Below are positions 1 through 64,000 of a stretch of DNA of 64,000 bases, in pieces. The notes under the pieces were generated by a model, which saw only the letters and a program-made list of their open reading frames with translations, was not told the DNA's origin and searched no databases. Location of the stretch: the IMG/VR virus record IMGVR_UViG_3300013414_000053, positions 25,685 through 89,684 of that record. One strand, given 5' to 3'. Positions within the stretch are counted from its first letter, which is position 1, and every line of letters begins with the position of its first letter. The stretch comes from a virus. Taxonomy: Duplodnaviria > Caudoviricetes. Both the position numbers and the translations under genes were made by a program.

Positions 1-44
1 CGTTTGGGAACCATAGCTCCCTCTGATAACAGAACTACTTTCAT
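1..44 (-). CDS. 5' fragment of a gene running off the window; possibly dUTPase
   Basis: ATG at 44 gives MKVVLLSEGAMVPK(R), resembling dUTPase N-termini; only 14 full codons visible. Confidence 0.35.
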   Translation of the reverse strand, partial: MKVVLLSEGAMVPK

Positions 45-64
45 TTTTTATATTTGTTATGAGA

Positions 65-418
65 TTATTTTCCTTGGGATTTCTGGAGAGCAAGATATTC
101 ACTCTCCAACATTACAGAATTTTTGAGCATCTTCCGCGTAGTGTAAATCTTTCGATCATCTCCTACAGCTTCATCAAACTCAAATAAAGTCAGTTTACCC
201 ACATCATCAGGCTCAATCTGAAAATCCGGGGGAACCACTCTCCAGTATCTTTTATTGACTGAGATAATGCTCCCATAGGCTGCTTTGATTAAGGACTGAC
301 GGATTGTGTTAGTCAAAGTGGCGGCCTCGCTTATGGATTTGAATATCGCCACCAGAATGTATGACGAATCAAATGCCACGATTGTGGTCGGCTTATTGTT
401 CACTTCCTGCTGCGTCAT
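65..418 (-). CDS. NUMOD1-like helix-turn-helix protein
   Basis: IFKSISEAATLTNTIRQSLIKAAYG...KRYWR resembles the NUMOD1 F.Si.eAa...i...c.G....g..W pattern. Confidence 0.5.
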   Translation of the reverse strand: MTQQEVNNKPTTIVAFDSSYILVAIFKSISEAATLTNTIRQSLIKAAYGSIISVNKRYWRVVPPDFQIEPDDVGKLTLFEFDEAVGDDRKIYTTRKMLKNSVMLESEYLALQKSQGK

Positions 419-866
419 TCTCTCTATCTTTGATTATATCGCTTAGCACGTCTGACGGCAATCTCTCAGCTGCCATACTAAATATGAAGCCGTGACTGTA
501 AGCAACTCCATCAGTTATGGCATCCACCAATATGCTGTTGAAGTACAAAAACATTTCAGGGTTCACATAAGCTATGAAGATAAAAGCTAATTCCGCATCT
601 ACCAGGATATGACCATCGGTGTTTTGATAGAAAAGTTCTGAGGTTTTCTTGTTAGCATTTTTAGTAAGGGTCTCTATAAAATGCTTATTAGCCCTCATAA
701 ACACTCGATGATCAATCGCTGGAAGTTTACTGGCTTCAAGATATGCTGTATAATCAAATACAGCTTTCTTTTCACCTAAGAATCCAAAATGCAGATCAGC
801 TATCTCTGGAAGCAGTGTCTCGTCAGTTGTTACTTTCTCTTTGAGGATAGTTGTCTTGTAATCCAT
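393..866 (-). CDS. Hypothetical protein, divergent KilA-N-like
   Basis: GHILVDAELAFIFIAYVNPEM resembles the KilA-N GTWxHxxLAxxFAxWLSPEF helix. Confidence 0.4.
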   Translation of the reverse strand: MDYKTTILKEKVTTDETLLPEIADLHFGFLGEKKAVFDYTAYLEASKLPAIDHRVFMRANKHFIETLTKNANKKTSELFYQNTDGHILVDAELAFIFIAYVNPEMFLYFNSILVDAITDGVAYSHGFIFSMAAERLPSDVLSDIIKDRENDAAGSEQ

Positions 867-871
867 AGCGT

Positions 872-1291
872 TTACTCAAACACATCCATAACTTTGGTTT
901 CTGTGATGCTGGCAACTTCAAAGTCTGTAACCGTACCCTTCATGCCTTTCATAAAGTTGTCGAGAGCACTACGGAAATCGTATGCCTGAACCATATAGTA
1001 GGCCGGGGCCAACTTTTCAGTGTTGGTCTTTTCATCAATGTGAATGAAATTGGCTTTAACCTTATACCAGCGATCGCCATTGGGGTCATAAAAGATTTCA
1101 GACACATTGGACTTAGTAACGGCAGCCACTGAGAACTCTCCTGAAATGTAAGGTGTCACTTCCTTAGTGACACGAGCTTCAGCTTCTGTAAAAGAATCGG
1201 CCTTCACGAGATATGGCTCAACAACGTCTTTGATTTTGCCATTCTCTAATTGTTTCTTGAATCGAACTTTCGCTTCAATGTAAGCTAACAT
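872..1291 (-). CDS. DUF4494 family protein
   Basis: EPYLVKADSFTEAEARV...DRWYKVK...SITETKVMDVF is typical of this Bacteroidota phage family. Confidence 0.8.
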   Translation of the reverse strand: MLAYIEAKVRFKKQLENGKIKDVVEPYLVKADSFTEAEARVTKEVTPYISGEFSVAAVTKSNVSEIFYDPNGDRWYKVKANFIHIDEKTNTEKLAPAYYMVQAYDFRSALDNFMKGMKGTVTDFEVASITETKVMDVFE

Positions 1292-1324
1292 ATAAATGGG
1301 ATTTGAATAATGAACTGCGGATAA

Positions 1325-1525
1325 TCATTTGATCTCATCGAGATTTATGTAGAAAGCATTGTCAGGAACTTTCTCCGGACCAATGGCCCTGGGGAATTTG
1401 TATAGTTCCCAACTATAACTGGTATATCGCTTGAAATAATAAGTATCATAACTGACACCAATCTTCAGGCAGATATTACAGCTTTCAGTCGGTGGGTTAT
1501 TCTTCAGGTTTTTCCAATTTGTCAT
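1325..1525 (-). CDS. Small hypothetical protein (MTNWKNLKNNPP...)
   Basis: ORF with likely ATG at 1525; W..l...pP N-terminus is common in small phage proteins. Confidence 0.45.
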   Translation of the reverse strand: MTNWKNLKNNPPTESCNICLKIGVSYDTYYFKRYTSYSWELYKFPRAIGPEKVPDNAFYINLDEIK

Positions 1526-1725
1526 TTGACTGTAGTATTTGTGAGTTGTTTCGATGTACTCCTTTTTATAATAGTATTGGGTGTATAGCAAGATTAAGCA
1601 AAGTGAAACATCGCTACCTATATTGTGCTGAATATCAACAATAAAAAAGTTGAAAATTTTTTATTTCACCTGTGTACTGACCGAATTTGTGGTGTTCAGG
1701 GTTTTCCCAACCCACTGTACAGTAA

Positions 1726-1733
1726 GACTATTA
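1726..1733 (+). promoter_or_regulatory. NACTATTA candidate late promoter element (portal)
   Basis: GACTATTA 17 nt before ATG 1751. Confidence 0.55.
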
Positions 1734-1750
1734 CCAATAAAATCAAGATT

Positions 1751-3085
1751 ATGCGTAAACGCACAGAACATAATTCAAATGGTAATTTCTTTACTGATGA
1801 GGCCCTGATTGCCAGTTATAACCTTGTCAAAAAGACCATTACCGATTATACCGATGAACTGACACGTCGGTGTCGTTACAAAAGTGTTGTCAGTCAAGTT
1901 GAGAACGGCACCATTATGGATGACCGTTCCAGACTCATAGACCTATATGAAGCCTGCTACATTCAGAATGCACATCTTCAGGGCACCATTGCAACTCTGT
2001 TTTCTCAGCTCGTAGGCAAACGATATATGTTTGCTCGTGAAGATAAAGACGGGAAATGGATAAGAGACCCCAAACAGTCAAAAATATGCCAGGGATCTCA
2101 GTTTGAAAAGATTATCAAAGGCATCATTGAAGCCGAATTATATGGCTATACCTTGCTGGAGATAATGCCTGAAATAGACCCTGAAACTGGATTGCTGAAA
2201 GAGGTCAACAGCATTGAACGCCGATGTGTCCTTCCTGATCAGCGTCGTGTGGTTCAGCGTTGGTGTCAGTGGAGTCCGGGATGGGATTTAGATTCAGAAC
2301 AGTATCGCCACAACTACATTCTGGTCAACACTGGTGGTTTTGGCATCTTTGCCGCCACCACTCCTAACATCCTTGCTCAGAAATATACCGTAAGTAACTG
2401 GGTAAACTTCAGCCATACCTATGGGCAACCGATTATTCACGGAAAAACCGAAGCTGAAGATAATGATTCAAGGCAAAGGTTAGCAAGAAAAATTGGTTCT
2501 GCTGCTCAAAACAAAGTCTTAGTGACTGGGAAGGGGGATGAGATTGATATTAAGGCATTTGCCGCCTCTAACTCTGAAAAGATATATGAGTCTTTGGCAA
2601 ACTTTGTCAACAAGGAAAATGACAGTCTTATTCTTGGTTCAGAATCAATGGCTGGTGCAACTCAGGCTTATGTCGGTTCTACCAAAGCTCACGAAAATAT
2701 TTATCGTGCCCGTATCAATTCATATCGTACACGCATTGAAAATGTGATGAACGAGCAGGTTGTACCGGTACTCAGATATTGGGGTATCATCGAAGCAGAT
2801 GTGTACTTCAAATATATGAATAAAGTGGAAATGTCAGATGAGAATAAGATTAAACTCTATGATATGCTCACTGACAAGTATGAGATTGAGCCAGAAGAAA
2901 TCAACAAAGAATGGGGTGTTGAAGTTGGCAAGCAACGCAACTTTGAAGCTGGTAACGGAGGCGGTGGCCTTGGTGACTGGGAAGGTGATGAAGATGGCGA
3001 TGGTCATCGAATGAGTGATGAGGAGTATTACAAACGCTATGGTCATCACAGGAATAAAGTAAATTTTCTATCAGGGGTGCGTTAA
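1751..3085 (+). CDS. Portal protein (DUF935 / Mu gp29-like)
   Basis: FSHTYGQPIIHGKT, SLILGSESMAG, VGSTKAHENI; position before gpF; ATG 1751 preferred over the upstream GTG. Confidence 0.85.
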   Translation: MRKRTEHNSNGNFFTDEALIASYNLVKKTITDYTDELTRRCRYKSVVSQVENGTIMDDRSRLIDLYEACYIQNAHLQGTIATLFSQLVGKRYMFAREDKDGKWIRDPKQSKICQGSQFEKIIKGIIEAELYGYTLLEIMPEIDPETGLLKEVNSIERRCVLPDQRRVVQRWCQWSPGWDLDSEQYRHNYILVNTGGFGIFAATTPNILAQKYTVSNWVNFSHTYGQPIIHGKTEAEDNDSRQRLARKIGSAAQNKVLVTGKGDEIDIKAFAASNSEKIYESLANFVNKENDSLILGSESMAGATQAYVGSTKAHENIYRARINSYRTRIENVMNEQVVPVLRYWGIIEADVYFKYMNKVEMSDENKIKLYDMLTDKYEIEPEEINKEWGVEVGKQRNFEAGNGGGGLGDWEGDEDGDGHRMSDEEYYKRYGHHRNKVNFLSGVR

Positions 3086-3129
3086 AAGGCGGGCGCACCT
3101 CTGAATTGGTCAAACAGACTAAAGCTGCC

Positions 3130-3984
3130 ATGACCGAAGAACAACAAGCAGAGCATGACAGCGATTATCAGTCTTTGTTAGCCTTATATACTCAGCTACT
3201 TAAATCCTTACATAACGATGATAAGGAAGAGGCTCTATATGCTCTTGCAGAACTGAGAACAGAGATTGCTTTTAAGCACGTTGTCAAAGGGTTAGGGATT
3301 GATATTGATGAGGCTCTTCAATTATTGAAGAACTCAAATGATGAAAACCTCACCCAGCATGATAAAGACCTTATAGCCCGTCTTACAGCCGGCATCTTAA
3401 ATCTCATTGACTTTTCAGTATGTGAAGAGTATCAGTTGTATGATGAGGTGCTGGAGGTTGTGGGAGACACTGAGATTGACTTCAACTCTGATGATTATGA
3501 TGACTTGGTTGCATTGTGTAAAAAATACAATGACCAATATTCTGCCATAGAAAACTCCGACATTGAATATGCTGGTGTGATGGCTGCCTTGTGGCTAAAG
3601 ATGTCAGCAACTGATTATGCTGTCTATTGGACTCAAAATGATGCAAAGGTTAGACCCTGGCACATGGCGTTACAAGGATATGCTGCACCCAGAGATGAAT
3701 TTCCATCGTGGATGATTCCACCTATTGAATACAACTGTCGTTGTTTCTTGGAGATTTTGGAGGTTCCACACGCTAATGCAAAGTTGAGCCAAATCAAGGG
3801 GTCTGCCAAAGACCTTACCAAACCTCAGCAGCTAAATACTGTTTACAGTGAGTCTTTGGCAAAATGTGGTAGAATTTTTGGACCATCCCATAGTTATTTT
3901 TCAATTAAAGAAGCTGATTCTTCGATGCTTATGGGCTTTGTTTCCAGATTAAGAGAAAAGTATTATGTCTCGGCAGAAATTTGA
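3130..3984 (+). CDS. Head morphogenesis protein (Mu gpF / SPP1 gp7-like)
   Basis: YWTQNDAKVRPWH...PPIEYNCRCFL motif. Confidence 0.88.
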   Translation: MTEEQQAEHDSDYQSLLALYTQLLKSLHNDDKEEALYALAELRTEIAFKHVVKGLGIDIDEALQLLKNSNDENLTQHDKDLIARLTAGILNLIDFSVCEEYQLYDEVLEVVGDTEIDFNSDDYDDLVALCKKYNDQYSAIENSDIEYAGVMAALWLKMSATDYAVYWTQNDAKVRPWHMALQGYAAPRDEFPSWMIPPIEYNCRCFLEILEVPHANAKLSQIKGSAKDLTKPQQLNTVYSESLAKCGRIFGPSHSYFSIKEADSSMLMGFVSRLREKYYVSAEI

Positions 3985-4888
3985 TCCCAGTAAAGTCAAA
4001 ACCCAATTTGGCAAGCATTTCTACGAGGGGCAACGATTAGGTTCTCATCGGGAGAGATTGTATCAGCAATGGCTTCGTAATCAAGGTGGTGGTAGCGTTA
4101 AAGGACGTGCCACCTTCCCGAAGCAATATAGCAAATACTTCAGCTCTGGTACAAAATTCACCACTCGACAAGGCCATATTGCTCCTTGGGCCAAACCTAT
4201 GACTTTGAAAGGAGGCTCAAATCCCAACTATAACTGGGGAAGAGTAAGCTATATCAATTCAAAAGGTTTGGTCAGTAAGTCCTCATCCAGTGGTCGTTGG
4301 GGTGCTGATACCAATCAGGGGAAAAGAGGCGCCGGTGGTTCAGCTACAATTCTTAATGGAACAAAGCAATGGATAGGACAAATTCAAATCAGTCAGTATG
4401 CTCTTCGTGTGCAGGCAGAAAACTTTAGGGTTGTAGTCGGTCGAAGAGCAATGAAAGTGTTTCAAAATTCTTTCAAATATCAGCAATTCTATAGTAATCG
4501 CTCTCGAAGATGGACTCCGCTTTCCCCCTATACTCTAAAGAAACGTGCGAAAAGAGGTACTGGCAGTCGAATCCTCAAAGAATATGGGGATTTGTATAAC
4601 TCAATCAAACTGGATGAAAGTGCTGGAATGGGACGTACCAGGGTTTACACTGATATTGTGCCGGCCAATGCTGGTCATCATAAAAAGCACAGCATCTGTT
4701 ACGCTGGTTATCACAATGAGGGTAAAGGAACCTATGGTAGTGCATGGAATGGGCATAAACCCAAACCATATATAAAACGACAATTTATGGGCCACTCCAG
4801 TTACTTAAATCCATTTACCGATAGCTTTATGCGCAAAATGATGAAGCTATACCTCTTTGACAGTGTGTTCCTTATAAAGAAAACCTAA
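3965..4888 (+). CDS. Virion morphogenesis protein (Mu gpG-like) with long basic N-terminal extension
   Basis: WTPLSPYTLKKR...RILKEYGDLYNSI...YAGYHNEG...KRQFMG. Confidence 0.75.
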   Translation: MSRQKFDPSKVKTQFGKHFYEGQRLGSHRERLYQQWLRNQGGGSVKGRATFPKQYSKYFSSGTKFTTRQGHIAPWAKPMTLKGGSNPNYNWGRVSYINSKGLVSKSSSSGRWGADTNQGKRGAGGSATILNGTKQWIGQIQISQYALRVQAENFRVVVGRRAMKVFQNSFKYQQFYSNRSRRWTPLSPYTLKKRAKRGTGSRILKEYGDLYNSIKLDESAGMGRTRVYTDIVPANAGHHKKHSICYAGYHNEGKGTYGSAWNGHKPKPYIKRQFMGHSSYLNPFTDSFMRKMMKLYLFDSVFLIKKT

Positions 4889-4912
4889 GCTATTATCAAT
4901 AAAGATTGAACA

Positions 4913-5653
4913 ATGCTTGTAGATAAGAAAAACAATAAAGTCATAAGTGGCAATAAAACCAGTGCCATAGCACCAAAAGACCCACCTAAAGAGAAGCCTA
5001 TTAAGCCTCTTCAGGTGGAGTCTAATGGGCCTATGGATGTACTGAAAGCGATGAAAGAGATTCTTCGCTCCGTCACTTGGGAATATGGGGTTGAAAATAG
5101 CCCTAAGATATTCAAAACTGTTCAAATTGATGATGGTCAATATGAGCGCATTATTTCTCCCAGTGGCAATAAGGAAGAAACTTTGGGTTTTCCAGCAGCC
5201 TTTGTTCACTTTATAAACTGGAGGTATTTGGTGCAGCAATCCAGAATTAATGAGGGTCGAGCAGAACTGAGAATAAGATTTATCCTCAATAGTCTTAACG
5301 TACATGAGGACGGTCACGATATGGGAGTGTATTATGTCGCAGAGCGTATCCATCAGACAATTCAAGAAAGTATCAGTAAATATGAGTGTCTGCAAGAACG
5401 CTGTCAACTGGAATATATCGACCCAATGGAAAGTTTTGATCACGGACTCCAACCTTGCTGGATGACTTATGAAGTATGGTTCAGGCAAAGGAATATTTGG
5501 GCCACACGCAATAAAATCTATAAGAAATTTGTGTGTCCTCCATTTACAAATCATGCCGACCAAGACCCCACAGTCGAAGGCGTTAATCCAGATGAACATA
5601 CCAATTTGGAACACCCTAAGACTTATGATGAGGCCACAGAGTACATTCCATAG
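4913..5653 (+). CDS. Putative tail completion/neck protein
   Basis: Position in head-tail cluster; FPAAFVHF motif as in tail terminator-type proteins. Confidence 0.5.
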   Translation: MLVDKKNNKVISGNKTSAIAPKDPPKEKPIKPLQVESNGPMDVLKAMKEILRSVTWEYGVENSPKIFKTVQIDDGQYERIISPSGNKEETLGFPAAFVHFINWRYLVQQSRINEGRAELRIRFILNSLNVHEDGHDMGVYYVAERIHQTIQESISKYECLQERCQLEYIDPMESFDHGLQPCWMTYEVWFRQRNIWATRNKIYKKFVCPPFTNHADQDPTVEGVNPDEHTNLEHPKTYDEATEYIP

Positions 5654-5689
5654 CCATTTTGAATGTAATATATTGTATTACCGATATTT

Positions 5690-5717
5690 AGCCCCTGTTT
5701 ATCGCAGGGGCTTTTTT
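5690..5717 (+). terminator. Intrinsic terminator
   Basis: agcccctg-tttatcg-caggggct followed by T tract. Confidence 0.8.
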
Positions 5718-5723
5718 GTTGCT

Positions 5724-5731
5724 CACTATTA
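5724..5731 (+). promoter_or_regulatory. NACTATTA candidate late promoter element (protease)
   Basis: CACTATTA just after terminator, 19 nt before ATG 5751. Confidence 0.55.
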
Positions 5732-5750
5732 CTAAGAAAATTAAGCAACA

Positions 5751-6998
5751 ATGGCAAAAAGTAAAGAATTTAAGTTTATCAAAGGTGCTTATTGTACCGG
5801 TTCTCCTGCCGATATTTGCTACTACACCGATGTTGATTACTGGAGTGTACAAGACTTTATCTGGGAATTTGATTACCTCGTCAATTATATCAATCCCAGC
5901 AAAATCCGCATCCATATTAATTCAGTCGGGGGCAGTGTCATCGAAGGGATGAGCGTATTCGCCAAAATTATGGATTGTAAGATCCCCACTGAATGTATCA
6001 ACGACGCTTTGGCTGCTTCTATGGGCTCAATCATTTGGGCTGCCGGCGATGAGCTCTTTATGAAAGATTATGCTCTTCTGATGATACACAATCCTTTTTG
6101 CGATTGCAATGGGGATAAGCAATACAATCAGGCAACTGAAGCCCTCACTCAGCAACTTAAAACTATCTATGTCAAGCGTTTCGGCCTCTCAGAAGATGAA
6201 GTTGAAAACATTATGAATGGCAAAGAGGGTGAAGATGGAACATTCCTTACAGCAACCCAGGCTCTTGAAAAGGGATTTGTGGACGCAGAACACATCATTG
6301 AAACACCAAAAGCCATCAAAGATAAAATTCAAGCTGCCCTGAAAGACACCAAAGATGTGGCTCAAATCAGGGCCATTTACGGATTGATGGCACCTACGCT
6401 TCCCTCCACGACTATTAACGAACAGAATATCACATCAAATTCAAACACAATGGATAAAAGCGAAATCACAGTTTTTGCCGCTCTTTTCGGACTGACTGGA
6501 GAGAAGGCTACCGCCGACAACATCACGGCGAAGATTAATGAGCTTAAAGCCAAAGCTGACAAGGCAGAGGCAAACCAGAAAGCTCTTGATGAAGCAAAGG
6601 CAGAGCTTACCACTGTCAAAGCGGAACTCACCGGCGCAAAGACTTCAATCAGCAACCTTACCGCCGATCTCACCAAGGCCAAGGATGCACTGAAGGTCTA
6701 TCAGGATGCAGAGGCGAAGGCTAAGGAGGACAAGATAAATGCTCTTGTTGACAAGGCCATCAAGGACTGCAAAATCAGCAAGGATGATCGTGAGGCTTAC
6801 GTCAAGATGGCCCAGAACGATTTTGAGCTTGCTGAACGCATCCTCGCCACCATCCCCGCTCGTGACAACATCGGCGCAGCTATTTCTGAGGCCAACCAGG
6901 ACACCGCCAAAGACGGTATCCAGACCGAAGAGCAGAAAGTTCAGGCCAAGGTCGAAGATGTCGTGGGAAAAGACTTCAAGTTCAAATCCCTCGACTAA
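5751..6998 (+). CDS. ClpP-type prohead protease fused to scaffold protein
   Basis: IRIHINSVGGSV, ALAASMGSII, LMIHNP motifs; Ala/Lys-rich coiled-coil C-terminal half. Confidence 0.9.
   Translation: MAKSKEFKFIKGAYCTGSPADICYYTDVDYWSVQDFIWEFDYLVNYINPSKIRIHINSVGGSVIEGMSVFAKIMDCKIPTECINDALAASMGSIIWAAGDELFMKDYALLMIHNPFCDCNGDKQYNQATEALTQQLKTIYVKRFGLSEDEVENIMNGKEGEDGTFLTATQALEKGFVDAEHIIETPKAIKDKIQAALKDTKDVAQIRAIYGLMAPTLPSTTINEQNITSNSNTMDKSEITVFAALFGLTGEKATADNITAKINELKAKADKAEANQKALDEAKAELTTVKAELTGAKTSISNLTADLTKAKDALKVYQDAEAKAKEDKINALVDKAIKDCKISKDDREAYVKMAQNDFELAERILATIPARDNIGAAISEANQDTAKDGIQTEEQKVQAKVEDVVGKDFKFKSLD
6410..6417 (+). promoter_or_regulatory. Internal NACTATTA element (nested scaffold gene)
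   Basis: GACTATTA inside the protease CDS, 32 nt before in-frame ATG 6450. Confidence 0.5.
6450..6998 (+). CDS. Nested in-frame scaffold protein (MDKSEITV...)
   Basis: In-frame ATG preceded by the A-rich tcaaacacaATG context seen at other late starts and by GACTATTA. Confidence 0.55.
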   Translation: MDKSEITVFAALFGLTGEKATADNITAKINELKAKADKAEANQKALDEAKAELTTVKAELTGAKTSISNLTADLTKAKDALKVYQDAEAKAKEDKINALVDKAIKDCKISKDDREAYVKMAQNDFELAERILATIPARDNIGAAISEANQDTAKDGIQTEEQKVQAKVEDVVGKDFKFKSLD

Positions 6999-7041
6999 TC
7001 GCCAGCAAATCAATCAATAAATAATTTAATTCACAACAACA

Positions 7042-8097
7042 ATGGCAGCATTTACTTTTAACGCGGGTCAGAGTAACTATACTGGTGAAGTCCTTGGTGA
7101 TCTTCTGACCCTTACCGCCCAGGAGAATGAGACCTACAAGGAGGGTCTTATTCACATCAAGTCGGGCATCCAGAAGAAATATGCTCTTCCCAGTGTACGT
7201 CTTGGAAAAATCATTCAGGACCACAAGGCTACTCCTAATTCAAGCGTGGGCGAATATCAGTTTGCAGAGCGCTATCTGGAGCCGGAAGATTTTATGATCT
7301 ATCTGGAGTTCAACCCCCGCGACTTCGAGCAGTATTATCGTCCGTTCCAGCCGAAGGGCAATCTCGTATTCCGCGAACTCGACCCCAAGGTTCAGGCAAC
7401 AATGATCCGTCTGCTTATGGAGTCAGAGCAGGAATACATCAACCAGGCTATCTGGTGCTCCGCAACTGCAACAGAACGTGCCAAGATCGCAAGCAGCGAT
7501 GGCTCAGTTGCCGCTGGTGCAACAGAAATTGGTGGCGATGCAGAGGCCGGCCCCATGAAGTATTTTAACGGTGCTATCGCCCGTATGCTTATGAACGCCG
7601 CCGCAGCTGCTACCTCCGAAGATGCAAAATGTGGTCAGGTCAATATCGCCGGCACCGGCACATTTGCCGATGGTGAGGCTGTCGAGAAAGAGCTTTACGC
7701 GATGTGGGAAGCAACCGCTCCCAAGATCCGCAAGAAAGCTGGTCTTGTCATCCTTATGGACTACAAGTCTTGGGATGCTTACAACAAGTACCTCTCGGCC
7801 AAGACCATGAAGTACAGCGACAACCGCAAGGAGAACGAGCATCGTTTCCAGGGCAAGCGCATCATTCCTATGGTTGCTCTTCCCAACGATACCATCTTCA
7901 TGGGCGTGTTCACTACTGGCGTTGACTCAAATCTCTGGATGGGTGTTGACTACGCCAACGATGAGGACGTACTTCAGATCGACAAGCTCCAGAACAACTC
8001 TGAGCTTTACTTCTTCAAGGTGCTTCTCAAAATGGACGTCAACATTGTCCGTCCTTCGGAGATCACGGCTCACATTCCGTTCAAGTACACCGCGTAA
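7042..8097 (+). CDS. Major capsid protein
   Basis: 351 aa, immediately after protease-scaffold and followed by a terminator. Confidence 0.8.
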   Translation: MAAFTFNAGQSNYTGEVLGDLLTLTAQENETYKEGLIHIKSGIQKKYALPSVRLGKIIQDHKATPNSSVGEYQFAERYLEPEDFMIYLEFNPRDFEQYYRPFQPKGNLVFRELDPKVQATMIRLLMESEQEYINQAIWCSATATERAKIASSDGSVAAGATEIGGDAEAGPMKYFNGAIARMLMNAAAAATSEDAKCGQVNIAGTGTFADGEAVEKELYAMWEATAPKIRKKAGLVILMDYKSWDAYNKYLSAKTMKYSDNRKENEHRFQGKRIIPMVALPNDTIFMGVFTTGVDSNLWMGVDYANDEDVLQIDKLQNNSELYFFKVLLKMDVNIVRPSEITAHIPFKYTA

Positions 8098-8113
8098 CCA
8101 ACATCAACAACTT

Positions 8114-8141
8114 AGCAAGGTGGTGTAAAAGCCACCTTGCT
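8114..8141 (+). terminator. Stem-loop after capsid gene
   Basis: agcaaggtgg-tgtaaaag-ccaccttgct. Confidence 0.65.
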
Positions 8142-8157
8142 TAAATCCTTCACAACT

Positions 8158-8514
8158 ATGGGTAGAAGCAAAAAAACCGAAACAGCAAAAGCCGAAGAAG
8201 CAGTTGTGGTTGACGTTCAGGTGAGCGAAGAGGTAACACCCTCAGAACCTACTCCAGAAGCGGAAGCACAGCCGTCAAATGAAATCGAAGAGGTCGAAGA
8301 AGCTCCTAAGATTGCTAAAGAGGTGAAAACCTCAGCAAAGAGCGAGCCGGCCGAAGAGATTTCCCCTCGTGAAGCAGAGCTGATGCGCCTTTATCCCCAG
8401 TATGAGAAAATCTGGATTACTCCCAGAGGATTTGTACATCCCGAAGGAACTCCAGCCTATCTGCTGAAAGGTGCTAAACTTTTCAAAAACAAATTTTTCA
8501 ACAATAAAAAGTAA
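8158..8514 (+). CDS. Hypothetical protein, acidic low-complexity N-terminus
   Basis: ATG 8158; between capsid and sheath. Confidence 0.7.
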   Translation: MGRSKKTETAKAEEAVVVDVQVSEEVTPSEPTPEAEAQPSNEIEEVEEAPKIAKEVKTSAKSEPAEEISPREAELMRLYPQYEKIWITPRGFVHPEGTPAYLLKGAKLFKNKFFNNKK

Positions 8515-8520
8515 TTCACA

Positions 8521-9891
8521 ATGGCTACGAATACAAATTTAGGTGGTGTTTTTACCACTGACATTGACGGCAAGCGCAATAGCAATGTGTTCCTGAGCAC
8601 TGAGAATGTTGTGGGTATCATCTTCGATACAAGTATCGTTGGTGGTCTTGACAAGGCTCTGGGCGAAGATACTCTTGCTGCTCAGACGTTTGCCAAGGGC
8701 AGTGTCGTGGAACTTAACACCACAAAGGATGTAGCTGAAGCCGGTATCGACGATACTGTACTTGCTGGTATTGCAAAATATCATCTTGACAGCTTCTTCA
8801 GTCTGGCCGGTGGCACTCAGCGCATCTTCGTTTCATTTATGAACAGCGATGAGGATCCCGATTTTGAGGCTGTTGAGCAGATGCAGCTCGCATCGGGTGG
8901 TATCATCTATCAGATCGGTGTCTGGACCGGCAAGCCGATTGCCAAGACAAATAAGGATGGTTCCTATTCTGTCGAGGCCGGTAACATCTGTGCAAAGCTC
9001 GAAGCAGTGGCAGAAGTTCTCGGTGGCAAAGTCGGTATCACAAACTATGAGGGCAACGCGCCTCTGAACCTTCTCGTTTCGGCGCCTATTCTCAATGAGC
9101 CTACAATCGACATCAAGAAACTGCCCGATCTGAGCGGTCTCAATATGCCGAAAACTACAGTGCTTATTGGTCAGGCTCCCACCGATACTGTTCACGAGCT
9201 GATGTATGCTGTCAATCACGTTGCTGACACCCCCTCCTACGCTCCTGTAGGTTGTGTAGGTGCCGCTCTGGGTTGTCTTGCAGTTGCACCGGCCAATGAG
9301 AGTATCGCCCACGTCGCCAGCTTCAATCTTGCTGCTGTGATGCAGGATGCAGAGCTTGGTTTTGGTAATCTCGTCGAGGACGCAGAGAACAAGACCTACT
9401 CCGATGAGTCCTCATTCACCAACATCAAGACTCTTGGTTATACCAAGCGCAACACTTTCCTTCACAAGAATGGTTATGTGTTCCTGGTGAACTATGATGG
9501 TCTTGAAAACAGCATCTTCTTCAGCAGCGACCAGACCCTCAGCACCGGCGATTATCGCACACTTGCTCGTTGTCGCGTAATGCACAAGAGCCGTCGTGTA
9601 GTTCGCCGCGCCCTTCTTCCCCGTGTCAACTCTAACGTAGAGGTGGATCTGTCAACCGGACATCTTTCTGCTTCTGCTGTGGCAGAGTTCCAGAATCTCG
9701 TTATCGAGGCTTTGGATAAGAATATGGTCGAACCCGGCACCTCAAAGCCCCAGGTAAGTGGCCGCACCTGTACGATTGACCCCAATCAGAACGTGCTTGA
9801 CACTGATGCCATCGACATCAATTATGCCCTCGTTCCGCTGGGTGTAACTGGAGAGATCAAAGTCACCGAAGGTTTTGCCAACTCCATCTAA
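8521..9891 (+). CDS. Tail sheath protein (DUF2586-like), copy 1
   Basis: IYQIGVWTG, IFFSSDQTLSTGDYRTLARCRVMHKSRR; upstream of tube gene. Confidence 0.85.
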   Translation: MATNTNLGGVFTTDIDGKRNSNVFLSTENVVGIIFDTSIVGGLDKALGEDTLAAQTFAKGSVVELNTTKDVAEAGIDDTVLAGIAKYHLDSFFSLAGGTQRIFVSFMNSDEDPDFEAVEQMQLASGGIIYQIGVWTGKPIAKTNKDGSYSVEAGNICAKLEAVAEVLGGKVGITNYEGNAPLNLLVSAPILNEPTIDIKKLPDLSGLNMPKTTVLIGQAPTDTVHELMYAVNHVADTPSYAPVGCVGAALGCLAVAPANESIAHVASFNLAAVMQDAELGFGNLVEDAENKTYSDESSFTNIKTLGYTKRNTFLHKNGYVFLVNYDGLENSIFFSSDQTLSTGDYRTLARCRVMHKSRRVVRRALLPRVNSNVEVDLSTGHLSASAVAEFQNLVIEALDKNMVEPGTSKPQVSGRTCTIDPNQNVLDTDAIDINYALVPLGVTGEIKVTEGFANSI

Positions 9892-9924
9892 AGCCAATGT
9901 TTAACAAACTAATATAATACAACA

Positions 9925-10425
9925 ATGGCAGCAACAATCAATAATGTAGCATACAGTTGGTCAATGATTCAGCTTCAGACCAACCTCGATGGTGAGAGTG
10001 CTCAGAACCCGATTTTCGTTGATTGTACCGCTATCAAGTGGGACACCAAACGTAAAATCGAGTCTATCTACGGACTCGGTGGCCAGCCTCGCAAGCGTGG
10101 TTTCGGTAATGTGACCTATGAGGCAAGTATCACTCTGCCTTACGGCACACAGATTGACCTTCGTGACCGTTCAACTGACGGTACGCTTCTGGGTCTTGGT
10201 GAGTTCAACCTCATCATCTCTTGGGTCAACGACGTGGCCGCAAACATCACTACCGAAACCGTAACTCTCGCAGGATGTATTCTTGCAGAAGGTGGTATGG
10301 ATGCCAGCCAGGACGATACTTCTCTGTCAAGAGAGTTCGATCTGCACCCGCACCGCATCTACACCGGCAAGGTTCAAAGCAACGCAAACATGAGCTGGTC
10401 TCACGAGCTTTACGGCGGCGCGTAA
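9925..10425 (+). CDS. Tail tube protein
   Basis: YSWSMIQL...YGLGGQPRKRGFGNVTYEASITL typical of Bacteroidota myophage tubes. Confidence 0.85.
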   Translation: MAATINNVAYSWSMIQLQTNLDGESAQNPIFVDCTAIKWDTKRKIESIYGLGGQPRKRGFGNVTYEASITLPYGTQIDLRDRSTDGTLLGLGEFNLIISWVNDVAANITTETVTLAGCILAEGGMDASQDDTSLSREFDLHPHRIYTGKVQSNANMSWSHELYGGA

Positions 10426-10452
10426 TCGGTTTTCTTGTTATACTTTCAGTTG

Positions 10453-10482
10453 GAGAGAGCAGTCGGAAACGGTTGCTCTCTC
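10453..10482 (+). terminator. Intrinsic terminator
   Basis: gagagagca-gtcggaaacggt-tgctctctc then T-rich tail. Confidence 0.75.
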
Positions 10483-10500
10483 ATATTTTTTTTGAAGATG

Positions 10501-10508
10501 AACTATTA
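10501..10508 (+). promoter_or_regulatory. NACTATTA candidate late promoter element (chaperone)
   Basis: AACTATTA after terminator, upstream of ATG 10574. Confidence 0.5.
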
Positions 10509-10573
10509 TATATTGACGACTGACAAAACTCGTCAAACTGATAACATTTAACAATTAAACCAAATAACCAACA

Positions 10574-10993
10574 ATGGCAAAAGAAAAGAAAACAGCAGAT
10601 GCTGTAGCTGAGGCTCAGGCTGCTCCCGCAATCGAGTTCGTAGGTAACGTGAATGTACCTCTCGAAATCCGTGAAGAAATCGTCAAGAAGGCCGAAGCTC
10701 TGAAGGCCGAGCATAAGCTCCGCAAGATCTTTATCATCGTTGTCGAAGGCGAAGAAGGTGATGACAAACCTTTCTACATCGCTTACATGCGCCGCCCCAG
10801 CCTCATGCACTTCAGCCAGTATATGAATTTCGCCCAGAAGGACGTGATTCAGGCAAACAAGATGCTCGCAACAAACGTGTTCCTCGCCGGCGACCGCGAA
10901 CTGGTCGATGATGATGAACTCTTCCTCTACGGTGCGATGAACCAGCTCACCTCGCTCATTGAGGCCCGCAATGCCGAAATGGTAAAAAAATAG
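10574..10993 (+). CDS. Tail assembly chaperone
   Basis: 139 aa after tube; ends GTA AAA AAA TAG (slippery heptamer). Confidence 0.8.
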   Translation: MAKEKKTADAVAEAQAAPAIEFVGNVNVPLEIREEIVKKAEALKAEHKLRKIFIIVVEGEEGDDKPFYIAYMRRPSLMHFSQYMNFAQKDVIQANKMLATNVFLAGDRELVDDDELFLYGAMNQLTSLIEARNAEMVKK

Positions 10994-11193
10994 AGCGTTG
11001 TCGAATAGACAAAGAGGATGTTTACAGACAACGCTATGCACTGATGGCTTACTACTATCCTCATTTGGACTTAGACAACATGACAGACGATGATTTTGCC
11101 TTTTGGTCAGAAAATGCCTACTGGGTACATTCTCAGATGCTCATGGTTCAACAAGCCAATACGGTAGGTATGCTGACAGGAGGTGCAAAATAA
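10990..11193 (+). CDS. -1 frameshift extension of tail assembly chaperone (G-T-like product)
   Basis: A AAA AAA at 10984-10990; -1 frame open for 67 codons: IERCRIDKEDVYRQRYALMAYYYPHLDLDNMTDDDFAFWSENAYW...GGAK*. Confidence 0.8.
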   Translation: MERCRIDKEDVYRQRYALMAYYYPHLDLDNMTDDDFAFWSENAYWVHSQMLMVQQANTVGMLTGGAK

Positions 11194-11199
11194 TTCAGG

Positions 11200-11230
11200 A
11201 TAGGAGCTTAACGGCTCCTATTCTTGTTTT
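11200..11230 (+). terminator. Intrinsic terminator
   Basis: ataggagc-ttaacg-gctcctat then T-rich tail. Confidence 0.75.
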
Positions 11231-11232
11231 TG

Positions 11233-11240
11233 GACTATTA
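11233..11240 (+). promoter_or_regulatory. NACTATTA candidate late promoter element (second sheath)
   Basis: GACTATTA 15 nt before ATG 11256. Confidence 0.55.
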
Positions 11241-11255
11241 TTATAAAAAGACAGA

Positions 11256-12539
11256 ATGGCACAACTCAGTTATATAAATACTGGGGTTAAGCAAACCCCA
11301 GACTTAACTTTCAATATCCCGACAGATGAGAGTGTCGGAGCCTTTTTATTTGACACAAGTGGGTTTGATAAGCCGTTTGAGTCATTCCCACTGTTGTATC
11401 ACAATTTCAAAGATGGCCAGATTCAGTGTATCAAAAATATGGATGATGCACTATTGCTTGGTATAACTAATGATGGTTTTCTCAATGGATTGATATACTA
11501 TCATTTATCTCAATTCTTTGATTTTATTGGAGAGAACCAAGCTGTATATATTGCCATTGCTGATTGTACTAAGGACTGGGATGTGATACAGTATATTCAG
11601 CAGCAGGCCAGCGGGCGAATATTTCATATTGGAGTTTGGACTTCTCAACCTATCTGGAATAAGAAAACCGATGGGTCAATGGGGTTTACCTCGCTCATAA
11701 CCGACCTTCAGGCACAAGCTGATGAAATCAATGGTAAAATCGGAGTGTCAACTCATACGATGGTGCCTCTGCATATAATGTTATGCGGAAATACGAATTA
11801 TATTGGAGGCGATCAAATCCATTATAAGAAATTGCCTAACGCTATTGAATTGAATTGCCCTAAGGTTTCCGTAGCTTTAGTACAAAACGGCTCTCAGGAA
11901 GTGCGCCAGATGCAGGGCAACAATCCTCTTCAGGCCCCAGTTTCTTCTTTGGGATTGATAATGGCTTGTCTGGCTTTATGTGGAGCTGAAGAAAGTATTG
12001 CATCTCTGGAAAAATGTGATTTGAACAAAAATGAGGGATTCAATAATCCGGAATGGGGCGTAGGTAGTACCGGTACTCCAATGAGTAGCGTACACCGTGT
12101 ATGGGCCAATACTATCTCTTCACGAGGCTACATCATTCCAGTTGATTATGAAGGGTTGGAAGCCTCATACTTTCTTAGCAGTGACCAGACTTTGTGTGAA
12201 GGTGACTTCAACAATATAGCCAACAATCGTGTAATGCACAAATGTCGCCGGGCAATGTGTACAGCTCTTATTCCCTATGTAAACAGCAATCATATTTATG
12301 TTCCCGGCACCCATAATATCAGCGCAACATCAATCACTATTATCACAGATTCTATCAACACACTTTTGGATTCCGTGATGAGAAATAAGCAAGGTCAAAA
12401 TCAGATTAATGGTCGAGTAGTAACATTCTTGGAAAATGATGAGCTTCTGGAGAATGACTCTATTTCACTGAGACTGGAAATCGGGCCGGTAAACTATAGT
12501 GGTTTCTTGTCAGAAGAAGTTTCGCACGATATAGATTAA
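11256..12539 (+). CDS. Second tail sheath-like paralogue
   Basis: IFHIGVWTS and YFLSSDQTLCEGDFNNIANNRVMHKCRR align with motifs of 8521..9891. Confidence 0.8.
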   Translation: MAQLSYINTGVKQTPDLTFNIPTDESVGAFLFDTSGFDKPFESFPLLYHNFKDGQIQCIKNMDDALLLGITNDGFLNGLIYYHLSQFFDFIGENQAVYIAIADCTKDWDVIQYIQQQASGRIFHIGVWTSQPIWNKKTDGSMGFTSLITDLQAQADEINGKIGVSTHTMVPLHIMLCGNTNYIGGDQIHYKKLPNAIELNCPKVSVALVQNGSQEVRQMQGNNPLQAPVSSLGLIMACLALCGAEESIASLEKCDLNKNEGFNNPEWGVGSTGTPMSSVHRVWANTISSRGYIIPVDYEGLEASYFLSSDQTLCEGDFNNIANNRVMHKCRRAMCTALIPYVNSNHIYVPGTHNISATSITIITDSINTLLDSVMRNKQGQNQINGRVVTFLENDELLENDSISLRLEIGPVNYSGFLSEEVSHDID

Positions 12540-12574
12540 GATTTTTAAGGTTCAAGCGTATCAAAGAACCACAT

Positions 12575-12608
12575 GCCCCAGGCCGTAAATGGCTTGGGGC
12601 TTCTCTTT
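12575..12608 (+). terminator. Intrinsic terminator
   Basis: gccccaggcc-gtaaat-ggcttggggc then ttctcttt. Confidence 0.75.
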
Positions 12609-12616
12609 GACTATTA
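12609..12616 (+). promoter_or_regulatory. NACTATTA candidate late promoter element (tape measure)
   Basis: GACTATTA directly after terminator, 31 nt before ATG 12648. Confidence 0.55.
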
Positions 12617-12647
12617 ATAGGTAGCAAATCATTTAGCATTACTACCA

Positions 12648-15600
12648 ATGGCAGATTATAAAGATTACATCGTCAGGTATGACATTATTGCTGATGTAAC
12701 CAAGGCCGCCGAGGGACTTCAATCCATTGCGAACATCGCAAAGGAATTTGAAGGTCCAATGAACACGCTTAAAACAGCGATCACTCAGGTTAGCCAGTCG
12801 GTATATCAGCTCAAACAGAACTCGCAAATGACATTTGCTCCTAAGATTGATGTAGGGGCATTTAATAATCAGTTGCGAGCAATGGTGACACAAGTTAGAA
12901 GTGCCGCCGCCGAAATGCACTCTGCAATCTTTCAAGCTCTTTCTGGTAACTCAACTGCAACCCAAACCGTTCAAAAAGGTATCAGTTCTGCTCTAAATTC
13001 TCCAAGAACAGTTGCAGCAATAAAGAAGGATATTGAAAGCTATAACAGAGAGTTAGATAAACTCTTAGGTACACCCAAAAAAAATAAAAAGGGCGATACC
13101 ATAAGAAATCGTGATGGCTTGATTCAAATGACTAAAAATGGATTGGCAAAAGCCAGTGTGCATGATCAAGCCATATTCCAGGAAAAATTAATGAAACTGG
13201 AAACTCAGAAAAGAGCTATCCAAAACATCATTCAGCAACGCAAGGCTGAACTTGCAATGGCTGAAAAACTTGAAAAGGAGGTAGCGGCACAGCAGGCAAA
13301 AACGACAAAAGCACAGTCATCTGCTATTACTGCCACTTCCCATGCCTCCGCACCTCAGCCAGCCAAACTCACCAATGTAACTCCAGCAGTTATTAGAGAG
13401 TGGAAGAAAGCTTTTGGCGATGCAAAAAATAAATCTCTGACAGTCAATATCCGTGGAAACGCTTCAGGTACCAATGGTGCATTGACTGTGATTGAACAAA
13501 TTCAGACTTCATTAAAAGCTTTACAGTCGCAAGCATCCTTCAATATCAATCCGGTATTGAACACTGAAGGCTTTGCTGCTGCTGAAGCTCAACTGCGTCA
13601 GCTCGCAAGTTTAAGTGCTGCCGTTGTTGCTCCCTTCACTTCAAAAGATACAAAGGCTAAAGGGAAGCCCGGCAATGTGGTTTCTACTCTTACTAAAGAA
13701 GAAAAAAACAGATTAGCGGACGCTCGTAAGCAAATCAAGACTTGGAATGATAAAATCACCCCCATTCAGCAACGTCTTGATGCTAACAGAGCTATTCCCG
13801 AAGAGCAGAGGACACCTGCTATTAAAGGGCAAATAACTCGTGATGTAAAGACATTAGCCACTTATCAGGCAAATAGGGCTGAACAAGAAAATATTGTTCG
13901 CAATTTGCAAGGCAGATCTGTCGCAGCAGTTCAGTCAACAGCCAGAGCGATTAAGCCATTGGCTCTTGATATAGTAGGTAATCTGTCAAAGATTAATGTA
14001 ACAGCTAAACCGCCTGTCATTCCTGTTGTTGGTGAAATAACCAAACTGGAAGGTAAGGTTACAGAAGCTATACCGGTCAATGTAAAAATAATGTCAGACC
14101 AGGTTGCAGCTTCTGTCAGGTCAATTACACCCAGACCGGTTCTGGATGTACAGGTTCATCTTGTCACAGATCAGGCAAAGCAACAGTTACAAACTCTTGC
14201 TTCACAAACTAAACCTATTCAGAAGCCAGTAACTAAATCTGCATCTGGCTCCAAGACAACTGCAACAACTCCTGTTTCATCTACAACTCCTGCTGCAATC
14301 TCTCCTACTGCCAAAACTAAAAAGGCATCTTCAAAAGCAGCTGTGACCAGTGTAGTTGATACAAAAGACGTTATACGTCAGATTCAAGAAATTCCACGTC
14401 AGACTATTCCAGTTGCTGTGAAGTTGATGTGGGAACGTGGTGTTATCGGAAAACAAGAGCAACTAAAAAAAATGGCTGGCACCATCCCGCCTATAAAACT
14501 GTCTCTTGATTCTTCGATTGCTCTTGTTCAACTTGAAGAGTTCATTGCCAAAATTAAAGCTGCAAGTCCACAAAACATAAAGCTGACAGCCACTGGTGTA
14601 CCGGCAGCTCCTTCCGCAACTACACCCGCTTCCGCTTCAAAACCTGCTGTTGTACCTCAGTCAAAACAACAGACTGTAACTTCAGCAACTAAGAAAACTC
14701 CTGTTGTCGATTCTACCAAGAAACTGAATCAACCTAAAATTCCACCAGTTTCTTTAACTCTTGATACAACTGGAGCTGTAGCTGCTTTGGAAGAGTTTAT
14801 CGCTAAGGTAAGAGCTGCAAGTCCACAAAACATAAAGCTGACAGCCACTGGTGTACCGGCTAACACTCCTACTCAGACAACAGCTGCACAGCAAACACCA
14901 GTTGCTTCAACAACTCCGGCTACCTCTATTGTGCCCCCTATTACTACCGGCGGTTCAACTCAGAAAGGAAAAAAACAAGCTGGTCACACCGGTCATCAAC
15001 CCCTTACTGTTCAAGAACGCTACGATAGGCAAAGACAGCAATCTGAAGAAAGAGCGCGTAAGCAAAGAGGTGATAATAGATTTAGAGCTGCAAAACATCA
15101 GGAATATATCTCACAGCAGCAAGCATGGCATGCTCAACAGCAATCCATGTATAATCATCTTTTCCGAAATATTCCGAGAGATGCAAAGCCTGATGTGAAT
15201 TGGGCTCAACGTGAACAAGCAAAACGCAATGCTGAATTAGCTCGCATGAGAGCAGATGCTACAGCCGCATTTGCAACTCCCACCCCTTATGAGACAAAGG
15301 AACGAGCCAATGCCGTAGCCAAAAGCATAAATCGACATCAACAACAGGCAACCAGATTAAGGGCACAAGCTTATAATTCAATGCTTCCATTTGCTCAGAA
15401 TAAAGAGCAAGTGAATATGCTGACTAAGCATCGCAAGTTCTTCCGTCAAGCGGTTGCCACTACTGGCATTGTGCCTACTCCCGGCATGGAAGCCCCTCAG
15501 ATGCTGAAATACTTGCAGGGTGTTTCGTCTCAAGTGCAGCAGGCAAGTGTTGCTGTTCCCTGGCAGTTGCAAAGCCAAATCAACAAACTGGAAGGTCAGA

Positions 15601-18600
15601 TAGCTAAGAGTGAGGGTATTGGAGAATCTTCACCTTCTCGTAGTTCGATGGCCCCTATGCCTGTTAGACAGAAGCCTTTTTTTGATCGTACACGTAAATG
15701 GGCATATCCCTTTACCGGGCAAACATCTTTCGGTGTTCGCACACCTATGGCTGTTGATATGGCAAAGGGTATGGGCGTTATGTTTGCGATTGGGGGTGCC
15801 ATGTCTGCTATCGGCAGCTCCTTTAGTCAAGCTATGGAGTACCAAAACACTATGCGCACTACCCAAGCCATACTTCAGAATGGTACTGATTCTTATAGTC
15901 AGAACGCCTTCAAAAATATGGAGGGTACTGTGCGTAATGTTGGTGTCAAAACTAAATTCTCTGCCCCTGAAGTAGCAAGCGCAGCACGATTCCTTGCAAT
16001 GGCAGGCTATGACATTGATGCTATCAACGATGCTATCAGACCTATTGCTGACTTAGCTCTTATTGGCGATTCCGATTTAGGAGAGACCGCCGATAAGATG
16101 ACTAACATTATGACCACGTTCCAGATTGCGCCGGAGCGTATGCGTGAAACCGCAAATATTATGGCAACAACTGCAACAAGGTCAAATACAGACCTGATGA
16201 TGCTGGCTGAATCTGCTAAATATGGTGGTGGCGTAGCTAATATGTATGGGCGTAATGATCCCAATCTCTTTGCTGATACAATGGCTTTGTTTGGTGTCAT
16301 GGGTAATGCCGGTATTCAGGCATCATCTGCCGGTACTGCATTGCGTATGATGTATCAGAACTTATTCAAGCCGAATAAGAATCAGCAGAAGGTTCTCGAT
16401 ATGATGAAGCAGAGCTATGGAATTGCCACTTTGAAAGAAGATGGTAGCTACAGAGCTATGTCTGACATCTTGATTGAGATGGCGCAGCGCATACCTGAGA
16501 ATCAGATGGCTCAGATTGTAGGTAATCTTTTCCGTATTACTGCACAGCCAGGCGCGGCTGCAACATTGTTGGCAGCTGCCGGAGGTGATAAAGGAATAGC
16601 TGAAGAAATTGGCAGCGGCATTGAGATGATGTCTAACAAGATGAGCAGCAAGGCTGGTATGAGTTCGCTTGTCTCTCTAATGTTGGCTAACCGAAATTCT
16701 GTCAACGGCAATATTTCAGGTGCTATTGCTGAAGAAAAACAGAATACCATTACAGGTTTATGGGCGCAGGTAACTTCAACATTTACTGAAGGTATCGTTC
16801 AGGCATTTGAAAATCGTCAAGGTGGCTTTGAGGGTATGCTCAAAAAGCTCAGGGATTACCTTGCAAAACCTGAAACTATACAAATGATGCAGAACCTTCT
16901 CGATTTGATTATCGAAATCGGTAAGGTTATGGCTTGGTTTGTTAAGATTTGGGCCTCGCTTTACAATGCTGCTCCTGGTCTTATCGAATTCTGGATTACA
17001 TTCCAAATGGGCATTACTCAGATGGGTACTCTAATTGCTCCTATTATATCACTGATAGGTGTATTTGACCGTCTGAAGGGTTCAATTATGGCTCTGGCTG
17101 GCATTTCTGCTGTCGGAGGATCAGCTGTGACACGCAATGTGGCCGGTAGTGTGGCTGCCGGTACAGCAGCTAATGCTGCAATAGCGAACACGCCATTCAT
17201 AGTTGGTTCTGGTAAATTCGGCACTAATAAGGTTATTCGTGGTAATATTGCTACCAGAGCGCATAATGCTATGGCTGCAAATGCTATCCTTGCCGGAGAG
17301 CTTGCACTAAGTGGCGCCAATAAGCAGACCACACTGGCCGCTCTCAATAAAGAGACACGTCAGCATTATGCTGCTGTTCGTGAACGTGCTGCAAGAATAT
17401 ATGGGCCATCGAGAGCTGTACGAGCCTTCAAAACAGCTGCCACAACACTGCCGACAATGGCATCTTTGGCTCCTATGTTTGGAGGATTAAAGAGTATGCT
17501 GATGGATCTGTTGACCGGGCTTGCAAAAGCTGCCGGATTCCTTGTTAATCCTGTAACTTTGGCAGTTGGTGCTGTTGCAGGTCTTGGTTATGGTCTTTAT
17601 AAACTCAAACAGCGTATTGACGGTACTACAGAAGCACAGCAAATTGCAGCGCAAAAAGCTAAAGTTGCGGCACAATCAACTGCAAAGGAATTGAATCTTC
17701 AAGGTAAATGGCACAATGAACTTGGTGTTAATCGAATAATTGATGGAACAGTTATTCATGCACCTCAATCCGAAGAAGTACAACAATACTTGAAAGATCA
17801 AGAACGATTCAAACAGAGTTATAATATTCTATGGAATAATCTTGCACAAGATGCGTCTAAGCAGTCCATAAATACGACCGCAAGTGAATGGCGTGGTATT
17901 ATTAAGCAGAATCCTGCATATAAAATTGCTTTTGGCAATAAATACGACGAATATGCTGGTGAGGGCTTGACAAAATGGACCAATAGCAATAAAATGTGGA
18001 ATCACGGTCCTAATGATTTAATCGGAGCTATACATGATATTTGGGTAGAGCAAGATGACCATGCTATTGATCTTCAGAAACGCATGGTACAGGCTTCGTT
18101 AATGATTGAAGGTGCCAATAGTAGTCTTACACAAAAATATGTAAATGATATTATTGCGCTTCGAGAGCGAGTCATTAATAAGGAGATTGACGAACAGGAA
18201 TATCAAAATACAACTCAAGAAATCCTCAATAAGGTAAAAGGATTTTTGCCCGCTAATCGACTGGATGCCACAAATATGACACCAGACGAGTTAAAAAACA
18301 CAAGTAATAGAAGTGTTTATGCCCCCTACCAGGATGCTATCTTTAATGTACTTAATGCGTATATTAGAGGCGACTATGGTACCGATACAGGAGCCTTAAA
18401 CGCATGGCATGACCTTACTAACAGAAATGAAGATGGAAGTCTTGCTAATGGTTTGGTTGAATGGTCTCAACAGTGGTATGCAAAATTAGCAAATGTTGCT
18501 AAAGACATACGTCTCACTGATAGTTTCTTCTCACCAGATGGTACTCATCAGGAAAATATGAAAATCATATTATCAATGATGCCTGATACTGGTAAGTTTG

Positions 18601-19319
18601 ATGCTTCATCAATAGTTGAGCAAGTTCGTCAAAAAATCAATGGTTTCCAGCTTACATTACAGCAGTTCTCTGATATGCTCTCAACAGTATATGATATACT
18701 TAAACAGGCTGGTATTCTTGATGAAAATGACATCAACAGATTCCAATTCATTAGAAATCAACTGATGGGGCAGAAATTTACTTCTAATACAGTTCGTAAA
18801 TATTGGCAGGAAAATATCGGAATTAATAATAATTCTGAATGGATCAAGGCTGGCATTTCTGAAAATGATTACGTTAACTGGATGATGGGGGTAAAAGGCG
18901 CTATGAATGATCTTGACATCAGTAAAAAACTGGGTAGAACAATTACTCGAAGTCAAGAAAATTCTCAAATGGCGACAAATATAGCAAGAAAAGCTGCAAA
19001 TTTGGGAAACAAAAATGCACCTGTAAAAACTCCAACTACCACCACAGAGATCAAAACTCCTACAACACCTCAAACTACTCCTACGCCTACCGTCAAGGAC
19101 CAGCAGGCATACGCCTCTCACTATGATAGAAGTGCAGCCAGACCAACCCAAGTGATATTCAATATCAACAATCTGGCGAGCTTCGATAGAACCACAGTAG
19201 CCTCCAGTGCTGAAGAGCGAGATCTGATGGCTGCGATGGAAGATAAGATAGTCGGGGCGGTTTATCAGATGTTTGCTGAAGCCTCTAATCAAGCTCAAAG
19301 AGTAATGGATCTTACATAA
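12648..19319 (+). CDS. Tail tape measure protein (TP901-like core), 2223 aa
   Basis: KTKFSAPEVASAARFLAMAG, GIQASSAGTALRMMYQNL; follows chaperones. Confidence 0.92.
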   Translation: MADYKDYIVRYDIIADVTKAAEGLQSIANIAKEFEGPMNTLKTAITQVSQSVYQLKQNSQMTFAPKIDVGAFNNQLRAMVTQVRSAAAEMHSAIFQALSGNSTATQTVQKGISSALNSPRTVAAIKKDIESYNRELDKLLGTPKKNKKGDTIRNRDGLIQMTKNGLAKASVHDQAIFQEKLMKLETQKRAIQNIIQQRKAELAMAEKLEKEVAAQQAKTTKAQSSAITATSHASAPQPAKLTNVTPAVIREWKKAFGDAKNKSLTVNIRGNASGTNGALTVIEQIQTSLKALQSQASFNINPVLNTEGFAAAEAQLRQLASLSAAVVAPFTSKDTKAKGKPGNVVSTLTKEEKNRLADARKQIKTWNDKITPIQQRLDANRAIPEEQRTPAIKGQITRDVKTLATYQANRAEQENIVRNLQGRSVAAVQSTARAIKPLALDIVGNLSKINVTAKPPVIPVVGEITKLEGKVTEAIPVNVKIMSDQVAASVRSITPRPVLDVQVHLVTDQAKQQLQTLASQTKPIQKPVTKSASGSKTTATTPVSSTTPAAISPTAKTKKASSKAAVTSVVDTKDVIRQIQEIPRQTIPVAVKLMWERGVIGKQEQLKKMAGTIPPIKLSLDSSIALVQLEEFIAKIKAASPQNIKLTATGVPAAPSATTPASASKPAVVPQSKQQTVTSATKKTPVVDSTKKLNQPKIPPVSLTLDTTGAVAALEEFIAKVRAASPQNIKLTATGVPANTPTQTTAAQQTPVASTTPATSIVPPITTGGSTQKGKKQAGHTGHQPLTVQERYDRQRQQSEERARKQRGDNRFRAAKHQEYISQQQAWHAQQQSMYNHLFRNIPRDAKPDVNWAQREQAKRNAELARMRADATAAFATPTPYETKERANAVAKSINRHQQQATRLRAQAYNSMLPFAQNKEQVNMLTKHRKFFRQAVATTGIVPTPGMEAPQMLKYLQGVSSQVQQASVAVPWQLQSQINKLEGQIAKSEGIGESSPSRSSMAPMPVRQKPFFDRTRKWAYPFTGQTSFGVRTPMAVDMAKGMGVMFAIGGAMSAIGSSFSQAMEYQNTMRTTQAILQNGTDSYSQNAFKNMEGTVRNVGVKTKFSAPEVASAARFLAMAGYDIDAINDAIRPIADLALIGDSDLGETADKMTNIMTTFQIAPERMRETANIMATTATRSNTDLMMLAESAKYGGGVANMYGRNDPNLFADTMALFGVMGNAGIQASSAGTALRMMYQNLFKPNKNQQKVLDMMKQSYGIATLKEDGSYRAMSDILIEMAQRIPENQMAQIVGNLFRITAQPGAAATLLAAAGGDKGIAEEIGSGIEMMSNKMSSKAGMSSLVSLMLANRNSVNGNISGAIAEEKQNTITGLWAQVTSTFTEGIVQAFENRQGGFEGMLKKLRDYLAKPETIQMMQNLLDLIIEIGKVMAWFVKIWASLYNAAPGLIEFWITFQMGITQMGTLIAPIISLIGVFDRLKGSIMALAGISAVGGSAVTRNVAGSVAAGTAANAAIANTPFIVGSGKFGTNKVIRGNIATRAHNAMAANAILAGELALSGANKQTTLAALNKETRQHYAAVRERAARIYGPSRAVRAFKTAATTLPTMASLAPMFGGLKSMLMDLLTGLAKAAGFLVNPVTLAVGAVAGLGYGLYKLKQRIDGTTEAQQIAAQKAKVAAQSTAKELNLQGKWHNELGVNRIIDGTVIHAPQSEEVQQYLKDQERFKQSYNILWNNLAQDASKQSINTTASEWRGIIKQNPAYKIAFGNKYDEYAGEGLTKWTNSNKMWNHGPNDLIGAIHDIWVEQDDHAIDLQKRMVQASLMIEGANSSLTQKYVNDIIALRERVINKEIDEQEYQNTTQEILNKVKGFLPANRLDATNMTPDELKNTSNRSVYAPYQDAIFNVLNAYIRGDYGTDTGALNAWHDLTNRNEDGSLANGLVEWSQQWYAKLANVAKDIRLTDSFFSPDGTHQENMKIILSMMPDTGKFDASSIVEQVRQKINGFQLTLQQFSDMLSTVYDILKQAGILDENDINRFQFIRNQLMGQKFTSNTVRKYWQENIGINNNSEWIKAGISENDYVNWMMGVKGAMNDLDISKKLGRTITRSQENSQMATNIARKAANLGNKNAPVKTPTTTTEIKTPTTPQTTPTPTVKDQQAYASHYDRSAARPTQVIFNINNLASFDRTTVASSAEERDLMAAMEDKIVGAVYQMFAEASNQAQRVMDLT
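14558..14860 (+). repeat. Identical 48-bp direct repeat (14558-14605 and 14813-14860) inside tape measure
   Basis: agctgcaagtccacaaaacataaagctgacagccactggtgtaccggc twice, 255 bp apart. Confidence 0.9.
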
Positions 19320-19323
19320 AATG

Positions 19324-19357
19324 AAATTGCACCGGGGTTGAATCTCCGGTGCAATTT
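19324..19357. terminator. Bidirectional terminator between tape measure and moron 1
   Basis: aaattgcaccgg...ccggtgcaattt between convergent genes. Confidence 0.8.
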
Positions 19358-19924
19358 TTATAATTCATTATAAGGTTCTTGATTATACTGATTATCCAAA
19401 TTTACATCATCATAAGTCAATGTTAATGCAGGTTGATCTCCGACAATATCTAACTGTAAATTTAATGATGTTAAGTTATCAACAAATAAAACACCACTTT
19501 TTTGAGTAGCAGTATCTTCATAAGCTATCAAAGGGTTGTATTTGGATTTCAAAACAGACGATAGTGTATTATAATCTTGATAAAATGATTCCATATCATT
19601 TACAATCTTCACGAACTGTATTTTTCTCACTTTATTTTGATAAGTGATCAAGCTCATGAAATCCCATATTTGATCTCCAAAACGTATAGGATCATTGTAA
19701 ACAAATATATCACGATCTATTTGATTCAGGTTATATCCAAGCTGTTTCATTTGTATCATAGCCGAATCTTTTGAAGTCTCCCCCAATATAACTCCCAACA
19801 CCTCTCGTTTGAGAACGGTATCTTTCTTTACTTCAGTTTGATCTACCGTAGTGGTCTTGCCTTTTTGATTATTACATCCCGTCAGCATGAAAAGGGATAT
19901 GAGAATAATTACTAATTGTCTCAT
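19358..19924 (-). CDS. Lipoprotein moron 1
   Basis: MRQLVIILISLFMLTGC signal and lipobox; AT-rich; opposite to late genes; own promoter. Confidence 0.8.
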   Translation of the reverse strand: MRQLVIILISLFMLTGCNNQKGKTTTVDQTEVKKDTVLKREVLGVILGETSKDSAMIQMKQLGYNLNQIDRDIFVYNDPIRFGDQIWDFMSLITYQNKVRKIQFVKIVNDMESFYQDYNTLSSVLKSKYNPLIAYEDTATQKSGVLFVDNLTSLNLQLDIVGDQPALTLTYDDVNLDNQYNQEPYNEL

Positions 19925-19978
19925 AGTTATTTTGAATTTGATATTATTCACAAATGACATATACTCTTTTTCTTATCT

Positions 19979-20001
19979 GAGGTGGTGATTTCGACGCGAA
20001 T
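19979..20001 (-). repeat. 23-bp leader element shared with 36983-37005
   Basis: gaggtggtgatttcgacgcgaat identical in both moron leaders. Confidence 0.85.
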
Positions 20002-20041
20002 AGGAGTTATGCCACTTTTCACAAGTTTCTGAAAAGTAGTG

Positions 20042-20073
20042 CAAAATTACTCAAAATTTACCAATCCACCAAA
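20042..20073 (-). promoter_or_regulatory. Bacteroidota housekeeping promoter for moron 1
   Basis: Minus strand TTTG (20073-20070), 20-nt spacer, TAATTTTG (20049-20042). Confidence 0.75.
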
Positions 20074-20086
20074 TTCATCGCTCCAG

Positions 20087-20094
20087 CACTATTA
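20087..20094 (+). promoter_or_regulatory. NACTATTA candidate late promoter element (baseplate cluster)
   Basis: CACTATTA 6 nt before ATG 20101, where late transcription must restart after the moron. Confidence 0.5.
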
Positions 20095-20100
20095 TAAGAT

Positions 20101-21180
20101 ATGAGTATAAGTCTTAATAACCTCGCAATAACATCCACCGGCGGAGCAATGGCCTCAACAATGGGGGCATTAATGAATACTTTGCAGAGTAAGATAGCCA
20201 ATGGTGGTAGAGATAGTAACTGCAAATTTTACTATAATGATGGTGCCGGCGGCTCACTTCTTCAAGTAGCAGTCAAAGGTGTTGTCCGGGGCGCCGTGTC
20301 CGAATTAAAAAATGAAGCAGTCAATGCTTTTAATTCTTTGCTGAATGGTAAAAGAACCAAAGATTCTGTAGGTGCAGCATGGGTAGAGTCTGAACTAAAG
20401 AAGCAAGAGGTCGAGGCAAAAGAATATGGGATGATGCAAGTAGATGGTGGTACTATCTACGCTTTAGATGATTGGGGTGGCAAAGCCCCGGAAGCTCTGA
20501 TGTTGGGAATTGAACTTGATCAGAACATAACCGTCACTCAAAAATTCCCAGTGTATCGTACCAAAGTAATTGATGCAAAAAAAGGTATCTATAAAGAGCA
20601 AGAGCCTGAAACCGTAAATAATGTTGTCAATACAAAGACTTTGGTATGGTACGACACCACTGCTTTGATAACCATTAATTCCGATAAAAATCTTATAGCC
20701 ACTCGTGTTACTGGGCGTGATTATAGTCGTAAGGAACTTGTTTCCAATGGCGATATAAAATTCACTGTTTCAGGTCAAATCACAAGTGGAAAGCCAGACA
20801 TCTATCCTACAGAAGAGATGCAGAAATTCTACAAGATTATGCAATACAAAGGCATTATCAAGGTCAATAATATGGTTCTTGATATGCTGGGTATCACGCA
20901 TATTGTCATTGAGAACTTCAGTGTCTCTCCACGTCAAGGATACAAATCTCTCCAACAATACACCTTCTCAGCTATTGGATTGCAGCCGGAGAATGAAATT
21001 GAAATCTCTGAAGATACAATCTCGATCATACCGCAGAAGAATGTTTCCGCAAAAGAAGATGATGGCAGTGAATGGATGAAGATGTTGAACAATCAGCTTG
21101 AAGGACTTAAATCTATGGCCACTGATTTGGTTAAACAGGGCGTAGGTTTGGCTGCCGGCTTGCTGGAAGAACAATTATAA
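20101..21180 (+). CDS. Tail/baseplate protein (DUF6046-like tube initiator)
   Basis: ITINSDKNLIATRVTGRDYSRKELVSNGDIKFTVSG; position after tape measure. Confidence 0.6.
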   Translation: MSISLNNLAITSTGGAMASTMGALMNTLQSKIANGGRDSNCKFYYNDGAGGSLLQVAVKGVVRGAVSELKNEAVNAFNSLLNGKRTKDSVGAAWVESELKKQEVEAKEYGMMQVDGGTIYALDDWGGKAPEALMLGIELDQNITVTQKFPVYRTKVIDAKKGIYKEQEPETVNNVVNTKTLVWYDTTALITINSDKNLIATRVTGRDYSRKELVSNGDIKFTVSGQITSGKPDIYPTEEMQKFYKIMQYKGIIKVNNMVLDMLGITHIVIENFSVSPRQGYKSLQQYTFSAIGLQPENEIEISEDTISIIPQKNVSAKEDDGSEWMKMLNNQLEGLKSMATDLVKQGVGLAAGLLEEQL

Positions 21181-21182
21181 TT

Positions 21183-22826
21183 ATGGCATCAGATTTAACT
21201 TCGCTCCGCACACAGCGACCCGATCTGGTGCAACAGGTCGAGTACACACTTACCCCTAAATACTATCAGCATAAAGCCTATGAGGATAAACTCGCTATAC
21301 TGGTATGTCAAATCAAAATTTGGAAAGCAAATGGGAATAATTGGTTTTCCATACCTTCAGCCAACCAGTGTTTGACCATACGGGAATGTGAAAGTATTGA
21401 AATATCTGACTCTGCCAAAAATCTCATTAATAAAGCAGTTGTCAGATTTCCTCGTGGCACTGTTATCAATCTCTCCAGTCGTAAGGAAAAAGATGTGATG
21501 AGTGGTGATAAAGCGGATTCAACCGATAAAGAAAACACCCTCAAAACAGCCAATAATGATGGTGATGTCACCTCCACTCCTACTGCATTATTCACTGAAG
21601 ATGGTGTCTCCACCACCTCTATGGCTGCTAATTATGATGATAAGGGCTTAATTGACTTCAACCGCACCAAGACTGAAGCTGCATTGCTTAGTCCTAATGA
21701 TGTGGCCGTCGGTAATCGTATCGAAATACGTTTAGGGTACGCATATTCTGAAACCGAGTTTAAGAAGATGAACACTGCTGACAGTGATCCGAATATGGAT
21801 GTGGTGTTTACCGGCTTTATAACCGCTATTTCTGTTGATACTCCCTTGGAGTTAGAGTGTACCAATATGGCCCATATCCTCGCTTCTGTCAGCACACCCA
21901 ACATATCAGCTAAGGCCACGTTAATGGTCAAGGATTTTCTTGATGATGACGGAGAATATCATCTTTTGAAAGATACAGGAATACCTCTGGCCGAAGCAAG
22001 TAAAGGCTCAACCATTTCTGTGAGTGGTGGCTCTATCAGCAATAACTTGACCATTGTCGATGTGCTTACTGAATGGAGCAAGAGCGGTGTCCTTTGTATG
22101 ATTGAAACAAAATCAGATGGGTCCGCTCAACTGCGTGTTGGTCTTACTTATTATGCCGGCAAAGGAGGTGGGCTTCCCAATAATGATAAGAAGTACATTA
22201 CCTATAATGGGGGAAACAACTCAGTCAAACTCATTCAGTTTGATTGGGATGTTGCCCAGGATAAACTGAATCTGAAACGCAACGACAAGAAATATCTGGC
22301 AGTCGAAGCTCAGGGGCGCACGAAAGACAATCAATTTTTTAAGCTGACACTCCGAAAAAATCCAAACCCTGATGATGAGGGGTGGATGATTGAAAGTGAC
22401 GGTCAATTCCAGATTGTCAATCGCCGAAAGGTAAAGGATCGTAAGAAAATGAAATTTGTCAATGGTACTTATAGCACCAAAAGAATTGAAGGTCATCTTA
22501 CGGATCCGGCCAAGCTCGATAAGTACAATGTCATCCAATATCTCTCAACCAAGGTGGGTATTACTGAAGAAGAACTTATTGAGGAGGCAAAACAATATTG
22601 GGCCAACTACAACCCCAATGGTATATCAGGCTCAATAGTGATATTTGGTGATTTGTATATTAAACCTACCGATATAGTGGGATTGATAGATGTACGTCAG
22701 CCGGAGAAAAACGGATATTACTATGTCGAAGCTGTGAATACCAGCTTTGGAATGGGTGGTTATCGCCGTGAACTTCATATCCCTTATAAGATAGCCACAT
22801 TTTCAAAACCAGTTCAAATCATATAG
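21183..22826 (+). CDS. Baseplate hub (late control D / Mu gp44-like)
   Basis: RIEIRLGY...VVFTGFITAI...LELECTNMAHIL; GYYYVEAVNTSFGMGGYRREL. Confidence 0.75.
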   Translation: MASDLTSLRTQRPDLVQQVEYTLTPKYYQHKAYEDKLAILVCQIKIWKANGNNWFSIPSANQCLTIRECESIEISDSAKNLINKAVVRFPRGTVINLSSRKEKDVMSGDKADSTDKENTLKTANNDGDVTSTPTALFTEDGVSTTSMAANYDDKGLIDFNRTKTEAALLSPNDVAVGNRIEIRLGYAYSETEFKKMNTADSDPNMDVVFTGFITAISVDTPLELECTNMAHILASVSTPNISAKATLMVKDFLDDDGEYHLLKDTGIPLAEASKGSTISVSGGSISNNLTIVDVLTEWSKSGVLCMIETKSDGSAQLRVGLTYYAGKGGGLPNNDKKYITYNGGNNSVKLIQFDWDVAQDKLNLKRNDKKYLAVEAQGRTKDNQFFKLTLRKNPNPDDEGWMIESDGQFQIVNRRKVKDRKKMKFVNGTYSTKRIEGHLTDPAKLDKYNVIQYLSTKVGITEEELIEEAKQYWANYNPNGISGSIVIFGDLYIKPTDIVGLIDVRQPEKNGYYYVEAVNTSFGMGGYRRELHIPYKIATFSKPVQII

Positions 22827-22828
22827 TT

Positions 22829-23761
22829 ATGTCGCTTAAAGGAGAAATCAACAAATATTTAGGAGATGTCAGACGTTCTGTAGGGCAAATGGCCCGACAA
22901 GGGATGACTGGTCCTGATGGTGCTGTGCGTGGCACCAAGAAAATTCTGGGATATGTATGTGCTATTCACGAAGAGGGAGATTTAGCTGGCACTATTGACG
23001 TTCAGGAATTTAACTATGAACCTGATGAATATCCAATTATGGGTACTGGTCATCACGAAGGGGTATTGCTTTCTGCTATTCAGGATAATTCCCAGGGTGT
23101 GCTGATTGTTCCGGTGCTTTATTCGGAAGTTGTCATTACTCAAAATCCCACCGATGGCCGTGAATATGTGCTGATGTATAGTCACGCAAAGCGTATTCAA
23201 TTTTTAGCTCAATCTATCGAAGGTGAAGATGATGGGGAAATTGAGATTGGTGTTACCGAAACGGAAAAGCCTGTTGAAACAGATGATGGGCTGGATAAGG
23301 ATTATTATGAGCTGGAGCCTACCAAAAATAAAACCAACACAAAATATACTTCCAAATCCATCACTGATCAAATCACCTCTCCAGATGATGAAGAAGGCTT
23401 TAAGCAAGAAAAAACTGTTGAGCATAAAATTATTACTGTGGGAGACACCAAAATTACTATTGATGGTGAGAATGTGATAATCGAGACAAGTGGTAAGGTT
23501 TCATTCACGGTTGGAGGCACCAGCATTACTGAAGAGGACGGCTCTGTCAATATTAAGACCGATAAGGCCAAAATCGAAACAAGCAGTTGTGAAATCAAAG
23601 GCTCCGACGTAAAAGTTGACGGAACTTCAGTTACCATTACCGGTGGCACTCTCAAAACCAAAGGAGTATCAGCTACCGACTTAAATGGACCGTTCAATGC
23701 CATTAAAGTGTGTCCTTTCAGTGGCGCTCCTCATTGTGGATCATCAGTTAGTGGAACTTAA
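22829..23761 (+). CDS. Baseplate central spike (gpV/gp45-like)
   Basis: N-terminal OB-like region (VPVLYSEVVI) and C-terminal beta-helix-like repeats ending CPFSGAPHC. Confidence 0.7.
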   Translation: MSLKGEINKYLGDVRRSVGQMARQGMTGPDGAVRGTKKILGYVCAIHEEGDLAGTIDVQEFNYEPDEYPIMGTGHHEGVLLSAIQDNSQGVLIVPVLYSEVVITQNPTDGREYVLMYSHAKRIQFLAQSIEGEDDGEIEIGVTETEKPVETDDGLDKDYYELEPTKNKTNTKYTSKSITDQITSPDDEEGFKQEKTVEHKIITVGDTKITIDGENVIIETSGKVSFTVGGTSITEEDGSVNIKTDKAKIETSSCEIKGSDVKVDGTSVTITGGTLKTKGVSATDLNGPFNAIKVCPFSGAPHCGSSVSGT

Positions 23762-23763
23762 TT

Positions 23764-24339
23764 ATGAGTAAGTCAGCTTTTGCACAAACAATCATATCAA
23801 AACTCAAAAGTTCAATAGGCACTTCCGGCAAAGATTATTCTGCCGGGAGTGTCACTGCCGCTATGAGTGCAGTAGCAGCTGGAATTACTGAGTATCTGGT
23901 AGCCAACACTACAGTCGTAGTTGCTTATGTTGGTATTATCCCTGGCGTTCCACCTGCCCCAGATCCATTAGTGTCCGACACTTTTAAGATTGTTGGCAGT
24001 TGCGCTCCCACTGGTCCATCGAATAGTTTTGATAGTTGGATTAAACAAATTGAGGCCAATATTATTGCTGGATTTCAATTAACTCCAATGGGCAACGGAG
24101 GACTGGTTTTTCCACAAAAACCATTTTTACCGATAGGAATTGTAACAACTCAGGCCAATCTGAAAGCTACACACGATGTTGGAGATAAAGACCCACAACA
24201 AAAGGTCTGGGAAGTGGTATGTGGGGGAATTATGGACTGGATAAACAGTCTTGCAATGAATGTGACTCCCGGTGCCGCCACTCATCCAGCCGTATCATCC
24301 ACCGGCACAGCAACTATAACCAAAATAACCATAAGTTGA
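23764..24339 (+). CDS. Hypothetical baseplate-region protein
   Basis: Tight coupling to flanking genes. Confidence 0.7.
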   Translation: MSKSAFAQTIISKLKSSIGTSGKDYSAGSVTAAMSAVAAGITEYLVANTTVVVAYVGIIPGVPPAPDPLVSDTFKIVGSCAPTGPSNSFDSWIKQIEANIIAGFQLTPMGNGGLVFPQKPFLPIGIVTTQANLKATHDVGDKDPQQKVWEVVCGGIMDWINSLAMNVTPGAATHPAVSSTGTATITKITIS

Positions 24340-24351
24340 GCCATCAGATTT

Positions 24352-24359
24352 GACTATTA
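24352..24359 (+). promoter_or_regulatory. NACTATTA candidate late promoter element
   Basis: GACTATTA 23 nt before ATG 24383. Confidence 0.5.
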
Positions 24360-24382
24360 TAGATAAAACGCAGTCAAGAAAG

Positions 24383-25765
24383 ATGGTAAGAGACTTAATC
24401 ATAGATATGAAGGAGCGCGACTTGTTAACCGAGGACAAGTCCAATGCTTCAGTGCCGATGTTCGACTCATTGTGGGGTAATATCTTCGATGAGGATAAAG
24501 AACTTAACATTCTTATCTGTAACATTATTATTCCCGAAGCCTACTGGAGTATTGTAGGATATGAAGATGGCGAAATGACTTGCCGTTTCAAATCTTCATA
24601 CATACCCAATACCAGCAATTTCAGAATCAGACTTGTAGGATTACGCGATGGCAAGTATTATGTCTTTGAAAGAATCAGAGGCGATTTTGGTTTGCCAGTA
24701 AATAGCTATGTCCTTAGCAAGAATATTGCCGCCCCCATACCGGCTTGTATGCTTCCATTCATAGATATTGATGGGGAATTTATGATCAAGATGGTGCAAA
24801 ACAGTAAATCTGAGGTACTGGATAAGGCATATATCTACTCCGCAAAAAGCACTGACATCAGTATCAATTACAGTGATGATCAGGCTTCCCAGCTCCTGAC
24901 ATTATGTGCGCCCGGAAAAAGTTATAGATACCCGACAACTGGAGTGGGCATTACCAAATATTTGAATTGTGTAGTAGCTCATTCTGATTTACAGAAAGTT
25001 CTGGAAGCTCAATTTAACGGCGATAAGAAACCCATTCAGGATGCAGAATTTGATAACGAGACGTGTAAGCTCGATGTGCTTTTTAGCCCTGAAAAGGAAG
25101 AATCAGATATAGGCTTAGATGATATTGATGACCTCAATCTCTCATTCTTCAGTCTGTTTACCGATGAATATGTGCGACGCAATGTAGTTCTGAATGAACT
25201 ATCAGATACCGATTTTATGGAGCTGTTAAATGGCTATCCCTACGTTCTTAATATTCTTCTGTTTACGGACTATACAACCAGTGTTTCCAGAATAGCCAAT
25301 AAGGTCGAACCCGGTCAATTCAATGGTGTGGGAGAGATTGTTCCAAGTGATCAATACTACATCGTTTCTGATACCTTAGAGGCGAATACCATAGTTATGT
25401 TCAACGATGAGACCGAGGATAATGTAAAGGACGCTCCAATTTTCATCATCAATGATAACGATGAGACCCGACTCTATACCGCATTGGTCGAACAACCATA
25501 CTGGCTCACTGAAACTTGCCACAAGTGCTTTATCCTAAAGCGCCGGGCAGTGGTGAAATATATGATTCGCCAAGATCAATTCCACGCAGGAAAGGGATTG
25601 TATATGGTGCCTCAAACAAGTGCCAATATCAAGAATATGCTTGGACTGGTACAAGACATTCATACCGGCCGACTCCTTGGTATCGTATCAAACAGCACCA
25701 ACATCAGTGATATGACACTGGATGAAATCACTCAGCATATTTACGCAACTCAAATAAATCAATAG
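24383..25765 (+). CDS. Baseplate protein with internal gp25/W-like segment
   Basis: QASQLLTLCAPGKSYRYPTTGVGITKYL resembles gp25-like wedge motif. Confidence 0.55.
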   Translation: MVRDLIIDMKERDLLTEDKSNASVPMFDSLWGNIFDEDKELNILICNIIIPEAYWSIVGYEDGEMTCRFKSSYIPNTSNFRIRLVGLRDGKYYVFERIRGDFGLPVNSYVLSKNIAAPIPACMLPFIDIDGEFMIKMVQNSKSEVLDKAYIYSAKSTDISINYSDDQASQLLTLCAPGKSYRYPTTGVGITKYLNCVVAHSDLQKVLEAQFNGDKKPIQDAEFDNETCKLDVLFSPEKEESDIGLDDIDDLNLSFFSLFTDEYVRRNVVLNELSDTDFMELLNGYPYVLNILLFTDYTTSVSRIANKVEPGQFNGVGEIVPSDQYYIVSDTLEANTIVMFNDETEDNVKDAPIFIINDNDETRLYTALVEQPYWLTETCHKCFILKRRAVVKYMIRQDQFHAGKGLYMVPQTSANIKNMLGLVQDIHTGRLLGIVSNSTNISDMTLDEITQHIYATQINQ

Positions 25766-25766
25766 T

Positions 25767-28094
25767 ATGAGTATTAATAATGACAATATAGTCAAAATTG
25801 GTGTTGCCTTAAAATGGCGAAACACTTTTGACTTAACCAAGAAATACTACCAAGAGAACGTGGTCACGGCGTGTGGCTGCGTCTTTAGGTGTAAAGTATT
25901 GCAGGCCCAGGGGAAAACCCCAATCAAGATGACTGATGACCAGGGGCACATTGTCTATACCAATACTGATGTGTGGGATGTGCTGGTTGATATGGCATAT
26001 TATTACAATTATGCCGTTGATACTCGCAAACTTACACAGCAAATGTTGGATTATACCAAGAAACTGGATGAGGCTTTTCAAAAGCAACAGAAGGAAATCG
26101 AGGCACTTCAGGAGGACAATCGAGACCAATGGGGTCACATCAACGACATTGAAAAAGTCAATACCGAACAACAGCGGGAGTTAAATTCAATTTTTGACAC
26201 CATCAGCTGTTTCAGTGAAGGAATCTGGATTGATACTCTTCTGTGGAGTAATGAAACAATCTGGGATAACAACAAGTACGCCATTACTGACGATTTGCAA
26301 AATCAGATAAACGTTTTGGACGAAAACCATCGTCAAGACATAGAAGATTTAACTGAGAAGCATAACACAGAAATAAGCGCACTTGCTGCTCATGTCGCAC
26401 GCCAAGAGAAGATTCAGATGGGTATCAATGAGTACCTTCAGGATCAGGTGTATGATTTGAATAATTCTTTCAGCTGTTTCAACACCGGTGTATGGGAAAA
26501 TGACTTGCATTGGAGCCAGGAAGCATTGTGGGATAATAACAAATACGCTATCACTGATGCTCTTGCTGCTGATATAAAGAAACTTGACGAACACCTATCA
26601 AAAAGCGATAAGGCGTTTGAGGAGGCAATGCTTGAAAATGCTAAAGAGCATGGGTTAGTTAATACCCATCTCCAAAAGCATGATAGGGAAATGAAAGACC
26701 TTCAGGACCTTATCAAAGAGCACGATGAGCAGATTATCGACCTTATTGATACTCTTGCTTGCTTCAGTAATGGCTATTGGGATAATGGCCTGAAATGGAG
26801 CAATGTCGCTCTGTGGGAAAATTCTAATCTGATGTATAATATGTTTGAGGATATTTATTCTCAAATTGAAGGTCATCAGAAATCTATTGAGAATCTGACC
26901 AAAGAGATACAGAAAATCAATACTGAGAAGGAAAATACATTAAAGGTTATCAATAAGACTTTTGATGATTTCCGTAAGGAACATGAGGATTTCCGCAAAG
27001 AGCATAAAGAGTTTGCCAAAGAGCACGATGAGTTCAAAAAAGAACATCAGACCATAACCGGCAGACTCGATGGGCTTGATACCAAACAGGAGGGTCAGCA
27101 ACATGAAATTGATTCTCTTCTTTATCGCATTTCCATTCTCACCAATGGAGTATGGGATAATAATCTCTTGTGGATAAATGAATCTGAGTGGACCAACACA
27201 AATCTCAATGGTTCTTGTCATTGCCCGACAGATACCGAAGAACGTTTGGATGAACTTCAGGCAGGTCTTGAAGCCACAACTCAGAGAATATCTGATGCAG
27301 AAGAGAATATCAAAGTTATCATATCTGATGTTGAGGTAAACGCTTCGGTCATTGCTGATAATGCTGATGAAATTGAAATCATTAAGCAAAATGCGGTCAC
27401 AGAACACCAAAATGTCGCTTACCAGCTTCGTGCCATAAGACGTGAGCAAACTGCACAAGATGATAATATCGCTAAATTAGGTGAACATTTTGGCTGTTTT
27501 GTCGATGGTGTCTGGGGAGATCTTTTTATTTGGAATAATGACCACCTATGGGCTAATGGCGCCGGAGTAATTGATGAGGCTATTGCCGATACCAATGAAA
27601 GGATTGACGTAATCAGTGAAGAGATTGATAACATCAATCAGAGAGCCGAAGATCATCAGTCTGAATATCAGAAAATGCTCGATGACATCCGAGCTTATAA
27701 CGGATGTTTTGAGAAAGGCGAATGGGCAGACCCCTTCTTCTGGAATGATACGGATATATGGTACAACTCTCCCAATAGTATCTCCGAAGCAGAGAACGAC
27801 ATCATCAGTCACAACAGCCGTCTGACAGCTCTGGAATCTCAGTTTGTTCTCTTCATTCAGCAATATACTACTCAACAGACTATTATTGAACAGCACCAGA
27901 ACCAACTTGAAACATTAATGGATTGCTTTACAGTCCTTAATGTCGGGAAATGGCAAAATCTGTTGCTTTGGGATAATACCTCAAAATGGTCAAATGCCCT
28001 GATTACTGAAGCTGCAGCTTCTGTAGGGACTGGAGGATCTTCGACTGTAACAGTAAAGTCTTACGACCCCGATACAGCTACAGTCACAATCTAA
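25767..28094 (+). CDS. Tail fibre-like coiled-coil protein with seven W-x5-W-x5-W repeats
   Basis: Heptad-rich segments alternating with e.g. SCFSEGIWIDTLLWSNETIWDN. Confidence 0.7.
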   Translation: MSINNDNIVKIGVALKWRNTFDLTKKYYQENVVTACGCVFRCKVLQAQGKTPIKMTDDQGHIVYTNTDVWDVLVDMAYYYNYAVDTRKLTQQMLDYTKKLDEAFQKQQKEIEALQEDNRDQWGHINDIEKVNTEQQRELNSIFDTISCFSEGIWIDTLLWSNETIWDNNKYAITDDLQNQINVLDENHRQDIEDLTEKHNTEISALAAHVARQEKIQMGINEYLQDQVYDLNNSFSCFNTGVWENDLHWSQEALWDNNKYAITDALAADIKKLDEHLSKSDKAFEEAMLENAKEHGLVNTHLQKHDREMKDLQDLIKEHDEQIIDLIDTLACFSNGYWDNGLKWSNVALWENSNLMYNMFEDIYSQIEGHQKSIENLTKEIQKINTEKENTLKVINKTFDDFRKEHEDFRKEHKEFAKEHDEFKKEHQTITGRLDGLDTKQEGQQHEIDSLLYRISILTNGVWDNNLLWINESEWTNTNLNGSCHCPTDTEERLDELQAGLEATTQRISDAEENIKVIISDVEVNASVIADNADEIEIIKQNAVTEHQNVAYQLRAIRREQTAQDDNIAKLGEHFGCFVDGVWGDLFIWNNDHLWANGAGVIDEAIADTNERIDVISEEIDNINQRAEDHQSEYQKMLDDIRAYNGCFEKGEWADPFFWNDTDIWYNSPNSISEAENDIISHNSRLTALESQFVLFIQQYTTQQTIIEQHQNQLETLMDCFTVLNVGKWQNLLLWDNTSKWSNALITEAAASVGTGGSSTVTVKSYDPDTATVTI

Positions 28095-28154
28095 AAACTC
28101 TATTTACGAGGGAGTAATGACTCGTAATTTTATATACTTCACATAAATAACAAA

Positions 28155-29012
28155 ATGGCAGATCTTAAAGTTACACGCTTTGTCATTGGCGGAGAATCCT
28201 TCGTCATCCCAGCTGCTGCTTCTGACCAGGCAGGTTTGATGTCTCCTGAAGATTTCAACAAACTTGCCGGCATTTCAGCAGGTGCAGAAGCTAATGTACT
28301 GGAAGGTGTCAAGGTTAACGGGGTTGCTCTCAGTATCGCTTCCAAAATTGTCGATATTCTGATTGCAACAGGTTCGACCAACGGCACCATCTCAGTGCAA
28401 GGAACCGATGTTCCTATCAAGGGCCTCGCTGCTCTTGCTTATAAGGCCAATGTGTCAGCTGATGAGCTGGACGCAGCTTTGAAGGCGGTTATCGACGCTA
28501 AAGCCGAATCTTCTGAGGTATCTGTCCTCAGTGGCAAAATCGACACCCTTAACGGCACTGGATCCGGGTCAGTTTCCAAGGCGATCACAGACGCCTTCAA
28601 CGACTTCGCCACCAAGGTTTCCGATGATGGTGTAGTAAACTCCTACAAAGAACTCATCGACTGGGTTGCTGAACATGGTGGTGAAGCTGCTCAGATGACT
28701 GCGGCAATTACCAACATTGAAAATCTTTTGACAGGGATTGGTGGTGAAGGTGACCCCGCTACAGTCAAGGCCGCTATTGCCGCCGCAATCAACGACCTCA
28801 ACATTGGTAACTATTATACCAAGACTGAGGTAGATACCGCTCTGAATGGCAAAGTCAGCAAAGAGGACGGTAAAGGTCTTTCTCAGAATGACTTTACCAA
28901 CGCATTCAAATCCAAACTTGACGGAATACAGGCCGGTGCCACCGCAAACACTGTAGCGTATGACGCTGCCACTCAGACCGTCACGCTTTCCGGATTTTCA
29001 GTAGCGGAATAA
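28155..29012 (+). CDS. Tail fibre/fibre-associated protein
   Basis: GAEANVLEGVKVNG and KVSKEDGKGLSQNDFTNAFKSKLDGI motifs common in phage fibre proteins. Confidence 0.65.
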   Translation: MADLKVTRFVIGGESFVIPAAASDQAGLMSPEDFNKLAGISAGAEANVLEGVKVNGVALSIASKIVDILIATGSTNGTISVQGTDVPIKGLAALAYKANVSADELDAALKAVIDAKAESSEVSVLSGKIDTLNGTGSGSVSKAITDAFNDFATKVSDDGVVNSYKELIDWVAEHGGEAAQMTAAITNIENLLTGIGGEGDPATVKAAIAAAINDLNIGNYYTKTEVDTALNGKVSKEDGKGLSQNDFTNAFKSKLDGIQAGATANTVAYDAATQTVTLSGFSVAE

Positions 29013-29031
29013 ACTCTAAAAACTTATCGCA

Positions 29032-29493
29032 ATGGCAGATACTTCAAAAAAATTCCAAGCACTCAAAATAGCAGGTCAAGATTTTAGTATTCAGTCTTGC
29101 TGGGAGCAGTTAGGACTTACTAAAACTTATATGCTTGCTCTTTTGAGTCGTGATGAGTACACTCCCGTTGCGACTCAACAGCCCACTGAAACAGACACTC
29201 TATATACAGACCCGGCAAGTGGGAACCTCGCTGGTTTCCACGCTGGGCAATGTGTAATCTACCCCGACAATCAAGTTTCTGATGGCTGGGGGCTTTCGAT
29301 TGCTAAGAATGTAGTTCTCAATGCTCAGGGAATACCTACCAAAATCGCTTGGTTCCACGCCACTGAGATGGAGAAACGGCTTAGTAATCTGGAAGAAAAA
29401 TTCATAATCACCCATTACGGCGTAATAGGTACTGGATTATGGATTAATGAGTATTCTTGGCAACAGGACGCTGTGTGGGATAACGGGATTTAG
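29032..29493 (+). CDS. Hypothetical tail protein ending in one W-x5-W-x5-W repeat
   Basis: C-terminus GTGLWINEYSWQQDAVWDNGI. Confidence 0.65.
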   Translation: MADTSKKFQALKIAGQDFSIQSCWEQLGLTKTYMLALLSRDEYTPVATQQPTETDTLYTDPASGNLAGFHAGQCVIYPDNQVSDGWGLSIAKNVVLNAQGIPTKIAWFHATEMEKRLSNLEEKFIITHYGVIGTGLWINEYSWQQDAVWDNGI

Positions 29494-29509
29494 AGTTTGA
29501 ATGACTCGA

Positions 29510-29517
29510 TACTATTA
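29510..29517 (+). promoter_or_regulatory. NACTATTA candidate late promoter element (DGR target)
   Basis: TACTATTA upstream of ATG 29555. Confidence 0.5.
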
Positions 29518-29554
29518 TATATAAACCAACAGTTTTTTAATTCAATTTTTCAAC

Positions 29555-30373
29555 ATGGCAGAAAAAGTTTTAACAATGGAAGATGACTGGGGTGCAAAGG
29601 GTGCCCAGGCAACTGGTGCTCAGGTCCAGAAATTCTTGAAAGATCAGATCAAGTCTCTGCATGACAAGGACGTCACTCTTCAGAATCAGGTCGACACTCT
29701 TTCCAACAATCAGCTGGAAGCTAACCCGCAGCTTCAGGCAGCCACTGACGGCTGTTTCGTGATCTACCACCGTAAGAGCGATAACTGGCCTTTCGCTGTT
29801 CCCTACTGGAAGTGGGCTGACCTCGAAGCCGCTGGTGAAGTTGCTGATGGTGTTCTCGTTCTCATTGACGGTCAGGCACCAATCATCGTTTCTCCCACCG
29901 GCACTCAGCTCACATGGTCGAAAAACGCTATCGCAGTCAATGCCGATACCGGCGGCGACTACAACAAAGCGTATGTTGACTACTCAGGCAAGACCCGCAC
30001 CGCCGCTATCATGGCCAAAGGTGTCGAACTCTTCGGTGAAGAGGAAGAGACCTGGATCCAGTTTGCGCCTGCATGGTGCAACGCCTACGATCGCTCCTAC
30101 ATCAATGACAATGGCGAAACAGTCGGTATCGGCGCTGGCCAATGGTGGCTCCCCTCTATCGCAGAGCTGATCACCATCTGGAAGCACAAATACGCCATCA
30201 ATCTGTGCCTCTCAGTCATTTCGGGCGCCAGCCCGCTGGTTGAGTCATGGCATTGGTCATCAACTGAGGGCTCGGCGGCGGGCGCTTGGGGCTTGTACCT
30301 GGACGGCGGCTTCCTCTGGCGCCCTAAGGTCGCGGGCAGCCTCTACGTCCGTGCCGTGGCAGCATTTCATTAA
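29555..30373 (+). CDS. DGR target protein (putative receptor-binding, C-type lectin/DUF1566-like C-terminus)
   Basis: WWLPSIAEL...WSSTE...AW...VRAVAAF; 3' end contains the VR. Confidence 0.9.
   Translation: MAEKVLTMEDDWGAKGAQATGAQVQKFLKDQIKSLHDKDVTLQNQVDTLSNNQLEANPQLQAATDGCFVIYHRKSDNWPFAVPYWKWADLEAAGEVADGVLVLIDGQAPIIVSPTGTQLTWSKNAIAVNADTGGDYNKAYVDYSGKTRTAAIMAKGVELFGEEEETWIQFAPAWCNAYDRSYINDNGETVGIGAGQWWLPSIAELITIWKHKYAINLCLSVISGASPLVESWHWSSTEGSAAGAWGLYLDGGFLWRPKVAGSLYVRAVAAFH
30263..30369 (+). repeat. DGR variable region (VR)
   Basis: 107 bp aligning to TR 31140-31252: 20 substitutions all at TR adenines plus a 6-nt deletion; identical 3' tacgtccgtgccgtggcagcatttca (IMH). Confidence 0.97.
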
Positions 30374-30379
30374 CCCTTT

Positions 30380-30595
30380 ATCTCTTCAACCCTTTAACTC
30401 TTCGGAGCGTAGCGACGAGCGAGCGAAGCGAGCATAAGGGTTGAAGAGATCCACACATTCAACTTATCTCAAAGTTGTTGTCGCCATCTTTGGAAGGTTC
30501 AGGATTATGTTCCAGAACTTTGAGATAAGCAATGTGTGTCAATGGGTTATCCAAATGATGATTGAGCTGGTTATCTCTTTGGTAATCAGCTCAAT
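30380..30595. repeat. Three tandem inverted repeats downstream of VR
   Basis: 30380-30394/30436-30450 (15 bp perfect); 30463-30476/30516-30529 (14 bp perfect); 30561-30575/30581-30595 (with two G-U). Confidence 0.85.
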
Positions 30596-30639
30596 ATACG
30601 ATAAATGATTAAAGCAGTGTATGTTAAAACCCCGTTGCG

Positions 30640-31023
30640 ATGGCTTTATCTAACGAATTGCCGGTTTATGTTGAAACCTATCATTATATTCAAGCAGTGA
30701 TTGACACTCAAAAGAATTTTCCAAGGGATGTAAAACACACCGTTGGTCAAGAATGGATTAGAGTTGCTATCTCATTGCCTACTTTTATAGTTAAGGCAAA
30801 TATGTTCAAAAGTGAACGAGAAGCATACTTGACTGATTTCATTTGTGAGTTTGAACACTGCAAACTGATAGTAAGACTTGCTGGCGATAATCGTTGGATA
30901 AGCCGGAAGCAGCAATCCAACCTCATGTATTTGGAGGCGACTATTGGCAAACAAGTGACAGCATGGAAGAACGCATCGAAAAAGAGGTATCGAAAACGTA
31001 CATCTCCTGAAGATGCTGATTAA
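30640..31023 (+). CDS. avd: DGR accessory variability determinant (four-helix bundle)
   Basis: ELPVYVETY...NFPRDVKHTVG...IGKQVTAWK; located between VR and TR. Confidence 0.9.
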   Translation: MALSNELPVYVETYHYIQAVIDTQKNFPRDVKHTVGQEWIRVAISLPTFIVKANMFKSEREAYLTDFICEFEHCKLIVRLAGDNRWISRKQQSNLMYLEATIGKQVTAWKNASKKRYRKRTSPEDAD

Positions 31024-31139
31024 TCGGTGCAACGCACAGAGTATGGAAGGCTAAGGCTGCCCATAGAGTATGCGCTTCCGTGAGAAATGGGGGTATTACT
31101 GCCTAAATGTAGTTAAGGATAAGAAAACATACCCGATAC

Positions 31140-31252
31140 ACTGAGAACTCGGCGACGAACGCTTGGAACTTGAACCTGAACGACGGCAACCTCAACAACT
31201 GGAACACTAAGGTCACGAACAGCAACTACGTCCGTGCCGTGGCAGCATTTCA
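31140..31252 (+). ncRNA. DGR template repeat (TR)
   Basis: 113 bp rich in AAC codons, between avd and RT, matching VR. Confidence 0.97.
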
Positions 31253-31318
31253 ACGAATCGCATTTTTGCAAAATAGATAAGACTAATTATAAATGGCATT
31301 ATCACTTTTAGTGCTGAT

Positions 31319-32638
31319 ATGGTAACGTATGAAGGATTGGTAGAAGCCTACTTAGATTGTCGTGTACACAAGTCGCGGACAAACAACTGCATCAGGTTTA
31401 CTCTTGATGTGGAAGGCAATCTCTATGATATGATGCAAGCTATCAATAATAGAACCTATCAACCTAAACGTTCCATTTGCTTTGTCGTTAGTCGCCCCAA
31501 ATACCGTGAGGTCTTTGCAGCTGATTTCGCAGACCGCATTATTCATCATTACATAAGACTTAGACTGGAGCCTATAATTGAACAAAAATTTAATGAACGT
31601 ACCTTTAACTGTAGAAATGGGAAAGGCACACTTGCTGGTGTAGAGCAGTTAAAGAAAGATATTGTGGAGTGCTCCCAGAATTATACACAAGACTGTTATG
31701 TGGCAACCGTAGATATTAACAGTTTCTTTATGTCTATTCCGAAGAAACTGGTAGAAGATATGGTTGTCAAACTTGTAGAGGACAATTATTTTGGTGAAGA
31801 TAAGGATGATTTAATTTATCTATGTCACGTTGTTTTAAGCCATTGCCCAGAAGAGAACTGCATCAGGCAATCTTCAGAGGCTATGTGGAACAACTTACCA
31901 GCAAGCAAATCTCTTTTTACTAATGGCAATGGATTGGGTATGCTCATCGGTAATCTCCCATCCCAGATGTTTGCCAATTATCTTTTGAACTCACTTGATT
32001 GGGCGATTGAAAACGAATATGGGATAAAATATCACGGCAGATATGTTGATGATATATATTTGGTAGCTGAAACTAAAGAGCAAATTCTCAATGCTATCCC
32101 AAAAATCAGACAAAAGTTAGAATCCTTAGGATTGAAATTATCGCCCAAGAAATTCTATATGCAACATTATTCTAAGGGATTAGATTTTACTGGAGCCGTT
32201 GTTAAACCCGGAAGAGTCTATCCACTTAGTCGCACAGTCACTAACTTTAGACACAGCATTGGTAGGCTCAACAAATGTCGCACCAAAGCGCAGGTTATAA
32301 GAGCATTGTCCTCAGTCAATAGTTATCTTGGATTATTAAGACATTATGATAGCTATGCCATTAGATACAATGGATTGATGGAGATTGATGCAAAATTATT
32401 TAAGTGGGTTTACATCAAAGGACACATGGAAGTGGTGAAACTGAAGAAGAAGTATCACCCCAGAACCCGTATCCGTTACCGGCTTAACCATAACTTTCAC
32501 GATAAACTCTCCCTGCCTCATCCCATTGCTGAGTTTGAGGAAAGAGATGATAAAGAAAAATATATGAGGATGTTAGCTGAATATACCCCAGTGAATATCC
32601 CCTCAATCCACATACTTGAAAGTCATTCGGACTATTAA
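31319..32638 (+). CDS. DGR reverse transcriptase
   Basis: DINSFF, IGNLPSQMFAN, YHGRYVDD motifs. Confidence 0.96.
   Translation: MVTYEGLVEAYLDCRVHKSRTNNCIRFTLDVEGNLYDMMQAINNRTYQPKRSICFVVSRPKYREVFAADFADRIIHHYIRLRLEPIIEQKFNERTFNCRNGKGTLAGVEQLKKDIVECSQNYTQDCYVATVDINSFFMSIPKKLVEDMVVKLVEDNYFGEDKDDLIYLCHVVLSHCPEENCIRQSSEAMWNNLPASKSLFTNGNGLGMLIGNLPSQMFANYLLNSLDWAIENEYGIKYHGRYVDDIYLVAETKEQILNAIPKIRQKLESLGLKLSPKKFYMQHYSKGLDFTGAVVKPGRVYPLSRTVTNFRHSIGRLNKCRTKAQVIRALSSVNSYLGLLRHYDSYAIRYNGLMEIDAKLFKWVYIKGHMEVVKLKKKYHPRTRIRYRLNHNFHDKLSLPHPIAEFEERDDKEKYMRMLAEYTPVNIPSIHILESHSDY
32630..32637 (+). promoter_or_regulatory. NACTATTA candidate late promoter element overlapping RT stop
   Basis: GACTATTA upstream of ATG 32680. 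Confidence 0.5.
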
Positions 32639-32679
32639 TAATAAACAACATCAGTTTTAACTTTCAAAAAATCTGAACA

Positions 32680-33090
32680 ATGGACCAGATCAACAGCAAC
32701 AACGAACCTGTAGAACAGCAGGTAGAAGTAATGGCTCCCGAAGAGTCAGTAATGTCGCCTGAAATGCTTGCAGAAATGGAAGCTCAGAAGGATCAGGAAC
32801 TCTATGGTGATAACGTCAAGAAAATCGGCGGTTGCGCTGTAGTGACCGTTGGAGACGAAGTTATCGCTCTCGAACTCCCGATTACCTATCCCCAGCTCCT
32901 TTCGGCTATCATCAAGCGCAAGTACGACTCCGACCAGGCCGAAGCGATCACCGCAAACTTCCTCAACGCCCGCCTTCAGGCCGTTCCTGAGAACAAGGCC
33001 GCTGAGTATGTCGCAGAATATGAGGCATACCAGGCATGGCGCAATACGGCTAAGGCCGTTGCCAAGGAAGTGATGGGGGTTGAAGAGTAA
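32680..33090 (+). CDS. Hypothetical protein (possible fibre assembly chaperone)
   Basis: LLSAIIKRKYDSDQAEAITAN...EYEAYQAWRNTAKAVA typical of small tail-fibre-associated proteins. Confidence 0.6.
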   Translation: MDQINSNNEPVEQQVEVMAPEESVMSPEMLAEMEAQKDQELYGDNVKKIGGCAVVTVGDEVIALELPITYPQLLSAIIKRKYDSDQAEAITANFLNARLQAVPENKAAEYVAEYEAYQAWRNTAKAVAKEVMGVEE

Positions 33091-33105
33091 TTACCCATCA
33101 CAATA

Positions 33106-33146
33106 AGGCCGTCCTTGGATATACTATGTCCTTGGACGGCTTTTTT
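33106..33146 (+). terminator. Intrinsic terminator
   Basis: gccgtcc...ggacggc followed by T6. Confidence 0.65.
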
Positions 33147-33173
33147 ACAAAACCAACCAACATCAAATTCGCA

Positions 33174-33404
33174 ATGAAAAAGGTATTTTCTACCATAAAA
33201 GAACGCTGGAAAGCTCAAATCCCTATCTTCTTCCAGTGGATTATAGGAATTGGTACTGGTGTGGCTGCTGTCGCACTTGCAATTCAGATGGCTCTTACTT
33301 CCGGGGGCGCAACAATCCCGGAATGGTGGGAGTCTCTTTATCCATACCTTATCGGTATCGGTGCCGGCATGACGGCAACTGCTAAGTTCACTCAAAAGCA
33401 CTGA
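33174..33404 (+). CDS. Holin-like two-TM membrane protein
   Basis: Basic N-terminus and two hydrophobic helices. Confidence 0.55.
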   Translation: MKKVFSTIKERWKAQIPIFFQWIIGIGTGVAAVALAIQMALTSGGATIPEWWESLYPYLIGIGAGMTATAKFTQKH

Positions 33405-33409
33405 AGCCA

Positions 33410-33417
33410 GACTATTA
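33410..33417 (+). promoter_or_regulatory. NACTATTA candidate late promoter element (tail X/J/I)
   Basis: GACTATTA 13 nt before ATG 33431. Confidence 0.55.
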
Positions 33418-33430
33418 ATAATAAAAACCA

Positions 33431-34102
33431 ATGGCGCAATATAGAGTCCGAAGCGGACAAAACATATACGATGTAGCATTAACTCTCTATGGCAGTGTAG
33501 AGGGCATTTTTGATTTGCTGGCAAGCAATAGCTGGCTCAATATGGAGACCCAGCTTTCTTATGGTATGATTCTCGATTACCACGAAGAGTTTGCTATCAA
33601 TAAAAACATCGTGATATGGCTAAAGGACAATAATGTGCTGGTAAAAAATGGGGAGCATATCTATAACTATCTCGATATAGAAGAGGTGGTTAAGAATCAT
33701 ATTGCCACCTATCATTCCGCTCAATACAATTCGCTCTCTGAAATGTCATCAGACGAGCAGAATATGTATTGGGAATCACTCTATACTCCCAGAATGGTCA
33801 TACACCATCAGGGTCAGGTATCTGATATGATTGTTCACTTGAAAGCTGACACTCATCTCATCGTGGACTGGGGAGATTACACCGCACCTCAGATTGTTGA
33901 AGGTACCGAAGAACAAGAAGTGGAACACTGTTATAAGGGAGCCGGGAAACACATCATCACTCTCTACGGAGATTTTGAGTGTGCCAAATTAGATTTCCGG
34001 GAATTAAATGGTGTTTATTATCCGCTTGGTGTCATATATGCTGATGAATTTCTCTCAGTATTAGATAATGAGGATTTGAAAAAACTTATAATTACGCAAT
34101 GA
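33431..34102 (+). CDS. Tail X-like (LysM-like) baseplate protein
   Basis: YRVRSGQNIYDVALTLYGSVEGIFDLL. Confidence 0.75.
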   Translation: MAQYRVRSGQNIYDVALTLYGSVEGIFDLLASNSWLNMETQLSYGMILDYHEEFAINKNIVIWLKDNNVLVKNGEHIYNYLDIEEVVKNHIATYHSAQYNSLSEMSSDEQNMYWESLYTPRMVIHHQGQVSDMIVHLKADTHLIVDWGDYTAPQIVEGTEEQEVEHCYKGAGKHIITLYGDFECAKLDFRELNGVYYPLGVIYADEFLSVLDNEDLKKLIITQ

Positions 34103-35040
34103 GAAGTGTAAGTCAAATATATTCCGAAGCTGTCAGCACAAGAAACAACTACTTACAGCTGACAGAACTCAATACAGGCCGTAGCAACAGTAAGCTCAGT
34201 ATGCTCAATCTGCTGACTTATGTTGTAGCGGTCTGCATCCATACCTATGAAGCCGTCCTCGATCTCTTTCAGGTAAGGGTTGCTGAAGTTCTCAATGGTC
34301 GTATCAATGGCACTCCAGATTGGTATGCAATGATGGCAAAAAAGTTTCAGTACAATAGTGTAACTGAAACTGGTGATGAGCTGCGATTCAATGAAGATAC
34401 TATGAAAATTGAATATGCCCAGCCGGACACTTCCCATAGGATCATTGAAAAAGCAGCCTGGCAAACCGATGACAAGTCTCTTACTCTGAAAATTTGTAAA
34501 GCAAACGATAACTCCAATGAGGTTAATAATGGTATTCCTTATATGGCTCTCAATGACTATGAGCTGACCGCTTTCCGTATGTTTATCCAACAAATTAAGT
34601 TTGTTGGTGCCGACATCTATTGTGAGAGTTCTCCCGGAGACATTGTGACGATAGTTGCTGACAAGCACAATCCCATTTTTTACAATGACAGCTATGTTAC
34701 GGCAGCCCAAGCATTGACTGAATTACAGCAGGCTATGATTGACTTTGCCAATGAAATGGAGTTTAATGGCATGTTCTACTATCAGTCTGTCTTAGACGTG
34801 ATTAGAAAAACAGAACATATCACCGACATCAGCAATAACATCAAGATATACATCAGCTCTTACAATACTACCGACCGTAAGTATGACGAGCCGGTGGAAC
34901 TGAGTAATCGGATCAGGTTAAAAAGTGGTTATATCCGCTTGCTTGATACGAACTCAGTAATGACAATCAATAGTGACAACCTCACGCTGGTTCCAGCATC
35001 AAAAATGGACCAGTATTTTGCCGAACTGGAAGAGCAATGA
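34099..35040 (+). CDS. Baseplate J-like protein
   Basis: GTPDWYAMMAKKFQY, KFVGADIYCES; overlapping stop/start with neighbours. Confidence 0.7.
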   Translation: MRSVSQIYSEAVSTRNNYLQLTELNTGRSNSKLSMLNLLTYVVAVCIHTYEAVLDLFQVRVAEVLNGRINGTPDWYAMMAKKFQYNSVTETGDELRFNEDTMKIEYAQPDTSHRIIEKAAWQTDDKSLTLKICKANDNSNEVNNGIPYMALNDYELTAFRMFIQQIKFVGADIYCESSPGDIVTIVADKHNPIFYNDSYVTAAQALTELQQAMIDFANEMEFNGMFYYQSVLDVIRKTEHITDISNNIKIYISSYNTTDRKYDEPVELSNRIRLKSGYIRLLDTNSVMTINSDNLTLVPASKMDQYFAELEEQ

Positions 35041-35681
35041 TAAATATTGATTTTACAAATATCAACAATGCGAAACTGATTGGCAGACTATTGCCTTTCT
35101 GGGCCAGGGGCAAGAAAACATCTTTGCTCCTACAAGCCATTCTTAGCCCAATCGCTTCAGCGCACAGTCGATTTAAGGCTTGGGGATTGGAAAGGTATAT
35201 AGAATGTCATATCACAGCGCAGAAATCTTCCTTGGAGTGGTATTTGAAGTATCGCCTCAAAGCCCATTTCTTGAAAGAAAACGATAATTTCTTTATCACT
35301 CAGGGTATCAATGAATCCGTTTCTTGCTTCAGCAGTAATGTATGGCGAAATGGATTACACTGGGATAATGCTCTCAGATGGAGTGTTGATACAGAGCCTC
35401 TTGTCAATATGAATATGAATCTCACTTGTATCAACACTGGCTTGTGGGAAAACAGGATGCTCTGGAATAATGCTTTGTTATGGGATAATGAGGATAATGG
35501 CAAGAAGTATAATGATGATTATCTGGAGTCTATTGACCAAACCAATGTTTATGCTCCAGCCATTGTTGATACAGTCAATTACAATCACGAAGATTATGAA
35601 CGAGACATCCGCAACATCATGTCGAAGTTTATGATCAACTTCAATAAAATCAACATCATTGTGGCAGACACCGAATATTAA
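35037..35681 (+). CDS. Baseplate wedge (gpI-like) protein with two W-x5-W-x5-W repeats
   Basis: LLQAILSPIASAH...TAQKSSLEWYL; VWRNGLHWDNALRW and LWENRMLWNNALLW. Confidence 0.65.
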   Translation: MINIDFTNINNAKLIGRLLPFWARGKKTSLLLQAILSPIASAHSRFKAWGLERYIECHITAQKSSLEWYLKYRLKAHFLKENDNFFITQGINESVSCFSSNVWRNGLHWDNALRWSVDTEPLVNMNMNLTCINTGLWENRMLWNNALLWDNEDNGKKYNDDYLESIDQTNVYAPAIVDTVNYNHEDYERDIRNIMSKFMINFNKINIIVADTEY

Positions 35682-35700
35682 CTATCAAACTCAATAGATT

Positions 35701-35949
35701 ATGAAAGTTCACAACCTGGGCAGTGACTATGCCTTTCAGAGAAAACAGAAACAAGAAAACCAGCCGGAAGTTAAGTCAACTGAACTGCCGGCGCCCACTG
35801 AAGTAACAACTGAAACCGATGCTGGAGATCAAGTTCCGAGACGGGGAGAAGGAGAGGTTGTGGCAACAGCCGATGAAACCTCAGCCCCGAAGCAAAAAGG
35901 CCGTAAGAAAAAAGAAACGGGGACCGAAAACGAACAGCCACAGGACTAA
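35701..35949 (+). CDS. Small hydrophilic hypothetical protein
   Basis: 82-aa ORF following gpI-like gene. Confidence 0.55.
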   Translation: MKVHNLGSDYAFQRKQKQENQPEVKSTELPAPTEVTTETDAGDQVPRRGEGEVVATADETSAPKQKGRKKKETGTENEQPQD

Positions 35950-36268
35950 AGTCAAATTCAATGAAACGGCTGTAGGGCATTTTCTATTCGTATATGCTCC
36001 TATTCAATATTTACTATTGATGGAGTATCATAGTGTGTTGAGATTAACTCATAGAAATCAAATCATCAGCTATGAGGCGATAGAAACCATTGCTTTGAAT
36101 AGCGATAACCCAGCTTTTCGATCAGCACGCTTCAGAAGAGCCCTTATCTCATATCGCCGTTTTGGAATGAAACCTCTACGTCCTACTGGATGGACTCTAA
36201 AAGATGCCGTTTATTACGCCAGAAATAGCTTCTACATTCACGAAGCTGTAAAGAAATGCACCGAGTAA
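35873..36268 (+). CDS. Hypothetical protein; start uncertain, overlaps upstream gene
   Basis: Protein-like from RTKVKFNETAVGHFL onward; in-frame ATGs at 35819 and 35873. Confidence 0.5.
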   Translation: MKPQPRSKKAVRKKKRGPKTNSHRTKVKFNETAVGHFLFVYAPIQYLLLMEYHSVLRLTHRNQIISYEAIETIALNSDNPAFRSARFRRALISYRRFGMKPLRPTGWTLKDAVYYARNSFYIHEAVKKCTE

Positions 36269-36453
36269 ATTGCCCGGTGCATTTTTATTAGAACTTCTTT
36301 CTGCTTGAAAATATAGGATTGTAAATGATCTATCACATTGTGAAACCGAGCTAAATGTTTGCGCCATTTAGTTACCTTAATGGTCTCTCCACACAATAAA
36401 CACTTGACTAATGGCGCCGGTGGAGTATTACCTTTCTTTTGACTCATCGACAC
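36238..36453 (-). CDS. Small C2H2 zinc-finger-like protein
   Basis: CLLC-x12-H-x4-H (KCLLCGETIKVTKWRKHLARFH); 3' end runs into the terminator. Confidence 0.5.
   Translation of the reverse strand: MSMSQKKGNTPPAPLVKCLLCGETIKVTKWRKHLARFHNVIDHLQSYIFKQKEVLIKMHRAIYSVHFFTAS
36254..36284. terminator. Bidirectional terminator at moron 2 boundary
   Basis: aaatgcaccg...cggtgcattt; same TGCACCG/CGGTGCA stem as 19324-19357. Confidence 0.75.
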
Positions 36454-36468
36454 TAACCCTTAATCAGC

Positions 36469-36822
36469 TTACTGTTTTACTCTTTTGAATACAAAATTAA
36501 TTGTATTGGTGCGAGTGTTATTAACTCCATGCTCAGGAAAAACGGTCTCAGTTGTAGTATATACGCTTACCATTTCCCAACCATCTTTGCCATATAAATT
36601 TAGAGAGTTAGGTATATCTGTTATTTCAGGAAAATGAAGCGATTGAGAATTGCTCAATTCTATCAAAGCCTCCTTATCAGTAGGGCTATATGTTGAGGGT
36701 AATTTAGAGCCTGGGAACGATATGATGGTGTATTCCCATTGTTGTGGCGCAGTATCTTTGTTGCTGCAAGCTCCCAGCACCAAAGCGAGCAAAAGGATAA
36801 TTATCGACTGTTTCATAGCCAT
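36469..36822 (-). CDS. Lipoprotein moron 2, DUF4177-like
   Basis: LVLGAC lipobox; QWEYTII...LNLYGKDGWEMVSV...FVFKR. Confidence 0.8.
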   Translation of the reverse strand: MAMKQSIIILLLALVLGACSNKDTAPQQWEYTIISFPGSKLPSTYSPTDKEALIELSNSQSLHFPEITDIPNSLNLYGKDGWEMVSVYTTTETVFPEHGVNNTRTNTINFVFKRVKQ

Positions 36823-36982
36823 TTTGGTTTATAGTTAATATTCTCTCAAAAATGGCAATGACATACAAAAAGCGTAGAGCCATTGCCCTCGCGTCGTGGT
36901 TCACCACAAACCATATCTCACAAGGCAGCTCTACGCTTATGCGCAGACCCGCCTAATGTGAGATAATGCCTTCTTCTTTTTC

Positions 36983-37005
36983 GAGGTGGTGATTTCGACG
37001 CGAAT
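36983..37005 (-). repeat. 23-bp leader element shared with 19979-20001
   Basis: gaggtggtgatttcgacgcgaat. Confidence 0.85.
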
Positions 37006-37047
37006 TAGGCTATGTCACATCCAATACTCAATGTACGGATGCACCTG

Positions 37048-37079
37048 CAAAATTACTAAAAAACTCGTATCGAGCCAAA
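37048..37079 (-). promoter_or_regulatory. Bacteroidota housekeeping promoter for moron 2
   Basis: Minus strand TTTG (37079-37076), 20-nt spacer, TAATTTTG (37055-37048). Confidence 0.75.
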
Positions 37080-37083
37080 TAAA

Positions 37084-37123
37084 AAATCACAACCGCCAGA
37101 GTATCACTGACAAGTTGTGATTT
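37084..37123 (-). terminator. Terminator of RNR operon
   Basis: aaatcacaac...gttgtgattt with A run on plus strand. Confidence 0.6.
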
Positions 37124-37139
37124 CATTTTGTTAGGTAAG

Positions 37140-37598
37140 TTACCATAAAAGCCGGGTTATATTCCTTAATACCCCTCCTTCTACTTTATAAAGCCGTTGA
37201 TTTGTCTTGGGAGAACTGAGTGGTCCTAACTTTTTGATGAATGGTCCAAATTTCAAATAATCGAAATTTTGATACTCAGTGAAAACCGTGATTGTTTCGC
37301 CACCACTATACCAGCCAATCTTCAAGTCTGGATAATGGTTTCTAATGTAAGCTGCCAATTCGTTGATCTCATCAGGAGCAACATCTCCACCCATAAATAA
37401 GACACAAGTTATATCTTGAATTGTGGAATCTATCAGCATTTCAAGATTCTCATAACTCAATAGCTCACCAGAATCCTCCCATAAGTATTTAGTATTGCAT
37501 CCTTTGCATTTGAATGGGCAGTTGGCAATATTGATTACAAGAGACACCTCATTAGGTATCTCCTGTTATCCTATTGCTATGTCACGATACTTCAGCAT
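37140..37598 (-). pseudogene. nrdG: NrdG-like radical SAM activase interrupted by in-frame TAA at codon 11
   Basis: ATG 37598 gives MLKYRDIAIG*QEIPNEVSLVINIANCPFKCKGC; TAA at 37568-37566; CxxxCxxC intact. Confidence 0.75.
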
Positions 37599-37600
37599 CA

Positions 37601-39940
37601 TCAGCTACATTTGGAATAACCACACGAAGGGCACGTCATACAACCCTCAGACATATTCAGTTCCTCGCCACACTTCGGACACTTGGAATTTCCGCTTTTG
37701 GTTCCATTCTGAACCGACTGATAAACACCAGTTTCCTTCTGTATATTTCTCACCTTCAACTCTTGCTGAAGCTGATTATACATATCGGTCAAAGCAAATC
37801 CGATAGCTACCGGGCAAGAAGATCCTTTGGAGGTATCATTCTTGGTGGCCTTGCGAACTGCATAAGAAGGACAAGTGCCAGCACTTTTAAGTTGATCCAC
37901 AATATCCTCAATAGAGATATTTCCTCTGGCTGCCAGCGACACCATTCGTGATAGTCCGGCCATAAAGAGAGCGCACCCACCCTGGGAGCCTTTGCTGAAA
38001 TATGTTTCAAGCAACTGACCAGTCTCTCGATCAAAGAAAGCTGTAAGATGAAGAGTGCCACAACCAGTTATCAGAGTACGCTTTCGACCGATACAATCGT
38101 CAGAAGCCTTTTTGATTTTGGTCGGAGTATTTGGTGAAACCTCTTCTTTTGTAGGCTGTTCATCTTTTGATAAGATAGCCTGTCGCTCACATCCATTACG
38201 CCAGATAGTAATGCCTTTGAGTCCTTTCTTCCAGGCCAGCATATATAAGTCTGCCACATCTTCCACAGTAGTGGAATTAGGAAGATTTACAGTCGAACTG
38301 ATAGAAGCGTCTATGAAGCTCTGGAGCATCGCCTGGACCTCTATTCTATCTTTGTAAGGGATTTCATCGGCCGCTACGAAAAAGTCCGGTAGAATGGCCT
38401 CTCCGGTCACTTCTTTATATAGAGCTATAATGGGAGTATCAACTTTGTAGATAGTCTCTTCATTGTTGAGCGATACCGTCCTACGATTGTAAGAAAAAGC
38501 GAAGTTAGGCTCTACTCCAGTGCTTACCTGAAGCATTGTACCGATTGTACCAGTCGGAGCGCAAGTTAAAAGCTGAGAATTGTATAGGCCATAATACTCA
38601 ATCTCTTTCAGGATAGTGTTTGAGAGATTCAGATTGCGAATAAAATCGCTCTTTACCATAGCCTTCTTGATTTCATCAGTGCAGTTGGGGAAAGCTCCAT
38701 TTTCCTTAGCTAACTGTAAAGATGTAAGAATCGCATGAATGGCTATAAGACGATAGACTTCCTCAATCACAGCAAGGGATTCAGGTGAGCCATATTTCAG
38801 ACCCAATTTGATAAGCATATCGCCTAAGCCCATTGTCCCCAGACCAATCTGGCGCCAACCAGCAACCGATTCTCGTTGTTCCTGAAGTGGATGTAACGGC
38901 AACCCCTCCATCAGCACACCATTCAAGGCTTTGATGGCGCACTCTACTGCTGATCGGAGAGCCATTGTATTAACACTGGCATCAGCAGTAAAAGGTTTGG
39001 TTACGAACTTGGAAAGATTTAGGCTACCGAGCAAGCAGGAACCACCAGCCGGCAGGGGTTCTTCGGCGCATGGGTTTACTCCAGCATACTTGAAGTCAGT
39101 ATTTTGGAGAAGATTATAGTTGGAAATTCGGTCCCAGTATAAAATACCCGGCTCTGCCATTTCCCAGTTACGACGTGCCAGAAGCATAAACACCTCTTTG
39201 GCATTGATAACTCTTGTAATTTCAGAACAATTCTCCATTGTGAAGTGGAGCTTAAAATCAGCATTAGCTTCGACAGCCCGCATAAAAGCATCTGTCACAC
39301 GAACTGAGATATTGGCCTTAGTGCAGATGTCAAGATCTGATTTAAGATTGATGAACTCAACCAAATCAGGATGTTCACAAGAAATGCTGATCATTAACGC
39401 ACCGCGCCGGCCCTCCTGACCTATGAGGCCAGTAATGTAACTGTAAAGATCCATAAAGCTAACAGTGCCTGAAGTGCTTTTGGCCGCATTATTCACCGGG
39501 GCATTTTTGGGTCTGAGATTGCTAATGTCAAGACCGCATCCACCACCATAACTGAATGTTCTCGCCAGTTTTGAACCAGCATCAAAGATTGACTCCAGAG
39601 AGTCCTGGGGAGGGGTTAGGCAGTAACAATTACTGTATGTGATCTTACGATCAGTCACGCCACGATTGGATAGGATTCTACCAGCAAAGATAAACTTCTG
39701 TTCTTTGATAAGCTGACGTAAGCACTGATTGCCACCAGACACTCTATCAAGCCATTGCTCAAAAGTTTCATCTCCCTGCTGATATTTTCTCTTCCAAATG
39801 TCGATTGAAAGAGCTTCTCCATTCAACCATTCCTCGACCGTCATGCCGGGGCCAGCTGAAGGATTATCACTTTGTTTGAGATTATTTGATTGTTCCATAG
39901 CTAAAAATGTTGGAGCCGGACAGAACAGTCTGCCCGGCAC
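37601..39940 (-). CDS. nrdJ: Class II (adenosylcobalamin-type) ribonucleotide reductase with TSCPD-like domain and C-terminal Zn ribbon
   Basis: SNCYCL, GVNPCAEEPL, CAPTGTIG, CPKC...CPSC; no class I beta gene in window. Confidence 0.88.
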   Translation of the reverse strand: MPGRLFCPAPTFLAMEQSNNLKQSDNPSAGPGMTVEEWLNGEALSIDIWKRKYQQGDETFEQWLDRVSGGNQCLRQLIKEQKFIFAGRILSNRGVTDRKITYSNCYCLTPPQDSLESIFDAGSKLARTFSYGGGCGLDISNLRPKNAPVNNAAKSTSGTVSFMDLYSYITGLIGQEGRRGALMISISCEHPDLVEFINLKSDLDICTKANISVRVTDAFMRAVEANADFKLHFTMENCSEITRVINAKEVFMLLARRNWEMAEPGILYWDRISNYNLLQNTDFKYAGVNPCAEEPLPAGGSCLLGSLNLSKFVTKPFTADASVNTMALRSAVECAIKALNGVLMEGLPLHPLQEQRESVAGWRQIGLGTMGLGDMLIKLGLKYGSPESLAVIEEVYRLIAIHAILTSLQLAKENGAFPNCTDEIKKAMVKSDFIRNLNLSNTILKEIEYYGLYNSQLLTCAPTGTIGTMLQVSTGVEPNFAFSYNRRTVSLNNEETIYKVDTPIIALYKEVTGEAILPDFFVAADEIPYKDRIEVQAMLQSFIDASISSTVNLPNSTTVEDVADLYMLAWKKGLKGITIWRNGCERQAILSKDEQPTKEEVSPNTPTKIKKASDDCIGRKRTLITGCGTLHLTAFFDRETGQLLETYFSKGSQGGCALFMAGLSRMVSLAARGNISIEDIVDQLKSAGTCPSYAVRKATKNDTSKGSSCPVAIGFALTDMYNQLQQELKVRNIQKETGVYQSVQNGTKSGNSKCPKCGEELNMSEGCMTCPSCGYSKCS

Positions 39941-39951
39941 CTAATAATAGA

Positions 39952-40350
39952 TTAAAGTAGCTTGAAGTAATGTTTCAAAGCTAATACCACTTCAGTGATA
40001 CCTTCCATTGAGGTATAAACTGGTTTATATCCCATAAGGTCGTTATCGGCTACCTTATAATCGCTTATAGACAACTTTTCAACGTCCGACCGGAATATCT
40101 GATATTCTTCATCAGAAAGTGGATGTTTCTGAGTGCTGAGACGTTCCAGAAGCACATCTACCCAAACGGGGGCATAAAACTTCATAGCTCCAACTGGAGG
40201 CTCTTCTTCTGTAACCTTAGATTTCAAGATTACCAGAACCAATGGCAAGATTTCTTCCAGAGCCTGATAATCCCTGGTAGTGTGGTGATTTTCGAGCACA
40301 CTGACAGCCTTCTTTACATCAGTGAGAGTATAGTTATCATTCGTTCCCAT
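39952..40350 (-). CDS. Hypothetical protein (MGTNDNYTL...)
   Basis: ATG 40350 overlaps end of upstream small gene. Confidence 0.6.
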   Translation of the reverse strand: MGTNDNYTLTDVKKAVSVLENHHTTRDYQALEEILPLVLVILKSKVTEEEPPVGAMKFYAPVWVDVLLERLSTQKHPLSDEEYQIFRSDVEKLSISDYKVADNDLMGYKPVYTSMEGITEVVLALKHYFKLL

Positions 40351-40537
40351 ACTCTTCGCCCTCCATGCGCTCCAGTTGTTCGATGTGAGATGATAGGACT
40401 GACTGGACGTATTCCATTTCATCCATCTCCTTCATCAGTCTGCTTACCTGATTGCCCTGAAGCCAGTTTAAGATTAAGCTCCACACAAGCAATATCAGCA
40501 GAAGTGTAATTACAACTTTTTGTTTTTGCTGTTTCAT
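40337..40537 (-). CDS. Small single-TM protein
   Basis: VVITLLLILLVWSLILNWL helix followed by coiled coil. Confidence 0.6.
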   Translation of the reverse strand: MKQQKQKVVITLLLILLVWSLILNWLQGNQVSRLMKEMDEMEYVQSVLSSHIEQLERMEGEEYGNE

Positions 40538-40539
40538 TA

Positions 40540-41227
40540 CTGATCGAGTTTTGAAACACTGCCTTCATCACTTGCGCTCGTGTGCGCTCAAAAAAATATT
40601 CATTGCGGTAGTTTACGAACACAGTTACCCCTTATAGGGGGTTAAGTGTTCACCCTACTCGCTGTGCATCGCATTGTAATTCATTGCGTACAGTTATACT
40701 GTTGCACAGGGCAAAATCTTTTTTTAAGTCGCACTTGCCTAATGATGATAATGCGGTTCATCATTCCTACCCCGCGACTCTCGCTATATTTCCCTGCGAG
40801 TCTCAGACGTGCCCGGTGGGTTGTGAATATGCCGTCGGCACCATAGGTGTTCTTGAAGTTATCTCTCGGCTCAAAAGAACCTTGGCATTACCGTTTGCCG
40901 CTCCCTATGGGTTTTGCGTCCCAGAGTGTTTCATCTACTTGCCAACGACTGCTTTTTTCATTAACTTTGCAATCACCTATCCACGCATCGTTGTTGTGCC
41001 GGATTGCCGTGATGCTGCGGTTAAAGGCCCGCTACGGCTTTTGATGTTGTACCGACAGTTTGCTTGAAACACTCAAAGCTGGTGTCGGGCAATAAGGGAA
41101 TACAAAAATTCCCCGCAATCTCTTGTGGTGCCAGATCGTGGGGAATTTGTAATATATTGAATGAGCCTTACGGACTCAACGTATATTCCGTATGTCCGCA
41201 TTGTTGAGGCACCAATTCAACATTGCG
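40540..41227 (-). ncRNA. Candidate large structured ncRNA or 5' leader (~690 nt)
   Basis: No credible ORF; promoter at 41231-41262; many nested stems, with G-U pairs favouring the minus strand. Confidence 0.55.
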
Positions 41228-41230
41228 ATG

Positions 41231-41262
41231 CAAAGGTAATGCTAATTATTGGATGCTCCAAA
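41231..41262 (-). promoter_or_regulatory. Bacteroidota housekeeping promoter (leftward)
   Basis: Minus strand TTTG (41262-41259), 20-nt spacer, TACCTTTG (41238-41231). Confidence 0.75.
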
Positions 41263-41452
41263 TATTTTTGGCATAAAATGATTTCAACCTCTAATAATTA
41301 ACATTCATTCACATTTATAAAAGTTGCTTTTATAAGGTTCGTGTGCGCGTGAGAGGTTATTTTACTATACAGCAAAACGAAATTTATTTATCAGCATATC
41401 AGTAAATTAAGCCTATTTCAGTATTCGGGTCTAAAAATTTTTTCAAAAATAT

Positions 41453-41483
41453 TTTGCCATCTCAAAATGTTTTTCTAATTTTG
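41453..41483 (+). promoter_or_regulatory. Bacteroidota housekeeping promoter for replication module
   Basis: TTTG 41453-41456, 19-nt spacer, TAATTTTG 41476-41483. Confidence 0.75.
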
Positions 41484-41538
41484 CCATCGAAAATGATTAA
41501 AGCAGCGCAAAACCAAATAACATGACCCGTATGATGAC

Positions 41539-42063
41539 ATGATTCGTGGAAAAGGAAAATTGAGGAAGGTAGCAGGTCACACCGTTATCGACGAGTTTAA
41601 GCAAGCGTGTGAGAAGCTCCCCGACAACGATAACTACCTTTTCGTGATATGTGACGATACGCGAAATAGGAATTTACCTTATATTTCCTATCTATTCTCG
41701 GTAGTGTTGAAATTCCTTTCGGACTCTTTGCCCGATCATCCCAGCACTACAGCACTCTACAAATATTTTGAGGATATGTTTGCTCCGATACATACCGTCA
41801 AAATAAAAGGTCAGCGGTTTAGTTACTGCGAATTAAAATCGGAGAAAGCAAGTGATGTCAACGATGTAATAGAGAAAATTGTTGAATATGCCCTAAAGGA
41901 ATGGGGTATTGAGGTTCCACGCAATGAGGATCTTCGAGATCCGGCAATGCGAGAACTGCATAGCCAAGCCTACTTGAATCAAGAGGCTGATTGGAGCAAT
42001 TTTATCTCTTCGCGCAAATTATCTAAAGATGAGCGAAGAAAAAAGAAAACTGAGCGCATTTGA
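41539..42063 (+). CDS. NinB/YbcN-like recombination accessory protein
   Basis: RNRNLPYISYLFSVVL...DVIEKIVEYALKEWGIEVP resembles NinB-like architecture. Confidence 0.45.
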   Translation: MIRGKGKLRKVAGHTVIDEFKQACEKLPDNDNYLFVICDDTRNRNLPYISYLFSVVLKFLSDSLPDHPSTTALYKYFEDMFAPIHTVKIKGQRFSYCELKSEKASDVNDVIEKIVEYALKEWGIEVPRNEDLRDPAMRELHSQAYLNQEADWSNFISSRKLSKDERRKKKTERI

Positions 42064-43504
42064 AGCGTTCAAGCAAACCCAGCTGACTTTTGCAGAAGCA
42101 GAAGAGAAAGCTAAACAAGAAGCCGGTGCCCCCAAAGTCGAGCGTTTCCGTATTGGTGAGGACGGCGAGTATTCAATCCGCGTATTGCCTTTGGCTCCCA
42201 GCTTTGACAATGAAGGCAATATCATTCCGATGGACCGGAAAGGCTACGAATATGCCGTCCATCAGTTCTTCTTGACCATTGAAGTTCCCGGCAAGAAAGG
42301 CAAGAAGCCTAAAAAAATCAGTATTCCAGTTATTCGCACCACCGACAAGGAAGTCGGCAAGTCCGTTGACCTTCTTGATACCTATGTCAAGATTGGTAAG
42401 GAAATGTATGGTGATGATGAGGATCTGATGAAACTCCTTTCCGCATCGTCTTATGAGGGCGGTATTCGTTGGAATTACCAGCACGCAATTATGGTGCTTG
42501 ACGTTTCCAGCGATAAAGAACGTGCAAAAGGTCCTCAGCTGTGGCAATGTTCTCACAGCCAGTATAAGGATCTTGATGCTGCCAAGATGCGTCTGTGGGC
42601 AGAGCTTAAAGCCGATGATGGCCAAGACACCTGTCCTATCAGTGGATTTACCAACGCATATCCCGTTAAGGTAATCCGTACAACTGAAAACAACAAAACC
42701 GGTTACAAAATCGAAATCGGTCGCAAAACCCTCGACATTACGGAAGCCGAAGCTGAAAAGCTGTTGGAACTTCCGCGTCTCCCCGAACAGCTTTATCGTT
42801 ACACCCGCTATCAGCTTGAAGCCACTCTTGTGTTCCTCCAGCAGTATGATGAGAAGCACGATATGGAAGTCTGCAAAGAGCCTGACTTCATTGAGGCTGT
42901 TGAGAAGCTGAAGGGTGAACTTTCACCGGAAGATACCTCTCATTTCGATATTGCCACCGCCACAAATAAAGAGGATGGCAAGGATGAGGTTACTATCGAC
43001 TCCCTCTATGCAGAGTACGACAATATCACCGACCAGGGCTTGAATGACAAGTCTGAGGAATACAAGGATCTGCGTGAAAAAATCCGTCAATTCATTGAGG
43101 ATAAGAATCTCGATGTTCGTATTTCTCGCACAAAGAACAACCTTCAGCTTCTTGAAGAGGTTGAAGAGGCTCTGGATAACCAGGACAAACAGCCTAAAGA
43201 AGCACCAGCAGAAGAACCGGCCCCGGCTCCCGCTCAATCACGTCGCCGTGCCCCTCAACCCAAAGTTGAAGAGCCGGAAGAAGATGAGGATGAGGAACCT
43301 GAAGATGGTGACTCCGATTCTAAGGAAGAAGAGGAAGCTCCAGCTGCTCCGGCTCCTGAATCTGGCCGTCGTGCTCGCCGTGCTCGTCCGGGAAGCGAAG
43401 AAGCTGCTGCTCCTGCTCCTGAACCTGAAGCCGATGAGGAACCTGAAGAGGCTCCGGCTCCTGAAAGTTCACGTCGCAGACTTCATTCCCGCCGCCTGAG
43501 ATAA
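42029..43504 (+). CDS. Single-stranded DNA-binding protein (T4 gp32-like) with long charged tail
   Basis: ERFRIGEDGEYSIRVLP N-terminus, OB-like core, long acidic tail; position before SbcD/C. Confidence 0.65.
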   Translation: MSEEKRKLSAFEAFKQTQLTFAEAEEKAKQEAGAPKVERFRIGEDGEYSIRVLPLAPSFDNEGNIIPMDRKGYEYAVHQFFLTIEVPGKKGKKPKKISIPVIRTTDKEVGKSVDLLDTYVKIGKEMYGDDEDLMKLLSASSYEGGIRWNYQHAIMVLDVSSDKERAKGPQLWQCSHSQYKDLDAAKMRLWAELKADDGQDTCPISGFTNAYPVKVIRTTENNKTGYKIEIGRKTLDITEAEAEKLLELPRLPEQLYRYTRYQLEATLVFLQQYDEKHDMEVCKEPDFIEAVEKLKGELSPEDTSHFDIATATNKEDGKDEVTIDSLYAEYDNITDQGLNDKSEEYKDLREKIRQFIEDKNLDVRISRTKNNLQLLEEVEEALDNQDKQPKEAPAEEPAPAPAQSRRRAPQPKVEEPEEDEDEEPEDGDSDSKEEEEAPAAPAPESGRRARRARPGSEEAAAPAPEPEADEEPEEAPAPESSRRRLHSRRLR

Positions 43505-43595
43505 TTCCTGTCTTTAGATAATAATTCATGTAGTTCGAGAGGGCATTGGCTCAATGCCTGTGCCCTCTCATTCTTATTTAATCTCAGACAGGAAT

Positions 43596-44633
43596 ATGGA
43601 AAAAGAGGCTATCGCTTTATTAGTAAATGATTTACACGCTAACAAAGATAATATAGCTGAGTTCCTTAAAAACTGGGATGAGGCATTATCAATCTGTAAG
43701 CGCGAAGGTATTGAGGATATAGTTGTGGGTGGTGATGTTTTCACATCCAGAGCTTCTCAAACACTGGCTACATTACTTGCCGTTAAGAGTGCATTTGTCA
43801 AGGCTACACGCCAGGGCATATATGTTACTATCGGTGAAGGTAATCACGATAAAACTGATCAAGAGGCAATCGAGGGATATAATCATCTTTGGGTTGGCTT
43901 AGATCGCATAGAAGTAGTTGACACTCATTTAGCTCTTGTATGGCAATGGTGCGATGTATGTCTGCTTCTAATAAGTTATTTCCCTGAGAATGGTTCGTTT
44001 TTAGATAAGCTCGATGAAGCTGTTTCACATACTCTTAGCAACCATCCTCAGTACACCAAAAAAGACATCATTCTCTACATTCACGAAGGGGTACACGGTG
44101 CGCTTGGTGATTTTGAGATTGATGGTGAACTTGCGCAGGCTCCGTTGCTTGATTTTAAGGCCGTTTTGTGTGGCCACTATCATAACCGGGTAAAAATCAA
44201 GAATACCAATATCGAATACATCGGTTCATCACGTCAGGGTAATTTTGGCGAAGATGAAGAGAAGGGTTATACCATTCTGTATTCCGATGGCTCCTATAGT
44301 TTTGTCAAGAATGAAGTCAACACCCGATTCCAGACCATTGAACTGGATTTCAAGGATGTTGATAAATTCACTCTGGATAAAGATGACCGCTACAAGTATA
44401 AGGTCAAGGTAAAGTGCAATGAAAAGCAAGCTAAACTCTTTGATAAGCAGAAGTTGATAGACTTAGGCTTTCATAAAGTCGAGGCTGTTTCAGAAAGCAA
44501 TTTACCTAAAGAAACTGCTGCTTCAGACATTCAGGAAAAGTATGATAAGCAGGGCATTAAAAAAGAATATCAGAATTACTGCAATGAAAATTCGATTGAC
44601 AGTAAGCTGGGTATGAAATATTTGGAGGGCTAA
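43596..44633 (+). CDS. sbcD: SbcD/Mre11-like nuclease (gp47-like)
   Basis: NDLH, GGDVF, GEGNHD, GHYH metallophosphoesterase motifs. Confidence 0.9.
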   Translation: MEKEAIALLVNDLHANKDNIAEFLKNWDEALSICKREGIEDIVVGGDVFTSRASQTLATLLAVKSAFVKATRQGIYVTIGEGNHDKTDQEAIEGYNHLWVGLDRIEVVDTHLALVWQWCDVCLLLISYFPENGSFLDKLDEAVSHTLSNHPQYTKKDIILYIHEGVHGALGDFEIDGELAQAPLLDFKAVLCGHYHNRVKIKNTNIEYIGSSRQGNFGEDEEKGYTILYSDGSYSFVKNEVNTRFQTIELDFKDVDKFTLDKDDRYKYKVKVKCNEKQAKLFDKQKLIDLGFHKVEAVSESNLPKETAASDIQEKYDKQGIKKEYQNYCNENSIDSKLGMKYLEG

Positions 44634-44636
44634 ACT

Positions 44637-47006
44637 ATGTGGAGATTAACAGAATTAAAAATCAGGAATATTGTCTCTTTTCACGAGGCAACCCTAAAGA
44701 TCCAGCAGGGTGTAGCCACTCTAATCTTTGGCAAAAATGAAGATAATGCTTCTCAGCCTAATAATGGCTCCGGCAAATCTTCGTTGATTGAAGCCATATC
44801 TCTTGCCCTGAATGGTGAGCAGCTACGCAAAGTGAAGAGTGTGGAAGAGATTATCAATGATCATGCAGATGAGGCGTATGTCTATCTCAGACTTGATAAT
44901 GATTATGATGACACTGTGTTTACCATTGAACGCAACATCAGTCGTAATGCAGCCCAGGTTGTCGAGTGTCACAAATATGCAGCTACCGGTGAAGAGATTG
45001 AAACGGATAAGACTATCCAGCCAACAGTATCGGATTACAATAAATTCATTCTCAGTGAAATCGGACTCTCAAAGGATGATATTTATAATAATTTCATTCT
45101 TTGTGATAACAAGTATGAGAGCTTTTTCGATTGCTCTGATAAGAATAAGAAAGAGGTTATCAATCGCTTCAGTAATGGTTTCATTATTGATGAGAGTATC
45201 GCCCGTGTTCAAGCCGACATGGAGCCTATTTCTGTGCGCTTAGGTGAAGCTAATAATACCGTCATAAATATTAAAGGCTCGATCTCCGCCATAGAGAATG
45301 AGCTTGTTCAGGTTGATGAGAAGAAGGCAAATGCAAAAGAAGAGCGGGAGGCGCGCATCGCAAGATTGGACCGGCAGATTCAACAGTGCCGTGAAGATAT
45401 TGAGGCTGTTGAGGATAAAAAGCAAAAAGGAGAGAAAAGACTTGAACTTTTGCAAAGCCTCCAAACCAGTGTGGCCAGTCTGGAAGAATCCGACACAGCG
45501 TTGTTGGAAGCGTATAATCAGATAAAGCAAATGTGTCAGGACCATGAACTTGGCACTATCAGTGAATATGATGCTTTATCTGAAAAATATAAGCAGGAAC
45601 TATCAAATCTGACTGTTTCGATTAAAGATATTAAAGCTCAGATTATTGAGGCTTCCAGACTGGTAAAGAAGCGTCAGAAAACTTATGAAGAGCAAAAAAC
45701 TCTTTACAATCAACACTCTAATGAACAAACAGAGCTGACAAAACAAGATCAGGCTTTGATTGAAAAAATCAATAAAGAAATTGCGAAAATTGATCAGCAG
45801 CTTGATAACATTGAGGCTCAGGTAAAAACTCACAAAAAACGTCAAGCGGAATTGGAGGCTTTGATTGCTAAAAATTCTGCGATGATGGATGGGGTTGTTA
45901 TCTGCCCTAAGTGTGAGCATAAGTTTTTTGTTGGCAACGAGGTTTCTGTCGAAGAAATTAGAAAAAATCTCATTGGTTTCCGCACTGAAATGGAAGAAAG
46001 CAAATCCAAAGTTGAGAAACTCAACGAGGAATTTGACTCGATAGATGAAAAAGCTGAAACCAAATCTGAAGAAGCTGATGAGATCAACAAGAAAATCAAA
46101 GCTCGCAATATTGAACTTAATAATGAGTATTCTGCTCTGGTAGCTTTATCAAGGGAGGTTGACCAGTCAGAAAATAACGTGTCTGTACTTCAGAAACGCC
46201 TTGTATCAACTGAGAATGATCTTGATCGACTGAATGGTAAGATTGAGGTCCTGCGTAACCGTCTTTTTGGTGAAATCAATGGTGTTCTGGAAGGCCGTGT
46301 AATGAATGGTGAAAACTTCATTAAGCAGCAGGATTCGTCTATTAAGTTTATCCAGGGTCAGATGACACAATACCAGCAATCCAAGAGAGATATACTGGAG
46401 GCCCCGGAAACAGATTTTGCAGCTTCCTTAAAGGCGTCTCTGGAGAAATATCAGGCAGATCTTGAAAAAGCAGAAGAGATTGTAGCTGATGTTCAGGCAG
46501 AATACAACCGCCTGAAAGAGCAAGAGGTGCATTTCACTATGTTCAAATCTCATATTGCCAGAAAGAAAATTGATGCACTATCTCTCATTGTCAACGACTT
46601 TCTTGAAAAGATTGGTTCAGATATTCGACTCAAACTGGAAGGATTCACTGTAACCAAGACTGGTAAGCTGAGAGATAAGATTTCAGTTCAGGTGATGCGC
46701 GACGGCATTGACTGTGGCTCCTATCATAAGTTTTCCGGCGGTGAAAAGGCTCGATTAAATCTGGCTTGCATCTTATCTCTTCATACTCTTACTAACTCAA
46801 ATTGTGAGGACGGTAAAGGACTGGATTGCATCATTATAGATGAGTTGCTGGATAAGTCTGATGAAATGGGTATGGCGACATACTGTGAGGCTCTTAACAA
46901 GCTCGGACAGACTGCTCTTCTGATCACTCAGGGAGGTGTCTCAGAAAGCTATCCGCATAAGCTATTAATAGTAAAAAAACAAGGAATTTCAACAATTTCA
47001 AATTAA
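44637..47006 (+). CDS. sbcC: SbcC/Rad50-like ATPase (gp46-like)
   Basis: NGSGKSS Walker A, CPKC hook, FSGGE signature, IIIDE Walker B. Confidence 0.93.
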   Translation: MWRLTELKIRNIVSFHEATLKIQQGVATLIFGKNEDNASQPNNGSGKSSLIEAISLALNGEQLRKVKSVEEIINDHADEAYVYLRLDNDYDDTVFTIERNISRNAAQVVECHKYAATGEEIETDKTIQPTVSDYNKFILSEIGLSKDDIYNNFILCDNKYESFFDCSDKNKKEVINRFSNGFIIDESIARVQADMEPISVRLGEANNTVINIKGSISAIENELVQVDEKKANAKEEREARIARLDRQIQQCREDIEAVEDKKQKGEKRLELLQSLQTSVASLEESDTALLEAYNQIKQMCQDHELGTISEYDALSEKYKQELSNLTVSIKDIKAQIIEASRLVKKRQKTYEEQKTLYNQHSNEQTELTKQDQALIEKINKEIAKIDQQLDNIEAQVKTHKKRQAELEALIAKNSAMMDGVVICPKCEHKFFVGNEVSVEEIRKNLIGFRTEMEESKSKVEKLNEEFDSIDEKAETKSEEADEINKKIKARNIELNNEYSALVALSREVDQSENNVSVLQKRLVSTENDLDRLNGKIEVLRNRLFGEINGVLEGRVMNGENFIKQQDSSIKFIQGQMTQYQQSKRDILEAPETDFAASLKASLEKYQADLEKAEEIVADVQAEYNRLKEQEVHFTMFKSHIARKKIDALSLIVNDFLEKIGSDIRLKLEGFTVTKTGKLRDKISVQVMRDGIDCGSYHKFSGGEKARLNLACILSLHTLTNSNCEDGKGLDCIIIDELLDKSDEMGMATYCEALNKLGQTALLITQGGVSESYPHKLLIVKKQGISTISN

Positions 47007-47011
47007 TAGTT

Positions 47012-47512
47012 ATGCAGAAATTAACTGAAGAGTATGTTCGTCAGTTGGGGCGTGGTGACGTAATGGCTTTTGATGTGGCCACCCACTGTGGGTTCTACAC
47101 CTTGGGCGATTACGGCACCAAGCACTTCCCTCCGACAGAGAAAGCCCCCAAGTATATGGGGCCCGATTATGCCCAGCACAAGGCTTTCAGAAACTGGCTC
47201 ATTGAGATACTTACCTCTCATGGCATTAAAGTGGTTGCCGCCGAAGATGTAGTCTTTGGGCATTTTATAGATTTCCGAAAGTTGTGTGAGTTTCGTGGGA
47301 TCTTGTTTGAAGTGTGTCAGACATTGGATATTCCGATTGTCACCTTCAAGCCTACCGACATCAAAAAGCACGGCACTGGCAATGGCCGGGCGGACAAGAA
47401 AATGATGATAGAGTTTGCCGAAAAGAGATACCATATAGACGTGGAAGGTGATGATAACCTTGCAGATGCCTTGCATATCTATATGTATTTCATTCATCGC
47501 TATAAGCTCTAA
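47012..47512 (+). CDS. ruvC: RuvC-like Holliday junction resolvase
   Basis: MAFDVAT, VAAEDV, PTDIKKHGTGNGRADKKMM, DDNLADA. Confidence 0.85.
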   Translation: MQKLTEEYVRQLGRGDVMAFDVATHCGFYTLGDYGTKHFPPTEKAPKYMGPDYAQHKAFRNWLIEILTSHGIKVVAAEDVVFGHFIDFRKLCEFRGILFEVCQTLDIPIVTFKPTDIKKHGTGNGRADKKMMIEFAEKRYHIDVEGDDNLADALHIYMYFIHRYKL

Positions 47513-47569
47513 TTAATCTGGTAAAAATAAGCAAATTATGAATGTTTTGCCCAATAAGTTCGCCCTCCA

Positions 47570-48247
47570 ATGTCAAACAATGCTTCAAAAGATGCGGGAA
47601 AGCCCGCCAAACCGACTGCGCTTTGTCGGCAGTTGAGTCCAAAGGAAAAGGAACGTCTTTTCAACAAATATGTAGTTCCTAATCTGGCGGACATCAAAAG
47701 TTTAACTAAACACTATACAGCTAACTATCAAGATGTCGATGACAATTACAACATTTGTTTAACTCAGCTCTATCACTATATCGGGTCATACGATCCGTCC
47801 AAAAAGTTGATGACTTGGCTCCATATTGTCGTTAAACGTGCTTGTCAAAAGCAGAATAAGGACAAATACGAAGAGTCTCAGCATTGGACTGATATTGAGA
47901 TGTGCTCTATGGAGGATATTTATCAGCACGGCACCAGTATGGTCACTGAAGCTGAATTTGGGAATTTGATAGATAATATCTCAGACCAAATGCTTGCAGT
48001 GTTGATGACAATCCCTTCGCAACGACTCTCTCCCTTCATGCTGCATGTTCAGGGGCATAGGATAAGAGAGATAATTGCGATAGAATGGGAGCGCGGACAT
48101 CTTGAAAAGCGTAGTGAAGATATAGTAAAGAGCCGAATTTATTGGGCAAAACGTGAATTGCAATATAAACTGAGACAATATGGAATTACAAGAAAAAACC
48201 ATAAAAGTACGCCAGATGATCGAGACCGTCGTGAAGAGGACGATTGA
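47570..48247 (+). CDS. Sigma-70 family (ECF-like) RNA polymerase sigma factor
   Basis: Region 2-like DVDDNYNICLTQLYHYIGSYDPSKKLMTWLHIVVKR; region 4-like VKSRIYWAKREL. Confidence 0.85.
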   Translation: MSNNASKDAGKPAKPTALCRQLSPKEKERLFNKYVVPNLADIKSLTKHYTANYQDVDDNYNICLTQLYHYIGSYDPSKKLMTWLHIVVKRACQKQNKDKYEESQHWTDIEMCSMEDIYQHGTSMVTEAEFGNLIDNISDQMLAVLMTIPSQRLSPFMLHVQGHRIREIIAIEWERGHLEKRSEDIVKSRIYWAKRELQYKLRQYGITRKNHKSTPDDRDRREEDD

Positions 48248-48815
48248 TCCTAAATGGCGGTTTACACAGAGCGGTATGGTTGCACTCTATATTCAAAATG
48301 GGTTGCAACAACTACCGGCTTTGTTCGGTGTCTCAGATATTGATGATGAGCGAATTGTTGATTATCTGGTGTATCAGATATACCGATACCGGACATCTAT
48401 TGCTAATGGCTCCTGGCAGTATAATTATCTGTTTTCTCAGGCGGCCTTGGAGAAATATCGAAACCAATTCCTTAGCACTGATGGTAAATCAGGAATGAAT
48501 TTCTATATCAATCAATGGTTGGATGAGGCTGAGTTATCAAGAGGTCAGCTTACCTCGATGATTACAAAGCCGAAACCCAATCCATTGAGGAAAATGGTTT
48601 ACCTTGCCTCTGAGGAACCCATAAAAAAGCGGTTTCTGAATACGAATGAGGGATTGGCCTTGTGTCAACGGTCAACGACCGGCTGGAGTCCGCTTTCAGA
48701 GGCTTGTGGACGATGTGATAACTGGGTGGAGTGTGGCAAAATGACCGCTAAGAAGTACCCAGAGCTTATGCGGTACAGAAAAGAAGTTTATCATCATGAC
48801 AGGAAAGAAAAATGA
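48180..48815 (+). CDS. Hypothetical protein with C-terminal Cys cluster
   Basis: 211-aa ORF between sigma and helicase. Confidence 0.7.
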   Translation: MELQEKTIKVRQMIETVVKRTIDPKWRFTQSGMVALYIQNGLQQLPALFGVSDIDDERIVDYLVYQIYRYRTSIANGSWQYNYLFSQAALEKYRNQFLSTDGKSGMNFYINQWLDEAELSRGQLTSMITKPKPNPLRKMVYLASEEPIKKRFLNTNEGLALCQRSTTGWSPLSEACGRCDNWVECGKMTAKKYPELMRYRKEVYHHDRKEK

Positions 48816-50154
48816 AAACGTCTTGACATCTGAGTTCCTTGCGGAGCTATATAATTGTGCCATTACCAACAATCAGGTGTGTTCGGTGGTGTGCCGTTAT
48901 ATGGATAATTCATTTCTCCCGGATCCGCAGTATCAGCTACTCAATTCCACTCTGAAAGGGCATTTCAATGAATATAAAACGGCCCCTCAGTATGGTATAA
49001 TCTCCCAGCGTTTATCTTCATCACGAGCTGTATCTGAATTGCTGGAGGAAATCAAAGAGGTTGCTACCAGTGTAAATCCTGAGAGTATTCGAGACCAATT
49101 TGAAGAGTATCTGAAACTGGTTCAGTTCAAGAAAATCATCAAAGAAGTCAATAAGAAATACGAGGATGGCGAGCGTATATCAGCAATGATGGCGTTTACC
49201 AAAGAAGCATTGAAGCTCCAGCAGTTCTCACTAAAGCCGGAAGAGTTTATAGACATCGCCCAGACATACGAAGAGCGTTTGCGCGAAAACAAGGTGCGCA
49301 ATGAAAACCCGGTAGCTAAGATGGTCAATAGCTTCTATATTGATGGCCTCGATGAGATGAATCAGGGGCGTAATCTTCGCACTCAGCTTTCTCTCTTCTT
49401 GGCTATGTCTGGTGTCGGTAAAAGTCACATTGCTCGCTGGATTGGCTATAATGCTGCTTACATCAGTGGTCTTGATGTACTCCACATACAGTTAGAAGGC
49501 ACTGCTTCGGAAACCACAGATGCGTATTCTGCAATGTTGAGTGGAACCACCACCTATGAATATGAGAGTGGTAAAGTCAACAATCATACGTTAGAGCATC
49601 TGAAAAGTATGCTCGACACCTACAAAGGCACTTTGAGAGTAAAGGCTTACCCTAAGTTCGGCAAGGAAGTTTCGACCACTGACATCAGAACCGACTGTGA
49701 TAAATACCGTGAGAAATATGGCAAATATCCAGACGTGATCATCGTTGACTCGCTCGATCTCTGTACCGATTCTTCGGGTAAGAATTGGGATTCTAAATCC
49801 TTACGTCACAAGCGTATCGCAACCGCTCAGGACCTGAAGGATTTGGCCGGAGAAACTGATAGCTGGCTCGTTGTCACTTATCAGGCCACGATTGAAAATC
49901 CTGACTGGGTGAATGATGAGAAGAATGTGCTTACGGCTTTCAACACCTCAGAATGTAAAGGACTCCAACGCCCTTGTACTCATTTGATTTCTCTCAATCA
50001 GAGTAAAAAAGAGTATCGAGAAGGCACTATGCGCCTTTATGCCGACAAGTTCCGCTTCTGTAAAAAGGGAGAGCCTTTCAGAATTGCTCTTGATTACGAA
50101 CATGAGGTGTTTTATGACCGAGTGCGTACTCTCAATCTTCCCCAAGAGTCTTAA
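48796..50154 (+). CDS. dnaB: DnaB-like replicative helicase
   Basis: LAMSGVGKSH Walker A, IIVDSLD Walker B, TYQA motif. Confidence 0.88.
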   Translation: MTGKKNENVLTSEFLAELYNCAITNNQVCSVVCRYMDNSFLPDPQYQLLNSTLKGHFNEYKTAPQYGIISQRLSSSRAVSELLEEIKEVATSVNPESIRDQFEEYLKLVQFKKIIKEVNKKYEDGERISAMMAFTKEALKLQQFSLKPEEFIDIAQTYEERLRENKVRNENPVAKMVNSFYIDGLDEMNQGRNLRTQLSLFLAMSGVGKSHIARWIGYNAAYISGLDVLHIQLEGTASETTDAYSAMLSGTTTYEYESGKVNNHTLEHLKSMLDTYKGTLRVKAYPKFGKEVSTTDIRTDCDKYREKYGKYPDVIIVDSLDLCTDSSGKNWDSKSLRHKRIATAQDLKDLAGETDSWLVVTYQATIENPDWVNDEKNVLTAFNTSECKGLQRPCTHLISLNQSKKEYREGTMRLYADKFRFCKKGEPFRIALDYEHEVFYDRVRTLNLPQES

Positions 50155-50199
50155 CTAAATTTGAATTGATGAAAGCAGTGTTAAGACAGGACTACACGA

Positions 50200-51219
50200 A
50201 TGATTATCACACCAGAAATGCAACAATCCATCAGAGAAGAGCTGCTATATGATTTAGGCGGCAAGATGGATGGTTCAAGACGAAATATATTGGTTCCTAA
50301 TTGTCCTTTCTGTGGGCATGATGGCTTCAAATATGGTATCTATGTCGGTAATAATGTCGGCAAGAAGCGGTTTGGTATGTCGAATTGCTACCATTGTAAC
50401 CGTCGTTTCGGCTCTTTGAAAGAGACTTTGAAAGCCTTGGATCGTGAGGATCTGATACCGGCAGAAACAGCGGAACTTGATGACAGTGAGACGGACATCT
50501 CAGCTATGCTGGATGATGAGATTGATGATGATCTCGTTGAAATCACCATGCCTCGTGGGTATAAGCGTTGTTACAAAAACTCATATCTCAAATCTCGTGG
50601 CTGGGAAGTAGATGATTATGAGTATTTTCCTGTCGGCACAAACCGTTCTATTGAACGAGAATATCAGGATTACATAATTCTTGAAGTTCGAGATGAAGGC
50701 CGGACTGTTGGGTTTGTGGCTCGCAGTATTCTCAGCAAAGAAGAGATTGACAGCTACAATTCCAGACATCACTTTAAGATTCGTCGCTATAAAAATTCCG
50801 ATGAACGTGATGGTAACGGCTTTGCAAAAATGCTATACAACTATGATGCGATTGAGGTCGGCACCACACATTCAGTAATTCTTTGTGAAGGTCCGTTTGA
50901 TGTGGTTGGTCTCAATCGCAAGTTGGAGCTTTATGATAACAAACATATAGTTCCCATAGCTACTTTTGGAAAGAAGATTTCTCAGGAACAGATGTACAAG
51001 CTCCAGAAAAAGGGGGTGGAACAGATTGTCATCGGTTATGATAATGATGCAAAGGAAACCACATCTAAAATTGCAATGGAGCTTGATAAATACTTCGATG
51101 TTCTGATTGCTGATATTCCTGATGGTGTAGGCAAAGATTGGGATGAAATGGATGTCGAGGACATTTATGATGTCTTTGCCTATAATCTTAAAACGGTTAG
51201 AGAATTTAATCTTGGATAA
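50200..51219 (+). CDS. dnaG: DNA primase
   Basis: CPFC...CYHC zinc finger; CEGPFD and GYDND TOPRIM motifs. Confidence 0.88.
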   Translation: MIITPEMQQSIREELLYDLGGKMDGSRRNILVPNCPFCGHDGFKYGIYVGNNVGKKRFGMSNCYHCNRRFGSLKETLKALDREDLIPAETAELDDSETDISAMLDDEIDDDLVEITMPRGYKRCYKNSYLKSRGWEVDDYEYFPVGTNRSIEREYQDYIILEVRDEGRTVGFVARSILSKEEIDSYNSRHHFKIRRYKNSDERDGNGFAKMLYNYDAIEVGTTHSVILCEGPFDVVGLNRKLELYDNKHIVPIATFGKKISQEQMYKLQKKGVEQIVIGYDNDAKETTSKIAMELDKYFDVLIADIPDGVGKDWDEMDVEDIYDVFAYNLKTVREFNLG

Positions 51220-51220
51220 G

Positions 51221-52981
51221 ATGAAAGAGGTAGTATCATTAAAAGAATGGCTGGATAACCATAACATCACTTACTCTTTGCGTAAGGACGTGGTTGTCAT
51301 TCCTGGATTTGGCCGTTGTCTTATTCAAGATGATTATGACCACATCTTCAAACAAACCAAAGAGGGGAATGTGGTATTCAACAGCATTGAGAATTATTCT
51401 TATCTGATTGCAGATGAGATATATTATATAGTTTTTCCGTTTGGCTGCCGGTGGTTTTACATTGATGTTCGTAAAGATCCATCGGAAGTCCAATTCAAAA
51501 TTCTGCGGTATGTGGGCAATACCCCCACATTCCAACACGAATGTGAATTTTATCCTTTAGGTATTCATTCCGGGTATGAGTTGTTGAATGGCAGTGGCTT
51601 ATTGAAGGACTGGTGTACTAAAACTAAGTTCTTGGGCTACAAAGGGCTGGCTGTGTCAGATAGGAATACGATGGCTGCATCTTTGGATTTGCAGCAGTCG
51701 GCTACTGATGCTGGTCTAAAATACTGTTTCGGATATTCATTAACCGTGCGTACTGGTAAGGATAAGGTTGGTGTAAAACTCTACTCAGCTACTCAGCAGG
51801 GGTTTAAGAATATGCTGCGTATTCAGAAAGCTATAGCGGTAGATAACTATGAAACAAAAGAGATAGACCTAATCACTCTTCTTAATCTTGCTGAAGGCAA
51901 TACCTTGGTGTTTGATAAGTGGAGTGGCCATTGGCTCGCCGAAAATAAGAACGCCCTTCAGGATTTTGTTGAAGCATTTGATGGTTGGGTATTCTTTCAG
52001 GTTGACACTTCAGAATATCGAGCTGATAGAATTGACTCCGCATTACTGCAAAGCCAAAAAGCATATTTCGATAACTTTTATCAGGGCAATCTGGAGTATT
52101 CAATGAATATTCGACCAGTTCTAATCCAAGATGTTTACTATTTGGATAAAGAAGATTGGCGTACCAAGGTTATTCTCAATAAGGTTGACACTGGGGCTGC
52201 CCATGAGCAATCATACAAGCAGTATCTCAAAACTATTGATGAGATTTATGATGAGTTCCGTGCTCTCTTCTCCGATAGATATGACGATGATGTTTTCTAT
52301 GATATGTGTGAAGCGACTGCTGACATTATTGAAAACGCTTCAGCTGCTTATGATCTTAGTGATAACTATGCTCCCAAGTATGATATGACTCCTCAGGAAC
52401 GTGAGAAGTATGGTGATACTTTGACTATGTTCCGATCATTGATTGAGGAAGGATTTAAGAAACTGGTTCCTGAAGGAGAGGAAGAGGAATATCGGAAGCG
52501 TGTCGAATATGAGAAGTACGTTATTGAAAGCACCGATAATGTTGATTATTTCCTTATTCAGAGAGATGAACTGAACTGGGCCCAAGAAAATGGTATCTTG
52601 ACTGGAATTGGTCGAGGCTCTGCCGGTGGGTGCCTACTACTCTATCTTATGGGTATCACATTTATTGATCCCCTGAAATATGATTTGATTTTTGAGCGTT
52701 TCTTGTTGCCGGAGCGCGCCGGTCTGGAGCCGGATAAGGTAACTGTTATGGCCGATGATATAGAGTCCTCAGATTACTTTGAGTTGGCCTTAGATGATGA
52801 TAAGATACTCTTGCTCGATAAGGATGCTGAGTTAGTTGTGATCAGAAATGGTGAGCAGCTGACCGTATATGCAGATGAGTTGCAAGAAGGTGATGACATT
52901 CAGTTCGATAACTGTGATATACTTCACACCTTACCCAAGAAACTTCTGCATGAAAATTCGGGCAATAACTCACAAAACTAA
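51221..52981 (+). CDS. dnaE: DNA polymerase III alpha, N-terminal half (PHP domain to FERFL) ending in Hint-like fragment
   Basis: GIHSGYELLNG, GLAVSDRNT, GIGRGSAGG, DPLKYDLIFERFLLPER. Confidence 0.9.
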   Translation: MKEVVSLKEWLDNHNITYSLRKDVVVIPGFGRCLIQDDYDHIFKQTKEGNVVFNSIENYSYLIADEIYYIVFPFGCRWFYIDVRKDPSEVQFKILRYVGNTPTFQHECEFYPLGIHSGYELLNGSGLLKDWCTKTKFLGYKGLAVSDRNTMAASLDLQQSATDAGLKYCFGYSLTVRTGKDKVGVKLYSATQQGFKNMLRIQKAIAVDNYETKEIDLITLLNLAEGNTLVFDKWSGHWLAENKNALQDFVEAFDGWVFFQVDTSEYRADRIDSALLQSQKAYFDNFYQGNLEYSMNIRPVLIQDVYYLDKEDWRTKVILNKVDTGAAHEQSYKQYLKTIDEIYDEFRALFSDRYDDDVFYDMCEATADIIENASAAYDLSDNYAPKYDMTPQEREKYGDTLTMFRSLIEEGFKKLVPEGEEEEYRKRVEYEKYVIESTDNVDYFLIQRDELNWAQENGILTGIGRGSAGGCLLLYLMGITFIDPLKYDLIFERFLLPERAGLEPDKVTVMADDIESSDYFELALDDDKILLLDKDAELVVIRNGEQLTVYADELQEGDDIQFDNCDILHTLPKKLLHENSGNNSQN

Positions 52982-53033
52982 TACCTCTCTTGTTTCAGAT
53001 TGCTATGCCGGCGACGGATATGTGAAACGCAAT
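52724..53033 (+). other. Degenerate split-intein-like (Hint) halves at the DnaE split
   Basis: N part ...YFELALDDDKILLLDKDAELVV...YADELQEGDDI; C part MKIRAI...VSD...DGYVKRN; no N-terminal Cys/Ser, no TxxH, +1 residue His. Confidence 0.65.
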
Positions 53034-55946
53034 CACGGCTCTCTTCCTGATATTGATTCTGACTTCAGTGCGGTTCGCCGTGATGAGGTAAAGGCATATT
53101 TGGAAAGACGCTATAACAAAGACGGTCTCCAGCGTGTCTTTTCAGCTGGTACATTTACAACTGAGAAGATAAAGTCAGTCATCAAAGACGTGGCCAGAAC
53201 TCATAAAATTTCTCAGGCTACCACCAATTATCTGACAGCGATTCTGGATGATAATATGACGTGGACCGACCTGATGAAGATGGCTTCCACAGACAAACGT
53301 ATGAGGGATTTCATTCAGAAATATCCCGATGTGTTTGAAGAGATATTACCGATTATGGGGCAAGCTCGCTCTGCCGGTATTCACGCCTCCGCACTTATCA
53401 TCACTCCAGAATATGTCAAAGGAGAGCGTGTGGAATGTTTTGACCTACTACCTATCCGAAAGATGGGCGACCTGTTGGTATCTGAGATTTCAGGTAATGA
53501 TATTGATGCTATTGGTATCTTGAAGAATGACGTACTGGGTATTAAGGAGCTTACCAGACTTTCAGATACGCTCAATCTTGTTGAGAGTGAGTATGGGGTC
53601 AAGTATAACATTCTTGAAATCGCTTCTAAGTATCTGAATGATGAGAAGGTATTTAAGATTATCCGTGAGGGCAATACTCAGGGCGTGTTCCAGATGGGTG
53701 GCGAGGGTATCACCAAATTCGTCAAACGTCTGGCTCCGGATAATATTAATGACCTGATTGCTTCTGTTGCGCTGTTCCGTCCAGGTCCTCTCGACTCTGG
53801 AGCTGCTGATAATTATGTTCGTGCAAAGCGAGGTGAATATGAGCCAACCTACTTATGGGGAACTTATGAAATCTTGAAAGATACTTTTGCTCAGATGGTT
53901 TATCAGGAGCAGATTTCTCGTGTGGCTCAAAAGGTTGGTGGCCTTAGCCTTGGTGACGGTGTGAATCTTGTGAAGGCTCTGAGTAAGAAAAAACTGGAGA
54001 AAGTTCGTAAGTTTCAAGCTAAGTTCTTTGCCGGAGCCAAGCAAAACGGGTGTCCTAAAGAAGCTGCTGATCAAATCTGGAGCAATGTGGAAGATGCTGC
54101 AAAGTATTCTTTTAATGCTTGTATCGCCGGCCACGAATACTTGTGGGGCAGACATAAGGAGAAAGGTGCTGGCACTCGTATCAATATCGGTGATATGTGG
54201 CGCACCAAAAATGACTATGAATGGGCTAAAGCCAACAACCGTCTTGGTCTTAGAAATAAGTATCGGAAGTTCGGCTATGGCACTTGTTGGTCTTTGAATG
54301 AAGATGAGAAGTTGGTCATCAACCGCATTGTGGATATCCGTTATCAGGGTGTTCGCCCAGTATATCGTATTACATTGGCAAATGGCAGCACGATTGATGT
54401 AACCGACAATCATAAACACCCGACATTGGATGGCCAAAAGCGTACTGATGAGCTTATCCCCGGCGAGGATTTTATGTATATCCGTGTGGGTTGGATTAAG
54501 GAAGATACAACCTATCGGTTTATTGACAAGGGTAAATTGAACAATCCCAGGTATCATTCAAATGATAATGTGGAGGCCCACAGCATCAATGCGCAGAAAG
54601 GTCATCAGGGTTTTATGACTCGTGACTCCAATTATACAAAGCTGGAGTATTATAAGCAGCATCTGAAGAAAGATCACTGTGAGAAATGTGGCAAGCATTT
54701 GAAGCGACTGGAGATTCATCATATCAATGGCGATCATTCAGATGTCGGGGAAAATTACTCCAATATTCAGACCTTATGCCCAAGTTGTCATAAGAAAGCT
54801 CATTATGAAATGGGCCGTGTAAAGATGGGCCGTAAGGGTCTTGGCACTGCTGTGGTTCAGGTAGTATCAGTGGAATATCTTTGTGATACGGCAGTGTATG
54901 ATGTAGAAATGGAGCATCCATACCATACTTTCCTTACTGGGAAGGGGGTTGTGACGTGCAATTCTCACGCTACAGCTTATGGGTTGACGGCTTATGTCGG
55001 TGCGTGGCTCAAAACTTACTATCCAACTGCTTTTTATACTGTCGTTCTACGAGACCAAGATGAGGATAAGATGGCAGTTCTTATGAATGAAATCAAGACT
55101 GTCGGTGGTACGGAGCTGGAGAAGCCAAACATCAACATCTCAGGTGAAAATTTCACGGCAGACTTCAAGAATAATAAGATTTACTGGTCTTTATCTCGCA
55201 TTAAGCAATTAGGTCCTAAAGCGGTTAAGTATATCGTTCAGGAGCGTAATCTGTATGGTGAGTTTTATGACCTGGAAGATTTTATCAAGCGTATCTTCAA
55301 AAGCAAGTTCAAGAACTTTGATGATGAAGGGACGGCAGAGACTCGTGAACGCTGCCCGGTGACAGCAAGAAGTGTTCGTAATCTGATTTTTGCTGGAGCC
55401 TTTGATGCTTGCGAAAATGTTGGCTCAGTTCTGGAGCGATATGGCTTATTAGAAAAGGCTGCTACTCTTTTAGGATTTAAGCTGACTGAAAAGGATATTC
55501 CTGAAGAAATGCGAGATAAGCATTACTGGTGGAGTCGTCAGCAAATCACTGTTTCTGGTCACGGCACTATTGATTATCGTAGGATCTATGATAATATGGA
55601 GAAGCCAAAGAGTGTTTCAGCAAACAAGTATATCGAGTTCTCAGACCTCAGCAATATGTTCTATGAAGTCCGAAAAGGTGTCATTTGTGCCGCTATCTGC
55701 TCTGTTACTGATAAATCCTACAAGGATAAACGAACTGGCGAAACTAAGCACTTTGGCAAAATCGAGCTTCAGCAAAATACTGAAACTAATATCCTTACCA
55801 TCTGGGATGATTGGGATATTTGGAAAAAGGAGCTGAAGAAAGCAGAGGGCCGAATGATCGTTGCAGTAGTAAATGTAAAATGGAGTGATTACGATGAGAA
55901 GAACACTCTTCAAATCGGCAGAAGCTCATTCTTAAAGTTGATTTGA
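52950..55946 (+). CDS. dnaE: DNA polymerase III alpha, C-terminal half with intein
   Basis: ATG 52950; SLPDIDSDF, GIHAS, LKNDVLG, LFRPGP, VYQEQ, FNA/SHA, SLSRIKQLG. Confidence 0.93.
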   Translation: MKIRAITHKTNTSLVSDCYAGDGYVKRNHGSLPDIDSDFSAVRRDEVKAYLERRYNKDGLQRVFSAGTFTTEKIKSVIKDVARTHKISQATTNYLTAILDDNMTWTDLMKMASTDKRMRDFIQKYPDVFEEILPIMGQARSAGIHASALIITPEYVKGERVECFDLLPIRKMGDLLVSEISGNDIDAIGILKNDVLGIKELTRLSDTLNLVESEYGVKYNILEIASKYLNDEKVFKIIREGNTQGVFQMGGEGITKFVKRLAPDNINDLIASVALFRPGPLDSGAADNYVRAKRGEYEPTYLWGTYEILKDTFAQMVYQEQISRVAQKVGGLSLGDGVNLVKALSKKKLEKVRKFQAKFFAGAKQNGCPKEAADQIWSNVEDAAKYSFNACIAGHEYLWGRHKEKGAGTRINIGDMWRTKNDYEWAKANNRLGLRNKYRKFGYGTCWSLNEDEKLVINRIVDIRYQGVRPVYRITLANGSTIDVTDNHKHPTLDGQKRTDELIPGEDFMYIRVGWIKEDTTYRFIDKGKLNNPRYHSNDNVEAHSINAQKGHQGFMTRDSNYTKLEYYKQHLKKDHCEKCGKHLKRLEIHHINGDHSDVGENYSNIQTLCPSCHKKAHYEMGRVKMGRKGLGTAVVQVVSVEYLCDTAVYDVEMEHPYHTFLTGKGVVTCNSHATAYGLTAYVGAWLKTYYPTAFYTVVLRDQDEDKMAVLMNEIKTVGGTELEKPNINISGENFTADFKNNKIYWSLSRIKQLGPKAVKYIVQERNLYGEFYDLEDFIKRIFKSKFKNFDDEGTAETRERCPVTARSVRNLIFAGAFDACENVGSVLERYGLLEKAATLLGFKLTEKDIPEEMRDKHYWWSRQQITVSGHGTIDYRRIYDNMEKPKSVSANKYIEFSDLSNMFYEVRKGVICAAICSVTDKSYKDKRTGETKHFGKIELQQNTETNILTIWDDWDIWKKELKKAEGRMIVAVVNVKWSDYDEKNTLQIGRSSFLKLI
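54120..54962 (+). mobile_element. Intein (281 aa) with HNH homing endonuclease
   Basis: Begins CIAG after YSFNA; TDNH block B; CEKC...IHHINGD...NIQTLCPSCHKKAH; VYDVEM block F; ends VTCN before SHATAY. Confidence 0.93.
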
Positions 55947-55947
55947 T

Positions 55948-56847
55948 ATGTCGTTTCTTATTGACATACGCGAGGAACTGGATGATCAGGTTCAGAAACA
56001 GCTTCGCAAGTTTAGGCAAGAATGTGCTGGTACCGGCTATAATGGCTGGTACCGGATTCAAGCCGCCATTGCCAAAGCTCGTGATTTGACCATCTACCAC
56101 GATAAGATTGAGAATTTTATAATGCCCAATCTCTTTGATGAAAATGGAGATGCGATTGCGTGGTATCACTGGCGTGACCCCCAACAAGTTCAGGTCAATA
56201 TGATAAAACGTAATCTGCAAACATCTTCTAAAGCCAGCAGAAAACGTGGTCGTGTCACTCCGACCAGATTACGAATGCTGATGAAGGAGATTCTGGACTA
56301 TAGAATAAACGAATACTTAAATCCCAAACAAGATATGGCTAAACTTAAAATTTTGTGTATTGTAGGTGGCTCAGGCTGTGGCAAGACTTTGGCCTCATTG
56401 CACCTCAAATACCATAAGGATGCAAATGTGATTTGCTCTTTTACCACCAGACCCCCCAGACCTACGGAAGTGGAGGGGAGGGATCACCATTTCATTGACA
56501 TTGTACCAGACCGAACAGAGCTGATTGCCTATGCTCACTTTGGTGGATATTATTACTATGCTACCAAATGGCAGGTATTTGGTCCTTGCACCGTCTATGT
56601 CATTGATGAGAAAGGACTTGAAAATCTGCGCAATGACTTTGGTGATGTCTATGACATCTATACTGTCTTGATTAAGCGAGATAAGGCTCTTCGCCGGAAA
56701 TCTGGCATAGATGAAACTCGTTTGCGTCGAGATGAACGTCGTGACCTGAAAGATGAGGATTATGACTATGTGATTGTCAACAACGGCAAGAAAGCAGCTC
56801 TTTTTGAGAGCATTGAGTGTATCTACGAAGAAATAAAAAACAAATAA
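55948..56847 (+). CDS. Guanylate kinase-like protein with 129-aa unrelated N-terminal extension
   Basis: CIVGGSGCGKT, SFTTRPPRPTEVEGRDHHF; kinase part starts at in-frame ATG 56335. Confidence 0.8.
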   Translation: MSFLIDIREELDDQVQKQLRKFRQECAGTGYNGWYRIQAAIAKARDLTIYHDKIENFIMPNLFDENGDAIAWYHWRDPQQVQVNMIKRNLQTSSKASRKRGRVTPTRLRMLMKEILDYRINEYLNPKQDMAKLKILCIVGGSGCGKTLASLHLKYHKDANVICSFTTRPPRPTEVEGRDHHFIDIVPDRTELIAYAHFGGYYYYATKWQVFGPCTVYVIDEKGLENLRNDFGDVYDIYTVLIKRDKALRRKSGIDETRLRRDERRDLKDEDYDYVIVNNGKKAALFESIECIYEEIKNK

Positions 56848-56849
56848 TT

Positions 56850-57629
56850 ATGGCAGCTCCAGTTGAAAAAGGAAATGTTGTTACTCTAATCTTCTATGAT
56901 TTTGAGACAGGGGGGAGAGAATGTACCAGATGTGCAGCCACCCAAATTTCTCTTCATGCAGTACGTCTTGACACGTTTGAAGTAATGGATAAATATTCGG
57001 CTTATATTTATCCTTATAACAAAAAGAACGTGGACGCTAAATCTAAGCGCAAGGTTCTTAAAAATAAGTATGAGAATGACTCAGAAGAGTTAATGGATTA
57101 TGAGGATGCAGCATTGGAATATTCCCATATTACAATGGATATGCTCTATTCTTTGGGTAAGCCTTTGGAAGAAGTGTGTCAGGAAATATGTGATTTTGTG
57201 GAGCGCAATACCTTCCCGGTTGTTGCAAGTAACAAACCATTTATGGTTGGTCAGAATCCTTTATTTGATAAGGGATTCATGCAGCAAATTATGCTCTATT
57301 CTGGTCTATGGAGCCGTTTTTGCAAACTGGTAAGGGGATCCAAAGATTTCTGGGGTAACTTCCAACCTGCCCAACTTGACACTATCATTCTTGCCCAGTT
57401 AGCTTTGGATAATGATAAGAGTATTAATACTTGGCGATTGGAGTCCATTGCAGAACGCTTTGGAGTTGACTTAGACGATGCTCATGATGCAGATGCTGAC
57501 GTTACAGCCACCAGAGAAATTGTCAGAGTGCTTACAGCAAGGATGAGAGAACAATCAGCTGGTGGTAATGCTGTCGGAAGTTTGGCAGCTGAAAAGCAAG
57601 AAAAACTTAGAGATCATTTCAAAATTTAA
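56850..57629 (+). CDS. DnaQ-like DEDDh 3'-5' exonuclease
   Basis: FYDFETGG, GQNPLFDKGF, AHDADADV. Confidence 0.88.
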   Translation: MAAPVEKGNVVTLIFYDFETGGRECTRCAATQISLHAVRLDTFEVMDKYSAYIYPYNKKNVDAKSKRKVLKNKYENDSEELMDYEDAALEYSHITMDMLYSLGKPLEEVCQEICDFVERNTFPVVASNKPFMVGQNPLFDKGFMQQIMLYSGLWSRFCKLVRGSKDFWGNFQPAQLDTIILAQLALDNDKSINTWRLESIAERFGVDLDDAHDADADVTATREIVRVLTARMREQSAGGNAVGSLAAEKQEKLRDHFKI

Positions 57630-57632
57630 CTT

Positions 57633-58145
57633 ATGAAGAGCAATTTTCAATTCGATAAAAAGACTGGTACGATGGTGCCGGCCAGTGATGCGGTAGCCCA
57701 GGGCATTAAGGCAAATGTTCATAAGGAGGTGGTTGAGTCGAAATCTGACAAGACCACTACACAGCCTCAGTTTCAGCAAGAGAAGAAGATTGATATTAAG
57801 GCCGATACTGTCAATATCAATCGTAATCCAGTTGTTCAGATGAAACGTGTGGCCCATAACACCCCCATACAGTTGATTGATGAGAATGGTATGCCAGAGG
57901 CTTATCTCGACTCAACTACAACTGGAGTGATGATGTTCCGGGAGAGAGAGGATTATGACATCTGTCAGATCAGTGATGAAAAGACAGGCAAGGTTCTCGC
58001 ATACATAGGAGGTTATGCCCTTCAGTTTAATTTCAATATGGCAGAGTTAAATACGATGGAGCGTATTGAGCAATGCCTGCAAGGACTTGTAAAGCTCTTC
58101 CGACATCAGATAATGAATCAAAATCTAAGGAACTCTAACCCTTAA
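57633..58145 (+). CDS. Hypothetical protein
   Basis: 170-aa ORF tightly coupled to exonuclease. Confidence 0.7.
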   Translation: MKSNFQFDKKTGTMVPASDAVAQGIKANVHKEVVESKSDKTTTQPQFQQEKKIDIKADTVNINRNPVVQMKRVAHNTPIQLIDENGMPEAYLDSTTTGVMMFREREDYDICQISDEKTGKVLAYIGGYALQFNFNMAELNTMERIEQCLQGLVKLFRHQIMNQNLRNSNP

Positions 58146-58212
58146 CCGTAAGACACAGAGGCTTTGTGTGTAAGTTTTCTATTATCTATAAAGGAATAAT
58201 TCAATATAGATA

Positions 58213-58755
58213 ATGGGAAATATAAAGCTCACAAACCTTGAAGAGAAGTTCTGCTTGGTCTTTGCTTGCGGGCCTTCTCCATATAACGGCAATGCACGAA
58301 AAACCTATGATCTCGTGTTTAACGGGAGCACGGGATTGCTTTATGATCCTTCAAAAGATGGGATAGATGAGCATACTCGTAGAGAGGTGGAAACCTCTAT
58401 TGCCGTTAGGACACTTATGATGCGTGATGATATAAAGGACCGCATTGACCAGCTGAAAAGTGAAAATATGGTCAATGCGGCCACTTTGCGTCCGCGCCTG
58501 ACTGAAACCCTTTTGAAGATTGCTGATGAGTGCTCTACTCTTCATGTGACTGACAGATGGGGTAATACTATGTCACCAGCCGCACTCCGTTCTGTTGCGG
58601 TCAACGCTATCTCAAAGCTCACCGATATGTATGGTATCAAAGAAGATATTGCGCATAAGGTTATGCTGGAAGGTGCTGATGGTGATGGCATCACATTTAA
58701 CCTTATTGTGCCGGAGGCAAGTAAGGAAAATGGAATTGACAAAGTGATTGAATAA
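58213..58755 (+). CDS. Putative terminase small subunit
   Basis: LTNLEEKFCLVFACG...NARKTY N-terminus; AISKLTDMYGI near C-terminus. Confidence 0.65.
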   Translation: MGNIKLTNLEEKFCLVFACGPSPYNGNARKTYDLVFNGSTGLLYDPSKDGIDEHTRREVETSIAVRTLMMRDDIKDRIDQLKSENMVNAATLRPRLTETLLKIADECSTLHVTDRWGNTMSPAALRSVAVNAISKLTDMYGIKEDIAHKVMLEGADGDGITFNLIVPEASKENGIDKVIE

Positions 58756-58775
58756 CAACTTAAAAATTTGATATA

Positions 58776-59105
58776 ATGGAAAGTAAGACAAATTCAATCA
58801 TTAGAGATTTCATAATCAATAATGCCAAGTCCATATTCACTTTCATTATATTTGTTTGCGGATTGTACATTCAGTACCAAGCAAGTATGATGAGAATTGA
58901 CAATATGGAGAAAGAGATTGCCCAGATCAAAGTTCAGATTGACGATCAGTATGTCAAGCTCGACAATATGAAGCTCGACAAAGCTGTCTTTGAGGCAACG
59001 ATGAGATCATTTACTGATATGTCAACGGATATACGTCAGATCCGTGACAGATTAGAGGACATTCTCGGAGACCATCAACGTCATAATCCGCAAGCAAACA
59101 GATGA
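58776..59105 (+). CDS. Single-TM coiled-coil protein (possible lysis accessory)
   Basis: IFTFIIFVCGLYI helix then heptads; upstream of endolysin. Confidence 0.55.
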   Translation: MESKTNSIIRDFIINNAKSIFTFIIFVCGLYIQYQASMMRIDNMEKEIAQIKVQIDDQYVKLDNMKLDKAVFEATMRSFTDMSTDIRQIRDRLEDILGDHQRHNPQANR

Positions 59106-59362
59106 ATGAGCTAAAAGTCGGAGATAGAGTTACAATCCGATACTCCAAAAAATTGGAGCAGAATGGCAACAGCCTCCTTACAAACCGGACTGGCATTGTT
59201 ACTCGGATTTTATTTACCGGTGGAAATTTGACTGGAGCCTATGTGGATGTGAAAGTAATGAGACGTGTCAGGAACTACTACATTCCAATCAGCTCTATCG
59301 AAGGGCCGGATTTGATTAACAAAATGCGAACACTAAGCATATTAAAATCAACTGTATTATAA
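59102..59362 (+). CDS. Small hypothetical protein (KOW/SH3-like start)
   Basis: LKVGDRVTI N-terminus. Confidence 0.55.
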   Translation: MNELKVGDRVTIRYSKKLEQNGNSLLTNRTGIVTRILFTGGNLTGAYVDVKVMRRVRNYYIPISSIEGPDLINKMRTLSILKSTVL

Positions 59363-59364
59363 CT

Positions 59365-60051
59365 ATGACTGTTTTGAAAATCGGTAGTAGAGGTGAAGAA
59401 GTAAAAACTCTACAGAAGAAGCTAAACATTACAGCGGACGGTATCTTCGGAAAAGATACTGATGCAGCTGTTAAGGCATATCAGAAATCACATGGACTGA
59501 CTGTTGATGGGATTGTCGGCGCTCACACTTGGGAAAGTCTTGGTTTCCCAGCAACCAATCGGTTCATTGATGAGATCATTATCCACTGTTCGGCCACCAA
59601 AGAAGGCGTTAATTATTCGATTGACAAGATTGACGCTTCACATAAGGCTCGGAAATTCTCATCGTATGTTGATACCAACGGCAAGACACGATATATCGGG
59701 TATCACTATATAATCCTTCGTGATGGTACAATCGTGAAGTGTCGCCCGGAAACAAAGATTGGGTGTCACACTTCAGGCCATAATACAAGGTCAATCGGAG
59801 TGTGCTATATTGGTGGTCTTGATGCAAAAGATACCAATGGCACAATGATTAAGGACACCCGCACTCCCCAGCAGAAAGCCAGCCTTATTACTGTCATCAA
59901 AGACATCAAGAAGCGTTACGGCACAATCGCAAGGGTAATCGGCCATCGTGACACTTCTCCTGACCTGAATGGTAATGGTGTTATTGAGCCATACGAATTT
60001 ATTAAGGGCTGTCCTTGCTTCGATGCTATCCCTGAATATTCAAAACTCTAA
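59365..60051 (+). CDS. Endolysin: peptidoglycan-binding domain plus N-acetylmuramoyl-L-alanine amidase
   Basis: DGIFGKDT...DGIVGAHTW; IIIHCSAT, IGYHYII, SIGVCYIGG, GHRD, KGCPCFD. Confidence 0.92.
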   Translation: MTVLKIGSRGEEVKTLQKKLNITADGIFGKDTDAAVKAYQKSHGLTVDGIVGAHTWESLGFPATNRFIDEIIIHCSATKEGVNYSIDKIDASHKARKFSSYVDTNGKTRYIGYHYIILRDGTIVKCRPETKIGCHTSGHNTRSIGVCYIGGLDAKDTNGTMIKDTRTPQQKASLITVIKDIKKRYGTIARVIGHRDTSPDLNGNGVIEPYEFIKGCPCFDAIPEYSKL

Positions 60052-60062
60052 ATTTCAACAGT

Positions 60063-60659
60063 ATGTGGAAAACTATATTAAGCAAATGTAGCCTATATAT
60101 CGTCATAGGAGTTCTCTGCATTTCCTTATGGCAAACTTATAGTCAAGCTACCAAATACCAACATAAGGCCGACACTCTGGAGGCCACCATCAGCGATCTC
60201 ACTCAGAAAATTGAATACACCAAAATTCAGTTGAATGACTCTATTGCAGTATATCAGGCCGAGGTAAAAACTTTGAACATCACACAGTCAAATTTGCAGG
60301 CCAAGTACGATAAACTTCTTGCTTCTTCTAAGCTGAAGCCAAAGGATGTCAGTAACGTGACTGAGGTTGCGACTGTAACTCATAGTGTAGATACTGTTAT
60401 CGCTATGGTTGATACATTTGGAGGTATTACAGCTAAGTTAGAAGATAATTTTGTCAATATAGATGTTGAGGTATTGCCGGATAGAAACGCTATTATAGAT
60501 TACGAGGTGCGTGACAGTCTGACATTGCTCAATATTCAGAAAAAGCACTCCTGGTTGTTCGGTCTGATTAAATGGAAAGAACATAAGGGTGTTCGAGTGA
60601 TAAATCACAATCCGAAAGCGAATATCGTTAGTTTACAAACCATAGATATAATGGAATGA
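60063..60659 (+). CDS. Membrane-anchored coiled-coil protein (spanin-like)
   Basis: N-terminal TM, coiled coil, follows endolysin. Confidence 0.55.
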   Translation: MWKTILSKCSLYIVIGVLCISLWQTYSQATKYQHKADTLEATISDLTQKIEYTKIQLNDSIAVYQAEVKTLNITQSNLQAKYDKLLASSKLKPKDVSNVTEVATVTHSVDTVIAMVDTFGGITAKLEDNFVNIDVEVLPDRNAIIDYEVRDSLTLLNIQKKHSWLFGLIKWKEHKGVRVINHNPKANIVSLQTIDIME

Positions 60660-60801
60660 TGAAACAGATAAAGACAAAACCAATCATGCCGAAGGATTTG
60701 AAGCAGGTTGGGAAGAAACACGTTGATAAGCTGCACAGTATTAAATGCCAAAGTAAAAAAGATTGAAAAGGGTTTTAATAATAATGTGTTATTAAGCGAT
60801 G

Positions 60802-60834
60802 ATCCACTCTACTGAGAAGTAGGGTGGATTTTTC
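60802..60834 (+). terminator. Intrinsic terminator
   Basis: atccactctact-gaga-agtagggtggat then T tract. Confidence 0.8.
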
Positions 60835-60840
60835 TTGCCG

Positions 60841-60848
60841 GACTATTA
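60841..60848 (+). promoter_or_regulatory. NACTATTA candidate late promoter element (terminase)
   Basis: GACTATTA after terminator, 18 nt before ATG 60867. Confidence 0.55.
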
Positions 60849-60866
60849 TTAGAAAAGAAAGATATA

Positions 60867-62450
60867 ATGGCAAGATTAGAGCGACCGAGAGGTCTAAAAA
60901 TAACATTTAAGCCATCAGCAAGACAGTATGAGCTATGGAACGCCCTGCAACCTAATCATTGTGATAAGTGTGGGGGTAAGCTCATTATGAAGCCTAATGG
61001 ATTTGATAGCAAAGGGCATCAGGTGTATAGGGCTACTTGTGAGAATTGTGGGAATACCGATATTCCAGAGCAAGTCTTAGGAGGCGGTTCTGCCGGTGGT
61101 GGTAAATCATATATTGGTTGTTGTTGGCTGGTATGCAGTTGCATACAATTCCCCGGCATCCGTATGGTGGTTGCCCGAAAGGTTCGTAAGACCCTTTTGG
61201 AAACTACTTGGAAAACCTTAAAGGACGTGCTAAATTCGTGGGGATTAAAGCAAGATGTGCATTATCATATAAATAATGTTACTTATATCATTACATTCTG
61301 GAATGGTTCAGAAATAATGGCAATGGACTTGACCCCCAGCCCCCAGGACCCTGACTTCAACTCCCTTGGTTCATTGGAAATCACTGGAGGCTTCATTGAT
61401 GAGGTGTCTGAGGTTTCCGAAAAGGCTGTGGAGGTATTGGCATCCCGTATTCGTTACAAGATTGCCGAGACCTTTGTGGTAGGTAAACTGTTTATGTCAA
61501 CCAACCCCTGCTTGACCTGGGTACGTTCTACCTTTGTAATGACCGATGATGGAGATCCGGTAGAATTACAATCCGGCTACCGTTACATCCCATTCAGTCT
61601 GTTCGATAATCCCAATGAATCGTTTAGAGCTATCTACTATAACAAGTTGAGCAAGCTGAGAAATAAAGCTGACCGAGACCGTCTGTTGTATGGTAACTGG
61701 CTCTTCACCACAAGCAATAAAATGGCTGCTTATTGGAACTTTGATGGTGATACACATCTGGTTCATAATTTAAGGGAGCAATCTTATGACCCGATGAAGC
61801 CGCTCATTCTCAGTTTTGACTTCAATGTAAATCCATATATGAGTTGTTTGCCCATTCAGATTGATTGGGAGAATAAGATTGTATATGTTTTCCCTGAATA
61901 TGTCGGCTACCCCAAAGACAAGAGAAACAACACCCCAGCTTTCACAAGATGGATAGCTTCTCAGTTGGTTGCCGACGGTCATATCGGTGGTGTATTGCTG
62001 ACTGGCGATCCCGCTGGTCTATCTCGTTCCACTCAGACTGAAGAAGGGGTCAATAACTTTACCATTGCCAATAAGAATATGACCAATGCTGTGCTGAAGC
62101 CGAAAATTCAGCTTTTGAGCAAGCAGCCGGCAATGGTGACACGACTGGAATTTATCAATGAATTACTGCATAATTTCAAAGGCTGGAAGGTCTATATTGA
62201 TGCTCGCTGCCACAGACTGATTGAGGACTTTGTATATCAGAAGAAAAATCCTGACGGAACTAAAGAAAAGAAGAAGGTTCTTAATGATAATGGAGAGCGT
62301 GTTGAGCGTTGGGGCCATTTCTCAGATTGTTTCGATTATGCGATGATTTACTATCTGAGTTCAATCTACACTCAGTATAAAACAGCCTCAACAGAGATAG
62401 TCACTACCATAGATTCAGAGGACACTGTATATGGGGAATTTGACTATTAA
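60867..62450 (+). CDS. terL: Terminase large subunit
   Basis: GGSAGGGKSY Walker A, FIDEVSE Walker B, STNP, SFDFNVNP, HFSDCFDY nuclease motifs. Confidence 0.92.
   Translation: MARLERPRGLKITFKPSARQYELWNALQPNHCDKCGGKLIMKPNGFDSKGHQVYRATCENCGNTDIPEQVLGGGSAGGGKSYIGCCWLVCSCIQFPGIRMVVARKVRKTLLETTWKTLKDVLNSWGLKQDVHYHINNVTYIITFWNGSEIMAMDLTPSPQDPDFNSLGSLEITGGFIDEVSEVSEKAVEVLASRIRYKIAETFVVGKLFMSTNPCLTWVRSTFVMTDDGDPVELQSGYRYIPFSLFDNPNESFRAIYYNKLSKLRNKADRDRLLYGNWLFTTSNKMAAYWNFDGDTHLVHNLREQSYDPMKPLILSFDFNVNPYMSCLPIQIDWENKIVYVFPEYVGYPKDKRNNTPAFTRWIASQLVADGHIGGVLLTGDPAGLSRSTQTEEGVNNFTIANKNMTNAVLKPKIQLLSKQPAMVTRLEFINELLHNFKGWKVYIDARCHRLIEDFVYQKKNPDGTKEKKKVLNDNGERVERWGHFSDCFDYAMIYYLSSIYTQYKTASTEIVTTIDSEDTVYGEFDY
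62442..62449 (+). promoter_or_regulatory. NACTATTA candidate late promoter element overlapping terL stop
   Basis: GACTATTA 20 nt before ATG 62470. Confidence 0.5.
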
Positions 62451-62469
62451 TAAATAAAACAGCAATAAT

Positions 62470-63618
62470 ATGATATATCATCGTTTTCTGACAAATAGGG
62501 ATTACTTTTGCATCGCTACGGAAGAGCACATGAGGCAGCTTATTCGTGGTGTGGAAGATCGTATTCCACAAGCGGAGCAAAGAGCCGAAATGCAGCTTCT
62601 GGAGTTTCTCGATCAGTATTATGAGATTGAAAAGGTGTTGGCTGTCGGTAAGAATATCAGGGAGTATAATATCAATGTGTCTTACCCTGGCCAGGCGTGG
62701 ATTAAAAAAGATGAGGAAATCTTTAAGACATTGACCTGCATCAATGGCCTCAAAAGACCTACTAAGGTGGAATATTGGAAGCAGGTTAATGATTTTATCA
62801 ACCCCTGCCTCATTGAACACGCTAAGAAATACTCTCAGCTTCGGATGTATCCTAAAGGCGAAGTTGTCAAGTTCGGAACTGAATATTGGCAATGCGCAGT
62901 TCCTCACGGATATGAGGCTGGAGAAATTCATGTTCCCGGTGTAAAAGCATGGCGTGAAGCTGAAATAATCCCCTGGGAACCTAATATGGAATGGGAGAAA
63001 GATCAAGTATGCTCTTACAATGACCAATTCTATCAATTCCTTGGTAAATCAGAGGAAGAAGAGGAAGAGGAAGAGCCGGCCGAACCCACTCCAGAATTAC
63101 CCGAAGAGCCTGAGACACCTAAAGAACCTGAAGGTGGTGAAAAACCTACTCCTGAGTTACCGAGTGACGAGGCTGTTCTTACTCCAGAGGAAGATGATTG
63201 CTGGGGCCTTATCGGAGATTATTCTGAAGAGTTAGAATATGACTACTCAGAAGATGCTCGTGATTATGTTGTGGCAGAAGGAACGGTGTTCTATCCCGTT
63301 CTTAATCCTAATCCTGATAAACTTGTTGATGGCGTCAATATCACAAGAGATGACCCCAGAAACAGCAATATCGTTGCTCATTTGAGCCGTATCGCACTCT
63401 ATCATCTTCATTCAATCATTTCTGCCACCAACATTCCAGAAACGCGCCGGTGGGCTTATGAGGACTCTATGCAGTGGCTCTATAATGCTTCCAAGTTCAA
63501 GATCAATCCTCAGCTTCCCCGAAAAAAAGAACGTGATTCTTGTGATCCAAAAGTGGACTGGGCGTTAGAGACATTCCAAAGGAGCTACGACCCGAATGAA
63601 AACATTTGGTTGATATAA
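62470..63618 (+). CDS. Mu gp36/DUF1320-like head-tail adaptor with large inserted region
   Basis: QAEQRAEMQLLEFL N-part and RIALYHLH...IPETRRWAYEDSMQWL C-part flank aromatic beta-repeats and an E/P-rich linker. Confidence 0.65.
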   Translation: MIYHRFLTNRDYFCIATEEHMRQLIRGVEDRIPQAEQRAEMQLLEFLDQYYEIEKVLAVGKNIREYNINVSYPGQAWIKKDEEIFKTLTCINGLKRPTKVEYWKQVNDFINPCLIEHAKKYSQLRMYPKGEVVKFGTEYWQCAVPHGYEAGEIHVPGVKAWREAEIIPWEPNMEWEKDQVCSYNDQFYQFLGKSEEEEEEEEPAEPTPELPEEPETPKEPEGGEKPTPELPSDEAVLTPEEDDCWGLIGDYSEELEYDYSEDARDYVVAEGTVFYPVLNPNPDKLVDGVNITRDDPRNSNIVAHLSRIALYHLHSIISATNIPETRRWAYEDSMQWLYNASKFKINPQLPRKKERDSCDPKVDWALETFQRSYDPNENIWLI

Positions 63619-63640
63619 AAATCTATTCTTTCTTGCCTGA

Positions 63641-63682
63641 TAGGGCGGTTCAACTCAGAAAATAACGAGTTGGCCGCCTTAT
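63641..63682 (+). terminator. Stem-loop terminator after last phage gene
   Basis: agggcgg..caactc...gagttggccgcctt. Confidence 0.65.
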
Positions 63683-63721
63683 TTATTAAGAATATTTAAC
63701 ACTTATAGGGTATTGATGAGG

Positions 63722-63950
63722 CTTAAAATTCAAATTTTAGTGAAGTAATCACTCTTAAAATTCAAGTTTTTTAGCTAATTTTGCAGTACAAAACGCGGAG
63801 TTGTGATACAACTTGTGCATATTTTGTGACAAAATCGAACCATAAAAATACTGCAATCGACTGAATTTCAGCATAAAAAATATAAAGGTGGGGAGTCCCC
63901 CGTTGGCACCACTGAAAATCAGAGAGTTGCAGAAATGTAGCTCTCTTTGT
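63722..63950 (+). other. Possible prophage attachment region
   Basis: CTTAAAATTCAA x2, TAATTTTG at 63776, TTGTG x3, tggcaccac resembling a tRNA acceptor 3' end, orphan GAAA-loop terminator 63921-63946, then GC-rich sequence. Confidence 0.35.
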
Positions 63951-64000
63951 TTGTTTCTCTCGCGCGACTTGCGGCGGGGCGCGGCAGGAGAGGGTTAAAC

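Follow-up and report, generated by a model that had tools for sequence, protein, structure and literature searches.

Comparative sequence evidence for a large conserved structured RNA ahead of a class II ribonucleotide reductase operon in a lineage of Bacteroidales phages

The locus and its genes

The stretch of DNA analyzed here (the window) comprises 64 kb of an 89.7-kb IMG/VR virus record. It contains, between two divergent gene units, a minus-strand element of about 690 nt (Table 1) followed by an operon that encodes a 66-aa membrane protein, a 156-aa ORF, a class II ribonucleotide reductase (nrdJ) and a radical-SAM NrdG-like ORF (Pfam match Fer4_12/Radical_SAM). The plus-strand unit to the right of the element encodes a 174-aa protein, for which a NinB-like identity is offered as a lead only, a 491-aa protein to which searches assigned no identity, and SbcD/SbcC-like proteins; with this content, terminase subunits are ruled out as the divergent plus-strand genes. 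A near-identical copy of the element occurs within a 252-kb contig of a Bacteroides sp. MAG, ~42 kb from a 206-aa tyrosine recombinase which is the same as that of the window's virus record, which makes it probable that the phage is temperate and infects Bacteroidales.

An earlier reading of the window from its letters alone (the sequence-only reading) had seen no credible ORF in these ~690 nt. This assessment holds: the minus strand of the element has no open frame, and no conserved coding frame was found. Since stop codons of all three kinds are present in each minus-strand frame, stop-codon recoding and a hidden gene are likewise ruled out. The only sizeable plus-strand ORF (127 aa) was rejected as a gene on four grounds: it has no Pfam match, its substitutions among relatives lack third-position bias, indels in the region are not multiples of three among relatives, and it is shortened to 73 aa in one of them (L010).

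The leftward promoter that had been described as canonical is real and conserved, with -33 and -7 boxes that are invariant across all relatives, but it is of the Bacteroidetes sigma-A type and not a sigma-70 consensus. Its arrangement (TTTG, 20 nt, TAccTTTG) is the Bacteroidetes promoter consensus, full matches to which number 7 in the 64-kb window versus 2 expected. Transcription would start at about 41223-41227. No other consensus promoter occurs on the minus strand of the window between 41231 and 37080, the next one downstream (37048-37079) being located past the operon, and none was found within the element in 11 representatives of six clades. As no clade has an internal consensus promoter, transcription of the nrdJ operon would have to pass the terminator described below; a search of the element gave no further terminator-like site between the body and the first ORF.

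Two features of the extreme 5' end were considered and set aside. A helix proposed by RNAalifold (P0, CGC/GCG) is doubtful, as it is broken without compensation in L023, L053, and L054; its sequence is probably start-site context, since CA(U/A)CGCAA also follows the -7 box at unrelated Bacteroidales loci. An AUG at nt 8 of the transcript is invariant, and the ORF behind it (followed by hand) often runs through the terminator; leader-peptide attenuation from this AUG is unlikely, given that the ORF spans anything from 13 to 74 codons and the peptide is not conserved.

Table 1. Features of the RNA element and its surroundings (window coordinates)
Feature	Position	Strand	Details
Divergent full-consensus promoter	41453-41483	plus	ahead of NinB-like gene
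Bacteroidetes-type promoter	41231..41262	minus	-33 box 41259-41262; -7 box 41231-41238
Structured RNA element	40538-41230	minus	ahead of nrdJ operon
5' domain	41098-41230	minus	alignment of twenty distinct sequences
Hairpin P1	41202..41222	minus	UGUUGA 41217-41222 pairs with UCAACA 41202-41207; loop L1
L1 core UGGUGCC	41208-41214	minus	loop of P1
Variable middle of 5' domain	41149..41201	minus	small hairpins P2, P3; conserved AU-rich motifs AAUAU, AUAUAUU
Intrinsic terminator T	41104..41147	minus	stem 41133-41147 with 41107-41121; 11-nt loop; U-tract 41104-41108
T-loop kissing segment GGCACCA	41126-41132	minus	first 7 nt of T loop; pairs with L1
Segment c, AUUCCCU	41095..41101	minus	complementary to T 3' strand; post-terminator hairpin with U-tract as loop
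Hairpin H-A	41052..41088	minus	outer stem 41083-41088 with 41052-41057; inner stem GCUU/AAGC; loop X1
Loop X1 GAGUGUUUCA	41065-41074	minus	loop of H-A
Plus-strand ORF	40684-41067	plus	127 aa; no Pfam match
Core multi-helix domain	40831..40949	minus	closed by 9-bp helix 40941-40949/40831-40839
Segment Y UGAAACACUC	40924..40933	minus	long-range pseudoknot partner of X1
Distal helices	40600..40830	minus	40776-40802, 40741-40765, 40662-40709, 40617-40651 (last encloses hairpin CCCC..GGGG)
3' box UGAUGAAGGCAGUG	40557..40570	minus	consensus UGAUGAAAGCAGUG
Strand X2 AGUGUUUCA	40552-40560	minus	directly after 3' box
Start-codon hairpin	40530..40560	minus	X2 pairs with UGAAACA (40530-40536) at AUG (40535-40537) of 66-aa ORF
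Operon led by element	37140..40537	minus	four ORFs
nrdJ	37601-39940	minus	Pfam Ribonuc_red_lgC and TSCPD

Conservation among related phages

Forty-five related viral loci were gathered via the 491-aa protein. The element is found at the same place and in the same orientation in relatives at 99, 89, 81, and ~75% identity, and then with weaker similarity; its conservation in related phages, on which the sequence-only reading depended, extends to ~20 distinct syntenic sequences. Exact-pattern scans of viral, metagenome and genome collections yielded additional gut and rumen copies as well as MAG-binned ones, and nothing beyond this phage lineage in those collections except chance matches. No similarity to the element was found among GenBank phage records, nor is it homologous to the two "moron" leaders of the same phage, and a search of 150 sampled Bacteroidales genomes with model R1 returned only the prophage-bearing MAG and one false match without P1. 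Within the reach of these searches, its occurrence is limited to a single Bacteroidales phage lineage.

The 3' 560 nt are 91% (L005) and 86% (L010) identical to the window, whereas nrdJ, the two small ORFs and the 491-aa gene show 72-79% identity between the window and L005 or L010, so that the non-coding stretch is under stronger nucleotide constraint than its neighbors. All clades have an ORF-free stretch of 650-1020 nt behind the promoter, including those in which other genes come first (L012 has a 223-aa ORF there; L056 an ORF with an N-terminus that is RNase-H-like, by eye only). In the clades checked, all of them other than clade F, the downstream operon contains a ribonucleotide reductase gene. 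L005 and L006 are 99.5% identical over 7.4 kb except for ~400 bp, which coincide exactly with the 5' domain plus the region of the divergent promoter. Like an immunity region, the regulatory unit is thus swapped as one module.

The 5' domain: two hairpins with complementary loops

The structure claimed from the letters alone is borne out by folding: the whole element folds better than shuffled controls (z = -3.65 for the minus strand and -3.48 for the plus strand), and so do its first 133 nt (z = -5.03). The promoter-proximal hairpin that had been noticed as attenuator-like (41106-41114/41140-41148) corresponds to a conserved intrinsic terminator (T), and is assigned as such because it is GC-rich, directly adjoined by a U-tract and located upstream of an operon. 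Its stem reaches -19.3 kcal/mol in the window copy (z = -4.2). Across the relatives the stem measures 8-15 bp and the loop 11-20 nt, 98% of the stem cells are paired with compensatory changes among them, and stem plus U-tract occur in every clade, the distant L029 and L031 included. The upstream hairpin P1 has six pairs, with G-U and compensatory variants (GUCAAAA/UUUUGAC in L023; GAUG/CAUC in L029 and L031), and of the small hairpins in the variable middle, P3 is found in all clades with differing sequences.

The best-supported feature of the element is the complementarity between the T loop and the loop of P1, which the sequence-only reading had also pointed out. In every sequence the L1 core can pair with the leading 7-8 nt of the T loop, and at least 13 versions covary. 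Complementarity is retained in UGGUGCC/GGCACCA, GUGGUGU/ACACCAC, GCACGGU/ACCGUGC, and GUGUGGU/ACCGCAC, in further versions such as GUGACGGC/GCCGUCAC, UGAUGGGUC/GACCCAUCA, and CUGGAACU/GGUUCCAG, and in the distant L029 and L031 (UGUGGGG/CCCCACA and GUGACGAG/CUCGUCAC). Between L056 and L126, which are 95% identical, 5 of the 7 differences fall in the kissing loops with pairing kept, three pairing-preserving changes being two fully compensatory ones and one to G-U. The mean energy of the L1/T-loop duplex is -12.7 kcal/mol for cognate versus -6.3 kcal/mol for non-cognate combinations. For the combined structure of P1, T and kissing loops, 90.5% of the cells are paired versus 31-49% in slid controls (in a MAFFT alignment that places five sequences out of register in the loop), and none of 500 shuffles reached its covariation score. 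The kissing-loop positions are not faster-evolving than the rest of the domain (0.072 vs. 0.075 differences per site in close pairs). In all clades the kissing bases of L1 lie immediately next to the 3' strand of P1 and those of the T loop next to the 5' strand of T, leaving 2-6 unpaired bases on the far side, from which we infer that P1, the loop-loop helix and T may stack coaxially as one rod.

Downstream of T, segment c can pair with the 3' strand of the terminator to form a hairpin that is possible only in read-through transcripts. This pairing covaries within clade A (GGGGAAU/AUUCCCU, GGGGGAU/AUCCCCC, GGGUGC/GCACCC) and is seen with a shifted register in clades B, C, and E as well. A mutually exclusive antiterminator with covariation was not found in the 5' domain across clades. 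The minimum free energy fold of the isolated window 5' domain sequesters L1, an alternative that is retained in clade A and L077, with only 6-11 of its 15 pairs elsewhere. The apex of P3 is also complementary to L1, a weak lead as it ranks first by duplex energy only in clades B, D, and E, and ungapped matching revealed no covarying decoy partner for L1.

The body and its long-range pseudoknot

The terminator is followed by a multi-helix body of ~450 nt. All six helices listed in the sequence-only reading hold within the closest clade (clade A), and the covariation that was to be looked for in related phages is present, since both the 5' domain and a model of 132 pairs outperform 500 shuffles. 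This model, built on 13 sequences and including both long-range pairings, consists of two long-range loop pairings and 24 helices, of which 16 contain one or more compensatory pairs. It has 92.8% of its cells paired versus 34-40% in slid controls and 47 pairs changed on both sides versus ~20 in shuffles, and none of the 500 shuffles was as good by any measure. G-U cells outnumber A-C cells in it by 152 to 34, which fits a minus-strand RNA, although the model was itself derived on the minus strand. The 9-bp helix that closes the core domain, from which the polarity had been argued earlier, keeps all nine pairs (9/9) through two independent G-C to G-U changes. With its 690 nt, a multi-domain structure supported by covariation and no coding content, the element has the descriptive characters of a large ornate RNA, for which the lower size limit was set at 500 nt.

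The first hairpin of the body (H-A) shows compensatory changes in 4 of the 6 pairs of its outer stem and is recognizable in clades A, B, and C, with an analogous hairpin in L031 (by eye). Its loop X1 and the distant segment Y are perfect 10-nt complements in the window, and this pairing covaries: clade B has GAACAUUU/AAAUGUUC, clade C has GAAUAUUU/AAAUAUUC and L031, by eye, has GCUUUCAA/UUGAAAGC. The core domain encloses a helix (40904-40910/40841-40847), two hairpins and a conserved single strand, GAGAGAUAACUUCA, and the junction with this strand is common to clades A and E, its enclosing helix changing from CCAUAGG/CCUAUGG to UAUGGG/CCCAUA in clade E in a compensatory manner. Pairing in the distal helices (numbers 16-23 of the counted model) is 86-95% complete, and compensatory changes occur in several of them. 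In L013 one hairpin is present as a tandem second copy, and the two copies differ by compensatory changes. The body diverges fast between clades, with persisting islands such as H-A and its partner in A, B, and C. A pairing of the transcript 5' end with GAUG of the 3' box was discarded for lack of covariation and because clades D and E have mismatches in it.

The 3' box and the start codon of the first ORF

Near the 3' end of the element lies a short box that is nearly invariant in clades A to E despite diverged surroundings and is reduced to GAGCAGUG in L054. The strand behind it (X2) pairs with the start region of the first ORF. The resulting hairpin has 7-10 bp in clades A, D, and E and covaries (AGUUUGAUUU/AAAUCGAACU in clade B; GUGCUUU/AAAGCAU in clade C); on its own it is weak in the window copy (-8 kcal/mol, z = -0.9). 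Clade F, and in part L054, lacks both this box and the small first ORF but retains the long RNA. X1 and X2 have a sequence in common in clade A, where Y also resembles the start region; cross-talk between X1:Y and the pairing of X2 with the start codon is not general, however, as it fails in clades B and C.

Comparison with known RNA families

No Rfam 15 family matched the window or 8 related loci at gathering thresholds; at permissive thresholds there was none inside the window element (clade A) at E <= 10 and none in clades B and F at E <= 1. The families compared included GOLLD, ROOL, OLE, raiA, cobalamin, group I/II introns, 6S, RNase P, and tmRNA. No tRNA or tmRNA was detected, and no description of the element was found in the literature; the text of a large survey of microbiome RNA motifs (PMC8040213) does not mention ribonucleotide reductase. 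Comparative sequence analysis thus indicates that the element is a real, conserved and uncatalogued structured RNA of ~690 nt.

What the RNA may be

The sequence-only reading had proposed either an ornate non-coding RNA or a leader of the nrdJ operon with antitermination. A structured RNA is supported and the terminator is real, but no antiterminator could be demonstrated, and the absence of an internal promoter together with the sequestered start codon tilts the choice toward a leader. The reading preferred here, to which we give an even chance, is a new cis-regulatory leader composed of a kissing-loop-locked attenuator and a translational operator. The element would be the 5' part of the leftward early transcript and the leader of the nrdJ operon, read by a host-type RNA polymerase from the full-consensus promoter. 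A hairpin with a loop of 11-20 nt would be a poor terminator alone, and the kissing interaction would close this loop, thereby setting the split between a stop at about +125, which releases a small RNA, and read-through. Freeing or occupying L1 (by an alternative fold, a protein, a ligand or another copy of the RNA) would raise read-through; the folded body may keep the long untranslated stretch compact, and the 3' hairpin would gate translation of the first ORF and, by coupling, of the genes behind it. A leader is favored by the presence of just one promoter, by a conserved terminator close to it, by the covariation of the start-codon hairpin and by the ribonucleotide reductase gene downstream in the clades checked. 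Against it stands the ~450-nt body, which is better conserved than the genes and far beyond the need of any known attenuator; nor does a leader explain the tertiary-type pairings or the persistence of the RNA where the 3' box and the first ORF have been lost.

Two types of regulatory leader come close to this arrangement. Classical attenuators and riboswitch platforms share with the element a promoter-proximal GC-rich hairpin with a U-tract and a long 5' UTR; the element differs from classical attenuators in that no conserved antiterminator was found for it, its putative leader peptide is not conserved, and the loop of its terminator is unusually large and is itself conserved and covarying. 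The cobalamin riboswitch, which is defined by a conserved B12-box core and a four-way junction aptamer, works through a regulatory kissing loop (L5-L13), a mechanism reportedly described by Johnson et al. in 2012. In both cases the loop of an expression-platform hairpin pairs with an upstream loop, a tertiary contact that decides the output of the riboswitch and may decide that of the element, and the element also precedes a gene for a B12-dependent enzyme (nrdJ). In contrast to the cobalamin riboswitch, the element has no B12 box and matches no Rfam cobalamin model at E <= 10, its platform is an intrinsic terminator and not an RBS hairpin, and it carries a further 560 nt of conserved structure.

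Clearly less probable, in our view, is an autonomous large ornate RNA comparable to GOLLD, ROOL, and OLE, whose fold itself would act in trans and whose position ahead of the operon would be incidental. Such an RNA might serve as a scaffold, a decoy for host defence or a self-assembling particle, and the loop pairing could then be intermolecular. Complexes of the three known RNAs are reportedly held together by kissing loops. GOLLD, ROOL, and OLE were recently found to form homo-oligomeric RNA-only complexes (PMC12286853). They resemble the element in size (0.6-0.8 kb), in their many covarying helices and pseudoknots and in their frequent phage association. A length of 0.65-1.0 kb in every clade, nucleotide conservation above that of the neighboring genes, the covariation of several long-range tertiary-type pairings and the persistence of the RNA where first ORFs and 3' box are replaced are all in keeping with an autonomous RNA. 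On the other hand, no 3' terminator closes the RNA ahead of the ORF, no internal promoter serves the operon, and a covarying hairpin ties the 3' end to the start codon of the ORF. The element has, moreover, no similarity to an Rfam family and no homology to GOLLD, ROOL or OLE, from which it also differs in being an operon leader that starts with a terminator and ends in a start-codon hairpin, and in its restriction to one Bacteroidales phage lineage. A broader proposal, which we regard as similarly tentative, would make the element the first member of a class of large ornate RNAs from phages of gut Bacteroidales, ~0.7-1 kb long and folded by kissing loops and pseudoknots into a defined three-dimensional shape. 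Its role would go beyond that of a leader, being either a sensor of nucleotide or cofactor state that gates the B12-dependent reductase operon or an RNA-only assembly or decoy produced at the very start of infection.

In the immunity systems of phage P4 (CI RNA) and phages P1/P7 (c4 RNA), complementary segments in a promoter-proximal leader bring about premature termination, related phages carry differing complementary sequences, and the regulatory cassette is exchanged by recombination. An immunity or specificity module of this kind, in which the ~125-nt RNA or its loops would pair in trans with nascent transcripts of the same phage or of a related one that is entering, and would force premature termination with the loops as specificity determinants, appears improbable for the element. 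It would account for the many different complementary loop pairs among close relatives, for the swap of the ~400-bp cassette between the otherwise 99.5%-identical L005 and L006, and for the probably temperate nature of the phage (the Bacteroides MAG contig with its tyrosine recombinase). Both partners, however, are located within the same 125-nt RNA, as two hairpin loops 80 nt apart whose geometry suits pairing and stacking in cis; the rate of change in the loops is no higher than elsewhere in the domain, the remaining 560 nt would be left without a role, and the operon controlled is one of nucleotide metabolism and not a lytic switch. There is also no sequence similarity to the P4 and P1/P7 RNAs.

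A role at the DNA level seems more improbable still. The divergent region between the nrdJ operon and the recombination and replication module would in this case be an origin, and the transcript a pre-primer in the style of ColE1 RNA II or its DNA a source of single-stranded hairpins. The element does lie between divergent early units, near NinB-like, SbcCD-like, and DnaE genes, at a turn of the cumulative GC skew, and its RNA is long, structured, promoter-driven and untranslated. The skew, however, turns where the coding strand switches, iterons and AT-rich unwinding repeats are absent from the element, the G-U-preserving changes speak for function as RNA, as does the terminator with its U-tract, and the start-codon hairpin has no place in such a model.

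That the element is no functional RNA at all, but the remains of a gene, a recoded gene or a spacer that folds by chance, is refuted as far as sequence analysis goes and carries a barely perceptible probability: the 127-aa plus-strand ORF of the window copy and the better-than-shuffled folding of both strands speak for it, but the minus-strand frames are all closed by three kinds of stop, the plus-strand ORF is neither conserved nor matched in Pfam and shows no codon-position bias, covariation is strong, and conservation exceeds that of real genes.

Significance

To our knowledge, very few bacterial or phage RNAs longer than 500 nt have an architecture supported by covariation, and the Bacteroidales and their phages, dominant as they are in the mammalian gut, account for almost none of those known. 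The element described here is under stronger nucleotide-level constraint than the reductase gene downstream of it, and its design lies outside the standard catalogue in that the terminator loop is itself conserved and covaries with an upstream loop. If it is indeed a leader, attenuation would be controlled by tertiary RNA contacts and not by a competing helix, and the natural loop variants represent a ready set of compensatory mutants and hence a tractable test system. If the body has a function of its own, the RNA would be a good candidate for cryo-EM beside GOLLD, ROOL, and OLE. The element may in addition offer a way into how phages time or dose their nucleotide-metabolism genes in hosts without Shine-Dalgarno-based initiation.

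Variation within the RNA and its promoter region

In the body of the approximately 690-nt RNA, one of the hairpins (UAUGGCAAUC..GAUAGAUA) is present as a tandem duplicate in two loci (L013 and L149), the two copies being distinguished by compensatory stem changes. In a pairwise comparison, the related loci L005 and L006 are 99.5% identical across 7.4 kb except for one cassette of about 400 bp with sharp borders (5050-5450 in both), which comprises the 5' domain of the RNA and the divergent promoter region and, judged by this content, looks like a swapped regulatory module.

The motif CA(N)CGCAA, located directly 3' of the TAnnTTTG promoter box, also occurs in this position in unrelated Bacteroidales loci, in some of which it is lengthened to CGCAATGTTGAA. 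This distribution suggests that it is a start-site context common among Bacteroidales promoters and not a component of the RNA. Three of these loci (L178, L194, and L248) are mutual homologs and none of the three has an Rfam match.

Location of the features described in the text
Feature	Location	Strand	Remark
Duplicated hairpin	L013:4428-5220		Columns 307-353 of the alignment of RNA copies from relatives (A3)
CA(N)CGCAA after TAnnTTTG	L194:2199-2260
CA(N)CGCAA after TAnnTTTG	L248:6640-6700
CA(N)CGCAA after TAnnTTTG	L178:10317-10380
CA(N)CGCAA after TAnnTTTG	L270:1501-1614 and L270:2140-2200
NinB-like gene	window 41539-42063	+	174 aa
Phage RNA element copy	G001:C9:80428-81126		Bacteroides sp. 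MAG
Recombinase	G001:C9:37993-38505		Bacteroides sp. MAG

Neighboring genes and genomic setting

The NinB-like gene, which shares 35 nt with the beginning of the 491-aa gene, is the most conserved of the neighborhood, with 81-87% nucleotide identity across all clades vs. 72-79% for the other genes. Downstream of the RNA, an 86-nt stretch (window 40337-40422) is common to the 66-aa ORF and the listed 156-aa ORF, each of which reads it in its own frame. An ATG overlapping the stop of the former (ATGGGAACGAATGA) would allow a coupled restart and is, for this reason, probably the true start of the second gene. The ribonucleotide reductase ORF behind the RNA spans 718-780 aa in the window, L003, L010, L015, L016, and L019-L022, 865 aa in L018 and 1069-1118 aa in L005, L012, and L013; the 300-400 additional codons of some relatives may represent an intein or an inserted domain.

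In the Bacteroides sp. MAG the phage is located within a 252-kb contig, a setting which indicates that it is probably an integrated prophage.

Follow-up and report, generated by a model that had tools for sequence, protein, structure and literature searches.

The B-family polymerase of Methanothermobacter thermautotrophicus was reportedly found by Kelman and colleagues in 1999 to be made from two genes, with no intein. Inteins accompany the break in the 'fractured genes' of Dassa et al. (2009; PMC2677866), which are adjacent gene halves with naturally split inteins and a free-standing homing endonuclease gene between them. The set includes three DnaE loci, gp41, NrdA/NrdJ and IMPDH, and its inteins keep Cys1, the Thr and His of block B, the terminal Asn and the +1 nucleophile, and they splice. 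The cyanobacterial Ssp/Npu DnaE split intein (Wu et al., 1998; Caspi et al., 2003; both as cited in PMC2677866) also serves a Pol III alpha that comes from two genes, and joins an acidic N-piece to a basic C-piece in a split Hint domain; its genes lie far apart in the genome, and the intein is catalytically intact and trans-splices the halves to one chain.

A dnaE divided in two is likewise found in a mouse-gut phage, within the 64,000-nucleotide stretch analysed here (the window; positions 25,685 to 89,684 of IMG/VR record IMGVR_UViG_3300013414_000053). The N-half gene, at 51143-52981 on the plus strand, encodes a PHP domain (PF02811), the first part of the palm and an intein-N-like tail, and measures 612 aa from the longest-ORF start at 51143 or 604 aa from the ATG at 51167 used in public gene calls. 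The C-half gene, at 52950-55946 on the same strand, encodes the catalytic PDID aspartates, the remaining palm, the fingers, HhH and one live intein (PF07733, PF17657, PF14579). A DnaQ-like exonuclease is encoded nearby, at 56817-57629. Since the Pfam profile DNA_pol3_alpha (PF07733) is matched over positions 3-100 in gene 1 and 94-260 in gene 2, a single domain has been cut in two, and across the two genes the Pfam domain set of a C-family DnaE / Pol III alpha is complete: PHP, palm with PDxD aspartates, fingers and HhH. The 89.7-kb record (81% complete) yielded no PolA or PolB domains, and the split DnaE appears from its sequence to be the only detectable DNA polymerase of this phage. The two genes are commonly labelled apart, as 'DNA polymerase' or 'PHP domain protein', and should be read as one enzyme.

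The break falls between FERFLLPER, the last canonical DnaE motif upstream (52691-52717, plus strand), and SLPDIDSDF in gene 2, a stretch that is uninterrupted in the unsplit relative Chryseobacterium phage MA9V-3 (FERFLNEGRVGK-SLPDID). Gene 1 continues past FERFLLPER for 87 residues (52718-52978) and ends at a stop codon at 52979-52981, while gene 2 opens in the +1 frame at ATG 52950, so that the halves share 32 nt, each read in its own frame. A 31-residue head (52950-53042, plus strand) leads directly into LPDIDSDF (53043-53066, plus strand), the aspartate motif of C-family polymerases, whose aspartates we take to be the catalytic ones from what is established for Pol III alpha. The initial annotation had reported two overlapping genes in different frames with a 32-nt overlap, and a first gene running about 85 aa past FERFLLPERAG to a stop at 52981; the coordinates and motifs are confirmed in the sequence, and the count after PER is 87. 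An intron of group I or another class at this point was considered and rejected, an Rfam scan of 52000-54000 (E<=10) having returned chance matches only. Megablast of the locus against GenBank phages gave no match, and tblastn was needed.

The phage locus resembles the fractured genes: a phage replication gene is broken in two on one strand, intein-N ends the first half and intein-C starts the second, the tail is homologous to RNR-type split-intein N-fragments, and some relatives carry an endonuclease gene in the gap. One of the three DnaE insertion points of Dassa et al. (2009; PMC2677866) may coincide with the phage site. Unlike the fractured genes, the phage module appears to have lost all splicing residues except the +1 Ser, its Hint domain is about 25-50 residues shorter, and no homing endonuclease gene lies between the halves in the window, where there is a 32-nt overlap instead. 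The Ssp/Npu system shares the two-gene Pol III alpha, the split Hint domain and the acidic and basic pieces, but its intein sits at a different protein site and is intact, and its genes are distant where the phage halves overlap. With the M. thermautotrophicus polymerase the phage enzyme would share the condition of a replicative polymerase held as two non-covalent polypeptides, broken where relatives carry an intein; that enzyme, however, is an archaeal PolB with no intein remnant reported at the break. Nothing relevant came up when the literature was searched for split inteins in phage DnaE that are degenerate or do not splice, and no published description was found of a phage DnaE split by dead intein halves.

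A break of this kind could in principle be a sequencing or assembly indel, or be bridged in translation by a programmed +1 frameshift within the 32 shared nucleotides that fuses the two ORFs, and the overlapping ORFs of the window's clade, together with a gene 2 frame that is open from 52869, lend this reading some appeal. Across 52300-53400, however, no difference separates the contigs of three DNA studies, and a diverged variant contig from an RNA library differs by 43 substitutions and 0 gaps; the arrangement of the window recurs at loci L004 and L005, which come from other samples and are 99% identical. The break is not an assembly error. Nor does a frameshift agree with relatives that separate the halves by 0.25-2.5 kb, whole genes included, or with a Met start of the head that is conserved everywhere. 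No continuous dnaE ORF was found in reads or reliable homologues. One database protein, P0175, does have tail and head in a single frame, the sole such read-through seen when 1.84 billion representatives were searched with the profile; since its contig (L084) is broken up into small ORFs, it was rejected as indel noise and not taken for a natural contiguous form. We regard a frameshift or indel as extremely improbable.

The arrangement is widely conserved. Tail matches number 711 proteins (E<=0.01), which stand alone as N-halves, and among the 120 matches listed the N-half homologues are 379-604 aa long, mostly 570-604; each full-length DnaE-type match inspected in the 1.84-billion search terminates in the tail. 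The halves are different ORFs in all 62 related loci where both were seen, at spacings from a 32-nt overlap up to 2.5 kb, and they often have other genes between them, namely a PIF1-like helicase, an N6/N4 methylase and endonucleases of the GIY-YIG/NUMOD1 type (L064) and the HNH/NUMOD4 type (HNH_3 + NUMOD4 at L003). All 28 aligned C-half heads start with Met, in the pattern MK/MR/MV followed by I/V. Values of pN/pS are 0.09-0.15 for the tail and 0.06-0.15 for the head, with synonymous sites near-saturated, and by these sequence comparisons both pieces are under strong purifying selection. The expectation that the split, the MKI-type start and the loss of catalytic residues would be conserved thus holds across a large phage clade. 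Charge is conserved as well: tails average -10 and the first 16 head residues +3.3, and in the window those 16 residues are basic and the tail carries -17 over a 73-residue stretch (4 residues beyond the 69-residue core). Canonical split inteins have the same pattern of acidic N-piece and basic C-piece. The architecture is that of a naturally split intein, in which the N-fragment ends the N-extein, the C-fragment starts the C-extein, the insertion lies within a conserved active-site motif, and the pieces are acidic and basic.

The tail consists of a strongly acidic Hint core of 69 residues (52718-52924, plus strand), with D-K-D-A at the place of the block B TxxH and an end of ADELQEGDDIQFDN-D-L, and a poorly conserved, clade-specific C-terminal extension with the stop codon (52925-52981, plus strand), absent from most relatives, whose final 32 nt are shared with the beginning of gene 2. 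The identification of the core as intein-N-like, made initially from its pattern, is borne out by homology. Outside the family the matches of the tail profile (E 2e-6 to 9e-4) include true split-intein N-fragments with which RNR and PolA halves end, and of ten outside-family matches scanned, most also match Pfam Intein_splicing. Aligned by hhalign to one of these N-fragments, from an RNR, the tail gives a probability of 97.2% (E 3e-11), with D-K-D-A set against T-H-N-H, and its best PDB sequence matches are the inteins PI-PkoII and Pab PolC. Of 27 tails, 18 touch PF14890, with a best E of 1.1e-4 that is below the gathering score. Between the tail profile and the live intein of the window, hhalign detected no significant match. 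Beyond the Hint core lies an acidic motif, DDI-x-FD-xx-D-x-L, in which D59, D60, D64 and D67 of the tail are invariant.

The head (MKIRAI...V-S-D-C...G-Y-V-K-R-N-H-G-S) has an invariant Met start, Asp17 and Gly23, and nearly invariant Tyr24, Gly30 and Ser31. Its 33-position profile found nothing at E<=10 among PDB sequences, and hhalign of the head against the intein-C-bearing P0172 gave no match; with no detectable sequence match of the head alone to intein C-fragments, its identity rests on position, pattern and fold model. The tail alone was modelled by AF2 at pLDDT 53, unusable for a fold search, whereas a fusion of tail and head from relative L036, with its TAA read as Gly, reached pLDDT 82.4 and pTM 0.73, so that the fold is confident only with the head present. 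All 50 matches listed by Foldseek for this fusion are inteins, BIL or hedgehog Hint domains. A VIA search of 48,161 chains placed 28 Hint chains on top, with middling Z-scores from 7.7 to 3.2 for what is an artificial stop-read-through fusion of a relative and not the window's two chains; the best match superposes 91 residues at an rmsd of 5.0, and the highest-ranked unrelated chain scores Z 3.0. The first residues of the model align to about residue 25-50 of real inteins, and the domain is thus a truncated Hint in which 'position 1' is uncertain; its residues 65-75, the region of the acidic motif, are of low confidence. Prediction of the tail with the head as a complex earned the mark 'weak support', with an ipSAE of 0.57 against 0.01 for the best control, a mark that 58 of 80 solved complexes also earned, as did 2 of 110 mismatched pairs; at ipSAE <=0.60 only 7 of the 80 earned it, and both of those mismatches. 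At least 96% of contacts agree between runs and partner pLDDT is at least 61, and because solved split-intein complexes exist the prediction may show likeness only. The models thus favour the earlier proposal that tail and head together build a Hint fold (pLDDT 82 for the fusion against 53 for the tail, with the top structural matches all inteins).

An internal contrast to this module is provided by the same C-half, in which the FN-SH motif is interrupted by a canonical intein of 281 residues that includes an HNH endonuclease domain (54120-54962, plus strand; PF14890, PF01844) and has Cys1, block B T-D-N-H, a terminal Asn and Ser at +1. In the split module the residue directly after PER is Ala in 34 and Gly in 10 of 44 distinct tail/head pairs, neither a nucleophile, with Cys there in only a few other lineages. 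Block B reads D/A-x-D-A/S across the family, and the D-K-D-A of the window aligns with TSGH of PI-PkoII as it does with THNH, in agreement with the substitution first proposed. A near-invariant Gly stands just ahead of the conserved Ser, where a class 1 intein would have a terminal Asn (or Gln/Asp), usually with a His before it, and the Asn of the window's KRN, three residues ahead of that Ser, is kept in 10 of the 44 pairs. Of the class 1 features, Cys/Ser/Thr1, block B Thr-x-x-His and a cyclising terminal residue, none is present, and to judge by these residues the splicing chemistry of the split module appears to be gone. The initial annotation had placed Leu at the old position 1 and His at +1. 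The loss of the nucleophile stands, but among the Ala, Gly and Leu that follow PER in the window Ala518 is the better candidate, given that the column is Ala/Gly with Cys in few lineages; and Ser31 of gene 2, rather than His, is the likelier old +1, since the conserved end is G-S/T followed by LPDID and the Asn of KRN is kept in so few pairs.

An unorthodox ligation, class-2/3-like and without a residue-1 nucleophile, might still give a single-chain DnaE. Class 3 inteins, recognised here by a Trp (block B), Cys (block F:4) and Thr (block G:5) that replace the residue-1 nucleophile, do exist and offer a precedent (PMC2807308). The residue before LPDID is Ser or Thr in 43 of 44 pairs (Val in 1) and could act as the +1 nucleophile, most heads have a Cys after the invariant block-F-like Asp17, and the few lineages with Cys directly after PER point the same way. 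That Ser, however, is also a DnaE residue in unsplit MA9V-3, the near-invariant Gly before it cannot cyclise, the head Cys gives way to A, S or T in several lineages (blocks assigned by eye), and TxxH is replaced everywhere, in the Cys1 lineages P0142, P0149, L003 and L087 included. L087 was tried as a less decayed, active version and set aside, having Cys after PER without TxxH or a terminal Asn. Covalent joining by such a route seems very unlikely, and with the splicing residues lost the halves most likely dock without being joined.

The likely explanation, as the initial annotation had proposed and as the conserved split, Hint homology, Hint fold and dead chemistry now support, is that a split intein has been domesticated as a non-covalent clasp that would assemble a two-chain active DnaE with no peptide bond. 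An ancestral intein would have occupied the point between FERFL-PER and SLPDID, a single turn ahead of the catalytic aspartates; gene breakage would have turned it into a split intein, as in the fractured genes, which then would have lost its splicing chemistry and shrunk to about 100 residues. The acidic tail and basic head would still co-fold into one Hint-like domain that sets the cut palm ends side by side. We infer that this module is what keeps the halves associated, that they are not joined covalently and that the active form is the two-chain enzyme. The acidic motif beyond the Hint core is a feature for which the clasp idea does not account.

The Hint remnant could instead have been kept for another or an additional job, such as binding a replisome protein or DNA or gating assembly, with the palm halves associating largely through their own interface. 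That same motif, invariant yet modelled with low confidence, speaks for such a role, purifying selection is as strong as a functional surface would show, and Bacteroides phage DAC19 retains at this DnaE site an unbroken insertion of some 60 residues, where no clasp is needed. Against this, in each tail-bearing DnaE the split falls within the module, precisely where canonical split inteins are divided, the confident fold needs both pieces and charge complementarity is conserved; we consider a separate role of this kind unlikely.

Returning to the clasp, it is reasonably probable that this obligately non-splicing split-Hint pair represents an evolutionary end point of the fractured gene: a module devoted to heterodimerisation, through which an essential replicative polymerase has its active site built from two chains, and which is conserved in hundreds of Bacteroidota phages that range from gut Bacteroidales to marine Flavobacteriia. 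How a C-family polymerase accommodates a foreign domain a single turn away from its catalytic aspartates is a further point of interest. As a minimal Hint pair of about 100 residues, which may bind but not react, the module is also of interest to protein engineering, for orthogonal dimerisation tags and for the understanding of 'capture and collapse' without catalysis. Inteins are usually viewed as selfish elements that splice or get deleted; here a split intein has apparently been kept after the loss of its chemistry across hundreds of lineages. If true, this would be a clear domestication into a structural docking module, and would show that a fractured gene can become permanently two-subunit.

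The 89.7-kb IMG/VR virus record, of which the window is the final 64 kb, is 81% complete, and the runs containing the window sequence are labelled mostly as mouse gut metagenome. Its replication module includes a DnaB-like helicase (48796-50154), a primase (50200-51219), the two dnaE halves and a guanylate-kinase-like gene (55948-56847), followed two genes downstream of dnaE by a + strand DnaQ/RNase T-like exonuclease (56817-57629) that shares 31 nt with the preceding gene and is likely the proofreading partner of the split polymerase; no PolA or PolB domains were found in the record at this completeness. The N-half, gene 1 (51143/51167-52981), carries PHP and positions 3-100 of the Pfam DNA_pol3_alpha profile, and the C-half, gene 2 (52950-55946), carries positions 94-260 with the finger and HhH domains. 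The break lies as the initial annotation had read it, correctly in both coordinates and sequences: on its N-side FERFLLPER (52691-52717) is followed by 87 further residues beyond PER and a stop at 52979-52981, and gene 2 opens in the +1 frame with an ATG at 52950, overlapping gene 1 by 32 nt, its 31-residue head preceding LPDID in LPDIDSDF (53043-53066).

It is clear that this break is not an assembly indel, a possibility that annotation had raised. Across 52300-53400 there are zero differences among contigs from three separate DNA studies, whose runs may include the source sample, and a metatranscriptomic-library contig differs by 43 substitutions and 0 gaps; independent evidence comes from this diverged contig and from the numerous homologues. 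The tail (residues 505-612) matches 711 proteins at E<=0.01, and the 120 listed among them measure 379-604 aa, mostly 570-604, and are thus stand-alone N-halves. Of 80 IMG/VR loci retrieved for comparison, each of the 62 that showed both halves has them on different ORFs, and all 28 aligned heads start with Met (23 MK[IV], 4 MRI, 1 MVV), so that the suspected conservation of split and start holds. When the tail profile was searched against 1.84 billion cluster representatives, the full-length DnaE-type matches inspected all ended with the tail. The sole tail-head read-through seen, database protein P0175, was discounted as a contiguous form because its source contig is broken into small ORFs. 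Since relatives have genes between the halves and a conserved initiator Met, a programmed frameshift is ruled out as a general mechanism, and with the contig comparison speaking against an artefact it is scarcely credible that either explains the two ORFs.

Tail and head are best read as the remains of an intein. Outside DnaE a profile of the tail (A2, an alignment of 27 sequences) matches proteins ending in bona fide split-intein N-fragments at E 2e-6 to 9e-4, comprising halves of ribonucleotide reductase (RNR; P0172, P0182, P0168, P0169, P0179) and PolA (P0160, P0167), whose N-fragments have Cys1 and a T/S/A-x-N/D-H block B and share the tail's end motif ...DEL-x-EGDDI; most of ten A2-matched proteins scanned match Pfam Intein_splicing. 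The intein-N pattern first noticed in the gene 1 tail is borne out by hhalign of A2 against P0172 (probability 97.2%, E 3e-11, 44 columns), in which T-H-N-H stands opposite the window's D-K-D-A, and the two top tail matches among PDB sequences, spanning the same block, are inteins (PI-PkoII, E 0.027; Pab PolC intein, 0.089). PF14890 is touched by 18 of the 27 tails (best E 1.1e-4, under the gathering score), and the head alone is too short for sequence statistics. P0160 and P0167 are metagenomic family-A DNA polymerase fragments ending in catalytically intact split-intein N-fragments, and the close likeness of their block B region to that of the DnaE tail places these fractured PolA genes in the same intein lineage. 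Past the Hint-like core the tail also carries an acidic motif, DDI-x-FD-xx-D-x-L (52892-52924, tail residues 59-69), invariant in A2 and modelled with low confidence.

The splicing residues have been lost, as had been proposed: over 44 distinct tail/head pairs PER is followed by Ala (34) or Gly (10), block B reads D/A-x-D-A/S and the head ends in G-S/T, once G-V, ahead of LPDID. The Asn of the window's head, first read as the final residue of the intein, is present in just 10 of the 44. The conserved Ser ahead of LPDID is found in unsplit DnaE too and was likely once the +1 nucleophile, as would suit an intein formerly sited exactly there. Ligation of the halves by some unorthodox route is highly improbable, TxxH being missing even in lineages with Cys after PER (loci L003 and L087, proteins P0142 and P0149) and the terminal Asn in L003 and L087, whose heads were seen. 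Against relatives 77-90% tail-identical, with 0.4-1.0 synonymous differences per site, the tail core has a pN/pS of 0.09-0.15 and the head one of 0.06-0.15, so both are translated in those frames and held under purifying constraint. The tails carry a net negative charge (mean -10; window -17) and head residues 1-16 a positive one (mean +3.3), the same pattern of acidic N-piece and basic C-piece as in canonical split inteins.

Folding was modelled on a relative, L036, in which the TAA that ends the tail is in frame with the ATG of the head, two codons away. The supposed Hint fold emerges for the 110-residue L036 tail-head fusion P0186 (TAA read as Gly, tails and heads unpaired in the input alignment), at pLDDT 82.4 and pTM 0.73, and not confidently for the tail alone (pLDDT 53). 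Inteins, bacterial intein-like domains and hedgehog Hint domains make up all 50 listed Foldseek matches of P0186 (best E 1.4e-3, TM 0.51). A VIA search over 48,161 chains, independent of Foldseek, ranks 28 Hint chains first (Z 7.7 to 3.2; first unrelated chain, Z 3.0), led by PI-PfuI (Z 7.7, rmsd 5.0 over 91 residues) and including the gp41-1 and NrdJ-1 split intein. These Z-scores are middling, and the model represents the relative rather than the two chains of the window itself. Its opening residues line up with about residue 25-50 of real inteins, and tail and head are thus predicted to form a truncated Hint domain, of ~100 residues versus 125-150. Complex prediction for the window's tail and head returned 'weak support' (ipSAE 0.57, best control 0.01; contact agreement at least 96%, partner pLDDT at least 61), a mark that 58 of 80 solved complexes attained, as did 2 of the 110 mismatched pairs; at <=0.60 it was attained by only 7 of the 80 plus both passing mismatches. 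Because split-intein complexes have already been solved, the score may reflect likeness only. On the favoured reading the halves would dock through the module, yielding an active heterodimer and no ligated product; a second function for the Hint remnant is conceivable and unlikely.

The C-half also contains, at its FN-SH motif, a complete 281-residue intein with an HNH-endonuclease domain (54120-54962, + strand; Cys1, T-D-N-H, terminal Cys-Asn, Ser +1), which gives the polymerase two inteins, one live and the other dead. C-half ORFs are longer in the closest relatives (L004-L017), as expected with the live intein, and ~690-730 residues in more distant ones, as expected without it. The halves overlap by ~30 nt in the window's clade and are separated by 0-10 nt in other lineages and 250-600 nt elsewhere; a ~720-nt gap contains an N6/N4 DNA methylase (L049 8733-9491), gaps of 1.3-1.55 kb a PIF1-like helicase (e.g. 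L051 8730-10022), in some cases with a small Cys-rich ORF, and a 2.5-kb gap the helicase plus a GIY-YIG/NUMOD1 endonuclease. The Cys-rich ORF (~65 residues, upstream of the helicase gene; L054 8713-8907, L048 8712-8915) weakly matches the ferredoxin-thioredoxin reductase beta chain. Free-standing homing endonuclease genes in the gaps of L064 (GIY-YIG + NUMOD1, 10047-11270) and L003 (HNH_3 + NUMOD4, 7644-8399) give the classic 'fractured gene' layout. In L003 (MT835494.1, an UNVERIFIED record) the head ORF (8398-8510, MKVTNV...) stops just ahead of the D-I-D motif, and what remains of the C-half follows in another frame, probably through a one-base record error. Isolated phages share the split: in Cellulophaga phage phi13:1 the halves are gp038 and gp039, one base apart, and in Bacteroides phage BS-TP1 a 'Dda-like helicase' gene separates them.

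Fractured genes, three DnaE loci among them, were described by Dassa et al. (2009; PMC2677866), whose loci all keep the five catalytic residues intact, in contrast to the DnaE module here. No paper was found in the literature that describes DnaE halves joined by a split intein that does not splice, in keeping with the initial annotation, to which no such described system was known, and two surveys of bacterial C-family polymerases, with phages outside their scope and inteins excised or fragments rejoined, leave the arrangement unmentioned. That the module is a variant of the split intein and fractured gene is well supported by sequence comparison and modelling. In the best-supported history, an intein would have inserted ahead of the Ser in SLPDID; the gene would then have fractured within it, the endonuclease genes persisting in the L064 and L003 gaps; the split intein would have lost catalysis and shrunk; the pair would have been kept, still co-folding and keeping the two palm pieces in register; and the gap would then have gained further genes or narrowed until the halves overlapped, as they do in the window. 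Bacteroides phage DAC19 (L089, MT074139.1) has an unsplit 1275-residue DnaE with a ~60-residue contiguous insertion at exactly the same site (about 4222-4440; GRVA ... GHI-SLPDVD), which may derive from the same ancestral intein as a remnant reduced still further and left unsplit. Chryseobacterium phage MA9V-3 (L088, PV245944.1, 2986-6543) encodes an unsplit 1186-residue DnaE, sharing 31% identity with the N-half in the window, that lacks the module and has an insertion-free junction, FERFLNEGRVGK-SLPDID (...GRVGK-SLPDID), and it is a useful outgroup representing the pre-intein state.
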